From contig OX597818.1 in assembly GCA_951406725.2 (NCBI GenBank), positions 95,170,001 to 95,234,000 on the forward strand: 64,000 bases of DNA. The letters are read 5' to 3'. This DNA comes from Octopus vulgaris. Lineage: Eukaryota. Below, in pieces: positions 1 to 64,000 of this stretch (positions are counted from its first letter, which is position 1; each line of letters opens with the position of its first letter). The notes beneath the pieces were generated by a model. That model searched no databases. It had not been told where the DNA came from and saw only the letters and a list, made by a program, of their open reading frames with translations. The position numbers and the translations under genes are program-made.

Positions 1-54
1 GCAGATGAGAAATCAGGCATCTATTTGGCGCTAAATTTCGAAACCGGTACCAAG
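1..54 (+). ncRNA. Minimal type-I hammerhead ribozyme-like motif (U4A variant, 5' stem I cut by window edge)
   Basis: g-CAGATGA-[GAAAT..ATTTC stem II]-GAAA-CCGG-T-A-CCAAG; stem III is the palindrome ACCGGT. Confidence 0.5.
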
Positions 55-1241
55 TTGATCAGTATTTATTTGTTCTGACCCAGTAGAGGTAAGACGTTAT
101 TATTGTTCACTGATATTTTTTCCTGTCATGTCTGTAATAGTTTTGTGACTATTCGGTGGTACAGAAGTAATTTTGACCCCTATTTTTTCAGCGATGTAGG
201 GGCTCCTCTAGTGCTCTTGTGTATATATGTATATATCTAATATTGTATGTATATATTTTAGTAATTTGCCTGTACGGCTGATAATTCGCTTGCCACTCGT
301 GGGGGTATTTTATCAATACCATCCCTATATATATTTATATTAAGGTATATATATATATAAAGAAGGTTGTTTGTAATAACCGGTCAGAGAGTGACCATTG
401 GTTTGGTGCCTATAAAACGCTTAGCTCTATGAGTAGCGTGCTGGTCAGTTAGTTTTGTAAACAAAAAATATCCAGAACGAGATTACATTGGCAAGCCTAT
501 GGGTGGAGCAATGTTATCTCCCTTACATCGGTTCATGTCGACTTGCCCCTCTCCCGCAACATTCCAGGCTTTATGGCTGCAGTAGAAAGTAATATTAGAT
601 CTTTTCACACACAGTTCCACATAGCTCTGCTTAGGACAGTAACATGTTGGCATACCTACATCTAATATGTATGGATTCCAACACATCAAGATATCACAAG
701 CTGAGAGTAATTATTTAGAATGGGAAGTACTTTAGACTGCTGTTTCCCGAGGTATCACTACAATTTGGGGTGTAAAATAGACACAAAGTTTTATATTCTT
801 ATAGATCAAATCAACCTCTATATTTGATTGGTGTCTATCTTATTTGCTCTGAAAAAATAAAAGCAGAAATTGAAAAAGATATTTGCCAAATTGGCAGCTG
901 CATCTTCACTCATTTTATGGGTCTCAATCTTACGCTTTTAATGAAAATATTCATGTAAGGGAAACAACTCTTAGAGTTACTTCCCTTGCTCTTGTATTTT
1001 ATGCTACCTAAAGAATTCTCCTTATTTTCATGCTCTTTCCTACTTACACATACATGTAGTCGAGTCATTGAGACGAGTTCAATTTGGCCACTCGAGCTGC
1101 TAGATATACAAACCAATTTTCACTCAAATGCAGTCTGCTGGCTCAAATAAAGGATACAGATAAAACATTGTCTTATACATTTTATCAAATTAAATACGGT
1201 ACGTCTCCGAGGGAATGTATTTGATCATAGGTCAGCTGAAT

Positions 1242-1378
1242 CATACATACATATATACATACATACATATATGTATGCATGCATACATACATGCATACAT
1301 ACATGCATGCATACATACATACATGCATATATGCATACATACATACATACATACATACATACATACATACATACATAC
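1242..1378. repeat. (CATA)n microsatellite
   Basis: Direct tandem CATA/CATG units. Confidence 0.95.
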
Positions 1379-1499
1379 AATCTGACAACAGGAAATATCA
1401 ACCAAATACCTGATACACAAAAGGGAGAGATATGCAGGTGTAGTGAAAACGACCGTACGTAAGGAGCTGGTGACAGAAAGGTCTCCTTTTTAAACGCCG

Positions 1500-1905
1500 C
1501 GCGGTCGTCCCACAAAAGAAGATAGCCACAATACATGGTATAAAGGAATAAGTGCCAAAAGGAATAATGAGGACGACAACCGGTATACTGTTTGAGAGAA
1601 AGAAGACTTTATTTACAGATGTGTACAATAAGTGCGTTTGTGAGTGCTAGCAAAGTGTAGCATCTGGGTGCGTGCATATGTGTGTCTGTGTGTCCGTTGT
1701 AAGCACAACGGTGCGTGCAACAAGTGTTTGTGTTTGTGTGTTCGACAGAAGTACAAACAAGGTGTATGCGTATGTGAGACAATACAGTACGGAGCATAGA
1801 ACGAGTCTCTCAGGATATTTTAGACAAGTTGGAGTTAATTTACCAGTTCGTAGTAAGGTTACACAATTGTAATAGTTCTGTAACCGGATGCTGGGGGTCA
1901 CAAGG
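1500..1905 (-). mobile_element. LTR-like remnant
   Basis: Reverse complement carries AATAAA followed by sequence similar to 3288-3350; PBS-like TTGTGACCCC on the minus strand near 1894-1903. Confidence 0.4.
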
Positions 1906-2619
1906 CAGAATGCCGGTTGAACACATGTCGTGTAGCGATTGGGGCTTCAATGCTGTGCCAGGTTACTTGGCACAAAAAATCTCGCCGGTAGTGCTATGCT
2001 GTGTGAATATCACAACAGCGTGTAAGCTAAACCTGAGCGAGTTGGTGTTGGTGGAGATGAAGGCGACGGAGATGTAGACGACGTGAAGTTGAAGGACGAC
2101 GATGGTGATGGCACCGGCAGAGACAGGCGTCGTCGAGATGAAAACGACGGTGGTGAAGACAGGCGTCGTTGAGTTGCTGTATGTTGTCTCGTCCCGGCTG
2201 AAGTAGGAACTGGCTGAGGTGCTCTATGGTCAGAGGTTAGCCCTGAAAAGGGCTAGAACCAAAGGCGGTATGCTGGAACATGGTTGAGTCGCTCTTTGGC
2301 CAGAGGTTAGTCCTGAGAAGGACTGGAACCTAAGACGAGAAATCGTGAATGCTGGGGCTTTTTTATAACCTGAGGTGGACTCCAGTGAAACTCCAAAAAA
2401 GACTGTGTCATGGGACCTTATCCGAAGGCCATGATTGGTTGGATTACACACTGGCGCGAAATAAGTCAAGAGAGAAACTGCGCCACTGTCAACCAATCAG
2501 AGCAGTGTACACAATAGGGTCAAAATAGCTGAAGATGGTTGCTATCTAACACGAGATCATTTCTAATATATCTCTCAAACAGTGAGTATATCAGCTACGC
2601 TACACAGGAAAAGCAGTAA

Positions 2620-2800
2620 AATGTGACAACCGACGCAAATGTGTGAAGTTAACACCGAAGATATCACCCACATCATAAGCAGTTGTCCAAAAATGTCATC
2701 ACGGTGTTATCTGCCGATGAGACAATGTTGTCGCTAGGACACTGTGATCCGTCAAAAGGATAGCCCCGAGGACAAAGAAATAAGAAGCCACAGTATGGTG
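2620..2800 (+). mobile_element. Dong/R4-type LINE fragment (CCHC knuckle region)
   Basis: Reads EDITHIISSCPKMS, resembling the HxxxxC part of the knuckle of RLE-encoding non-LTR elements. Confidence 0.5.
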
Positions 2801-2879
2801 GAAGCCATACGGCGACCTCCATCTCCGTCGCCACCATTCGTCCTAACGTCAACATCTCTCTACGTAGTCGCCCAGGTTA

Positions 2880-3450
2880 CAACACTGCACTGTTCGTGAA
2901 CTACTTCACCACGGATCAACAGCGAGTATACAACCTGCGAGAACTCCTGTACCAAGTGACCCAGGCAGCAGCATCACAGCCACAACTTCACGTACGACAT
3001 GTACCGCAACCAGCTCTGCATCATCGTCGCAACTTCTTGATACAGTATTTCAACTGTCGTGTACAATTGACTACGAACTGGTATTTATCATTCTTATGTC
3101 TATGAACTTACTCCTCACTTCGATGGCTATAGATTCTTTCACTGTCTCTTCTTCTTCGCCATCCATGTATGTTCTTAACGTGCATATATCTATGCCTACA
3201 TACATACGCATACATCTTATTCTTATGACGGCCTGTCCATTATTCTGTATATATGACGCACACACAATCACACACGTTAACCTATCAATAAATCTTCTCT
3301 TAAACATTCTACCCGGTTGTGTCTCTTATTTCCTTCTGGCGCGTATATGCATTGTTCTATTTATATTTATTGCATCGACCGTGTGATGTACTAAGGGGCC
3401 ATTCTCATCACCTCACTTCGCACGGATGTCACAAATCGGCGACCCGTTCC
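2880..3450 (+). mobile_element. LTR-like remnant, inverted relative to 1500-1905
   Basis: AATAAA at ~3287 with downstream similarity to the reverse complement of 1530-1620; PBS-like cGGCGACCC at ~3437. Confidence 0.4.
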
Positions 3451-5045
3451 AGCTTCTTGAAACTACAAAACAATTATAACCTTCATGCCCATTATAAATG
3501 AATAACCACCAAATAAGAACACAAATTTGTTGAAATGGAGTTGCAGTCGATTCGACCTGCAGTAGACCTACTCAGATTGGTTGATGTTCATCCTAAACAT
3601 TTGCAGGAAAACATAAACAGAAAGAGATCAAGGTATCTACATCGAATGATTACAAAATCGTAAATTCTACTTAAGGTACCAAAGAACCAAGTCGGAATTT
3701 AAACTGGGCAGCGTGCTAGGGCTACCGCACAATTTATTTTATGGGCTATGTTTAGACTAGAAACTACAATGCAGAGGGACAGAAGTATGTAGTTTGTATG
3801 TATTGTCAGACAATTTGGTGATCAATCGTTCCTACAATTTACCAGTAGACTGTAACACAGTACAGGTTTCGTAGACCCTGATAATTTAGTTTATGCGTAC
3901 AAGGGACATAACTCTTGTATACCAAAGTTATAACTGTTTTATCAACTAAACACGCTTCTTCCCTGTCACTATCACTACCTCGTATCTCTTAATGAGAGTC
4001 CAATTATAAAGAGCTAGAAATGTCAAGAGGCATCTGAAATCACCCTGTAAACTCGACATTTGTAACAAAGATATCCACGAATGACGTAATCAATTATTCA
4101 ACACACGACTTTAGAACTGTATTCTCTCACACACATACACACGCTCACCATATGGGCGGCAGGATTAGCATACAGATTGTTTACCTGGGTTATTTGCAGC
4201 AGATTTTACTGTGTCACAAGAATTCTGACTTCTGCTTCTCTCTTTTCTCATGTTCTGCTTACATAATACCGACGTACATTCTGTTCAAGTGGAACATTTA
4301 CAGCATCAGTCTTTGTAAAGCTAGGATTGTCTGTATAAAATATGGGCACTGCCCAGCTTCCCAATAAATTTATTAATATTTATTTAAATACACACATCCT
4401 GCAATTATGTGTCCTCTAAACAAAAGATTATAATAAAGAAATTAGCATGAAGATGTGTCAGTGATGCTACTGTTACTGATGATGATGACGACAACGACGA
4501 TGTTGGAAATGATGATGGGTACGGTGATGGTGAATATAATGATGTCACTAACTAGTTGAACTATAGCATAACAAGCCAATGAGAAAGCCTCCATGGGGTC
4601 ATTTGTCTCACAAGAAATAGTAGCCAAATCTCTCTCAAACCACTGCCAACCTTTTTGTTTTCTCTTGAATGGAAAGGAGACACTGGCTTATGTAGGGCTT
4701 AAACACACTGTCTAAAAACAGAAAGCATAGAAGAGAAATGACAGCATGGTCACAGTTGTAATGCCTTTAGTTGTTTGATTTGGGTTTGCTCGTTCAGAGC
4801 TGACCTGGAGCTAAGCAATAACATATGCTAGGAAGGTCAAACTTTTAGTACCAGTTACATGATTTTCTCATCCACTGGGGTGATGATGATAGTGAGGGAG
4901 AAGATCCTGATCTCACACTATGCTTTTACCATGTTGTTTAGCAAAAGGTTAGAACTATTAACAGAGGTTGTTCCAACCACAGCCATCCTGTAGACTTCTT
5001 TTCTCACTGACACAGAATATATAAGATGACATTATTATTCAACAT

Positions 5046-5240
5046 TAAGGCAGTGAACTGGCAGAATGCTTAGAGGCATTTCGTTCATCTTTACATTCTG
5101 AGTTCAAATTCTGCCGACTTTGCTTTTTGTCCTTTCAGGTTCAATAAATTAAGTACCAGTGAAACACTGGGGTTGATATAATTGATTGATCCCCTTCTCC
5201 AAAATTACAGGTCTTCTGCCTTTGGCAGAAAGGATTATTA
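5046..5240 (+). mobile_element. tRNA-derived SINE, family 2 (AAGGCAGTGAGCTGGCAGAA head)
   Basis: A-box-like TGGCAGAAT, B-box GAGTTCAAATTC, shared central ...ATAAATTAAGTACCAG; many copies in window. Confidence 0.8.
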
Positions 5241-5793
5241 TTCAATGTTGGTTTACAGTTTCTGAGAGAAATTTTGTGAGACAAAACAAGAATGCTTTTG
5301 CCTCCCCACTACCATCAGGGCCGGGTTCTCTCAAAATTCTAAAGGACTTTAGGTTCATTTTTATTTTATTTTATTCTTTTTTTTTAGAGAGGTCCCAAAT
5401 ATTTACAGATCCCCCCTTGGCTCTCTGGATCTTTGATAGATGTATTGACTGCCTGCCCCCACCTTTCTCAGGTCCTGTTGATAAGATAAAGTAATGTAAT
5501 GGATGCTTTGCTATTATTTTTAACAGGTCAAATGAATGTATAGAACATGGTTTCTTAATTTGTTCATCCCACACACCACTTCATTTTTTATCCGCTCCAC
5601 CAAGAATGGTCAGAGTATACTGCATATCTACATGTATGTATATTCTGGATTTTATATTCTGCAGTGCCTCAGCATGGCCACAACCTTTGGGCTGAAATGT
5701 ATAAAAGGATTTCTTTTTATAAATACATACATACATGCATACATACATACACACACATACATACATACAAATATATATACATATATATATATA

Positions 5794-6648
5794 CTAGCAG
5801 CATAGCCCGGCGTTGCCCGGGCATGAAAGAAACTTTGTCGATAAGCAATGCCCTTACCTTTTTACCCCTTTTTATACTCATTGAACCGTTATTTTGTAAA
5901 TAACAAAAGTCAGTTTTGTAGGGTTCGCATGGTCGGTCTCAAAGTGATATGGTTTTGTTGATTTCTCCCAATACTTGTTAACTGCATTGACAAAAGGTCG
6001 TTAGTTTGACATTTAATGCAAACTTGATGTCCAACATCAGTGTAAGGAAAATCTATGTGAACTTTCAAAAATTATCGCAGAAAAATCGGTGTGCTATGTG
6101 TGCCACATATGATGTAATTAACAGATTTTTTTCAGTAATAACGTATCCTATTGGAATCAAAAGGGCCATATAGCTCCTTGGAGCAGACATGATGCTCGCT
6201 GGGAATTTCAAAAAAAATTCCTGCCATTTTGTTAAAGATATTGTCGAAAATATGTCATCTTGAATTTGAATGCGATTTCCCAAAATGGCATGATTTTATC
6301 GATTTTTTCGGATGGTAAGTTATTGCATGGAAAACTAACGTCAGAATTAAGTTCCTTAGGGTAACATTAAGCTTCACCATGAGTTTGTGAAGATCGATTG
6401 CAAGTTGCGAAAACTACAACGGAAAATGTGTTGCATATGATAAGCTTAGATTCTCGACCCCATGTCGAATTTATCGATTCTTTCAGAACTGGGGGAACTT
6501 TTCAAACTTTTCGCTGCGTTAGTTTTGAATTATGACATTGGGCTATGTGTGTGTCAAGTTTCATCAGAATCGGTTGAAAGCCGTAGTCAGGGTGAGGGTA
6601 CAACCTGACAGACACACAGACAGACAAACTGCCTTTTATATATATAGA
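5794..6648 (-). mobile_element. Non-autonomous Helitron
   Basis: Minus strand starts A|TC(TATATATATAAAA) and ends with the GC hairpin CCCGGgcaacgCCGGG then CTAG|T; GTCT microsatellite near the 5' end; no TSD. Confidence 0.8.
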
Positions 6649-6668
6649 TATAAGATATATATATATAT

Positions 6669-6846
6669 ATCATCATCATCGTTTAGCGTCCGTTTTCCAT
6701 GCTAGCATGGGTTGGACGGTTCTACTGGGGTCTGTGAAGCCAGAAGGCTTCATCAGGCCCAGTCAAATCTGGCAGTGTTTCTACAGCTGGATGCCCTTCC
6801 TAACGCCAACCACTCCGTGAGTGTAGTGGGTGCTTTTTACGTGCCA
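6669..6846 (-). mobile_element. RTE LINE/SINE 3' tail fragment
   Basis: Matches the 3' end of the RTE at 59669-59860, with (ATG)n tail. Confidence 0.85.
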
Positions 6847-7499
6847 TATATATATATATATTCTTTTATATCCCTTTATATATATACTTTTGTGTATTCT
6901 ATATTATTTTTACATATGTATGTAGCTTTAACTTGTCTTTGGAGCACTCAGAATTACTAGAAAGTCTTTGCTATGTAGTATGCAAGTTGCACAATGCTTA
7001 AATTCTGAACAGGCCTTTCTAACATCAGAGTCAACACTCTTTTATTTTCATTGCTATTTTTTAATTTTTTTATTTTCTCCTTTTACGTTTTTTGTAATTT
7101 TGCATGTTCTTTTGTCTCTTTGTATCACAAGCGATGGGAAAGTGGAATCTAATCACCAACCTGCACACAGGTGACCTTTTCATAAAGTTGCTTCCTTATT
7201 AACTCAATGTAATGTTGGGATTCAATCTTTCCATAAGTTGTCTGAGCAACCCTTTTAGGAACAGCACTGAGAGAGTGATGTATTGGACAAACTAAAATGG
7301 AGGGAAAAAAATCCAAGAAAGTGCTGCCTTGTTTGAAGATAACATGCAGAAACATGCACTGATAAAAAGAGAAGCAAAACAGGGTTTGCTTCTGGTCAAT
7401 GACCCCTCTTAGCTTGTGATATTTGCAACCCAAGCTGGACTAGTTAGTCATAAGTGGATGTATATACATAGGCCCTCTACTAACTTTTCACAATTGCAA

Positions 7500-7680
7500 T
7501 CTGATGAATTAGCTTGCTATTTGCAATAAGATCTGTGGAAGTAAATCTGGACTGACAAGGCACATGAAAAGTCACAACAATTTCCAATAGTCTTTAAAGT
7601 GAAATCAAGCATTTTCATGTTGTTTGTGTAAGACTTTGTAAATCTCTTGCTGGACTAAAAGATCATTTTCGGTTACACAA
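7500..7680 (+). mobile_element. Degraded C2H2 zinc-finger remnant, probably an RTE-type LINE C-terminus
   Basis: CNKICGSKSGLTRHMKSH and CKSLAGLKDHF, frameshifted, no splice context. Confidence 0.45.
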
Positions 7681-7862
7681 CAAGCAACTATTTCTAACCA
7701 TTTATTAAATTTAAAATGTAAATATTGCCTGTGAGTTTGTGTGTTCCTGGTTTTTCACTAGTTTGATGCCTTTGTGTATTAATCTGTCAGTGCTGATGTT
7801 GAGAAGAGTCATACTTGATTAACAAGTCGACAGCCATTGTGTGTGTCTTCATTTGTTCTTTA

Positions 7863-7982
7863 ACAAGAATAGTGTTGATAGCAACTTTGATGTTTCAGCC
7901 AGATTAGCTTTCTTCAATGACATCAACTCAATGAAGGCTATGCATGCTGAAACGTTGAAGTTTCTGTCAATACTATTCTTGT
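7863..7982. mobile_element. Inverted-repeat element with two degenerate hammerhead motifs (family A)
   Basis: ~55-bp imperfect arms; minus arm reads TTGAAGA-aagctaatctggct-GAAA-catcaaag-TT; same family as 53646-53739. Confidence 0.6.
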
Positions 7983-8709
7983 GAAAATATATGTACTCTA
8001 CATAAGATATTGAGTAATCCTTTGTTTAATGGAAAACTGTTTTTATTATATGTAATTTGACATAAAAAAAGAATAATTTCACATTTTCTAGAAGTTTATA
8101 AATTCTTATGACGTCAGTATCAATTATTGCATTTTTTTTTTTTTTTGCATGTTGGTGAACTTTTATGGGTTACCTTTTGCTGAATTATATACTGTATCCA
8201 CTCAGCCATTTTGTATTGAGACCATGGGCTGCCAAACATTTCCAATTTCCCTGTATTCTGGATCTTATCTTATGCAGTAGGAGTTTCATACCATAATTGC
8301 TCAGGTATTTTATCTCTACACATGTGACTGCCATATAAATGCAATAAAATAAAATTAAACCCACACCATGCAACATAGTTTGGTTAGCATGATATGAATA
8401 AAATGTTGTGCAGTACTGTAAAATGTGACCTCATCACAGCATTCTATACAATCTATTACGCTTCACTAAACCAGTCGTTACACATTAGTGGGAATGCTTC
8501 TATACTGATGTTTCTCATGGGGGAAAAGTAGGTTACTTCAGAATGGGATGTAAGTAACAAGCAAACAAAACTGCAGTAAAGTATTAAGTATATATATAAA
8601 TATAAATATATATATATACATATACATCATCATCATCATTGTTTAACATCTGTCTATCATGCATGCATGGGTAAGACGGTTGACATGGACACAATATAAA
8701 AAGTAGGTT

Positions 8710-8920
8710 CTATCTGTGATCTTGGGGGGACCAAAAATGTAACAAATATTTAGCCATATATGGACATCATCCAAACAGTTCAGTTCTTGAATTTAGACAT
8801 GTAGTGGAGTCTAAGCTGCTTTTCCAGATGAGCCATCTTTCTATATCACAAAGGCCGCACTTTCCACTGGCATTGGTGTAAGGCTTACACTTGGCTAAGA
8901 TCTTCCAATAGATATTCGCC
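8710..8920 (-). mobile_element. Penelope-like element ORF C-terminus (Naiad-like), degraded
   Basis: Translates WKILAKCKPYTNASGKCGLCDIERWLIW...CLNSRTELFG*CPYMAKYLL, matching the CxxC..E / LNxRxE..C pattern that follows the GIY-YIG domain. Confidence 0.7.
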
Positions 8921-8927
8921 AGAGCAG

Positions 8928-8992
8928 TTTTCCGCCCCGACATTCGAAACTCAGAATTTTATTATGGCAACCAAATAATTGTCACATATTAC

Positions 8993-8998
<6 letters not shown>
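8928..8998 (+). mobile_element. Inverted pseudo-LTR fragment with the 3' half of the family B hammerhead
   Basis: Nearly colinear with 51335-51405 (ttccgccccgacattcGAAActcagaattttattatggc...). Confidence 0.7.
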
Positions 8999-9034
<36 letters not shown>

Positions 9035-12000
9035 GTATATCTATGTGTGTGTTCTTGTGTCTATGTTTGTTCCCCCTTACTATTTAGTAACCAATGCTGG
9101 TGTGTTTATGTCCCCATAGCTTAGCAGTTCTGCAAAAGAACTGATAGAATAAGTACCAGGCTTTAAAAAAATTATAAGCACTGGGGTTGATTCATTCAAC
9201 TAAAATTCTTCAAGGTAATGCCCCAGCATGGCCACAGTCTGATGACTGAAACAAGTAAAAGGTAAAATATTCGACCATTTATTTATATATCTGTAACAAA
9301 CATGTTACTGATAGATGCAATGAATGCAGCAGTTATTAATATTAATAACATTATTTAAACTCCGTGGGACTGTGTGATATGTATCAAATGAATCAATGGA
9401 AGGAAAAAATTTATTTCCTACAGGTTTGGGCACTACTTAAATACAGAGGTCCCGTAGCGTTAGTTTTTTGGGGGACCTCTGTATTTAAGTACTACTTAGA
9501 TTTGACTTATCCATCACAGTTCGTTGGGTTAGAGACAGTACACAGCTGTAGTAGTTGACTGTTTTACAGAGGTGAAGGGATGTCTGTGCTAAGAACAGCA
9601 GCAGCCATGTATCTTGGGCCAAGTTTCAGACAAAAAGAAAATATAGGCATGCTTGAAGGAGAGAGACGTGCTGCATCTCAAAGGGAAAAGAAACTGTCCT
9701 AAAATATTCGGAGAGAGAGAGCATGCTCCTCCGGCAAAGTGTCAGGTGAAAGAGACACCAAGAAGCTGGGTGCAGGCCGGAGAGCCAAAGAAAGTGTTTG
9801 GGTTTCCCCACCTTTGAACCAAATTTAACACAAGATGTTAAGCTAAACAATAGTATGACAGTTGACTCCCACAAATCTCCAAGTGCCAACACTGAGAATA
9901 ATGAAAAGGAGTCTACAGAAAAATCTAGACCAAGGTTTCAACTCCCAGCCAAGAATCCTGGAAACAAACTATTTTACACGCACACAACACATATAACTGA
10001 CATAAAAATATCTCCGTGTACCTTCCCTCCGTTTCCATCACTAGCAATGTTTATTTAAGTAAAAATCAAACAAATCGTAAGACAAACGACTAACTGAAAG
10101 CTATGAACTGCTCAGTAGCCTACAAATACATTGAATTTGAAAATTCTCCGAGAACACCTGCAAGACCTCTTTGTGAGTCGCAGTCTACCATTGCTGCCTT
10201 AAGACATGGACATACTAGGCAGTTGCTTGGGGGGGGGGGGGGTCACAGGTGTAGGAGCCCAATTCTGATCTGTGTATGCTGTAAATAAATACTATAGGTC
10301 CCAGTGCACTCATATTCCTGAGAGCCTATGATGATGCTAAGACGGCACTGCAGTCCACCTGTAGCCAACCTCTGATTCAGACAGTATAGTTAATTTTACA
10401 TTGTTCTAGTTCACCTGTCAAGATTACTTAGAAATGTTACTTGATACAGACTGGTATCTGTATCAAGTAACAGCAGATTCATCTCACATCCGTTCAACAC
10501 AAAGAAAACAAAACTATATACTCGTCTTTAAAATCCCTACGGAATTTGGAGCATAATTTAAATATTTGTACATCGCACGACAGTTAAGGCACGCAGTGTG
10601 CTGGAGTGCATTGTAGCAATTAGGACATTATGTGAGACGCTTTGCACAGTATGCATGTTGCTGCTTAAACTCCTATTAGTTCCTCGACCCTAACCCTACC
10701 TTCGGCTCGTTGGCATGTTAATCTATTGCTTAACCTTCGATCACCAACTCACCTTCGGGTCACCCCTGATCCAAGAAATATATAAAATCAAAAGTACTCC
10801 AACCGTAATGAACTCTTTTTTTTTTTTTCAGTATCTGGGACCATGTTATCAAATATGTCCTTCCTATTCTGAAGACGACAAGGTGTGATTTACAGGATTT
10901 TTGATTGCTAGTTCTAGCAGATCGAGGTACCGCGCGGCAGCCACAACATCGGTTAAGGATGAAGGTGCTGTAGTGACGATTATGATGTTAGCAAACATAA
11001 TCAGCAACCTTTAGATTCTAGTTCATTTGCATCATTTTTGTGTTTGAGATTTTATGCCTATGTAAACTATTTTAAGTTAGGGTTTTATGAAAGAACGTTC
11101 ACCAATGTATGCAATACGTGATTTACACGTTCAGGGTGAAAGCACGGAAAACGATACGCTGGATAAAGGTTAAAAAGAATTACACTCTCAATAAAGTGGA
11201 GCTAACAACCTTTAGTTGCGAATTTATTTGTTCGCTCTATCAAATATAAGAATAAGAAGAAAAATAATCAAGAAACTTTTAAAATAAAGCTATATATAAA
11301 TATATATATATATACACACACACACATACATCTTTATATATCTATCTAAATACGTATGTACATGTGTGTGTGTGTGCGTAGATTTGGTAAAATAGACTGG
11401 TACAGAATTCAATACATCAGTATATATACTTTTTTATTCCTTTTAGTCGATAAAAAGTTTCAAAAATTACTCCAAGGCGGAGAGTTTCGTACATTGCACC
11501 TATCTATCTTTCCTCTCTCTCTCTCTCTGTATGTATATAGATATTATATATACACACACACATATATATATGAGAGAGAGAAAGAGAGAGTAGTTACTAA
11601 GGTTATATCACATGATATTATATACTTTCTAAATTAATTTCCCTTCACATAGCATTATATGTTTTTCTGCATATGTGTACACATTATTGAATTGTAAACT
11701 AACAAGATTAAAGGGAACAATTAACGCATGTTGGACACAAGTTGTCAAAATACCATTGCATGTAGTAATAATTTTTCCAGCGCAGTAAATGAATACCGTG
11801 CAAATAGAAATGTTGCGCGACTACTACTATGAGATACGAAACAACGGCTACAGCAACAAGGTTGTCTTCAGACCTTGTTGGAGGTCGGCTGAAATACATT
11901 TTGTACCGGTTGTTGGGTTCTTGTGGAACATAGATGTCCTCTATAAATAACCACTGCCACACTTCTATCATATACAACATATATAACTAGGTTTGCCCTT

Positions 12001-12284
12001 CTTGTGTTACCACTGTTTTCACTAGTCTTAATATTTTTGCTTATTCATCTGACCCCCCTATATTATTGTATCTACCATAACTACATAAATATATACACGC
12101 ATACTATATGAACACATTTGTCCGCACAAACGGACATACATACATTCTCACGCACATATACATAGAATCTTTGTTGGAGAAATTCTTATGCTCTGTGACT
12201 TTTTCATTGATGAAAACCTGTTTAAAACAATGCTTTTGTTGACTTCGCGATAGAAATCCACGTTTTGTTAATTTTGTCTTGGCA

Positions 12285-13856
12285 ATGAACATGAGAAGGT
12301 TACCTCCAAGCTGGTTTACTCAACTTGGTAGCAGAGTTTCGGACAGAAAATTACGCCCAGTATTTTGTTTGCGACATGGTTTCAATCCCTGTAACTGCCG
12401 TCACACTACTAGTTACTCGAAACTCTATCAAAGTAATAGGTATCAAAAGAGATTTATCCATCACACATCAAGGCCTGTATTTAGTGGCCCCGATAGTGTA
12501 GAGAATCCTCGTCTCGCTCCCTTGCAAGTTACTTCTATACTTCGTGTCAACGAACTCAGTGTCGATGTAAATGAGGGAGCGGTGAAGTATTTCGAATCCA
12601 ACCAACTCCAGTCCAACAATCCTATTGAAGATCGACGAGGAAATGCCAAGTTTATCGGCAGCCCTAAATTTTTGTTCGGTGTTTTCGATGGACATGCAGG
12701 CTGTGCTTGTGCACAAGCTATAAGTGAAAGGCTCTATTATTATATCGCTTTGATGATTTCACCCCCACATTTGATAGAAAAAATTGTCCATATACTGAAG
12801 GATCGCGGGCTCGATATCCATTCAACTGGGATTTTAAACTGGTATCGAGGCCCACACGACTATGTGAACAAAGAACTTTCTCCAATGTATAGTAAAAGCT
12901 TGGTTAAACTGGCAAATGAGATATTAGCGCTGTATATTGAGGAAGAATCCACGATTGATGATCATTTATTGAGTGCATTTTGTCGACTGGATCAGGATAT
13001 TGTACAAGAAGCACTACCGAATTATTCCAAAAATGTGAGTAACTTCGAAGCCATGCAGATAGCTTTTTCTGGTTCCTGTGCTTGCGTTGCTATGGTGGAC
13101 GGTACAAACTTGTATGTTGCTAACACTGGTGATTGCAAAGCTGTTTTAGGGGTCAATGTTGGAGATGACCAGTGGGAAGCCAAAGAACTGTCCCATGACC
13201 ACAACGCTGACAATGTCCAAGAATGTAGAAGACTAGTGAATTCTCATCCGAACGAAGGAACTCATTTGATAAGAAACGGTCGCTTACTGGGCGACTTAGC
13301 CCCCTTAAGAGCCTTTGGAGATGTACGTTATAAATGGCCGGCCAGAGAACTGAAACATGTAGTCAAAACAATGGCTTATTCTACCCCATACGGAAACAAT
13401 TTAATTCCTGCCCACTATCACACACCACCTTATCTGACAGCCGAGCCTGAAGTGATCAGTCGACGCCTCACTCCAAAGGATAAATTTCTGGTGCTGGCAA
13501 CAGATGGACTGTGGGAGATGGTCACTCCTGAGAAAGTTGTAAAAATCATAGCCGGCCACATGGAAGGGAAACAAGTCCATGTTAACTTCAGATTACCTTA
13601 CAGCGAAATCACTTTATCGAATATTAATCAAATCTTGCTGAAGAGAAAAACTAGCCTGGCCAATAAAGCTGAGGATTCTAACGCCGCTACTCACCTAATC
13701 CGTAATGCTCTCGGACCGGAGCATGGTCGTGTGTCTGCTATGTTGACCCTACCAATTCATATATCACGTCTATACAGGGATGATATTACAGTTACTGTTA
13801 TATATTTCGATACAGACTATATACGTGACCATTTTCATCAGACATCGGCAGAATGA
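12285..13856 (+). CDS. PDP1: Pyruvate dehydrogenase [acetyl-transferring]-phosphatase, mitochondrial (PP2C/PPM family), single-exon CDS
   Basis: 523-aa ORF from ATG 12285; Arg-rich, acid-poor N-terminal targeting peptide; SNNPIEDR, FGVFDGHAG, LYVANTGDCKAVLG, LRAFGD, PPYLTAEPEV, DKFLVLATDGLWE, NAATHLIRNALG, RDDITVTVIYF. Confidence 0.95.
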   Translation: MNMRRLPPSWFTQLGSRVSDRKLRPVFCLRHGFNPCNCRHTTSYSKLYQSNRYQKRFIHHTSRPVFSGPDSVENPRLAPLQVTSILRVNELSVDVNEGAVKYFESNQLQSNNPIEDRRGNAKFIGSPKFLFGVFDGHAGCACAQAISERLYYYIALMISPPHLIEKIVHILKDRGLDIHSTGILNWYRGPHDYVNKELSPMYSKSLVKLANEILALYIEEESTIDDHLLSAFCRLDQDIVQEALPNYSKNVSNFEAMQIAFSGSCACVAMVDGTNLYVANTGDCKAVLGVNVGDDQWEAKELSHDHNADNVQECRRLVNSHPNEGTHLIRNGRLLGDLAPLRAFGDVRYKWPARELKHVVKTMAYSTPYGNNLIPAHYHTPPYLTAEPEVISRRLTPKDKFLVLATDGLWEMVTPEKVVKIIAGHMEGKQVHVNFRLPYSEITLSNINQILLKRKTSLANKAEDSNAATHLIRNALGPEHGRVSAMLTLPIHISRLYRDDITVTVIYFDTDYIRDHFHQTSAE

Positions 13857-14173
13857 CTATAAATGACTCTAGATTATTGTTTCTACTAATCACAAAGCAT
13901 GGTATAACTTCTTACCTTTCTTGTTTTAAAATTTATTTATGTGTGTATGTTTAAAAAAGAAAAAGCAAAAATATGAAATTTAGGAACTGTTTTTAACAAA
14001 TGCTTTCTCCTTCACAGAGGTCTGACTGCCTCTCTGTAAGTACATACAACCCTTGTTTCTGCTTTTTTACTTGTTACGTTTACACACATCTATTCGTTTG
14101 TTGTAAACCTAAGACTCTGAACAACAAAACAATCTCTTGTTTACATACTGCAATTTAATTCTCAACATTCTTA

Positions 14174-14185
14174 CACACACACACA

Positions 14186-14258
<73 letters not shown>
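14174..14258. repeat. Compound (CA)n(CT)n(TA)n microsatellite in the probable PDP 3' UTR
   Basis: Direct reading. Confidence 0.9.
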
Positions 14259-14262
<4 letters not shown>

Positions 14263-14980
14263 CTATGCCTATAATTCTATTTCTTCTACCTCTCAGAAAT
14301 CTATTCGATTTTTGTCAAATTTTCCTCCGAATGATATTCTGCCACCTTAAAAAGTGGTGGAGAGGGAAAGACACATTGAATAACATAATCAAAGATACAC
14401 TGTTCCTGAAAATAGATAGGATGGTCATGGCTGGAAAGACTTCGCTCATGCTCTACTCAACCGAAGCTGAAGCGAAACTGGACAGTAACAACCGCTCTGT
14501 TAGTGTATCTGTCTTTATCACACTACTGTTTTCTATGTTCAATATTTGAATGAAAATATCCATCTACGTACCTACCTCTTTCTCTGCCTACCTATCTATT
14601 TATTAACTATTTATTATATACTTACCTACCTATATATCTATCTGTCAACCTACACACTCACACAGACATGCATCAACACGATTGTACCATTCCAGAGACA
14701 GAAAGTCAGAACAAGTCAGCAGAAATGTTTCTACTGTTATATTTAATGTATGTTATGCAAAGTATTATTATTATAATAATTTTGTTGTTGTTATATCTGC
14801 TATTATCATTCATTATTACTTATTTAATTATTCCACAAGTTGAACAGTTTATTTTTCTATATAACTTTTACCTCCAAGGTTGTTCGAGTGACGAGGTTTA
14901 ACAATAAATTCTCCCAAACAAAATTTGTCCACAAAAATGGAAAAAAAAAAACAAACCCTCAAAAATTCTCTCTGCATTCA

Positions 14981-15270
14981 ATGAGCTTATTGTATTCAGT
15001 GCACAGGTGCACTACAATTCATCAGAACCGGATCAAAGAGGTTAGAAAGCAGCAATAGGTCAATACAAGAGAGAAAAGGGAACGCTAAAAGAGTCATAGA
15101 GACAAGGATGACAGGGGACATAGGTATGTCAGTCAGTAATACTGCTGAATTTCAGGAAGCATGGAATTTTTAAGGATATAGTTTTCTTGACAACTAAAAA
15201 CCAATGTGAGTAGTTTGTTCCAAGCTTTAACAATTTTGAATGTGAAAAGTTTGTGATAGTCATGGGTGTT
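14981..15270 (-). mobile_element. CR1/L2-like LINE 3' fragment
   Basis: Similar to 28748-29150; minus strand resembles the F..RIV.AWN.L LINE C-terminus. Confidence 0.55.
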
Positions 15271-15698
15271 ATATTGTTTTTTTTTTTGTCTTTTTTAAAA
15301 AATATTTTATAAGCATGTCCATGGGTGGTAGAACTGACAAAATGGCTGAATTGATAGGATGTCTGTTGATTAACAGATCGGTTATCAATTCATATCCTAT
15401 CACTATCACTGCTATGTGTTCATGGTCAGCATTTTTTAAATTTTCACTGGTCCAGTTCATTTAACTGCAAATAGGTTCTTTCGGATGGTTCCCCCTACTA
15501 AGCTGGAAACAGCAATAGTACTGTTGTTGTTATTGTTTACTTCTAGTTACCATACCATTATATAACATTCCAGCCTTGGACATCACAACTTTTTGTATAT
15601 CTTGAATTGTTTCAGTTGTTCTCAACTATCTTTTACCTATGGACTCCCATATATTCCAATTTTAATTGAATATATGGACCATCATAGAATAATAGACC

Positions 15699-16363
15699 AT
15701 CATAGCTATTCAATGTTTAAAAAAATCCTATTAAAATTGTTATAATTAAATCAAAAAATTGTTAAAATATTTTGTGTAACTAATTTATTGCACATAATTT
15801 TTAACAACAAAATTTTACATGGACCCCCAAGAGTCATATGGTCCTTGATTGAGAACTACTGGACTATATTATCCAATGTCCTTCCTTATTTTTTAGACAG
15901 GATGGTGTGATTTGTGAAAATCATAGCTATTCAATGTTTAAAAAAATCCTATTAAAATTGTTATAATTAAATCAAAAAATTGTTAAAATATTTTGTGTAA
16001 CTAATTTATTGCACATAATTTTTAACAACAAAATTTTACATGGACCCCCAAGAGTCATATGGTCCTTGATTGAGAACTACTGGACTATATTATCCAATGT
16101 CCTTCCTTATTTTTTAGACAGGATGGTGTGATTTGTGAAAATCATAGCTATTCAATGTTTAAAAAAATCCTATTAAAATTGTTATAATTAAATCAAAAAA
16201 TTGTTAAAATATTTTGTGTAACTAATTTATTGCACATAATTTTTAACAACAAAATTTTACATGGACCCCCCAAGAGTCATATGGTCCTTGATTGAGAACT
16301 ACTGGACTATATTATCCAATGTCCTTCCTTATTTTTTAGACAGGATGGTGTGATTTGTGAAAA
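15699..16363. repeat. Tandem triplication of a 221-bp unit (part of a hAT MITE plus flank)
   Basis: Units start at 15699, 15920 and 16141; nearly identical. Confidence 0.95.
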
Positions 16364-19300
16364 TTTGGCTGGTATTGTCAAAAAACTGCATAGTATCCCC
16401 CACTGCTATTACCCATCTTTGTTGCCGATACTGTATAGATGCTTTATTAATTTGCAATGCTAAGTTCAAATCCTAACATAGGCATAGATATCACTTAGAA
16501 AGAAAGGTAGGCTCTTATTGAATCATTGTAAGAATACTGCATCAAATTTTAGTCTTCAATGGTACTACAACAACCCACTAAGTTGTGAGATGTCTTGGCT
16601 TATCCATCCCATCTCAGGAATTGTTCTGTTACCTGCTATGATATTGAGCAGTAAAGGCCAAAATGACTAAATGCTCAGCCCACATTCCAGATTCAAACGG
16701 AATAAAATTATTTCTAAATTTCACAAAATTAGTGTGAATTCTAGAATTAAAACCCTTGGTCTCTTTTCTATTCGAATGATGCTCCTGTCTGAAACCCTAT
16801 AATTGTCTTCTTGTGGCATGTAATTTTGTGAAGTTAATTTCTTTGAAAAAATTTCTACTGACACACAATGCCACTTATTTCCTTAGAGTCTGGTGGTGGT
16901 GTTAAGGATTTTAAACTTTGGCTTTATGAAAGAATGAAGATTTCTAAGAAGTGGTGTATAGTCTATTGAGTTGACATCACTAACACTTATTTTATTGATC
17001 CAGAAGGAATGAAGACTAAATTATCCAATGTGTTCCTGTCTTTTTTTTTTAAGACAGTAAGGGAGAATTTGAGGGATATTTTTGGCTGCTATATTTAGTA
17101 GGTTGGGTGACTTTAAGGACTCCCTCTTGTATAAAACGGAAATTAGTATCTATATTAACAACTATTTTACATAAGATTGTCCAATTGGCTAACTTAGATT
17201 ACCAAATGTGCTTCATACTGTGGCTTTTATGGGATGTTTTCATGTGAGTAGGTGTAGGGAGGAAATGGCAATAATGTTAAAGGTTCAAAGTAGATCGTGG
17301 CTGAATAAAAGTTGTGTTTAAAAGTGAGGAACGGATCAAGTATATTTTAAGAGTCAGCAGGTCAGGGAAGAACCAAAGCAAGAGAAGAGACTGATAGGTT
17401 TTATTTCATCCCAAGTCAGCTTTCATCAAGTAGATGTATATAGTCAGAGGCATCCAAGCTGTGACCATTTCTTTTGTTCAGATACAGAATATTCAGGACT
17501 ACATCATCCAAGGCATTGTTCCTTCTGTTTAAAAGGGTGGGGGTATTAGTTCTAGTCAGTCAAACAATTACATAGATGCTCCCTCACTGAGTCAGACCAA
17601 TCAAGATTTTTCTTAAATGGGTGATCATTCAACAGAGAATATTATGAAGGTATGAAAGAAGAAAGAGTGACCAAGGGCAATTCTTTCAGATAGGCAGTCA
17701 GGCCAATAAGGGTGCCTCTATGTAGTCATTCAACTCGATAGAAATAACAGGTAAATCTCCCACAAATTACACCCTACTGTCATGAAGAAAACACATTTCA
17801 CAAGGTTGTCATAGGTTCCCTGAACATTAGAAAAAAAGACAGGCTGGTCATGGTTGGAATGTCTTTAATGATATGTCTGCTTGATCAAGTTTAACCTTGA
17901 GCTAAATAGCATAACATCATATGTCTATTTGCAGCCAGCTAAAACTACCTCCCTATTTACAGCCAGTTTAACTGAGCTTTTAATAGTTTAATATATTCAT
18001 GGGGACACATTGTAATCTGTATGTAAGATTTAAACATTTGACTTTCTGCTTAATAGACGAGTACGCTGTGATCTCAACGACTGACTCATATTTTATACAT
18101 CTAGATGAAGTTTATTCTGTGTATTTTCAATTAGCTTGTCATTGCTGTCTTCATATGATTCTTTATATCATTTTTGTATAGCAAACTATAAATAACTTTG
18201 TCAGATGGAATTCATTAAGGTAAATTTTCTATGGCTGGATGCCCTTCCTGTTGCTAACCCTCACCTGCTTCCAAGCAAGATAATATTTCTCTACAGTTGG
18301 ACATGTTTTCATAGGAGATTGAAAACAAACAAGACTGCTTGTATGACATTTACAACTATCAAGCAATGTCAAGTCAAAGAGACAAACACACACATGTATG
18401 TATATGTGATATATATATAGTAGGCTTCTTTCAGTTTCAGTCTATGAAATCAATTCACAAAGTTTTGGTCAACCTAGGTCTATAGTAGAAGACACTTGCC
18501 TAAAGTGTTGCACAGTAGGTCTGAACCCAAAACCATGTGGTTGGGAAGCAAACTTTTTAATGACACAACCAATAGGATAAAAATATAGAATTTTAATAAT
18601 AATAAGCTTATTGGATACAGTGATCAACTCACTGAAAAAGGTAAAAGAGAGGACAGAAAGTAACAATAACTCAAGTAAAGAAAGGTGGAAATGATGGCCA
18701 AAAGTGCAAGTGCAATATATAGAGTAAAATGCAAGAAAACAGAAAAGCCACGAAGAAGAAAGGGTGCATAGGCATGTCAGGTTATTCTCTGGATTTAATA
18801 ATGGATTTGGTTTGAAATTCTAAACAGCTGAAATATGACTATTATAACCAAGATGAAGACACTATTGTGTGTTTGAGAAGCTTGTTTTCCAACCATATGG
18901 GCAGGTGTTTTTTACTATAATCCCAGGTTGATCAAATTCCTATGAGTGGATTTGGTAAACTGAAAGAAGCCCATCATACATATATATATGTTTGTGTGTA
19001 CTCTTGTCTTTACATTATTGTTGTAAACGAGCATCACCATCGTACAAGTGGTGTTTGTTTATAATCTGCCATGAAAACATGTCTGGTTATGGAAACATAT
19101 TACCTTACTTGGAAACAGGTGAGAGATGTTGACAAGAAAAACATCTGGCTTCAGAAAATCTGCCTCAACAAATTCTGTCTGACCCATGCAATCAGGGAGA
19201 AGTGTACTTTAAATGAGGAGGATATAATTCCTTATCTCTGAAATAGATTAGTTTTAGCTAAAACAAATAGGTATCCTTCCTACTCTACAAACATGCTTTA

Positions 19301-19544
19301 CAGATGAACGATACCTGATCAAATCAGTGTGACAGAAACTTGTATAGAGTCCTGGCATTTTTCTGAACATATATCAAATTTCTTGAATTCTTTGACATTA
19401 CTGAAACGAAAATGAAGAGGACAACTTGAGATGAGTAAAGGAAAATGACACCACACATAACTCACCGATAGTAGTTTCTTTTGCAAATGGGGAGTATGTA
19501 CAAGTTATTGCCCTTGCATTGAACTGTCGCTTGTTTATTTAGAG

Positions 19545-19855
19545 CAGTGGTTCTCGACTGGGGTCCACATGAACCCTGATGTTCTGTGTAAGATTTTTAG
19601 GGTGTCAACACAACAAAATAGTAAATTGAGGATCCAGAATAGTATATTAAGGGCCTCTGAAAAAATTACCTTCCTGATGTATGTATTGCAAGAAACAGCT
19701 TTAATGTTTTACATAGTTCAAACAACACAAGTGAAGATGTGAAAAGCAAGAATTTTGAAAGAAGTATCTATAAAACTAGTTTTTAAACATCGAATGGCTA
19801 GTAATAAAATAGTAATCAATGGGGCTCGTAGATAAAAGATGGTGGAGGACCATTG
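19545..19855. mobile_element. hAT (Charlie-like) MITE
   Basis: TIR CAGTGGTTCTC / GAGGACCATTG; 8-bp TSD ATTTAGAG at 19537-19544 and 19856-19863. Confidence 0.9.
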
Positions 19856-19955
19856 ATTTAGAGTTTAATGCTTCTCAAACTAACATATAGCAGCCTCAAA
19901 ATGTAAAATGTTTTTGCTACTTTTCCTCATTTTCATTAATAAGATGACAAAATTT

Positions 19956-20193
19956 CAGCATGGAAGGTGTTTATAAGCCATTTAAGAAACACACAAAATC
20001 CGTTAGGTTTACTTCAACATTTAAATTTAATTTGTCAAAATATTTTCGCCGCTTTGAGACCGTGACCTGTTCACTGATAAAATTCCGTGCAGCATCTCTT
20101 AAATGGCTTATAAACACCTTCCACGCTGCAATTGTTTTTGTTCCAGCACACGATCTCAGATCAGGTCACTTGCTATGCAAGTACATTTCCATA
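19956..20193 (-). mobile_element. Penelope-like solo pseudo-LTR with short inverted segment
   Basis: 12-bp direct repeat ATGACAAAATTT on both sides; 31-bp IR at 19956-19986 / 20098-20128; internal hammerhead motif. Confidence 0.7.
20031..20081 (-). ncRNA. Minimal hammerhead ribozyme motif, G3:C8 variant
   Basis: TTTATCA-GTGAACA-g-GTCAC ggtctcaaa GCGGC-GAAA-ATAT-T-T-TGACAAA; palindromic stem III AATATT. Confidence 0.6.
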
Positions 20194-21150
20194 ATGACAA
20201 AATTTGTTTTGCAAGTATGTAATTCTTTTTTTTAACCACAGTGTTTAACAAAATTTAAAAAGTCAGAAACCATCTTAATTTTATTAAATAATTGCCCTCT
20301 TTTTCAGTTTTCATAGCTGTACCACTTATGAGAAACACTGGTTTTGCCCCAGATTAAGCAGATCTCTGGGATCAAAAGTTCAAGCTTTGATTATTCCATT
20401 TGTCCCCATCTGCCTCTTCTGTTTATTTCTTTTAGGCAGGCATAGCTGGTTTGTTAAGAAGCTCACTTTACAACCATGTGACTTACTATACATATTCTGT
20501 ATAGTACTTTGGCTGTTTCCTAATACAGCCCCACACCAACCAATGCCTTGCGAGTGAATTTGGTAAGTGGAACCTGTTGTGTGTGTGTGTGCTTCCACAA
20601 CCACACTACTTAATCAGTGTTGGTTTGTTTACATCCCTGCAGCTTAGGAGCTTAGCAAAAGAAACCAGTAGCATAAGTACCAGACTTCAATAAATAAGTA
20701 CTGGAGTCAACCAGTTTGACTAAAACTCCCTCATGGCAATACCCACTCCAGCATGGCCACAATCCAATGATTGAAACTAGTAAAAAATAAAAGATAGTGT
20801 ATTCTGGACTACATTATCAAATGTGTCCGCTGCATTTATTTGGGTGGTAGTGTGTGATATAAAGGAGTTTTAGCTTCTGTTTCTAGCAAGTTGATTGACC
20901 TTGTTAAGACACCTCTACTTGTAAAAAGAAAAGTAGAGTTGTTGGATATAGTTGTTGTTGTAGCCAGCTCTGCTTAAACAATCCTGTAACCCAGCAGAGA
21001 ATAATGAAGTAACGGGTTGAAGTCCATGGGTCATGTACCTTTTGCTGTGTTTGTTGGAATCATTGTATTGTACTACTCAATGTCTTGTAATGTTTAGTTC
21101 AGTGTTTCCTCTATGGGATGAAAGCTGTGGTGATTGAAAAGAAGGTGAAC

Positions 21151-21570
21151 AGGAGTGGCTGTGTGGTAAGTAGCTTGCTTACCAACCACATGGTTCCGGG
21201 TTCAGTCCCACGGCGTGGTACCTTGGGCAAGTGTCTTCTACTATAGCCTCGGGCCAACCAAAGCCTTGTGAGTGGATTTGGTAGACGGAAACTGAAAGAA
21301 GCCTGTCGTATGTATGTGTTTGGGTGTCTGTGTTTGTCCCCCCACCCCAACATCGCTTGACAACCGATGCAAGCTGGCCCTTGTGCTGGTGGCACGTAAA
21401 GGCACCCACTACACTCTCGGAGTGGTTGGCATTAGGAAGGGCATCCAGCTGTAGAAACTCTGCCAGATCAAGATTGGAGCCTGGTGCAGCCATCTGGTTC
21501 ACCAGTCCTCAGTCAAATCGTCCAACCCATGCTAGCATGGAAAGCAGACATTAAATGATGATGATAATGA
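21151..21570 (+). mobile_element. tRNA-derived CORE-like SINE (family 1) with RTE-type 3' tail
   Basis: A/B boxes (TGGCTGTGTGG, GGTTCAGTCC), CCTTGGGCAAG core, tail matching the RTE 3' UTR. Confidence 0.9.
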
Positions 21571-23214
21571 TTAATGTGGTGGTCTATGTTATTTAAGTAG
21601 TTGTATTAATATAGTTGATTGTGCATGTGTGTTTAAGTGTAGCAATATAGTTAACATTTATATGGAAGCTGTATCCACATTTTGTGGTCCATGTAGTGTA
21701 AATTATAATATCCAAAAAAACTTCAGTGATCTGTATATTATACTTAAAACAGATATATGGCTGTAAGACTTCTAAACTGTGGTGTTTGTAATAAGAAAGC
21801 ATCTCATATAGATGTATAGTGTTAGAAAATACAGAAACATACCAACAGCAAGCAAAAATCAACCAAGTTTTAGGGTTAGGGTTGTCATAAATAACAGTGA
21901 CAAACGAAATATACACTGCCCGAAGTTCTTGACAAACAACAGCAGTAATTTTATTCAGCTGAATACACGTCATTGATTGGTTGAAATTACCGAAATACAA
22001 CTACTTTAATGTGAAATAACTTTGTAAATAAGATTTCTGTTATTTTGAGCTTCATTATTGGCACCACATGGTAAGTAAATGGCTGCTGCTGATATAGTTA
22101 AATAGTGATTGAAAAGTCACCAATGTTGCATTTAGTCATCAGGCTAGATTTTGATGTGTGTTGAGGATTCTCTTATTGCAGGTCATGTGTGTGTTGTATA
22201 GCACTTGTTGTCATTAAGTTCTGATGATGAAAAATATATGTTTGTTATTTGTCTTTGAGTGTGAAAGGCTTCTTTCAGTTTCCATCTACAAAATATACAT
22301 TCCCAAGGCTTTAGTTGGTCCAGGGCTGTAACAGAAGATGCTTGTTCAAAGTGCCGTGCAATGGGATTGAAACTGAAATATCGTTGGAAAGCAAAATTAA
22401 ACATACAGCCATGCCTGCACCTATCCCTGCTGTATATTTGTTCTATTGTACATTGTTTAAGTATTGATACCTACATTCTGTCTTCCTTCATTCTGACACT
22501 GAGGATTTTTCAATGTTGAAGTTGGAAGGCATTTAGCTCAACTTGAATGATTCAAATAAACCACCTCAACCTGAAAATTAGCAGTCAATTGGATTTGAGC
22601 CAGTGTCTCCTATGAAAACATCATAGCAACTGTGACCAACACCATAATATACATCACCACCACCTGACTATGCATCACAACAACCAACAGTTGGAGAGTG
22701 ACTGCTACTGCTGCTAACATAACACCAAGGAGTTTGAATAGGGTAACAGAACCAGTGTAACTAGACATTTCCTGGACCGTTTCCTTCTGACTCTAGGCCT
22801 TTGCACCTGAAATATAAAGGTTTCTGTAAAACTTCCTACATTATCAGAAGCTTTCCTATTTTCCCATTTTCTTTACCTTCTTCAGTTCAAATAACTGTTT
22901 TATTACATGGTAAGGTCTTACACATGTAATATAAGTTGAAAAACTTTGATTAACTATAATTATCTGTGCAATTAGTGGATAAAAACTCCTATAGGTATTT
23001 AAAATTTAAAAACCAATGAATATAACTGACTATATCAGCCAGTGGAATTTGACTGAAAATAAAAGATTATACAGATAGGAGTGAATCTTGTCTTTAGAAT
23101 CAATTGTTGAAAATAATGAATATGTTCCAGTTTTATTCAGCTCAGTTACACTTAGAAGTGATCAGTATCTACATATTATACTCACACATACATATATTTT
23201 ACTTATACATATAA

Positions 23215-23334
23215 GTGCAGGAGTGGCTGTGTGGTAAGTAGCTTGCTTACCAACCACATGGTTCAGTCCCACTGCATGGCACTTTGGGCAAGTGGATTTG
23301 GTAGATGGAAACTGAAAGAAGCCTGTCTTATATA

Positions 23335-23365
<31 letters not shown>

Positions 23366-23582
23366 GTCTGTGTGTTTGCGTGCCGGTTTGTCCCCCCCCC
23401 CCCACCATCACTTGACAACTGATGTTGGTGTGTTTACATCCCCATAACCTAGCAGTTCAGTAAAAGAGACCAATAGAATAAGTAGTAGGCTTACAAAGAA
23501 TAAGTTCTGGGGTTGATTTGTTTGACTAAAGGCAGTGCTCCAACATGGCTGCAGTCAAAATGACTGAAACAAATAAAAGAAT
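23215..23582 (+). mobile_element. SINE family 1, second tail type
   Basis: Same head; ends ...AATGACTGAAACAAATAAAAGAA. Confidence 0.85.
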
Positions 23583-23911
23583 ACATCCAACCTATTCCAG
23601 CATGGAAAAAGGGATGTTAAATGATGAAATGTATATTATTCCCTACCTTCCCTACTTATCATCCCTCAACACTTGTTCTTCATTTATTATATTCACCTCT
23701 TCACCAACTTCTCCATCTCCCACTCTCCTATACTCTTACAACCCCTACTCACCCACCCTCTGTTCTGTCCCCTCTCACTAATACTCACCTTGTACCTTAA
23801 GAGTCCTTAAAAATCTCCTCCATTTTATTTTTATCACTTCCCAGGTCCACACTGGTCACTTACTTATACCTTCTCTTGTATAATATGAGCTGCTATGTAT
23901 ATCCTCTACAG

Positions 23912-24400
23912 CAGGGGTAGGGAAACCCCCACCTGCGAGCACATTCTATTGTGCCTGCAGGCCGATATACTCATATGTACAAAATATAATACATTTTTCA
24001 ATTATAAAATTTATACAATATTTGTATGCCTGTTTGCGACTTAAAATGGTTGGACTTGAACAGAAATCATCCGGTGATTGCCATTTGAATGGAAATTTTG
24101 TTTTCACTATAGAACACATATTGCTAGGTTTGTACCACCCCCTTGAAACCCAACTACACTCTAGCTGAAAAATATAGAACACTGCATAAGTAATATAAAC
24201 GTCCTAAATTCGGTGGTGGCTTTAATGAAGATGTTACACATTAATTTAATGTGTTAAACTTATCTGTATTAATGTATATCGAATTATACATAGATATATA
24301 CAAGATTTACAGATATATAAGATTTAGAACTTGTAGTCTGCCTGCGGACCTTTTCCGTTGGAAATTTTTGCCTGCCCACTAAAAAGTTTACCATCCCCTG
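23912..24400. mobile_element. hAT MITE
   Basis: TIR CAGGGGTAGGGAAAC / GTTTACCATCCCCTG; 8-bp TSD CTCTACAG. Confidence 0.9.
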
Positions 24401-24667
24401 CTCTACAGCAAGAAACTCATTCTGATCTATTCCTTCATACTTTAACCTCTCATCACCCAGCATAAATACGGCAACCTCAATGAGTGCTTTTCTGTGGATG
24501 ATGCCAGGTAGACAGCACCCAGCACATTCTGTAAAGTGGTTGGCATTGGGAAGAGCATCCAACAGATATTGCAGTCCTCTGATAAGCCTTTCAAACCAGC
24601 CAGCCCATGCCAGCATGAAAGACAAGCATTCAAAGATGGTAGTGATGATTCTATATACTTACATTTG

Positions 24668-25022
24668 GCGTGGCTGTGTGGTAAGAAGCTTGCTTCTCAG
24701 CCATATGTGCAGTCCCACTGTGTGGCACCTTGGGCAAGTGTCTTCTACTATAGCCTTGGGGTGACCAAAACCTTGTGAGTGGATTTGGTAGACAGAAACT
24801 GAAAGAAGCTTGTTGTATATATTTATGTGTGTGTCTTTGTATCTGTATTTATCTCCCCATCATCGCTTGACAACCAATGTTGGTGTGTTTATGTCCCTGT
24901 AACTTAGTGGTTCAGCAAAAGAGACTGATAGAGTAAGTCCTGGGGTTGATTTCTTTGATTAAAAGCCTTTAAGGGAGTGCTCCAACATGACCGCAGTCAA
25001 ATGACTGAAACAAATAAAAGAA
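24668..25022 (+). mobile_element. SINE family 1, second tail type
   Basis: Head, core and tail as in 43746-44149. Confidence 0.85.
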
Positions 25023-25869
25023 TATATATATACACACACAGGTATGTATATGTGCATATGTATATATTTATATAGAAGCTTGAAACACCAATGGATTAAT
25101 ATATTGGCATGCATAACATTTACAATGTATATATAGATATGGAATGGCACTAGCAGTAACTTCTCAAAGACACTTGTGTGTTAAACAACGTGGTTCACCG
25201 GACTGATTTGGTATCTTCAGTGACTAATATTTCAGTCATTCTAAGATATATATATATATATAAAACATATACAGAAAGAGAGAAATGGTGAATCTAGTGA
25301 CAGTGATTGCGTACATCAACAATAGAGCAGAAAGGAAATATCTCAGGTAAGTGTATTATGTAATGAATCAACAAGTACTTGTACAGACAGCACACAATAA
25401 AAGACAACTAACCAACATATTGTCAGAACTTACTGGCAACAAGTATTATGAAACTCCTAATGCTAGAATGAAGAAAGACAAGACACAACCCAAACGTACA
25501 TGACCCATTAATTGCATCCAGTCATTTCTAAGCCTTAGGATTGCTCAAGTGGAGTTGACCTTGACAACAGTGATTGTATCCAGCATGTCCACTTATTTTC
25601 TTTACAGGCTCTCTCAAACTATCACACATTACCATCTCAAAGAACCAAATTGTTTTATCAGCTTTTCCTTACCCTGGTTCATGCCCCAGACCTTGTTGTG
25701 AACATTTCAATTCTTCAGTAAACTATAAACCTCCCTCATATTTTTTCCTGCAAACAATGACCTAAAGTTGTCTATGCTAAACATCAATCACACCAACTTC
25801 ATCATTCAGGAAGGGTCCTAAATGGTCATGGACACTGCCTCTCCTACTCTGTGTATCATATAAAAAAAA

Positions 25870-26157
25870 ATTCCACCTTGCTAGTGCTGCTGGACTGACT
25901 CCTGTGCAGGTGGCACATAAAAAGCACCATTTGAGCGTGGCCATTCGCAGTACCGCCTGTCTGGCCCTCATGCTGGTGGCACATAAAAGCACCCACTACA
26001 CTCTCGGAGTGGCTGGCATTAGGAAGGCCATCCAGCTGTAGAAACTCTGCCAGATCAGATTGGAGTCTGGTGCAGCCATCTGGTTCACCAGACATCAGTC
26101 AAATCGTCCAACCCATGCTAGCATGGAAAGCGGACATTAAACGATGATGATGATGAT
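25870..26157 (+). mobile_element. 5'-truncated RTE 3' UTR copy
   Basis: GGTGGCACATAAAAAGCACC subrepeats and ...AAACGATGATG tail. Confidence 0.85.
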
Positions 26158-27467
26158 GTAGAGACAAAATGTTAATCCTTGTTAATGTCTGGAAGTACTC
26201 AGAATATATTAAACTGTCAGAAAATGACTGCAGCAAATCCTCTCACAAGACATATGTAACCAGGCAAAATATTTTTGTCTAATAGTCTCAACCACCTGGA
26301 ATCTCTCAAAAATCTCAAATGCCAGTAACAACCTGAAAATGTATAAAACTAAAAAGAAGAAAATCTAAAAAGTTGAGCTAATGTGGAAACCACTGTATGA
26401 TCATTTTATCAAATCCAAAATTTAAATCTCATCCTGTAGTTTGAAAAAAAAAAGGACGTTATCTAATATGAGCTTAGATATGTTGTACCTGAAAGAAAAT
26501 TAAAGATGTAACGGTCTCAGCTAAAATACCTTTGATCATAGCCCTGTTTGATTACTACTAGATAATAATGACAACATCCCACCTTCGTTGCTAGAAGAAG
26601 CCCTCCACCACCAATATGAACTGTGTTGATGTATGTACCATTATACTTCATCTCACTTCATATTGTTGGTATAGAGCCAAGTTTTGGGGAATCTATTTTA
26701 CAGAACATCACAAGCCACTGTTGAACACACACATTCTGCCAAGGTATTACTCTCTTCTCCCACCTACTCTCTCTTTCTCTCTTGTTTTTCCTTTCAGTCA
26801 ACTCCTGCTCCTTTATGCACTCACGCTTTCTCTCTGTGCAAACATATATACATACCTCTTTCATTATGCAAACACTCATACACACAACACACACAAAATG
26901 CACTCTCTATCTCCCTCAGCAATCTTTTGTCTTTCTCATATATATACACATTTTCTCACTCTCAACTTTCTCACCTATTAAATATACACACAAAATACAT
27001 ACATACACATGCTTCCCTGCTCTCTATCCCTTTTACCATTCACTTCTTATATACTCTCTTTCTCTCTCTTAAATACACACACAAAACATGTACATACAAA
27101 GGACACACTAACGTGATCAAAAGTTCTTGAAACAGAAAGTACCTCTGTAATATATGAAGGTCAAACAAACTATAGAAAAACAATGTTTGTGTTGACTATA
27201 GTGCAAGATGATGGATGTGGTGGATTTTACTGTAGCATGATACTCCTTTTAGCTTATACATTTCCCTTGCTCAGATTAGAAATATGTCAACATTGGCATT
27301 CTCTGAATTTAAACAAGACACTAATCTTTGGGAATTATATAAATATAATGCTAGTAGTTTGGTCATCTTTTATTTGCACATTTTCTATCACTACTACACC
27401 AGTAACATTAGTAATAGTTTATTACAAAGACAGGAGTCCTAAATATAAATTTCCAGTGTTCATACAT

Positions 27468-27905
27468 GGTGCAGATATGACTATTTGGTTAAGATGTTCA
27501 TTTTCCAACCACCTGGTTTCAGGTTCAGTCCTACTATAGGATACCTTGGATATATGTTCTCTATCATAGTCCTACAACAACCAAAACCTTGTGAGTGGAT
27601 TTGGTAGCTGAAAAGTGAAAGAAGCCTGTTGTACACACACACACACATATATGAACATGTGTGTGTGTGTGTATGTTTCTGTCACCTTGCCTTGGCTTCA
27701 CAGGGTAGCTACGAACAAGTGTCACCATGATACAAGAAGAGTTCCACATTTTTAGACTTACATAAAAACATGTCCAGCCATGAGGAAATATTATTACCTT
27801 GCTTGGAAATAGGAAAGGCATCTGCCTGTAGAAAACTATTCCAATGAATCCCATCTGCTTCATACAAGCTTGGAAAAATGGACATTAAAATGATGGTGAA
27901 GATGA
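27468..27905 (+). mobile_element. SINE family 1, older third tail type
   Basis: Diverged head and core; tail ...GGAAAAATGGACATTAAAATGATG; similar copies near 18860, 30340 and 58100. Confidence 0.75.
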
Positions 27906-28747
27906 TATCTTTCTGAAAAACACTTATAAAAAACAGCAGCAATCTCAGACACTATTATTTCTGCTAATATTTTATTATAGTTAAAACTGCTTACATTAGT
28001 CTTCCAGAGTTGTGACACTGTACATCACATAGCATGACCTTCAGGGTCAAGTGTGAACAATCATTTTCAGCATCATTTCAACATGGTCATTGTCATTTCA
28101 ATGTCTGATTTTCCATGCTGGCATGGATTGAGTAGGTCTTATGTACAGCTTAGTATCAATCTTTCATCATGTTTTCATGGAAGCTCAGCATCCTGAGTCC
28201 TGACTTCACCACATTTTCCAGTCTATTTTGGTCTACTTTTTCCAATCATCCACCACCAACAACATACAACACTTAGTCATCAACTATTTGTATTACAAAT
28301 ATTCAACCAAAGATGTCTTTTCTACATACATTAGCTGTGTTTTTCTATACATCATCCTATGATGCATGTAGACACATCATAGGTGATGTTTCCTGTAGAG
28401 ATTAGGTGTTTCAAGTCATTCAACAATAAAGAACATTTCACCCAAGTGACTCAGCCTAACATTTGGCCAAATCCTAGCTTGTGCCCAATTAGCCCAGTCC
28501 CATGAAGCACTACCCTTTCCAGGGCTCACATTTCCTTATCCACAATGACCTTGAAGCAATCTCTTGTCTCCATAGCTGACTTGAAAGCTTTCTACCTACT
28601 GACTCTAGCAATGCCCATTGTGTTATAAGCTTAGCAGAAGGACTGGCCTGAAAACCCACTGCATCCCACCTCAGTGGGATCACACTTTACTGTTCACCCA
28701 TTCTTTTAGCATAACTCTGCAAGCTTAGTCCTCCCATAGTGGAAGTG

Positions 28748-29520
28748 AATGAAATATACAGTGCTCAGGTACACTTCAACTCGTCAAAAAAGGGTCAAAA
28801 AGAAGACAAAGTAGCAATAAGTCACATAAAGACAGAAAAGTGTACAATAAAAGAGCCTTAAGAGAGGAAAGGGTGCATAGGTATGTCAGTAGTGTGGGTG
28901 AATTTTGGTAAGCATAGAATTTTTGAAGGATACAGTGTCCTTACAGTTAACAACTGATCATCATCATCATCGTTTAGCGTCCGCTAGCATGGAAAACGGA
29001 CGCTAAACGATGATGATGATGATCAGTTGTTAACTGTAAGGACACTGTATCCTTCAAAAATTCTATGCTTACCAAAATTCACCCACACTACTGACATACC
29101 TATGCACCCTTTCGGGTAATTTATTCTATGCCTCAACAATTCTGAGTGGAACAAAATGCTGCATTATTTTTTAATTTTATGAATATGTCCTCAGATGGCA
29201 GAGGTATTCAATTTACAAATGTTGTTACTGTTGTAAGGATGATGAATAATCTTGTGGGCTTTTACTAAGTAAAAGCCCACAAGATTATTCATTATTGCTG
29301 GGCATTGAAGCTTTAGCATGGCAATACCTGGAGAAGCAAGATATTCAGGATAGATGGAGGGTATTTGTTGAGATTCAACTAGATAGAGGATCAAACTGTA
29401 GATATAACCTGTGTGAACATACTTTGGCCATATATGGTTTTAAATAAGCTGAACTAGTGGTCACCTCATACTGTATTTCTTGAAAGTTAACATTGCATAT
29501 CCAAAGCTCTTCCGTATTTG
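28748..29520 (-). mobile_element. CR1/L2-like LINE 3' fragment interrupted by a palindrome
   Basis: Similar to 14981-15270; continuity resumes after 29113. Confidence 0.6.
28867..29113. repeat. Perfect palindrome, 117-bp arms, 13-nt loop
   Basis: 28867-28983 is the reverse complement of 28997-29113. Confidence 0.95.
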
Positions 29521-29556
29521 TTATTCATATCTCATTACTACATAATCTTACATACC

Positions 29557-30010
29557 TATTATATAAAATCCATTCTGTCTGTCTGTGTGTGGCTTCTAAG
29601 ATCTCGGGCATCCTCCATCCGATTGTGCTCAAATTTGATATGTAGATACCGACGGTATAAGGGCATGTATAAGTCTTGAAAAAATTACAAAAATCGATTG
29701 CAGGTGAGAATGCAATCGATAAAGCCGTGGAGACGTGCATTTGTATGTGCAAGTATATCAGCTGTTGTGATGTACTTGCTGGTAATTTAAACTCTTTGGT
29801 TGCATATTTGTGTGAATAAAATCGTTTTTTGGGGGGGAATAGAAAAAAGTCTATATTTATTTCTTCTTTTGCTGTTGTCTCAAATTTAGGTTAAATCAGT
29901 GTTTCTCAAAGGGGAGGCCTATGGGACGGTTGGACAAGTTGTTTTGAGAAAATTTGGTTTAAATGTTTGACAACTCAGCACCATCCATTGGACAGAGGGC
30001 GTTTTGCTCG
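29557..30010 (+). mobile_element. Degenerate non-autonomous Helitron
   Basis: Starts cCTATTATATAAAA plus (TCTG)n; ends GGGCGTTTTGCTCG|T (CTAG-like). Confidence 0.5.
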
Positions 30011-31294
30011 TACTTTATATGTTGGTTAACCTCTCAGTTTATATCTCATGTATTTCAGTACAATATAGCCAACAGATCCTCATCATCATTTTAAACATAT
30101 ATTTTCGAATGCTTGCATGGGTCAGATGAAATTCATTAAGGCAGATTTTCAACAACTAGATGTCCTTCTTGTCACTAACTCTCACCTGTTTCCAAGTAAG
30201 GTAATACATCCCCTTGGCTGGACATGTTTTCACTGGAGTATGGAAACGACTTACATCATTTGCACCATGGTGACTCTAGCACGCTTGTATTTTGTGATGT
30301 CAAGACAAGAAGACACAAGCACATACACACACAAGCACACAGAGTTGCTTCACAGTCATGTTGTTCAAGTTCAATCCCACTTTGCTGCACTTTGGGAAGT
30401 GTCTTCTATTATAACCATAAGTGAGTGGATTTGGTAAGCAGAAACTTAAGCTCAGTATGTATATATGAATTTATGGATGTGTGTGTGTGTGTTTATCCTT
30501 GTCTTGTCTCCATGTGATGGTTGTTGACAAACATTACTGCCATATTAGTGATGTTCATTTCCAGTCTTCTGTGAAAAATATATCTGGTCATGGGAAATAT
30601 TATCTTGCATGGAAACAGATGAAGGATGGTGACAGGAATGGCAAACAACAGTAGAAAATTTAGTCTGATCTTTGTAAGTGAACGTTAAAATGATGACAAC
30701 AGTGATAATGATGTGTGTGTGTGTGTGTGCGTGCGTCTGTGTCTGTGTGTGTGAGAGCTGCTTTTAGTTTTTGTGTACTAAATGCACTCATCAGGCTTTG
30801 ATTGGCCCTGGGCTATAGTAGAAGACACTTGCTCAAACTATGGGACAGATCCTGAAACAATGTGGTTAGGAAGTAGCCACCATATATCCAAATCCAGTGC
30901 AACTATGTCTCACATTATCCATGTAATGGATGCTTCTAATCGATGGACATCGACACACACGGTGATATCTGTTGTTACCAACTGAGACAATAGCACCTTG
31001 AGTGTTTCATATCCAGCTTTTCGCTGGTGGCTGTATCATCACCACAACCACACCCAACACAAAGTAACAAAAGGTATCTAGTAGAGTCTATGTAAATTCT
31101 GAGTTACTCAGGCATAAGAATCCCACTCTAACCACTTCGTCATTGAAGTGTTAAGAAGTTATAGAGCAAGATGAGCAACATTGTTTTGTAATGGAATTTA
31201 TTGTTTAATTTTATTAGGGGAAGTTACTGTTACGTTTCTCTCAGAGTTATCTCCCTTAAAATAAGCGTATGTGTGCGCGCGTGCGTGCGTGTGA

Positions 31295-31493
31295 AGGTGT
31301 GTGACTATGTGGTTAGAGCTTTCGGCTCACGATCGTGAGCTCAAATCCCGGCGACGCGTTGTGTCCTTAAGCAAGACGCTTTATTTCACGTTGCTCCAGT
31401 CCACTCAGCTGGTGAAAATGAATTGTACCTGTATTTCAAAGGGCCGGCCTTGTCACGCTTAATATTACTGAGAACTACATTAAGGGTACACAT
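31295..31493 (+). mobile_element. tRNA-derived SINE, family 3
   Basis: A/B-box-like head, GTGTCCTTAAGCAAG core; interrupted by the palindrome at 31494. Confidence 0.7.
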
Positions 31494-31747
31494 GTCTGGG
31501 GAGATTCATTCTCTTTTAGTGCCTTATAATTTAACACACTCACCCGCAAAGTTTCCATTCATTTACTTATTTATTTTTCTAAAATTGTCGTTGCGTCGTG
31601 TAACCTATTCAATAGTTGTTGACAACTATTGAAAAGGTTGCAAGATGCAACGAAAATTTTGGAAAAATAAATAAGTAAATGAATGGAAATTTTACGGGTG
31701 AGTTTATTAAATTATAAGGCACCAAAAGCGAATGACTCTCCCCAGAC
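31494..31747. mobile_element. Palindromic Penelope-like pseudo-LTR with head-to-head hammerheads (U3:A8)
   Basis: ~125-bp arms centred at 31620/31621; + arm CTA-TTGAAAA-g-GTTGCA aga TGCAAC-GAAA-AT-T-T-TGG. Confidence 0.7.
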
Positions 31748-31857
31748 CCAACAGAATATGCTTCAACACAAGAACTTACATAAAGAATCTCGCAAACCAA
31801 AACCAAAAACGAAATATCTATAAATGAACAATGTTTTGTGTGTGTGAATGTTTCATA

Positions 31858-32700
31858 CGAAGTCTGATCAATAAGTATCTGAACTGTTGCCATAGTAACA
31901 CAGAGTGAAACCGCTTAGCAAAGATTGGCCTTGAACTATGCTGTGCATGCGCTCCAACTTCTTGCTCACTTCCGCTGTTTACAGTAGTACTTGGAAGGAA
32001 GGTGTGGCGTGTGTTCGTCGCATTGACCATGACAGAGAAAGTTGTCATACTGATACCTGCTCAGAGGCCTACGCAAAGTTGCAGAAAGTGTATGGAGAGG
32101 AGTGTATGAGCAGTACACAGGTATAGAAGTGCTTCAGACATTTTCAAGATGACCGAAAAATTGTCAATATTGATGAACGTTCTGGGAAACCCGCAACCAG
32201 CAGAACTGAGAAAAGCACGCAGCTGTGAGGGGAAATCGTCGAATTACCATCTGTGAGTTATCAGACGATGTGCAAATTAGTTACAGTTCAGTTCAGTCCA
32301 TTATCACTGAAGATTTGGGTATGAGATGTGTGTCTGCCAAGATTGTGCCAAAACTGCTTTTAGCAGACCAAAAAGACACTTGGGTTTCAGTTGCACAAGA
32401 TCTTGTATTGAGAATGATGAAAACTTTGCATAGGTCTCTGAACAGGTATCACCAAGCTTTTGGCAAAATTTGAAGCAGATTCTCTGCTCAACTTTCTCTG
32501 TCATGGTCAATGAGACAATCGTACGCTACACATCTTCCTTCCAAGCACTGCTGTAAACAGCAAAAGTGAGCTAAAACTTTAAAACTTAGTGCGCAATGCA
32601 CAGCAGAGTTCAAAGGTCAAACTGTGCCAAGCAGCTTTACTCTGCGTGCTTTAGCTTCGCTATTATAGCAACACTCCGGATACTTATTGATCAGACCATG
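31858..32700. mobile_element. Mariner-derived element with two inverted 5' ends
   Basis: TA TSD, TIR ..GTCTGATCAATAAGTATC; transposase N-terminus (MTMTEKV...DTCSEAYAK) on both strands. Confidence 0.85.
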
Positions 32701-33120
32701 TATATATTTTAACCAGTTTCAGCTCGAAAGCTACAGTCATGCTGGGCCACCACAATTTTAGTCGAACGAATCGACCCAGTGTTTATTTTTAAGCCTTGTA
32801 TTTATCCTATTGGTCAATTTTGCCGAACCACTAAATTAAGGTGGTGTCATAAACACACCAGCACTGGTTGTCAAGCAGTGGTAGGGGATAAACACACACA
32901 CACACACACACATAACACACAACATGCGCGAGCACATATATATATATGTATAACAAGCTTCTTTCAGTTTCTGTCTACCAAATCTACTCACAAGGCTTTG
33001 GTCAGCCCAGAGCTATATATATAGTAGAAGCCACATGCCCAAGGTGCTGCGCAGTGGGACTGAACTCAGAACGATGTGGTTGGAAAAAAAAACTTCAATG
33101 CGCCTTTGGCATGTGATCTA

Positions 33121-33520
33121 CAAGGGAGATTACTTTAGGTTACTTTTTAAATTAATTTGTACATACTTAGCATTGTATATGTATTTTTTCAAAATTCTTA
33201 CTATTTTAATGATAACAAACCCATATAATAATTAAAATAAGCGCGTAGATTGCCCACCAAAGTAAATTTGCTCACGTAGGTCACACAGAAATTGGCACAA
33301 GGACAAAGTAAACTAAAAAGTAACCTAAAGTAATCACTCTTTAAATTGTAGAACACAGCACAGTGGCACGTTTCTTTAGGAGAAATCATGTGGATTTAGT
33401 GCTGGTTTCTTATAAAAATGCAACTGTCTTCATCTTATCGCTGATCACATTTTAAAAATCTTTAGCCAATATCTTGTGAGTTTTTAGAAATTGAAAAGTA
33501 ACCTAAAGTAATCTCCCTTG
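33121..33520. mobile_element. Tc1/mariner-type MITE, 400 bp
   Basis: 27-bp TIR CAAGGGAGATTACTTTAGGTTACTTTT; TA TSD. Confidence 0.9.
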
Positions 33521-33817
33521 TATACTTCACCTCAAAATACTTTCAATGAAATTTGATCTCATGCATATCATATTATGTAATTAACCTAAATGAAATCGAA
33601 ATATCTATGTGTGTGTGTGTTAGAGACACAAGCACTTACACACACATGTACACACACAGCGATAACTTCTATCAACCAAATTTAATTACAAGGCTTCAGT
33701 TAGCTCAAGGCTTTAGCAGAAGACATTTGCCCAAGGTATATACAGTGGGACTGAACCCGAAACCATATGGCTGGGAAGCAAGTTTTCTAACTATGCGCAT
33801 ATGTATGTGTGTGTGTG

Positions 33818-33867
<50 letters not shown>

Positions 33868-33868
33868 A

Positions 33869-35384
33869 TTAGGTTGGCAACTAAGTTCCCGCCATTTTTT
33901 TAAAAATTTAAACTTTTAAAAGGTTTAATAAAAAATAACAACTAATTAATCAATAATGTATTCATCCTTGTTGCTTACAACTTCTTCCCAACGTTCAACA
34001 AGATTTTCAATACTTCGTTGGTAGAAATCACCCGATTTCGACTTGAAAAATTTGATCCAACCAAGCTCTCAATTCTGCATCAGTATTGAATGAAACTTGT
34101 GATCATGATTCTAGCAGTCCATTCCCTTACTAATTGAGTTGTCACCGACTGTAACCAACTGATTTTTGCTTGGGATGTGCTGGCTTATATAACTATCAAG
34201 AAGGATAGATATATCATTGAGAACAATAGATTTAGTTGGTGGTCTTCTTATCTCTATTCTAGCTTTTGGTGAAGTAGAAGAGGCTAGAAAGGGTCAAGTG
34301 GTGAAAACATTATTTCGGCCTAACTAAAGGCATCTGGAAAATGTAAAACTGCTGTCAGAGAAAAACCATTGTTTCATCATGGGAAAAGTTCTGCTGCAGT
34401 GTTAATTTAAATCTGGGTATGGTGGATCGAATCCGCTTCATGCTTGCAAAATCCACTACAGCTTCTTTGATCATATTGGTGATATGAGGGCGGGCGTTGT
34501 TGTGCAACAGAACTCTTTGCTGGCGATTAGGTCTTTTCATTTGAATAACCGTGTTGAGTCATTCCATCTGTTGAACATAGAGTTCTGCACTGACTGTTTG
34601 GTTCCATTCAAGCAATTCATAATGGATAATCCCTTCCAAGTCCCACCATACACACGTTGTTTTATGCTGATGAAGATCTTGTTTCACGTATGGTGTCACT
34701 TGTTTACCGGGGCTAAGCCATTCCTTATGCTGCTTCATATTGATGTACAGGCAGCATTTTTCGTCGCTTTTAATGATTCAGTAAAGAAATCATTGCTTGT
34801 GTCTGTGAGTTGAGCAGTGACGAGCAAGCAAACCAGCAGAGATTGTGTCTTGTTGATTTTTGTTGCTGTCACTTAAACCATGCAGAACCCATGCTCCATA
34901 CTTCTGAACCTTTCCCATCGAGTGAAGATGCTTCTCTATAGCAGTGTGGGAGCATTCCATTTTCTCCTCCAGTTCTCTTGTCTTTTGATGAGAATTTTCG
35001 TGCAAAAGTTAGTTTAATTGCTCTTCATTGAACTGAACTGGACGGCTAGAATGAGGTGCATCTTTGAGGTCAAAATTTCCATTTTTGAACTTGGCATACC
35101 AATCATGAGCAGTTCTTTCAGCTATGGCGCCCTCTCCATACACAGCACAAATCTCGCGAGCAGCTTTTGTGGCCTTAGAACCTGGATTAAAAGCAAGAAG
35201 AAAGAGGCGTTGAAAATGCTTGTTTTTCTTAACTTGACATTCCATTTTAATAATCTGAAAATAAACTAAAATTAGGTACAAAAAAACAAAACAAAATAGA
35301 TTCCAAAATAATTCAAAAATAGAATTCTCGAAAAAAATAGATTCCAAAATTTTTTAAAATGGTGGGAACTTAGTTGCCAACCCA

Positions 35385-35385
<1 letters not shown>
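33869..35385 (-). mobile_element. Degraded mariner transposon
   Basis: TIR TTAGGTTGGCAACTAAGTTCCC; TA TSD in (TA)n; WYAKFKNGNFDLKDAP, WVLHGL and LHNNARPH motifs with frameshifts. Confidence 0.95.
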
Positions 35386-35431
<46 letters not shown>

Positions 35432-35442
35432 CACTCACACTT

Positions 35443-35903
35443 TTATCTTATTGGCAGTAGTTAAAGGTTTGATAAGTGCCAATGCACGAAACTTTTGTCC
35501 TTTGAGTCACTTTTGCCAATTGAATAAAAAAGTATGATTATGCATATTTCTATAAAAGTGCACATACATATGTGAGTGTAAGGGTTCATAAATATGTATA
35601 TATGCACATATATGTGTGTATGTACATTCACTTATATATATGTGAATGAATATATGTATTCATATGCATACCTACACAAACATTTACATATGTTGATAGA
35701 TATGTCTTTATGTGCTTCTGTGTGTGTGTGTGTAATCTTACCATTTTAGCCAGCAGCCAGTTATGTATCAGGTATCCTATTGCCAAAGAGTTTCTATAAA
35801 CTACCACAGAATCTGACACACTTTTACAGGAACAGCTGGTGTTTCTAGATATTGCTGTTATTCAGTAGTCTTATTTTTAATTGCATGCTTAATAATAATA
35901 GTG

Positions 35904-35947
<44 letters not shown>

Positions 35948-36208
35948 GAATAAAAAGTTTTGAATGGTACAACAATGCATTATAATATAGACAATGGACT
36001 ATATACCTGTTGTAACTTAGTCATCCATAGTCTATGATATTTTGGAATAATATTCCTTCTTCAGATATTCTTACATGGAGTCGCTACTATAATCAGTTTT
36101 CTAACGGCTTTCCTTTTTTATTTTATTATAAAGTTACAAAGTGACTCAAAGGCCTGGAGTTTCGTGCATTGGCACTTATCAAACCTTGTAACTACTGACA
36201 ATTAGATA
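35443..36208. mobile_element. Pair of ~70-bp inverted arms with hammerhead-like cores (U3:A8)
   Basis: 35443-35513 vs 36138-36208; TTGATAA-GTGC caat GCAC-GAAAC in both. Confidence 0.6.
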
Positions 36209-36210
36209 TT

Positions 36211-36253
<43 letters not shown>

Positions 36254-36297
36254 CTAATAATAATAATAAAATTAAAAAATAATAATAATAAAATAAG

Positions 36298-36328
<31 letters not shown>

Positions 36329-36330
36329 CA

Positions 36331-36852
36331 TGTACATTGTTATCATGTACATTGTTTTGTCTTGGTATAAAAGATGGGCTACAGCAAATATTCAGCTCAA
36401 TACCACAGATTTGCTTGTCAGTTGTTTGACTTTAACCATTTGAGCATGTCCCTTAGTGGCTGACAATATGTGCATCTCTGATCACGTGCGGAAGTAGTGG
36501 GGGAGCATCATAGCCATGTGTTGAGAGGGATTCTATGGAGTTTGAATAATTCACCCCTGGAAACATAGGTGTTTCATTCAACATCCTTAAACAACCCTTA
36601 TTCAAGGACCTTTTGAGCGGGATAGGTTACTCGACCAGAAGAAAATCCTAACTGGGCCCCACCTGCAAGGTCATGTGCTGTTTATCTTGATATGAGATCA
36701 CCATGTCGCGCACATATGGTTGTGATGCATGTGCCTGGTGTACCCTTATCAGATGGGTAGTCATGATGGGTATACTGGGATTTGTATATTTTACCCAGTG
36801 TCACTTTGATGGCATGCACTGCTCTCTCACTCAATAATAATAATAATAATAA
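36331..36852 (+). mobile_element. (TAA)n-tailed retroposon (Dong-like 3' UTR or SINE)
   Basis: Ends CTCTCTCACTC(AAT)n, flanked by (TAA)n; second copy inverted at 37345-37670. Confidence 0.65.
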
Positions 36853-36933
36853 TACTAAACGCCCTGATGTAATACCAGTCGGTGCTCCAGCATGGCCACA
36901 TCAAATGACTGAAACAAGTAAAAGATTAAAAGA

Positions 36934-36977
<44 letters not shown>

Positions 36978-37344
36978 TAAACATTAGATGGACAAGATAC
37001 CAAGTAGCATTCGTCTGTCTCTACAAGATTGACATTGCCATTCATTAATGGAGGGGAAGGTGTCAATGAAATAAGTACCAGTTGAATACTGGGGTTGATG
37101 TAATCAACAAACACCCTTCTCCAAAATTTCAAGTTTTGTATCTATAGTAAAAAGGATTATTACTATTATAATTATGTCCTGAGTTCAAATTCTGCCAAGG
37201 TCAACTTTGTCTTTCATACATTTGGGGTCAATAACATAAGTAACAGTTGAGTGCTGGAGGTCGATGTAATTGACTAACCTCCTCCCACCAAATTTCAGGC
37301 TTTGCGCCTATAATAGAATGGATTATCATTATTATCATTATGAT

Positions 37345-37670
37345 TATTATTATTATTATTATTGAGTGAGAGAGCAGTGTGCGCGACATGGTGATCTTAT
37401 ATCAAGATAAACGGCACATGACCTTGCAGGTGGGGCCCAGTTAGAATTTTCTTCTGGTCGAGTAACCCATCCCACTCAAAAGGTCCCTGAATAAGGTTTG
37501 TTTAAGGATGATGAACAAAACACCCATATTACCAAAGGTGAATTATCCAAACCCCAAAGAATTCCTCTCAACATATGGCCATGATGCTCCCCCACTACTT
37601 CTACTTGTGATCAGAGATGCACATATCGTCAGAGACTAAAAGACATGCTTAACTGGTTAAGGTCAAGCAA
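37345..37670 (-). mobile_element. (TAA)n-tailed retroposon, internally deleted second copy
   Basis: Reverse-complement similarity to 36410-36835. Confidence 0.7.
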
Positions 37671-37681
37671 ATCCATCATCA

Positions 37682-37742
<61 letters not shown>

Positions 37743-37969
37743 AAGGGGACAAGCTGACAAAATCATTAAAGCAGTAGAAAATTGCTCTGAAGTATTTGTT
37801 CCAGCCTTTTATATGTTCTGAGTTCAAATCCTGCTGAAGTCAACTTTGCTTTTAATTCTTTTCAGAGTTGATAAAATAAGGCACTAGTCAATTACTGTAG
37901 ATGATCTGATTGACTTCTTCCCTCTCCTAAGACTTTTTAGCCTTGTACCAAAGTTAAAAACAATTATTA

Positions 37970-38004
<35 letters not shown>

Positions 38005-38007
38005 TTT

Positions 38008-38167
38008 AGGAGTGGTTGTGTGGTAAGTCGCTTGCTTACTAACCACATGGTTCAGGGTTCAGTCCCACTGCATTGCACCTCAGGCAAATGTCTTCTACTA
38101 TAGCCTCAGGCCGACCAAAGCCTTGTGAGTGGATTTGGTAGACAGAAACTGAAAGAAGCCCATCGTA

Positions 38168-38228
<61 letters not shown>

Positions 38229-38425
38229 GTGTTTGTGTGTCTGTGTTTGTTTGTCCCCCCAACATCGCTTGACAAGTGATGCTGGTGTGTTTACGTCTCC
38301 ATAACTTAGTGGTTCGGCAAAAGAGACTGATAGAATAAGTACTAGGCTTACAAAGAATAAGTCCTGGGGTCGATTTGCTCGACTAAAGGAGGTGCTCCAG
38401 CATGGCCGCAGTCAAATGACTGAAA
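38008..38425 (+). mobile_element. SINE family 1, second tail type
   Basis: Near-identical to 43746-44149. Confidence 0.9.
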
Positions 38426-38829
38426 ATTATTATCATTGTGCCGGGCAAAATGCTTAGCAGCATTTCATCTGTCTTTATATTCTGGGTTCCGATTCCACCG
38501 AGGTCAACTTTGCCTTTCATCCTTTCAAGGTCAATAAAATAAGTACTGGCTGAGAACTGGGATTCAGTGTAATCAACTTAACCCCTTCCCAGAATTGCTG
38601 ACCTTGTGTCAAAATTTGAAACCCTTGTTGTTGTTGTTATTGGGATGAGGAGGAGGAGGAGGAGGAGGAGGAGGAGGAATGTAGTGGATTGCTTCAAATG
38701 CTTTTGCCATTCATTCTCTTGAGATCAATATCTGTTAGTCAAGTACTGAGATCAATATAAATTTCTATACACCTTACACCCAATTTCTAACTCTGTACAA
38801 ATATTGGAAACTATTGCTATTACTATTAC

Positions 38830-38881
<52 letters not shown>

Positions 38882-38895
38882 GTTATTGTTACTAT

Positions 38896-39765
38896 TATTA
38901 CCCTTTGTGCATAAAAGAAAGCAGGGTATTGTAATCACTTGTCTTTGTCTGTTTGTCTGTATGTTTGCAAAATTATTGGACAGCAGATGAATGGATTTTC
39001 ACCAAATTTGGCAGAAATACTCATTAGGTGAGTGGCTTGAAATGAAAATTTGCTTTGATTATTATCAAACATACATAAATACATACTTAGATATGCGACT
39101 GTGTGCTCATGTTTGTGTGTCTGTGTGTGTGTGTTCAATGACGGATTTGAGGGTTTCATTTATTTATGAGTTGATTTCTTAATTTCACCAGAGCAAAAAT
39201 ACATATATAATGGTGACACTAATAAAAATGAAAAATTTTTTTAAATCGAACTTACAAATTTCCTGATAAGCAAGTGGTTATATTATTTATATCCTACAGT
39301 GAACTACAGTATATTTGATTCACCTGCCATCATTGAAAGATGTTGAAAAATTTTCTTTAAGCATTTTATTTTGTTCATTTTCTTTTTCATAATCATGTTT
39401 ATTCATAATCATGATCATTATTTGAATATCATTTATTTAGTAACATGTAAATTTTACTCATATGCAAATCGTATGTTGAACTTTCCAAAACAACCTTTGA
39501 TTTTCTTTGTCAACTCGTATTTTAGCATTTCACTGTAAAACTATTGGAATAGAAAGTTATTTTTTTTTAACATGCATGATTCTTCAGTGAAAAATTGAAG
39601 ATGAATCTTCATTTTATGTTATTTTTTCTTAATTTTTATTCCAAACACCCTAAAATCACATTCAAGTTTCTTTGACAACTTGTATTTTAACATTTTTGCG
39701 AAAATAAGTTGCAAAAATTTATCTGCATGCAGGGTATGCATCGCCCTTCCAATGCCTTTCTTTTC
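38896..39765 (+). mobile_element. Helentron-associated (HINE/DINE-1-like) element
   Basis: ATTACCC..GCAGGGTAT subterminal repeat, (GTCT/GTTT) tract, 3' GCAGGGTAT plus GCATcg..ATGC hairpin, T-rich flanks. Confidence 0.6.
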
Positions 39766-39773
39766 ATTATTAC

Positions 39774-39835
<62 letters not shown>

Positions 39836-40380
39836 GTTTGACTTTTGCTTTACATTTGTACAAGTTGGCTCCAAGTCTCACCCGGAGACCTCAAGAGACA
39901 ACAAGTTGGAAGTTCATGTTGGTGTTATGCCTAGGGAGCCATATATTTGGTTTTGTACATAGTGTTGTTCAAGAGAATGTTTAAGAAACCATAAGAAAAT
40001 TGTTTGTTTTAAAACTTGAGATTACATAGAAAGTATTTTGTGTAGGATATGAGCAGTTCTCATGAGCACTATCTTTTGAATTTCTGCCATTTTTGAGTTT
40101 CCTGGTATCTGAGCTAGGTAGCAATCAGCCCCTTTTGCTATCATTCCCAGGGCGCCTATGACAACAGGTATTGTTTTAGTCTTCAGGTTCCACATTTTGC
40201 TAATTTCTATTTCAAGATCTTTATATTTGCTCAGTTTTTGGTAGATCTTGACAGATGCTTTTATATCGATTGGGACAGTCGTATCAATGAGGAGGCATGT
40301 TTTTTGTCTGAAGTCTTTCAATATGATGTCTGACCTATTCACATCTATTTTTCTGTCAGTTTGAATGGTGAAGTTCCATT
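39766..40380 (-). mobile_element. 5'-truncated Dong/R4 LINE (RLE domain, 3' UTR, (TAA)n tail)
   Basis: RSDII...LLID..VP...KLSKYKDL...IPVVIGALG restriction-like endonuclease motifs. Confidence 0.9.
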
Positions 40381-41344
40381 AGTATTATTATTATAATTAA
40401 TATTAGGATGGTGCACAGGCAGAATAGAAAAATATGCTTCATAGTATTTCATTTGTTTCTTTACATTCTGACATTAAATCCCACCAAGGACAACTTTGCT
40501 TTTCATCCTTGCGATAAAATAATGTACTTGTCTAAATATTGGGATCAACAGTTTATTTCCTCCCCTATAAATTGCTGCCCTTGTTTTCTCAGAAATTATT
40601 ATTAGGATGGTGAAGTAGTTGAGGGATGGAATTTCTCAAACACATCAATTTGAACTTGGACAAATGTCTGTAAGCCAACGTCCAGATAGCACTTAGACAG
40701 ATCATCTGATAGGGCTAGTCTGATTGTGCAAGTTGTTTTCAATAGTAGTTGGCTACACAGACCACAAATTCATATGTACAATCAACTTAGATAAGATTAC
40801 TAAACAGGGTCCAGGAAATTTAATGCATCATTCCCAGAAGAGAAAGATTTCAGGGATCAGTTAAGTAAACCAATCAAGCTTTCAAGGATCGTATTAATGA
40901 ATCAGTTGTTTAGTCAGATATGTACAGACTTAGAAACCCCCACCAAATCTAGCCATAACATCTTCCAACCTATGCAACACATTACAGAGTAGGTTGGCAC
41001 TAGATCAGGTTTCAGTAGGGTTCTTTTCAATTTGGACTGGTAGTTTTTAAACTAGATGGTAGTGTCCTCTTGAGAGCATTGTCAAATCACAAGAGAACAC
41101 AATGAAGCATCTGGTGCTTAGAGATGTGGCTTTTCTGAGAAATAAAATATTTAAACTAGGTACAATATCTGTGTTTTAAACAGATTTTCAAAAGAATTTT
41201 TGTCAGGATTCAAATCTGAGTAGGACATTGTGTTATCAGAGAGTAAAGACAGCATAATGATTCACTAAAGTCTGATGTTCCAATAATTTGCTTCTTTTAC
41301 TCCTAAATTGGTAAATATAACTTTTACAAATGAACATTATACAT

Positions 41345-41790
41345 TGGTTTCAAATTTTTGCATAAGGCCAGAAAGCTCAGGGGAGTGAGGTGCTAGTCAA
41401 TTACATTGACCCCAGTGTTTAACTAGTACTTACTTTATCGACCCCAAAAGGATGAAAGGCAAAGCCGACCATGGCTAAATTTGAACTCAGAACATAAAGA
41501 AGTGTGAAATGCTTCTAAGCATTTAGCCCAGTGCAGTAACAATTCTGCTAGCTCACTGCCTTACAAATGAAGATTATATATTCTTTTCTGCTCTAGGCAC
41601 AAGGCTCGAAATTTTTGGGGGAGAGGCCAGTCAATTACATCAACCCCAACTGATACTTACTTTATCGACCCTGAAAGGATGAAAGGCAATGTTGCCCTCA
41701 GCAGAATTTGAACTCAGAACATAAAGGAGGGTGAAATGCTTTTAAGCATTTAGCCAAAGTGCAGTAATGATTCTACCAGCTCACTGCCTT
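41345..41790 (-). mobile_element. Tandem pair of family 2 SINEs
   Basis: Two copies separated and flanked by three TTACAAA.GAA.ATTATA repeats (~41323, 41561, 41789). Confidence 0.85.
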
Positions 41791-42154
41791 ACAAAGGAAG
41801 ATTATATATTAAAGCAAAGGAAATTATTCTTTGTTTTATGGCTTCAACCTATATTTTCAGATCTTTTATAAATACTATTTTTACATATGATATCCTTGTA
41901 TTTACTACCAATATTTACCACCACCACCATCCACATCATTATTTAACATCTGTTTTCCATGCTGACATGGGTTGGATGGCTTAGCAAGAGCTGGCAAACC
42001 AGAGGACTGTACCAAGCTCTACTATCTGCTTTGGCATGGTTTCTACTGTTCAATGCCTTTCCTAATGCCAACCACTTTACAGAGTGTACTGGAGGCTTTT
42101 TTTCATGGCTCCAGCAACAATGAGGTCATCAAGTAATTAACAAAACAAAATTCC

Positions 42155-42775
42155 TTAACTGAGAAACAATATTTATCCCCTGCATCGGTGATTGTTACCT
42201 GCATCGCCTTACTGGCACTTGTGCTGGTGGCACATGAAAAACATTCAAGCAAGATCGTTGCCAGTGCCGCTGGACTGGCTCCTGTACAGGTGGCACATAA
42301 AAAGCACCATTTGAGTGTGGCCGTTGCCAGTACCGTCTGACTGGCCCTCGTGCCGGTGGTACGTAAAAAGCACCCACTACACTCTTGGAGTGGTTGGCAT
42401 TAGGAAGGGCATCCAGCTGAAGAAACTCTGCCAAATCAGATTGGAGCCTGGTGCAACCATCTGGTTTGCTAGTCCTCAGTCAAATCGTCCAACCCATGCT
42501 AGCATGAAAAGCGGATGTTAAACAATGATGATGATGATGACTCAAACATGGATTTTCTATTAGAACAAACCATACTGCAGCAGTTACAAGAGAAACTCTC
42601 ATAATGGCTGTTTTGTGCAAAATGCACTCTTGTTTATATCACTTGTAATATAAACAAGAGTGCATTTTGCAACCAAAGCCTATATGAAAGTACCTCTCAT
42701 GGTAACTACAGCAGTATAGTCTGTTCTAATAGAACATCTGTGTTTTAGTGGGGATAAATATTACCTTTCAGTTAT
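42155..42775. repeat. Long imperfect palindrome with an RTE tail (42181-42540) inserted in its left arm
   Basis: Centre hairpin TGCAAAATGCACTCTTGTTTATAT / ATATAAACAAGAGTGCATTTTGCA; AATATTTATCCCC at ~42168 pairs with GGGGATAAATATT at ~42750. Confidence 0.8.
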
Positions 42776-43745
42776 TCATACTGCCTCTGTTGCTAATATA
42801 TATTCCCTCAACTAAGAGTTCGGAGTAGAATGAATTGAGGGGGATAGAATTGTACTAGATGGTAAAAGGTTAAAGTATGACAGAGAGATAGAAACTACTG
42901 CAGAGGAGAAATATGGCTGATTATTTTCAGAACAATAATTTTTATCATTTTCTGAAATGTGTAAATGAATAATCAAAAAACACTTAATGATATTCGATTG
43001 ATTTTTTTATTTTTTTGTGAAATATGGTGCCATTTCCATGCACTTGTAGTGAATTGGGGTTATCCATTTTTGATGGTAACACTATATGACACACTATAAT
43101 TTAGTCGATATGGGAAAGAAGGAAGTCACAGTATCTGCTGATAACAACAAGAGGATAGAATTCACGAGAAGCTTGTAATAAGTCATAACTTTTATTGCTG
43201 GAGGTAATGCTTTCATATACAAGGTTAATAGAAACAAGCTTATAACATTACATGAATATGTTCTGTTTGCAGTCACATGTCTCCAAGTAAGGAAGGTGAA
43301 CAAGTGCGTGAGTGGGCGTGAAGTGCAGTGGCTCAATCCATTACATGTTGAAGAACCAACAGGTACTGAATGGTGCAAATTTAGAATTTCTTTCCTTTAT
43401 ATAGGGATGGACCAGATGTCCCTGTCTTCCATGTAAAACTGGAAACTTCCAGGAAGATCTCAAACATTCTAAAAGCTTGAGGGAGATTATTCTCGTTATA
43501 TCCCTTTTCCGTTTTACTTGTCATCATAACTGCCAGGGGTCACTACACATTATTAAAATAATTAACAATTACCTAAATATTGGAGAGATCCAGCCTCTGT
43601 CTTTAACTCTCTCTACTGAGTGTTTTCTCTATTGAGAATGTCAGGATTTCACCTGTTGACTCTAATTTATCTGCTAAACCACTTTCACGGTGGTGCCCTT
43701 GCATGGCTGCAGTCCAATGAGTGAAGCAAATAAAAGATAAAGATA

Positions 43746-44149
43746 GGTGCAGGAGTGGCTGTGTGGTAAGTAGCTTGCTAACCAACCACATGGTTCCGGG
43801 TTCAGTCCCACTGCGTGGCATCTTGGGCAAGTGTCTTCTGCTATAACCCCGGGCCGACCAATGCCTTGTGAGTGGATTTGGTAGACGGAAACTGAACGAA
43901 GCCTGTTGTATATGTGTGTGTGTGTGTGTGTTTGTGTGTTTGTGTTTTTCCCCCTAGCATTGCTTGACAACCGATGCTGGTGTGTTTACGTCCCCGTCAC
44001 TTAGCGGTTTGGCAAAAGAGACCGATAGAATAAGTACTGGGCTTACAAAGAATAAGTCCCGGGGTTGATTTGCTCGACTAAAGGTGGTGCTCCAGCATGG
44101 CCGCAGTCAACTGACTGAAACAAGTAAAAGAGTAAAAGAGTATAAAAGA
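43746..44149 (+). mobile_element. SINE family 1, second tail type (well preserved)
   Basis: Complete head, core, (GT)n middle and (GTAAAAGA)n tail. Confidence 0.9.
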
Positions 44150-44832
44150 ATTAAAACACTAATTGAAAAAACACGAACCAATAGTCAACAAAGGGGTTAG
44201 TGCATATCTGGGTCATGGGTTCAATTCCTGAACAGGGTAGTATATTGCGTCCTTGAGCAAGACACATAATCTCACATTGCTCTAGTGAAGTCAGCTGAAA
44301 ATGAGTATCAGCCAAGTGTAAAAGAATACACATACACATATGTAAAAATATGTATATTTGTGTGTGTGTGTGTGTTTGCATGAGTGTGTGTGCGCGCATG
44401 TGTGTGTGTGTGTATGTGTATACATGCATCTGCAACAAATGCCAACTCTTTTGTACTTTGTCGCAAGAAACAATGATGAAAGTATGCATAGCTTTCATCC
44501 TCTCTCTTTATTTTACTCACTCACTGTTCCTCTCCAACAACAGATGCTACAATATTTTCTACCTGCCCCCTCCTCTCTCTCTCTTCCATCTACCTTTCAT
44601 ACTCTTTTCTTTCATTGCCAAACACTCTATTTTTTCATTGCCAAAATCTCTATTTTTTCTCTTCTCCCTCACCTAGAATGTCTTTTATGTCTGCTGTCTT
44701 CTCTCTTCTTTGTTTGTATGACACCTCTCCCTAACAGAAGCCCACACTGTCTACTAACTCACTCTTCAAACTCACCATTTTGACACTTCCTCTCTCTATC
44801 TTTCTATTTGAAAACATATACAGCATTTGCCT

Positions 44833-44871
<39 letters not shown>

Positions 44872-47067
44872 TTGTTTGTGTATATGTGTCCCTCTATTGC
44901 TTCTCACAGGCATGACAGAATATGTGAAGATGAAACTAGTTTACAACACTCACCTCTTCCTTTTACTCGCTTTCCATTTCTCTCCCCACTCTCTATTTTA
45001 CTCACTATGTCACCTCCAACTTCAACTGACATTCCTAAACTGTGACAGAAACCAATAAAAAAAAAACCACAAAGCACATAATTTGGTCTTTTATATGGAG
45101 CGTATAGGATGGTAGATGGCAAGAATGCTGAACTAAATGCCTAGCAATTTTTAGTTACATCCTTTTATGTTTTGTATTCAATTATTGCTATTATTTAACT
45201 TTAACTTACATCTATTTGAAATTGAGAAAATAAATTTCGGTAAAATACTGGTTTGATATAATTATCTTACTCAAAATTTCAAGCTTTAAACATAATTATC
45301 ATCATCATCTTTCAATACCCATCTTCTATGCTAGCATGAGTTGGATGGTTTGACAGCATCCAATAGGTCTGAGATCCTAGGTTGACTTTGCCTTTAATTC
45401 TTTCAGGGTCAATAAAATAAGTACCAGCTGAAACTATTATTATAGAAACTATTATTATTGTAATGATATAGCTTTGCCTCTCTTTCTTCTGGGGTTGGTA
45501 AAATATGTACCAGTTGTATATTAAGTTCCTTTAAATTGACTATACACCTTCAGAGCCATTTGGTTTGGCTGTAATAAGACTGAATGGCAATTTAATAGCC
45601 TCACAGTATATTCATACTTTTACTTTTATTTATCAAATATATTTTTTACAGTTCCGAGCGTCATAAAACATGTTTAGCTAAATACTTTTTGTCTCATCGT
45701 TTCAGTATAACTATCACATGAGTAAGGTGAAAGAGGAAATTGAAGCATGATATTTGTGCATTCCCACAAGCATTTATGATATTTTAAAAAAAGTCCAGTG
45801 AATGGTCTGTACTTGAAAGTTATAGATGGCCAAGATAAGCTGGTACTGAACAGTGATACAAGGATTCTGTGATTGTTCCACTGTCACTGATTTTGCTATG
45901 GCCATGGCTGGTTTTAAGTCAATTAGGCAGATTTGTTTAAATTGGGCCCTATGTCAAGAGAGGGCTCCACACACATGCTCAAGCGGAAGACCCTTTGGTG
46001 AATTTTTAATATACCATTGTGGCTAATGGTGAAGCCTCAAGTCCTCAACACTTTTTGCAGGAACTGGTGTACTACACGAAGCATAAAACATCTATCTTCA
46101 GCTTTTGTAGAGTAGAGAGCCCTACTGACAATTCTCTAATTGAGCCCTGCACTCCCTAGCACCAGCCCTGTCCATGACCAAGATACTTAATTCCCCATAG
46201 CCCAGTCCACCTAGCTGTAAAGAGTTTCCACAATGTTCTGTACTTCACTGTACTCTATTCATGGCCAAGATACTTTCAATACTCTAGTCTACCTCAGCAC
46301 TTCAGATAATCAGTAATACAGTGTGTATTACATTTCATGCTTCCTGAAATTCAGCAACACTACTCCTCTTTATAGCTCCTCAATGTTCACTTTTCTGTCT
46401 TCTTGTGTTTTATCCTTGTACTGTGTATGCACTTTTATATTCAATTGCTATCTTCCTTTACTTGACTTATTGCCACTTTCTATCCCTTCTTATATCGTTT
46501 ATCTTTTACCAATGAATTGTAGTGCACTGTATACAATAAGCTTACTATCATCATCACCACCACCACCACCTTCATCATCATAATTATTAAGGCAGCAAGC
46601 TGGCAGAATAGTTAGCACACTAGACAAAATTGATGAGCAGCATTTTATCTGTCTGCACGTTCTGAATCCTAATTCCACCTTTGCCTTTCATGGTCTATAA
46701 AATAAGTACCAGCTGATCACTGGGGTTGATACAATCGATTACCCCCTCCCCTAAAACCACTGGCCTTGTTCTTAAATTTGAAATCCTTTGCACTCATGAT
46801 TGCAAGATTGTGGTCTTAATTCCTAGACCAAGTGGTGCATCATATTCTTGAGAAAAACACTTCATCTCATGTTGCTCTGCAATTACTTCGACACCTGATG
46901 TGTGGCACCCTGTACATCTGTTCAGGCAATGTTGATTTGATGGAGGGAGTGACCTGATGAACAGCACATACATTTGATTACCATAAATAATTCATTTGTG
47001 CAGATCATTCAGCAAAAAGTTTGTATGTCTTTGATGGGAAAGTCCATCACATTATAATTATTATTGT

Positions 47068-47510
47068 TATTACCTCCACCTTAGCAAAGGCAGAGGTATT
47101 GTTTTCAGTCATGCTTGTTCGTTTATTTGTTTGTCCATGGACAAGATATCTCAAGAACTGCTGGGTGGATTATATATAAATAATAATAATAATAATAATA
47201 ATGAAATTATTGTATACAGTGCTCAGGTGCACCACAACAGGATGAAACTTTCAGGGATGTTTGGCCTCATGAATGGCATGGACTGATTAGATTTTGGGAT
47301 TGATCTGGCACTGGACAACGATTTTGGATTATTTTTCCTATTTTTTTACTTAATTTTTGAGAGTGGTTGGGTTCATTTTTAGTATTCTCATTTGTGAGAG
47401 CAATTCAGTTTATTTCAGATATTCCCATTTTAAAAACCATCTCTGGCTAATCGTTGAAAGGATGTTGGTGTTGCCTTGGCGGAGGTTAACCTTCTCTGAG
47501 TGCTCTTGTT
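47068..47510 (+). mobile_element. Helentron-associated (HINE-like) element
   Basis: TTACCTCCACCTT..AAGGCAGAGGT 5' hairpin; 3' GGCGGAGGT..CTCTGAGTGCT; short LINE-tail insertion at ~47172-47239. Confidence 0.65.
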
Positions 47511-47538
47511 GTTGTTGTTGTTGTTGTTGTTGTCGTCG

Positions 47539-47602
<64 letters not shown>

Positions 47603-47630
47603 TATTAAGTAAGGCAGTGAGCTGGCAGAA

Positions 47631-48703
47631 GTCCTCTTCCCATATTTTCCTTGGTACATACAGTCTGTCTGTGTCACTTTTTGGGTGGAGTATCCCATAT
47701 CTAGATATCAACTTCCTTGCCTTTCTGTCTAAGATGTTTAGGTAATCTACTGTCTATGCGATTACCCCTACTCCAAATCTAAGGAGTGAAACCACCCAGG
47801 TGTTGATAGCTTCAATCTTATTCCATTCATTTAATTTTGACTTAGGGATCAGTCTCAGTCTGTGCAAGAACTTCACCTTAAATTTTTCTGTCATTTCTTT
47901 CTCCATCAATTTATCCATTTCCAAAATCCCCAAGTACTTATAACCCATCTCTTTTATCTGCTTCATAACCTCCCCCGATGGTGTCGTCAGCCCGTCCATA
48001 CATTTGATTTTGCCTCTCTTCAAGACTAACACATCACACTTTCTCAGTCCGAACTCCATTCTGATATCAGCACTGAAAGTATACACCGTATCAACGAGGG
48101 AACTGACTTGGACTTCATCTTTATCATAAAGTTTGAGGTCATCCATGAATAACAAATGGTTGATTTTTTCTTTACAGCTTTTGAATACATACTCAGTTTT
48201 TGCTTTTCTCAGAATCAGTGTTAGTGGTATCAAACACAGTACAAAGATCAGTGGGGACAGGCAATCTCCTTGGAAGATGCCCCTCCTAAGTTCTACTGTC
48301 CCTAAACTTCTTCCATATGCTGTGAGGTCCGTCCTCCAATTCACCATGCTTTTCCCAAGCAATCGCTCAACATTCGATGCAATACCAAATAGGTTCATGC
48401 ATTCCATAATCCAAGAATGTGGGATCATATCATACGCTTTACGATAGTCGATCCATGACATGGCTAAGTTACTTTTCCTCCGCTTGCAGTTTTGTCTATC
48501 AGGAGTTGATCCTTGGTACCTCTGCACTTACACTTGCAACCCTTCTGCTCATGTGGCAGGACTCCCAATTTTTTTTCCAGATGTTCATATACTGATTCTG
48601 TGAGTATTCCAGTTAATAATTTCCACATAAGTGGCAGACAGGATATTGGCTTGTAATTGTCTACCGTATTGCTTTTTTCAATGTTTTTCAAGCACAGCAC
48701 TGC
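47631..48703 (-). mobile_element. Dong/R4-clade LINE reverse transcriptase fragment
   Basis: [44 protein letters not shown]; frameshifted. Confidence 0.95.
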
Positions 48704-48705
48704 AC

Positions 48706-48792
<87 letters not shown>

Positions 48793-48794
48793 GT

Positions 48795-49010
48795 AAGGCA
48801 GTGAGCTGGCAGAATCATTAGCATGCTGGGCAAAATGCTCAGCAGTATTTTGTCTGCTGCTATATTCTGAGTTCAAATTCTGCCAAGGTCGACTTTGCCT
48901 TTCATCCTTTCGGCGTCGATAAAATAAGTACCATTTGAGCACTAGGGTTGATGTAAACAACTTAACCTCTCTCTCTAAAATTGCTGGCCTTGTTCCAAGA
49001 TTTGAAACTA
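48795..49010 (+). mobile_element. SINE family 2
   Basis: Complete head and core. Confidence 0.9.
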
Positions 49011-49396
49011 TTCTTCTTATTATTATTATTACATAGTAGTACAGTTCACTGAACTGTATTAGCAGACCTGTTCACTTAACTGCAAGTATGTATCACTATA
49101 CAGTATCGTTCACTACAATGTGTCCACAGCCAAGATACCTAACTGTTAACAGTTCAGTCAATTTAACTGTTAGTAGATATTACTAAATGGTATAATTCAC
49201 TGTACTGTGTCCATAATCAAGCAAACTGTTACCAGCCAAGTTCACCTTGTAAGCAGGTACCACTGTATGATGTAGTTCCCTGTACAGTGTTCATAGCAGA
49301 GATATCTAACAGTCTGCAGCCTGGTTTACTTAGTTATAAGTAGCTACCAAAGTGTAGCTAGTCCACAAGCACAAACTAAAGGTAGGCTTTCTAGAC

Positions 49397-49635
49397 ATGA
49401 AATATTTAGGGAGAGAAACTGTAAGGGTGTTAGTGATCTAAGAGAAGACCCAGAGCCATAGTAAATAAGGTGGAATGGTTAAGGGCCAGTTAAATAATAA
49501 TTAAAATGACACAATAATTAAAATGAAATATTTAGGGAGAGAACATGTAAGGGTGTTAGTGATCTAAGAGAAGACCCAGAACCATAGTAAATAAGGTGGA
49601 ATGGTTAAGGGCCAGTTAAAATAATAATTAAAATG
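49397..49635. repeat. Direct tandem duplication (~112 bp) with a 14-nt spacer
   Basis: 49397-49508 and 49523-49635. Confidence 0.9.
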
Positions 49636-50077
49636 TTCTGCTGGAATTTAATCACTAGTTTAACTTAGAAGCAAAGAAACATTTTTTAAAGAATTTTTTT
49701 TCTTTTTGCTTTTACAGTTTTAATTATTTCTAAAACAAACATTAAAATTTTTTTTTCTTGGTGAAAATAAAATAAAATCATGAAATTCTTTGTATTTATG
49801 TGCATGCATTTGTGTGTTTGTAGAATATCATACAGGTATTGAGGGGAAATAATGTGAAAATCTTTTATTGCTTTTGCAACTGCTATTATTGTTGTAGCTA
49901 TGCTTATTGTTTTATAGCTACTGGTCCTCATTGAAGAACAGAACTGTTATTAAAGATGTTCCAACCGTGACCATCTCATCTTTTCTATCAGTGTATCTCA
50001 GACTACATTATCAGACAATATGAATTTCCTTCATTTTTTTTTTTAAGGTTGTAAGGTGAGATCTGATTACTATTTCT

Positions 50078-50282
50078 TATTTCTGTACAGCCCATAAGGG
50101 GCTACACACAGAGGGGACAAACAAGGACAGACAAACGGATTAAGTCGATTATATGGACCCCAGTGCATAACTGGGACTTATTTAATCGACCCCAAAAGGA
50201 TGAAAGGATGAAAGGCAAAGTTGACCTCGGCGGAATTTGAACTCAGAACATAGCTGCGGACGAAATACCAGCAAGCATTTCG
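50078..50282 (-). mobile_element. 5'-truncated SINE family 2 with 15-bp TSD
   Basis: CTGATTACTATTTCT at 50063-50077 and 50283-50297. Confidence 0.9.
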
Positions 50283-51096
50283 CTGATTACTATTTCTAAC
50301 AGGGTAAGTGACTGTATAGAGGCTCTGACAATGGCCTATTGCTGGTTTGGGGATTATTTGCTCTAATGTATGTGAATTTGTATCATGGTTTCAATTCACT
50401 ATATGTGTACAGATAATTCATTCTGAGAGAACAATGCAAGAGAACTTCTCATATTTCCCTTCTTGAAAAGATGAAGGCTTTTGTTCCAAGTGTAAAAAAA
50501 ATTCCGCTCTGCTGTTTATATAACTTAAACATAGTCCTTGATAAATTTTTTCCAAGCAATTATACATACATATGTATATTATATAAGAGTTGCCTGAGTG
50601 TGTCTTCACGTTTATTTAGAAACTACAAAATGAACATCCACAAAACTATATCTTTTATTTTGTACCTGTTTGAGTCGAACAGCAGCCAAGCAGGGGCACT
50701 GCCCTGAAGAGTTTAATCAAACAAATCAACACCAGTACCTATTTTCAAACCTTTACTTATTCTTTCGATGTCTTTTTGCTGAACCACTAAGTTATGGGAA
50801 CAAACCAACACCATTGCCATGTGGTGGTTGGGTCAAACACAGATACACGCACACACATGCACACACACACGCGTGAGTTTTCTTTAAGTTTTCTTCTACC
50901 AAATCCACTCTTAAGGTTTTGGTCAGCCTAGGAATATAGTAGAAGACTTTTGCTCAAAGTGCCACGGAGTAGGCCTGACCCCAAAACCATGCAGTTGGGA
51001 AGCACGCTTCTTACCACTACCACACAGCCATTTTTTCCTTAAAAGAATGTAAATCCCCACCTCTCTCTATATATACATATATATATATATATATAA

Positions 51097-51470
51097 ATCT
51101 GTAAATATAATATGTGACAGTTATTCGGTAGCCATGATAAAACTCTGAGTTTTGGATGTCGGGGCGGAAACCCACGCCGGCATCTCTTCAGTTATTGGGT
51201 CATCGGAAAAAATGCTATGAAAATAACCATTAAAGCAAAGGGAAATTACTGTGTGATTGACCGTTATTAGAATGACCGCTAAGTAAGGGGAGGGAGTAAA
51301 GATGGCCCGATAACTGAAGAGATGCGGGTGTGGGTTTCCACCCCAACATCCGAAATTCGGAGTTTTATCATGGCTACCGAATAATTGTTACATATATTTA
51401 CAGATAAATTCTTCTATTTACATAATATTGAGGTCTCTTTCATTCTTTTGTTGTCTTGCCATTTCTATCA
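51097..51470. mobile_element. Inverted pseudo-LTR pair of a Penelope-like element (family B)
   Basis: Arms 51097-51204 / 51301-51405, each with a hammerhead motif; embedded in (TA)n. Confidence 0.75.
51309..51369 (+). ncRNA. Minimal type-I hammerhead ribozyme motif (canonical core)
   Basis: GATAA-CTGAAGA-GATG...CATC-c-GAAA-TTCGGAG-T-T-TTATC; stem I GATAA/TTATC. Confidence 0.7.
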
Positions 51471-51486
51471 ATATATATATATAAAG

Positions 51487-51536
<50 letters not shown>

Positions 51537-51571
51537 ATGTGTGTATATATATATAAATATATATGTATGTG

Positions 51572-51624
<53 letters not shown>

Positions 51625-51632
51625 GTGTGTGT

Positions 51633-51945
51633 GTCTGGCACCTGTGTCGGTGGCACATAAAAACACCATCCGAGCGTGGCCGTCTGCCAGCCTCGTCTGG
51701 CACCTGTGTCGGTGGCACATAAAAAACACCATCCGAGCGTGGCCGTTCGCCAGCCTCGTCTGGCACCTGTGTCGGTGGCACATAAAATCACCCACTACAC
51801 TCTCGGAGTGGTTGGCGTTAGGAAGGGCATCCAGCTGTAGAAACACTGCCAGATCTGACTGGCCTGGTGCAGCCTTCGGGCTCCCCAGACCCCAGTTGAA
51901 CCGTCCAACCCATGCTAGCATGGAAAGCGGACGTTAAATGATGAT
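51633..51945 (+). mobile_element. RTE 3' UTR copy with ~63-bp internal tandem repeats
   Basis: TCTGGCACCTGTGTCGGTGGCACATAAAA occurs three times, then the standard tail. Confidence 0.85.
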
Positions 51946-53192
51946 ATATACATATATCCCTTTTGTCAGTCATTAGGCTGTGGCCATGTTGGGGTACTGC
52001 CTTGAAGAATTTCAGTCAAACGAATCGACCCCAGTACTTTTTCTTTTAAAGCCTGTTACCTATTCTTTCAATTTCTTTTGCCAAACTGCTAAGTTACAGG
52101 GACGTAAACACACCAACACCAGCTGTCAACAAACTCAAACACACACACATATACATATACACACATATAATACATATATACACACATATATGGAGAGAGA
52201 GAATGTGTGTGTAGGATAGAGAGAGAGGGGGAGAGAGAGGAGGTTGAATATGATGTGATGACAGTTATTGAGGTAACACCGTTTGTTTGTTGTTAAGGAC
52301 AATTGACATGTAAGCTAAGCAGACGTCTCTTACAAAAAAAATACACCAACAAAACACCGCTGACGGTCTGGACGATTGAATCGCTGACTGGAACCACGCC
52401 CAAGTACCTATTTCGTGCACAAAGTAAGTACTTTATACCTGTAACAATGCCGTGACCAGCCGCTCTAAAAAAAAAAGATTAATATTTATAACTTTTCACG
52501 TTGTTTGTTGAAGACGGAGCCAGCCACATCTGGTATCTGAAATAACTTACTCTGATTTTGGTGTATATACATGTGTGTGCGTGTATACTGTCAAAATATC
52601 GTCTTTTTTATGTCTGTATGTAACATATTTCTTTTGTCTCTCACTCAAGATATACACAAACTGTGTGTGTGTGTGTGTATGTTATTTATTTATTTTTTTT
52701 TTCACTTGTTTTACGTTGAACTAGGGCACAGCCTTCATAGGGTCTATCATATCGATCTCAGTATTAATTTCAGGCGGGTACTTATTTGATTGATCTTCTC
52801 ATGGCAGAACCGCTAAGTCACGGATTATAAAATAACATAACGTAAACAACACCAGATTTTTTAGACCAGTGTAAGCATAAAGGTACGTGCACATGCAGTA
52901 TATACACATACGTTTATATATACATGCATATACATATGCCTATATATATATATATACATGCATACATACATACACACATATATTTATAAACTGTTAAAAA
53001 GTATGACTATCTCCTCACGTTCACCAATGGCACATACTTTACGTGCTGTGATATTTATATATAACCACCACTTCTTGTTTATGTTCATCACTATCTCCCT
53101 GTGTGCATTTTACTCCTTTATAAATACTATCCAGCTTTTAGTAAGTGTATACTTGTCTGGGTATACGTCTGTCGACACACATACACAAAACG

Positions 53193-53240
<48 letters not shown>

Positions 53241-53484
53241 ATACACATACATACATGTGTACGAATATTGAGCCTAATTCCTATAGTAACCTGTCGCGCA
53301 TCCAATTCATCAATAAGTGTCTGTATGTAGATATGCCCCACCCCTCTCATATATATATATGTATGAATGTATGTATATTCTTTTACGTGTTTCTGTCATT
53401 TGACTTTGGTGATGCTGGAGCACCTATATATATATATGTGAGGGTGTGTATAGATAGAGAGATAAACATACATACATATACATG

Positions 53485-53521
<37 letters not shown>

Positions 53522-53645
53522 GTGTATGTTTGTCTTTATGGCAAGCGAGTGCTATTAAAAACAAGTTTGACATTAAACTGAAGATTTTTCCATTTTTTTT
53601 TTTTTTTTGTAGAGTGCGTATTTATCATGCTTTCAGAATAAAAAT

Positions 53646-53739
53646 AGTGAAAGTAACTTCGAAGTTTCGGCCTGCTAACCTTCGTGAGAGTGTCCGTCGA
53701 AGGCTAGCTGGCCGAAACTTCGAAGTGACTGTCAGCACT
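53646..53739. mobile_element. Palindrome of two degenerate hammerheads (family A)
   Basis: 29-bp stem with 2 mismatches; CTCACGA/CCGTCGA-aGGCtagctgGCC-GAAA-CTTCGAAG-T; palindromic stem III ACTTCGAAGT. Confidence 0.65.
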
Positions 53740-55969
53740 CTGTAAGTTCAGTTAGGCTTATTTATGTATTCCTTGATTTTTCCATTTAAATATTTAGGGA
53801 AAATATCTATTGATATTCTAATCAAGAAAGTTCCATAACATTTTACACGTACCACCATTTGGTTTTTTTTGTGGCCGCACCCTCATAAAACCGTCCTACA
53901 ATTTAATAAGTCAAAACGAGTCAGCTCAACGTGCTAGAAATAGCAATCAAATCTCATTCGAAACCCACTCTGCTACTTAAATAAGGAAATGATTTATTAG
54001 GTTTATCTTGGTAGCCCTAGATAAACAGTTTCTGAAATAAACGAATAAAAAAAGTGAGATGGTCACGGCTTGGATACTTTTGACCATACTTCTGCTCCAT
54101 TACGATTGACTGGGAATTAAACAACGAGAACGAGTTATAATAAACTAAAATATCCTGTGAATATTTCTTGTTAAAGAAACGGATTTTTGTAAAGCTTTCC
54201 ATCTTAAAATAACAACAACCTCTAACACTTTTTTCTTAAATGCCATACCTACAAGGTTCCCTCTTATTTTTTCTCTGCGGGTATACGGAGAAATTTTTCG
54301 AGTAGACAAATTTTGTCTTCCTTTGCAAATTTTGTTTGTGAACGATCATTCATACGAATAGAAAATTAAAATATTTGCTTTTTAAAAAAAAAATCAATTA
54401 AAATATTTTAATATTTGAGAAAAATATTTGCTTAAGAATATTTAATTTAATCTTGAAAAAAAAAAAAAAAAAAGAAATGCGCACAGATTTCTTTCTGAAA
54501 CGTGTGTGCGCGCACAAACGCAAGTTTTCCGTTTGTTCGCAAGTTGTAAAGTGTGTGTATGCCCATACACAGTTTAGTGGTAACAATGCATACCAGTATG
54601 AATTACACAATAGAAAGTTTTTAAATCAACATAACTCGAATATATCTTTAGTATTTTGACACACTAACTCTGAGCAAAGAACTGGAACGTGTCTCGCATG
54701 GCATTTTGTCAAACGCTCTAACGACTTTACCAATTCACCGCCTACTGGGTTTATTATATTTATAGTAATCTAAGTAGTTGACTTTTTTTTGTTTTCTACC
54801 TATTATTAAATGTGAAAACTTATCTGGTCAACATCTACTCAGTGTATCTGTCTACACGGTTTGTAATATTGTTATATTGATGTTGCATGCATTTTGGTAT
54901 GCATGCATGTGGTCTATACTATTTATGGTGACATGTTCGATATGGAGAAACAGTTCTTTTTTGTGTGTGTGTGTTTTCACACTCATATACATATCATCAT
55001 CATTTAACGTCCATGTTCCATACTGACATGGGTTGGTCTGTTTGACACCATCTGATGGACTCAAGGACTGCATCATGCTCTTGTGTCTGCCCTGGCAGGG
55101 TTTCTATGACTGGGTACACTTCCTGATGCCAACTGCTTTACAGCATATGCCAAGTGCTTTTATTTTTATACTACCTGCACTATTTTTAAAATGAAAAAAG
55201 ACCTTGTACAGGGCTGATCCCAATGCTCTAAACAATGTATGAAGTTGCTCAAAAAGAAAGAACTAGTCTGCATCACTTGGTGCAAACATAGTCTCAAGTG
55301 TTGCATCAGTGTTTTCCTTCTCCAAGACAGATGTCTAAGTAAAAACTAGAGGTCTACCACTCACAGCAAGCTATCATTGAAGTTTACTCCTTGATCATGT
55401 GTAAATACATGCAGACATTTGCTGTTGGATGGATGTTAACTCATCTAAGTTCATCTGTCTTTTGATTGGTTTTGTTTTATGTTCTGCAGGGTATCCAACA
55501 AAAACCATTCTCCTTATCAAACAGGTTGTACCAGTAGCTGTAAGAGTGATCTGACATATTCATATATACAAAAGAAGTTTCAATTAAAAGTTCATTACAA
55601 ATTTTCCTTGCTTGTTACTTATGCTTCATTCTGAAGTCATGTTCAACCCACCAAAATTTTGCCACACCCTATCAGTTGGGTGTGCACCTCACTTTGAGAC
55701 ATACTGGTCTATATTGAACCCAAATAAATGCATTAATCATACATCCCCCACCCATATATTTCCTAGTAATGATTAATTCTTAGGTTGGATGAACAGTCAT
55801 ATATTCTAACAGACAAGATCCAATGGATTCATATTGCTAAATCAAAAGAAGAAATTGAGAGATGTTTGAGGTTGATAAACTATTATCTCCAGTTTATACC
55901 AAAACTTGCAGGCATCGTACAGTTCTTTTAGTGGAAAGGAATGTCTTGATCCATCAAGAAAGAATAGGC

Positions 55970-56186
55970 TTAACCATTTAGCATTCAGATTATTCTGTCC
56001 AATATAATGCTTAGTTTTTCAGTTGTTTTGTATTAATCATGCATTATCTCAAAGCTGTGACATTTTGATGACATGGCTGTTTATTTTTAGATTGACATTG
56101 TAGGGTAGGTGTAAGAGACCAGATCTGTCTGACTTGAATATAAAACAGGTATAATATTTTGGCCAGTTTAAATGCTAAAGGATTAA
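55970..56186. mobile_element. TTAA-flanked MITE
   Basis: TTAA-CCATTTAGCATT ... AATGCTAAAGGA-TTAA. Confidence 0.65.
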
Positions 56187-56662
56187 GAAAATTAAAGAAC
56201 TTTTTACTTCAATACTCTGTTTTGGCAACATTCCTTACTGTGTGTGTGAAACAAATCTTACTGTTGATGCTTCTGAAATTGTAGCAGCAGGAATAAAGCC
56301 TCAAAATGAAAGGACTGTTGCAGATGTTAGTCATACACATGACAGAGAAATTGGAGAAATATTTAAAGTGGATCTTATGTGATTGTCATGGTGAGTTGAG
56401 AGATTGGGATAGAATCTATTAGCAAAATCTTCCATGCTGAGAATTGATATCTGGCTGTTCCAATCAATTTTTTCAAAACAATTTGATGTTTTTAGATGAG
56501 CTTACAACCTCATATTTGCTCCATATTCTCTGTGTCTAACTCACTCCCTATCTCTAATCATCTGTCACACTATTTTCACTTTGGTACACTTACTTCTATA
56601 TCCAACTTTTCTGTTCCTTTATCCTATTTTGTCTTTTATAGTCACCTTGTACCTTGACCTCA

Positions 56663-56700
<38 letters not shown>

Positions 56701-56951
56701 CCTCTAGATTGTCAAACCATGTATTCATCTCTTCAGTAAGATACCTGCTCTTCTTCCTCTGTCTTTTTGTGTCTCAATGCTACATGCTACTCAGTAAAGG
56801 GGTCTTGTCTTGTGGGTACTTGGTGGTCGGTGCTATGGAAAAAGCACCCAGTACACTCTGTAAAGTGGTTGGTGTTAGGAAGGATATCCAACCATAGAAA
56901 ATCTGCTTTGACCAATCCTATCCGGCCCATTCAAGCATAGAAAAATACAAG

Positions 56952-57192
56952 TTAACCCATTTATGCCCATAAAAAAAAACGAAGTCTTAAAATTTTCACT
57001 GTATTTAGATTAAACATTATGGTAAGCTTTCACAATCTGGAAGAGGACAGTATACAACTGTTAGCTATGGGTGTCAACTACCTACTGAACATTTCATATG
57101 TTCAGTCAGATGCTTCCTGGCGAGTTCATATCCAAACAAGTAGGAGCAGGTTTTGCATTGTGAAAACGCAACCAGGGGTATATATGGGTTAA
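56952..57192. mobile_element. TTAA-flanked MITE (piggyBac-like)
   Basis: TTAA-CCCATTTATGCCC ... GGGTATATATGGG-TTAA. Confidence 0.65.
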
Positions 57193-58242
57193 AGCAATGG
57201 CAACAACGATGATGCTAATGATAATGTGCCCTTTATGTTCACTTAAAGAATCCTAGAACTGGTGTAGACTAACTATTTTAGAACAATTTGTCAGACTTTG
57301 TTGTAAGCAACAGAAAGTGATCTCTTCTTACCTAAGAATCAACAATTGATTCCTGAATGTTATTGTGCAAAAGATATTACTTCAGTTCATGACACACATT
57401 GGTGTACAACAATGAATGAAGAAAGCAAAGTTTCTTTGGTTGCCCAATCATGGTAGAGATACTGAAGTGTTTGTCAGATCTTGTGTCAATGTGCCATAAC
57501 CTAATTTAAAGTCACCCTTTGTACAGATAATGGCCAAAAATATAGCATTTATCTATGAATTGACATTATATATATATTTTTAAATTCTGAGAATGTGTTA
57601 ATCACAATTGATTCAGCCTCTACTTCCTATGGTTCCAGTAGAAGCCCAGAAAATGTAAAGAAATATTTATTTTCTATCTTCTCCAAATTTAGCATTCCAA
57701 TGGTTGTGGTATCTAATGACAGTGGATACCACTTCATTCAATTAAAGGACTATTTAAACTGACTTGGCTGCAAGGAAAAGAAAGTCCTACCTATGGTCCA
57801 AAATCTGATGGAGCAACAAAAAATGTTGTGCAAACAAATTTTCATTAAAAGACTTAAAGTCTAACAATTGGAAAGTTTGATGAGTAATTGCTAAATTGCT
57901 AAATAATTCTTTACAGCCATCATTGTGCGTCTCATATATGTTAATAATTTTCAACTGAGAAATTTACTGTAAGTCATCAGAAATTAGCTGTAGATCATAC
58001 TTTTAGGTTGGTCTTTCATTACAATGAACTTTCCTACAGATACACTTTATCTGATTCATGCTGACAAAAATACTGACAGAAATTGAAAAAGTTCATTTAG
58101 TGTGGCTGTGTGGTTAAGAAACTTGCTTCCCCGCCATATGGCCTCAGGTTCAGTCCCACTCTATGGCACTCAACCAAAGCTTTGAGAATGGATGTGGTAG
58201 ATGGAAACTGAGAAGCCTATCATATATATATATATATATATA

Positions 58243-58800
58243 TAGGGTTGCCCGTAAAGTTTGTGCCGATTTATAGTAGCTTACCTTTCAACTTATTTTA
58301 GAACATGGTTGAGTCCATAAAATAGGATTTGACTACACCTCCATTTAGAGCACAGTTTAAGCTATCTTTTCGTGGAAAAAGTTTTATGTTCTTATAACCT
58401 GTGTTAATTATGTAACCCTTTAAAATGGAAGATAAGAAAGTTCATTTTCAGCACTTGATGCTTTGGGAACCAGACAAAAATTGCTGCAGCTCAGCTGGGA
58501 TGTGTTACCCTATTCACCAGATATTGCTCCTTTGGATTTCCACTTATTCAGGTCTCTGCAGAATAGTCTTCATGGTAAAAATTTCAATTTCTTGGATGAT
58601 GTAAAACGATACCTTGATGAATTCTTTGACATGAAACCACCCCAGTTCTGGGAAGAGGGTATTTTCAAGTTAAAGGAAAGATGGAGAATGCATTGTGCAA
58701 CAAAATGGTTCATATTTGGTTGATTAAAAATGTAATGGCAAGTATTTATTGACCTTTTTCTTTCCTTTAAAAATCGACACATACTTTCTGGACAACCTAA
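58243..58800 (+). mobile_element. Internally deleted mariner inside a SINE (TA)n tract
   Basis: TIRs; MEDKKVHF start fused to YSPDIAPLDFHLFRSL...GIFKLKERW. Confidence 0.9.
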
Positions 58801-58801
58801 T

Positions 58802-58848
<47 letters not shown>

Positions 58849-59668
58849 ATCCCACACATACATATCTGTGTGTGTCCTTGACTTGACAATGTGATGATTG
58901 CAAATGAGCATCACAATTGTGCAAGTGGTTTTGTTCATTTCCAGTCTTCCTTGAAAAGCATGTTTGACCTTGGGGAAATATCAACTTGCTTGAAAACAGG
59001 TGTGGGTTGGTAACAAGAAGGGCATCCAGTTGTAGAAAAACTGCCTCAGCAAATTCTAACCCATGCAAGCATAGAAAATTGGACATTAAGCAATTACCAT
59101 AATGATAATGATGATCAAATAGCCACTAAATATCCTTCCTAAACAAATATGCTACTCATGATAATGTCATCAATAGGCCGGCACCAGCTTCTCCATCTCC
59201 AGTAGAACAACTGCCTGAACCTGGATAATGTTTCTAACATTATTACATCATTCAGATCTCTATCCACTACCTCTGCTAATATTCAAGCTGCAACACCATC
59301 CTTGCTACCAACACTACTAAATTTTGCTAATTAGGCAGAAAATGAATGGGAAGTATAATTTCATCTTGTAAGAACTCCAGAATTGCAAAGGGAATTAAAA
59401 AAACACAAAGATATATCTAACACAATTTATCTTTTATGTTATGTTTGTAGTATCTTTGATGGTTGCTGGTTTTGTTATTAATATATAAAGGATAGTAACA
59501 ATAGTAAATTGGCAAAATACATACGTGTAAGACAAAATGCTTTGAGTTTATGTTCTGATTTCAAATCTCATTGAGGTCAACTTCTAGGGTTGAAAAGAAT
59601 CAGTACTAGTACTGGAGGCAATTTGATCAATTAAGCTCCATTCCAAATTTGTGACCTTGTACCTATCT

Positions 59669-62590
59669 TCATCATCATCATCATCATCGTTTAACGTCCG
59701 TTTTCCATGCTAGCATGGGTTGGACAGTTTGACCGGGGTCTGGGAAGCCAGGAGGCTGCACCAAGCTCCAGTCTGATCTGGTAGTGTTTCTACAGCTGAA
59801 TTCCCTTCCTAACGCCAACCACTCCATGAGTGTAGTGGGTGCTTTTTATATGCCACTGGCACAGGGGCCAGAGGAGGCTGACAATGACCACGATCAGTTG
59901 GTGCTTTTTTACGTGCCACCAGCACAGAAGCCAGTCAAGATGGTGCTGGAATCGGCCATGTTCAGATGGTGCTTTTTACATGCCACAGGCACAGGTATCA
60001 CAATTGCAAATTCCATTTGATTTTCATTTTGATGTTGATGTACTTGACTCAATAGGTCTCCTCAAGCACAGCAGGTTGCGCTATAATCCAAAGTACTTTT
60101 GAATGGTCTGGGACTGGTTATGCGAAACTGGTGTAGGATACAGCCGTGAACTCACTTTATTTGCCAGGTCTTCGCAGTCATAGCATATCTCCAGAGGTCT
60201 TGGTCTTTTGTCATGGCGTTTGTGAGGTGTCTACCTCTACTCCAGATTCTTTCAACTGTTTGGGAGTGGCACTTCTTCACACAGCTCTCTCATCCATCTG
60301 AGTACATGACCATACTAGTGCAAACATCTCTCTTGCATGCCACATCTTATGCGTTTTATGTGCAACATTTCTCTCAGGGCGCTTACACTCTGTCGTGTGT
60401 GCACACTGACATTACACATCCAGCAGATTATGCTAGCTTCATTTCTTTCGAGCGTATGCATGTACTCCACAGTCATGGCCCATGTTTCACTGCCATGAAG
60501 CATGGTAGTTCGCACACATGCATCGTACAATCTATCGTTCACTCTGAGTGAGAGGCCCTTTGTCACCAGTAGGCGTAGAAGCTTTCTGAACTTTGCCCAG
60601 GCTATTCTTATTCTAGTGGTAACTCTCTCTCTGAGCATCAACCCCAACAACTAACTTTGTTACCTAGGTAGCGGAAGCTATCAACTAATTCTAGTTTCTT
60701 CCCTTGGAGTGTGATGGAATCTGTTTTCTGAGCATCTGTGGTGTTTATTGCCCCTGTGCATCTGCTGCACATGAAAGCTATCTTCCTGGTTAATCTTCCT
60801 TTGATGTTGCTGCACCCCTTATGTGTCCATAGCTTACACTGGGTACATCTTATGGAGTTTCTACCTACACCTTTTCTACAGATCGAGCAGAGCCACCTAC
60901 CTGAAGGGGTGTGTGATGATGTGTTTGCCTTCCTACTTACTAGAACTTTGGTCATTGCAACATTAACTCTAAGGCCTTTTGATTCTAAACCTTGCTTTCA
61001 CACCTGAAATTTCTTCTCTAGTTCTGGTAGTGATTCTGCTATGAGAGCAAGGTCATCAACATAGAGCATTTCCAGGGGCAACCCGTCTTGAATTCCTCTG
61101 TTATTGTCTGGAGGACTATAATAAATAAAAGGGAACTGAGGGTTGAACCTTGGTGGACCCCTACTTCTACCCAGAATTCTTCACTATACTCATTGCCAAT
61201 CCTAACCTTACTAACAGCCTCTCTGTATAGGACCTATACAGCGCATATTAACCATTCTTCTGTCCCCAGTTTCTGCATCGCCCACCAGATAAGGGATCAG
61301 GGGACCCTGTCAAAGGTTTTCTCCAAGTCCACAAAAGCTAAGTATAGGGGTTTATCTTTAGCTAGGTATTTCTCCTGTAGTTGTCAAACCAGGAATATAT
61401 CATCAGTGGTGCTTCTACCTAGCACAAAACTGAACTGCATCTCATCTAAGCAGACTCTCTCCCTAATGACATGGGCTATGACCCTCTCCATGACCTTCAT
61501 CACCTGATCCAGCAGTCTGATACCCCTGTATTTATTTCTATCTAGAGCATCACCTTTACCCTTGTAGCAGTTGACTTTGGTGCTGCTACGTCAGTCATTG
61601 AGTGTGACTCCATCATGAACTACCTGGTTTACAATGCGGGTGACTAGGCCATAGCCCACACTATCAGATGTTTTAAGCATCTCAGCAGTGATTCCTGATC
61701 GACCACGGACTTTTCCTGGTTTCATACCCTTAATTGCTCTATCTACCAGGGATCTGTGTATTCGGATAGCTGGTCCTTCTACTGGGTCAACATTTGGCAG
61801 GCTCTCCTCCTCCCATTCATTATCAACGTTCAGCAGTTTTTCATAATGGCTTCTCCAAACCTCTTTCTTTTCCGAATCATTAAAAGCAAGTGCACCATCA
61901 TCCATGCAGACACATTTCTCTTCTGTGACATCACAATTTTCTCTCACACACTGTCTTGCAATCCGAAATACCTCAGTTCTTTGGTCCTCACGTCACTGGA
62001 CATTGGCAAACTTTTTCTTTTCTGCTTCGCCCTTGGCTATGTATACCTGTCGCCCAGCCTCCCTTTTGGATACCAGGTACAATTCCCCCTACCCCCACCC
62101 TCCCAGGCTTTCCAGGCCTGTTTCTTTGTATCATAAAAATGGTCCGTCTGATCATTTGGTAGGCCCGCTTGTGGGGCGTAGGCAGAGCTAATTGTAGTTG
62201 TGCTGTTCTACAGGACTAGCCTGAGCTTAAGCACTCTATTGCATACCCTGACAACCTTTATGACTTTATCTACCCATTTCTCCACAAGGAGTATGCCTAG
62301 CCCCCATCTCCACTCCATCCATGTTACCTTGCCAGAAGATTTTGTACCTATGTGCCTTACCTGTGAGAACCCTAGCTGAAGCTCCTCTCCATCTTACCTC
62401 TTGTATGCATACATCGACACATCTCCTTTCAAGCATCTCTACAATCTCACTAGACCTACCTTTCAGTGTGCCTACATTGACTGTGCCAACTCTGAAAACT
62501 GGGAAAGGAATATGGGGTGAGGCTTGATGAAAGGAGAGATGTTATTCAATGCCTGAAAAGAAGAGGGAGGTTGTCGTGTTCATTTTTTAG
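59669..62590 (-). mobile_element. RTE-clade LINE, long, internally deleted, frameshifted
   Basis: APE N-terminus (RVGTVNVGTL, CIQEVRW) at ~62200-62500; RT motifs FVDLEK.FD, QGS.LS, LYVDDL; Cys/His finger; FRYLG; (ATG)n tail. Confidence 0.95.
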
Positions 62591-63068
62591 GCATGCTATG
62601 ATTATTAATATGTAAATATAAATATACCCAGTCAATGTCTGCACAATGTATCTGTCTACCCGGTTGGTTATATCATTATTAAGCTAATGTTGAGTTACAT
62701 ACATTTTTGCATGCATACAATTGGAGAATGCTAACAATTGACTACAAATTCAGTATAACAATTAGTTTTGTGATGTGCTGCTTAGATAACAGTGAGTCGC
62801 ATCTGAAGATTACAATTTACTTACTATTGTTGACTTACATATAATTGTCATAAACATGACATATATTAACAATGCAATTTCTTAAGGTTCTCTATTACCA
62901 AATAAGGATTCCTAACATATTTACAAGGCTATAAAATTTGGGGCAAGAATAAAATCACCCTAGTACTTAATTGACTTCAATGGGTTTAAACCCATAACAT
63001 AAACAAAAAGCATTTTGTTCAATACTTGACCGTTTAGTTAATTAACTCCTCTTTATATATTAACCCTT

Positions 63069-63300
63069 ATTTCTTTATTGCCCACAAGTGGCTAAACATA
63101 GAGGGGACAAACAAGGACAGACAAAGAGATTAAGTCGATTACATTGACCCCAGTGCCTAACTGGTACTTAACTTATTGACCCCGAAAGGATGAAAAGCAA
63201 AGTCAACCTCTGTGGAATTTGAACTCAGAACATAACGGCGGACGAAATACTGCTAAGCATTTCGCTCCGCATGCTAACGTTTCTGCCAGCTTGCCGCTTC
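63069..63300 (-). mobile_element. SINE family 2 with 16-bp TSD
   Basis: TTATATATTAACCCTT at 63053-63068 and 63301-63316. Confidence 0.9.
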
Positions 63301-64000
63301 TTATATATTAACCCTTTCATACCAAACCACCTATGACTGCCCCTGGGTCTATGATACAAACTTTATGTTTTAAAATGATCTAAATTAAAACCTTCCAACA
63401 AAATTTCATGTTAATTTTTGTTCTTGATAAAAAAAAAGTTTTTTACTAAATTCTTCATTATTTTCAAAATTATTTGAAACAAAGTCCATGTATGAAGTTT
63501 ATTTCAATAGAAATATGTTAACAAAAGGACTAGTCCCAGCTTAGAAAAGAGTAAAATAGAATTTTTTTTAAAGTTGTCAATAACCTTTAAAGTACTTTGT
63601 GATTTACATTGTTATCATTATTAATGAAATTTTACTGTTTAAAAACTAGTTAAAATCTCCTTATATCTTCACTTTATAATGGAAATTATAGAAAGCAATA
63701 AAGGTGGAGAAAAACTGTTATCAAGGTTATTTAACCCTTTCGTTACTATATTTCTGACCAAAATACACCCCTCATGAGTTTCAATTAAATTCTAAAATAA
63801 TCATGAATCTAGGCTTGTTTCATTAAATAACTGTAACTTTTTTACTTATCAACATATTAATGTGATATTTGGAACATAATTAAAGAAAGGGTTCTTAATC
63901 AATTCTATTGCATAACTTTTGTCTCAAAGTGACTTTAATTACAGGTAAATCCAGGTAAATTGAGCAAAAGGTAAAAATATTAAAATTTTGTTTAAACATC

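What the first reader, a model, noticed from the sequence alone, without database searches (positions are those of the whole stretch)
19944..20205. G3:C8 core-swapped hammerhead in a 238-bp element with a 12-bp TSD
The minus-strand core GUGAACA differs from CUGANGA at exactly positions 3 and 8, a compensatory swap known from mutagenesis to retain activity and uncommon in natural HHRs. Stem I (7 bp, one mismatch), stem II, GAAA and palindromic stem III are in register. The element has clean ends (ATGACAAAATTT duplicated) and a 31-bp inverted segment enclosing the ribozyme, so it is a discrete mobile ribozyme cassette.
Basis: partly seen in the sequence, partly recalled or inferred. Interest (0 to 1): 0.75.

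Follow-up and report, generated by a model that had tools for sequence, protein, structure and literature searches.

The report
Swapped-core hammerhead in Penelope retroelement fragment
This 238-base insert is a truncated, partly inverted scrap of a very common Penelope-type jumping gene whose hammerhead RNA motif has its key internal base pair flipped (G-C instead of C-G), while sister families in the same genome use C-G or U-A, which likely means the catalytic shape is kept by selection, although cutting is untested and this copy is probably worn out.

Summary
In detail: minus-strand type I minimal hammerhead (20081-20031) with G3 (20074) and C8 (20069), 12-bp TSD, inverted segment. G3:C8 is the family norm (7,553 exact 18-mer hits), and the predicted stems are the family majority. 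The interpretation needs correcting: this is not a self-contained ribozyme cassette but the pLTR/ORF-start of an autonomous RT + GIY-YIG Penelope-like element (L203, L248), inserted as a sense arm plus an inverted arm that stop at two fixed sites about 60 nt apart, the known PLE 'tail'. Sister PLE families carry C3:G8 or U3:A8 with covarying stem II, good natural support for the 3:8 pair. Against a need for cleavage: an unpaired G3·G8 sub-lineage also spread, at most 3 of 120 arms start at the cleavage site, and this copy has mismatches in both stems. I found natural G3:C8 in no paper searched (Lünse 2017 not readable). This scan has noted the same swap in this genome before (e.g. e1-8670522, e1-8663303). 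New variant of a known kind; interest 0.42.

The parts
19944..19955 (.). Target-site duplication, left copy (12 bp)
19956..20097 (-). Arm A: sense copy of the PLE pLTR end and ORF start, from the AG|ATGC point to fixed 3' end A (about codon 8-11 of the ORF)
   Evidence: blastn to parent L203, positions 4720-4864, 86%
20031..20081 (-). Minimal type I hammerhead motif (7-bp stem I, extra nt 9.1, 5-bp stem II, palindromic stem III, U17); one mismatch in each of stems I and II in this copy
20069..20074 (-). Swapped tertiary pair: G3 (20074) and C8 (20069)
   Evidence: family counts
20097..20193 (+). Arm B: inverted, shorter 5'-truncated copy running to fixed 3' end B
   Evidence: blastn to L203 positions 4828-4926, 91%
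20103..20193 (+). First ~30 codons of the PLE ORF (MAYKHLPRC...)
   Evidence: translation; continues into the RT-EN frame in L203
20134..20193 (+). 'Tail': ~60 nt between ends A and B, present on one arm only
19956..19987 (+). Left arm of the internal inverted repeat (partner about 20097-20128), the overlap of arms A and B
20194..20205 (.). Target-site duplication, right copy (12 bp)

Best explanation
The insert is a short, 5'-truncated and partly inverted copy of the pLTR/ORF-start of a Penelope-like retrotransposon whose minimal hammerhead carries a family-wide G3:C8 pair; it was likely made by the element's own RT/GIY-YIG protein, and the swapped core is predicted to keep weak, dimer- or protein-assisted self-cleavage that the insertion step likely does not need. 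Shown: the parent element, the ORF, two fixed 3' ends, the TSD, the three 3:8 states in sister families. Inferred: the endonuclease nicks AT-rich DNA on both strands about 12 bp apart; one nick primes reverse transcription at site B and the other at site A of uncleaved RNA (or one cDNA folds back and is resolved at A); the two cDNAs join at a short microhomology, which gives sense arm + inverted arm + one tail + TSD. Inferred: selection on master elements keeps 3:8 paired because cleavage or folding matters at another step, such as processing tandem read-through RNA. This copy itself is probably inactive.
For: Parent: L203 has an inverted truncated copy, a pLTR with the G3:C8 motif, an ORF starting MAYKHL and running into RT (YVDD), a Cys-rich linker and GIY-YIG, then a second G3:C8 motif 4.26 kb downstream. 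L248 has a 1,025-aa open frame with GIY-YIG above the Pfam cut-off (25.4 vs 22.6 bits) followed by the G3:C8 motif. Young copies are 96-99% alike. Ends: of 75 position-ordered loci on C1, 45 have two arms, 40 of them A+B, 1 A+A, 1 B+B, 3 other; six loci are one duplicated insertion, leaving 35 A+B of 40. This matches the one-sided PLE tail and inverted 5'-truncated copy (PMC8557442) and two adjacent RT start sites inside the ORF (PMC11167929). Covariation: sister PLEs (55% identity over 815 aa) carry C3:G8 or U3:A8; of the first 100 of 8,757 non-G3 motifs, 52 are C:G, 39 U:A, 2 U·G and 7 unpaired (my tally); stem II covaries and 3:8 pairs in 10 of 10 hand-picked rows. C3G/G8C rescues activity in the lab (PMC9901934; PMC8495972; PMC11167929, in a PLE hammerhead). 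In the family, common polymorphisms fall in loop II, outside the stems, or keep a G·U pair.
Against: No cleavage data. An unpaired G3·G8 state occurs about 300 times (9 of 30 sampled hits were not of this family) and includes a sub-lineage sharing a loop marker with separate insertion sites. An internally deleted subfamily has a broken core (L210-L215). 44 of the 52 C3:G8 motifs have C instead of the conserved A9, including the family with intact 1,312-aa frames, so core constraint is loose. Only 1 of 120 arms starts exactly at the cleavage site, and stem I microhomology explains it; two more are ambiguous. Only three families, so two independent 3:8 changes; the shuffle control ignores relatedness. 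Co-folding two monomers did not give the hammerhead dimer as the best structure. Rescue by the double swap is only partial in the papers read.
Confidence: 0.72

Rival explanations
1. Vestigial or structural motif: the hammerhead fold in these PLEs no longer cleaves at a useful rate; the 3:8 complementarity is a relic, or serves folding or protein binding near the RT start sites.
For: The G3·G8 sub-lineage and the core-deleted subfamily still spread; C9 in an active sister family; no copies from cleaved RNA; hammerhead mutants do not affect insertion in vitro and no RNA ends at the cleavage site in the anole PLE (PMC11167929).
Against: Two family-level double changes, both ending in a Watson-Crick pair, with U4 G5 A6 and GAAA unchanged; paired G3:C8 outnumbers the unpaired S:S states 7,553 to 300 and is the state of the youngest copies.
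Confidence: 0.2
2. A self-contained non-autonomous ribozyme element (retrozyme- or SINE-like) that is copied as a fixed 238-bp unit.
For: Short copies far outnumber ORF-bearing ones (contig depth about 10^6 over the unit against about 10^2 past end B in one run; a rough measure); many start at the same 5' point (40 of 120 arms at positions 15-24), which fits a short dedicated template RNA; another scan note reports a tandem array of the unit (e1-8672697, unchecked).
Against: Arm lengths and junctions vary between copies; the inverted structure is not a shared unit; the sequence is colinear with the pLTR/ORF start of full elements; only one hammerhead per copy here.
Confidence: 0.07
3. Chance resemblance to a hammerhead, or a MITE-like DNA element with terminal inverted repeats.
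For: No Rfam hit; this copy does not fold into the motif; there is an inverted repeat and a TSD.
Against: Rfam also misses the canonical-core sister; the same position upstream of the ORF start holds a hammerhead in three families with covarying stems; the inverted repeat is internal and variable.
Confidence: 0.01

Closest known systems
Minimal type I hammerheads in pLTRs of metazoan Penelope-like elements (Cervera and de la Peña 2014, PMC4209133; read parts 1-2 of 4, no supplements)
   Same: Type I order, extra nucleotide between 9 and 10.1, G10.1-C11.1, palindromic 15.2-16.2, location in the pLTR, mostly single truncated copies, some in opposite-strand pairs; a natural 3:8 covariation (U3-A8, about 1,300 hits in Schistosoma).
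   Different: Here the pair is G3:C8, which the parts read do not report; C:G, U:A and G:C coexist in sister families of one genome.
Anolis Poseidon PLE (Frangieh et al. 2024, PMC11167929; read parts 1-2 of 4)
   Same: Hammerhead at the pLTR/ORF junction, two RT start sites just inside the ORF that define the tail, AT-rich targets, uncleaved RNA as template; engineered C3G/G8C partly rescues cleavage.
   Different: There the ORF starts at stem II, here about 55 nt after the cleavage site; tail about 60 nt rather than 30-40; the swap is natural; two-armed insertions use one site per arm, whereas in vitro the start site did not differ between strands.
Neptune/Nematis clades of EN+ PLEs (as defined in Craig et al. 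2021, PMC8557442; passages and introduction read)
   Same: C-terminal GIY-YIG with two Cys between GIY and YIG, extra Cys-rich linker between RT and EN, (TA)n target bias, partial tandems with an inverted 5'-truncated copy.
   Different: Clade not fixed: no reference Neptune or Nematis proteins were available to build a tree.
Non-LTR retrozymes (bioRxiv 10.64898/2026.07.22.740005, part 1 of 5 read)
   Same: Non-coding pLTR-derived unit with a type I hammerhead.
   Different: Defined there as tandem units each with a hammerhead; this locus is a single inverted insertion with one motif.
Natural hammerhead core variants (Perreault et al. 2011, PMC3088659, section 8 read; figure not seen)
   Same: Compensatory change at 3:8 in nature.
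   Different: The text reports U3-A8 only.

Membership tests
Hammerhead ribozyme, minimal type I | Three-way junction with stems I and II | tested here: met
   Family majority and young copies pair 7 + 5 bp; covariation in stem II and inner stem I across families. This copy has two mismatches.
Hammerhead ribozyme, minimal type I | Literal core consensus CUGANGA | tested here: not met
   GUGAACA; departs at 3 and 8 only.
Hammerhead ribozyme, minimal type I | Watson-Crick pair between 3 and 8; U4 G5 A6, A9, G12 A13 A14, A15.1-U16.1 kept | tested here: met
Hammerhead ribozyme, minimal type I | NUH cleavage triplet | tested here: met
   UUU (U17 at 20038); NUH rule from PMC8495972. That UUU is a slow triplet is recalled, not checked.
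Hammerhead ribozyme, minimal type I | Palindromic stem III that allows a dimer | tested here: inconclusive
   AAUAUU is palindromic, but co-folding did not give the hammerhead dimer.
Hammerhead ribozyme, minimal type I | Site-specific self-cleavage | not testable with these tools
   Only contigs were available; genomic 5' ends show no peak at the site.
Rfam hammerhead models | Score at the gathering threshold | tested here: not met
   No hit in the window, and none on the motif at E<=10 in L013, L033 or the canonical-core L061, so the test is uninformative.
EN+ Penelope-like element | Single ORF with RT and C-terminal GIY-YIG (CCHH type) | tested here: met
   Parent L203/L248: YVDD motif read directly, GIY-YIG 25.4 bits above cut-off. 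RVT_1 did not match L248 itself; homologue P0023 matched weakly (E 0.001, below cut-off).
EN+ Penelope-like element | pLTR / partial tandem with inverted 5'-truncated copy | tested here: met
   L203; 45 of 75 loci are two-armed.
EN+ Penelope-like element | [quoted passage not shown] | tested here: met
   Two fixed ends about 60 nt apart, A+B in 40 of 45 two-armed loci.
EN+ Penelope-like element | Variable TSD, AT/(TA)n target bias | tested here: met
   28 of 75 loci with a duplication of 8 nt or more that is not pure (TA)n, against 4.2 in shuffled pairs (five are one duplicated insertion, several are nearly (TA)n); 18 more lie in (TA)n.
EN+ Penelope-like element | Retained intron in the pLTR | tested here: inconclusive
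   Branch-point and 3' splice-site-like sequence just before the motif and one GT candidate about 720 nt upstream; no spliced junction in DNA (0 hits).
Neptune or Nematis clade | Extra Zn-finger-like linker between RT and EN | tested here: met
   C-x3-C-x2-C-x7-C just before the GIY strand.
Neptune or Nematis clade | Phylogenetic placement with reference elements | not tested
   No named reference proteins in hand.
Non-LTR retrozyme | Tandem units, each with a hammerhead | tested here: not met
   Single motif in an inverted two-arm insertion.

The most novel reading that the evidence does not exclude
A PLE radiation in one animal genome has tried three Watson-Crick states of the catalytic 3:8 pair (C:G, U:A, G:C), so G3:C8 is an active natural hammerhead class with over 7,000 copies that CUGANGA-based searches miss, and PLE hammerheads are selected for catalysis at a step other than insertion. 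The strict one-A-one-B ends record a two-subunit RT/EN complex that primes each nicked DNA strand at a different RNA site.
Probability: 0.35. Interest if true: 0.65.

Novelty: new variant of a known kind. Interest (0 to 1): 0.42.

Why it matters
The function of PLE hammerheads is an open question (weak in vitro, dispensable for insertion in PMC11167929). A natural series of sister elements with C:G, U:A, G:C and unpaired G·G at the one tertiary pair that defines the active fold gives a ready test of whether catalysis is selected. It also shows that searches fixed on CUGANGA undercount hammerheads by thousands per genome. The element type and its layout are ordinary, and this copy is a worn fragment.

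Tried and rejected
Rfam: no hit; uninformative, because the canonical-core sister is missed too. Folding of the window copy: no signal. RNA: no RNA holder listed on record; contigs of four guessed-RNA runs cover the unit with no variant of 10% or more listed at G3 or C8, but contigs show neither ends nor strand nor transcription, so this is no evidence on expression or cleavage. Spliced-junction pattern: 0 hits; splicing neither shown nor excluded. Start-at-cleavage-site test: negative. PDB sequence search and Pfam RT match of the parent ORF: none. A DNA tree of 160 short units was mostly unresolved and its core labels were mis-indexed; I used marker counts and a protein FastTree instead; IQ-TREE timed out. 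The idea that the TSD is element-derived because it contains TGACAAA: other copies have unrelated TSDs, so probably coincidence. The idea that G3·G8 is the ancestral intermediate: it shares a loop marker with G3:C8 copies inside one sub-lineage, so it is more likely derived, but the node support is low (0.77). The window hit at 49075 is a chance 11-mer. Protein atlas gave no answer. Lünse et al. 2017 (about the short-stem-III PLE hammerheads) was not held, and neither was a recalled paper on 3:8 exchanges.

Full report
Observation. On the minus strand G3 is at 20074, C8 at 20069, G12 at 20047 and U17 at 20038. This copy has an A·C mismatch in stem I and another in stem II. Its hammerhead fold scores +5.2 kcal/mol, against -7.9 for young copies, whose minimum-energy structure holds stems I and II. 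Rfam finds nothing, but it also misses a canonical-core sister motif.

Family. The window lies in a 2.8-Gb animal genome (G000:C5). Exact pattern counts: G3:C8 7,553, C3:G8 in the same flanks 308, all S:S states 8,161, hence 300 unpaired. To avoid choosing on the core, I took the first 100 of 11,669 hits of a downstream 20-mer, which gave 75 loci: G at 3 in 69 of 72 arms, C at 8 in 71 of 78, and GUGAACA in 59 of 72. DNA contigs of four other coded organisms hold the family; loose-end consensus reads show the same core in three and a C-to-T at 8 in the fourth at 0.73 agreement, and 81 variant rows were not displayed.

Parent element. Following the sequence upstream of uninverted copies led through a microsatellite-rich 3' UTR to a GIY-YIG frame and an RT. 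L203 shows the classical layout: inverted truncated copy, pLTR with the G3:C8 motif, an ORF starting MAYKHL about 55 nt after the cleavage site, RT, Cys-rich linker, GIY-YIG, UTR, and a second G3:C8 motif 4.26 kb on. L248 has a 1,025-aa open frame with GIY-YIG above the Pfam cut-off. Young copies are 96-99% identical. The window insert maps to L203 4720-4864 (minus arm) and 4828-4926 (plus arm), so it is the hammerhead plus the first codons of the ORF, and its inverted repeat is the overlap of the two arms.

Insertion anatomy. Arms end at two fixed points about 60 nt apart (A and B). Of 45 two-armed loci, 40 are A+B, 1 A+A, 1 B+B and 3 have one end elsewhere; single arms end at B in 19 and at A in 11. 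Six loci are copies of one insertion inside a larger repeat, leaving 35 A+B among 37 classifiable independent loci (about 5e-9 if ends were independent at 50:50; my hand calculation). A second, partly overlapping sample gave 13 of 13. Craig et al. describe an inverted 5'-truncated copy and a tail at one end only (PMC8557442); Frangieh et al. tie the tail to two RT start sites and AT-rich cleavage (PMC11167929). I infer priming at a different site on each nicked strand, or fold-back of one cDNA; the data do not separate these. TSDs of 8 nt or more that are not pure (TA)n occur in 28 of 75 loci against 4.2 in shuffled pairs, with the caveats given in the membership test.

Is the swap compensatory? 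A protein search with the ORF start found sister families. Their hammerheads, at the same place before the ORF, have C3:G8 with stem II GTCAC/GTGAC, or U3:A8 with GTTGC/GCAAC. The C3:G8 family L249 is 55% identical to L248 over 815 aa. On a 40-row RT-EN FastTree the G3 family is one clade (support 1.000), apart from the C3:G8 and U3:A8 groups (midpoint root). Of the first 100 of 8,757 non-G3 motifs, 52 are C:G, 39 U:A, 2 U·G and 7 unpaired (my tally). In a hand-picked 10-row alignment, 3:8 pairs in all rows in three pair types, and stem II is 98% paired with double changes (the control ignores relatedness, and there are only three families). Lab rescue by C3G/G8C is reported in PMC9901934, PMC8495972 and, for a PLE hammerhead, PMC11167929.

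Evidence that cleavage is dispensable. G3·G8 occurs 311 times as a 16-mer (9 of 30 sampled were not of this family). A loop marker is shared by 16 of 31 G·G rows and 13 of 118 G:C rows (rows not all independent). Among long C16 copies with that marker, 7 are G:C and 7 are G·G, with no shared downstream flanks. So an unpaired lineage inserted repeatedly and is more likely derived than ancestral. L210-L215 have an altered or deleted core. 44 of the 52 C3:G8 motifs carry C9 instead of A9. Of 120 arms, 40 start at positions 15-24 (around AG|ATGC), 23 at 36-37 (partly alignment trimming at a polymorphic site), and 1 exactly at the cleavage site, where stem I microhomology accounts for it; two more are ambiguous. 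Templates were therefore mostly uncleaved, as in the anole element.

Literature and novelty. Natural U3-A8 is published (PMC3088659 section 8; PMC4209133). Searches found G3-C8 only as an engineered variant (PMC3884650; the papers above). Lünse et al. 2017 was not held, and I read no supplements or figures, where a natural G3:C8 could be listed. The scan's own notes report this swap in the same genome and in protist and phage DNA; these are unchecked AI notes, seen after my reading was formed, and I do not count them as support.

Verdict. A real, family-wide G3:C8 hammerhead variant inside an ordinary truncated Penelope-like insertion. New variant of a known kind. Interest 0.42.

Noticed in passing
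window 31622-31666 (+): A copy of the sister U3:A8 hammerhead family (stem II GTTGC/GCAAC) lies in the same window.
   Followed up: partly
L249:2137 and 6725; one search list: The sister family with many near-identical copies and intact ~1,312-aa frames has C instead of the conserved A9 (44 of 52 C3:G8 motifs); its ORF has a long Asn-rich insertion.
   Followed up: partly
L203:4700-4723 and most short copies: 5' ends of short copies cluster at an AG|ATGC point preceded by branch-point and polypyrimidine-like sequence; no spliced junction found in DNA. Unexplained: transcript start, splice intermediate or RT stop.
   Followed up: partly
G000:C16, L106-L135: Long, UTR- and ORF-bearing older copies are concentrated on contig C16 (most of the 40 best hits), including the G3·G8 sub-lineage.
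   Followed up: partly
L210, L212-L215: Subfamily with an altered or deleted core; in L214 and L215 (printed) an internal deletion fuses the ORF start to a downstream part of the ORF; several near-identical copies.
   Followed up: partly
L298, L302, L341, L342, L346, L347 (C1): One A+B insertion carried inside a larger dispersed repeat (94-99% alike over ~1 kb).
   Followed up: partly
window 19944-19955: The TSD contains TGACAAA, identical to the 3' arm of stem I; other copies have unrelated TSDs, so probably coincidence.
   Followed up: yes
G000:C1:2348329-2348357: A motif with A3 and C8 and a different stem II loop; perhaps another family or a mutant.
   Followed up: no
window 12243-13856 (+), 47754-48527 (-), 52865-53581 (+): Long stop-to-stop frames (537, 257, 238 aa) elsewhere in the window, not examined.
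   Followed up: no
L136 minus strand 5791-4694: A different PLE (366-aa RT thumb plus GIY-YIG frame) nested between arms of a G3·G8 copy.
   Followed up: no
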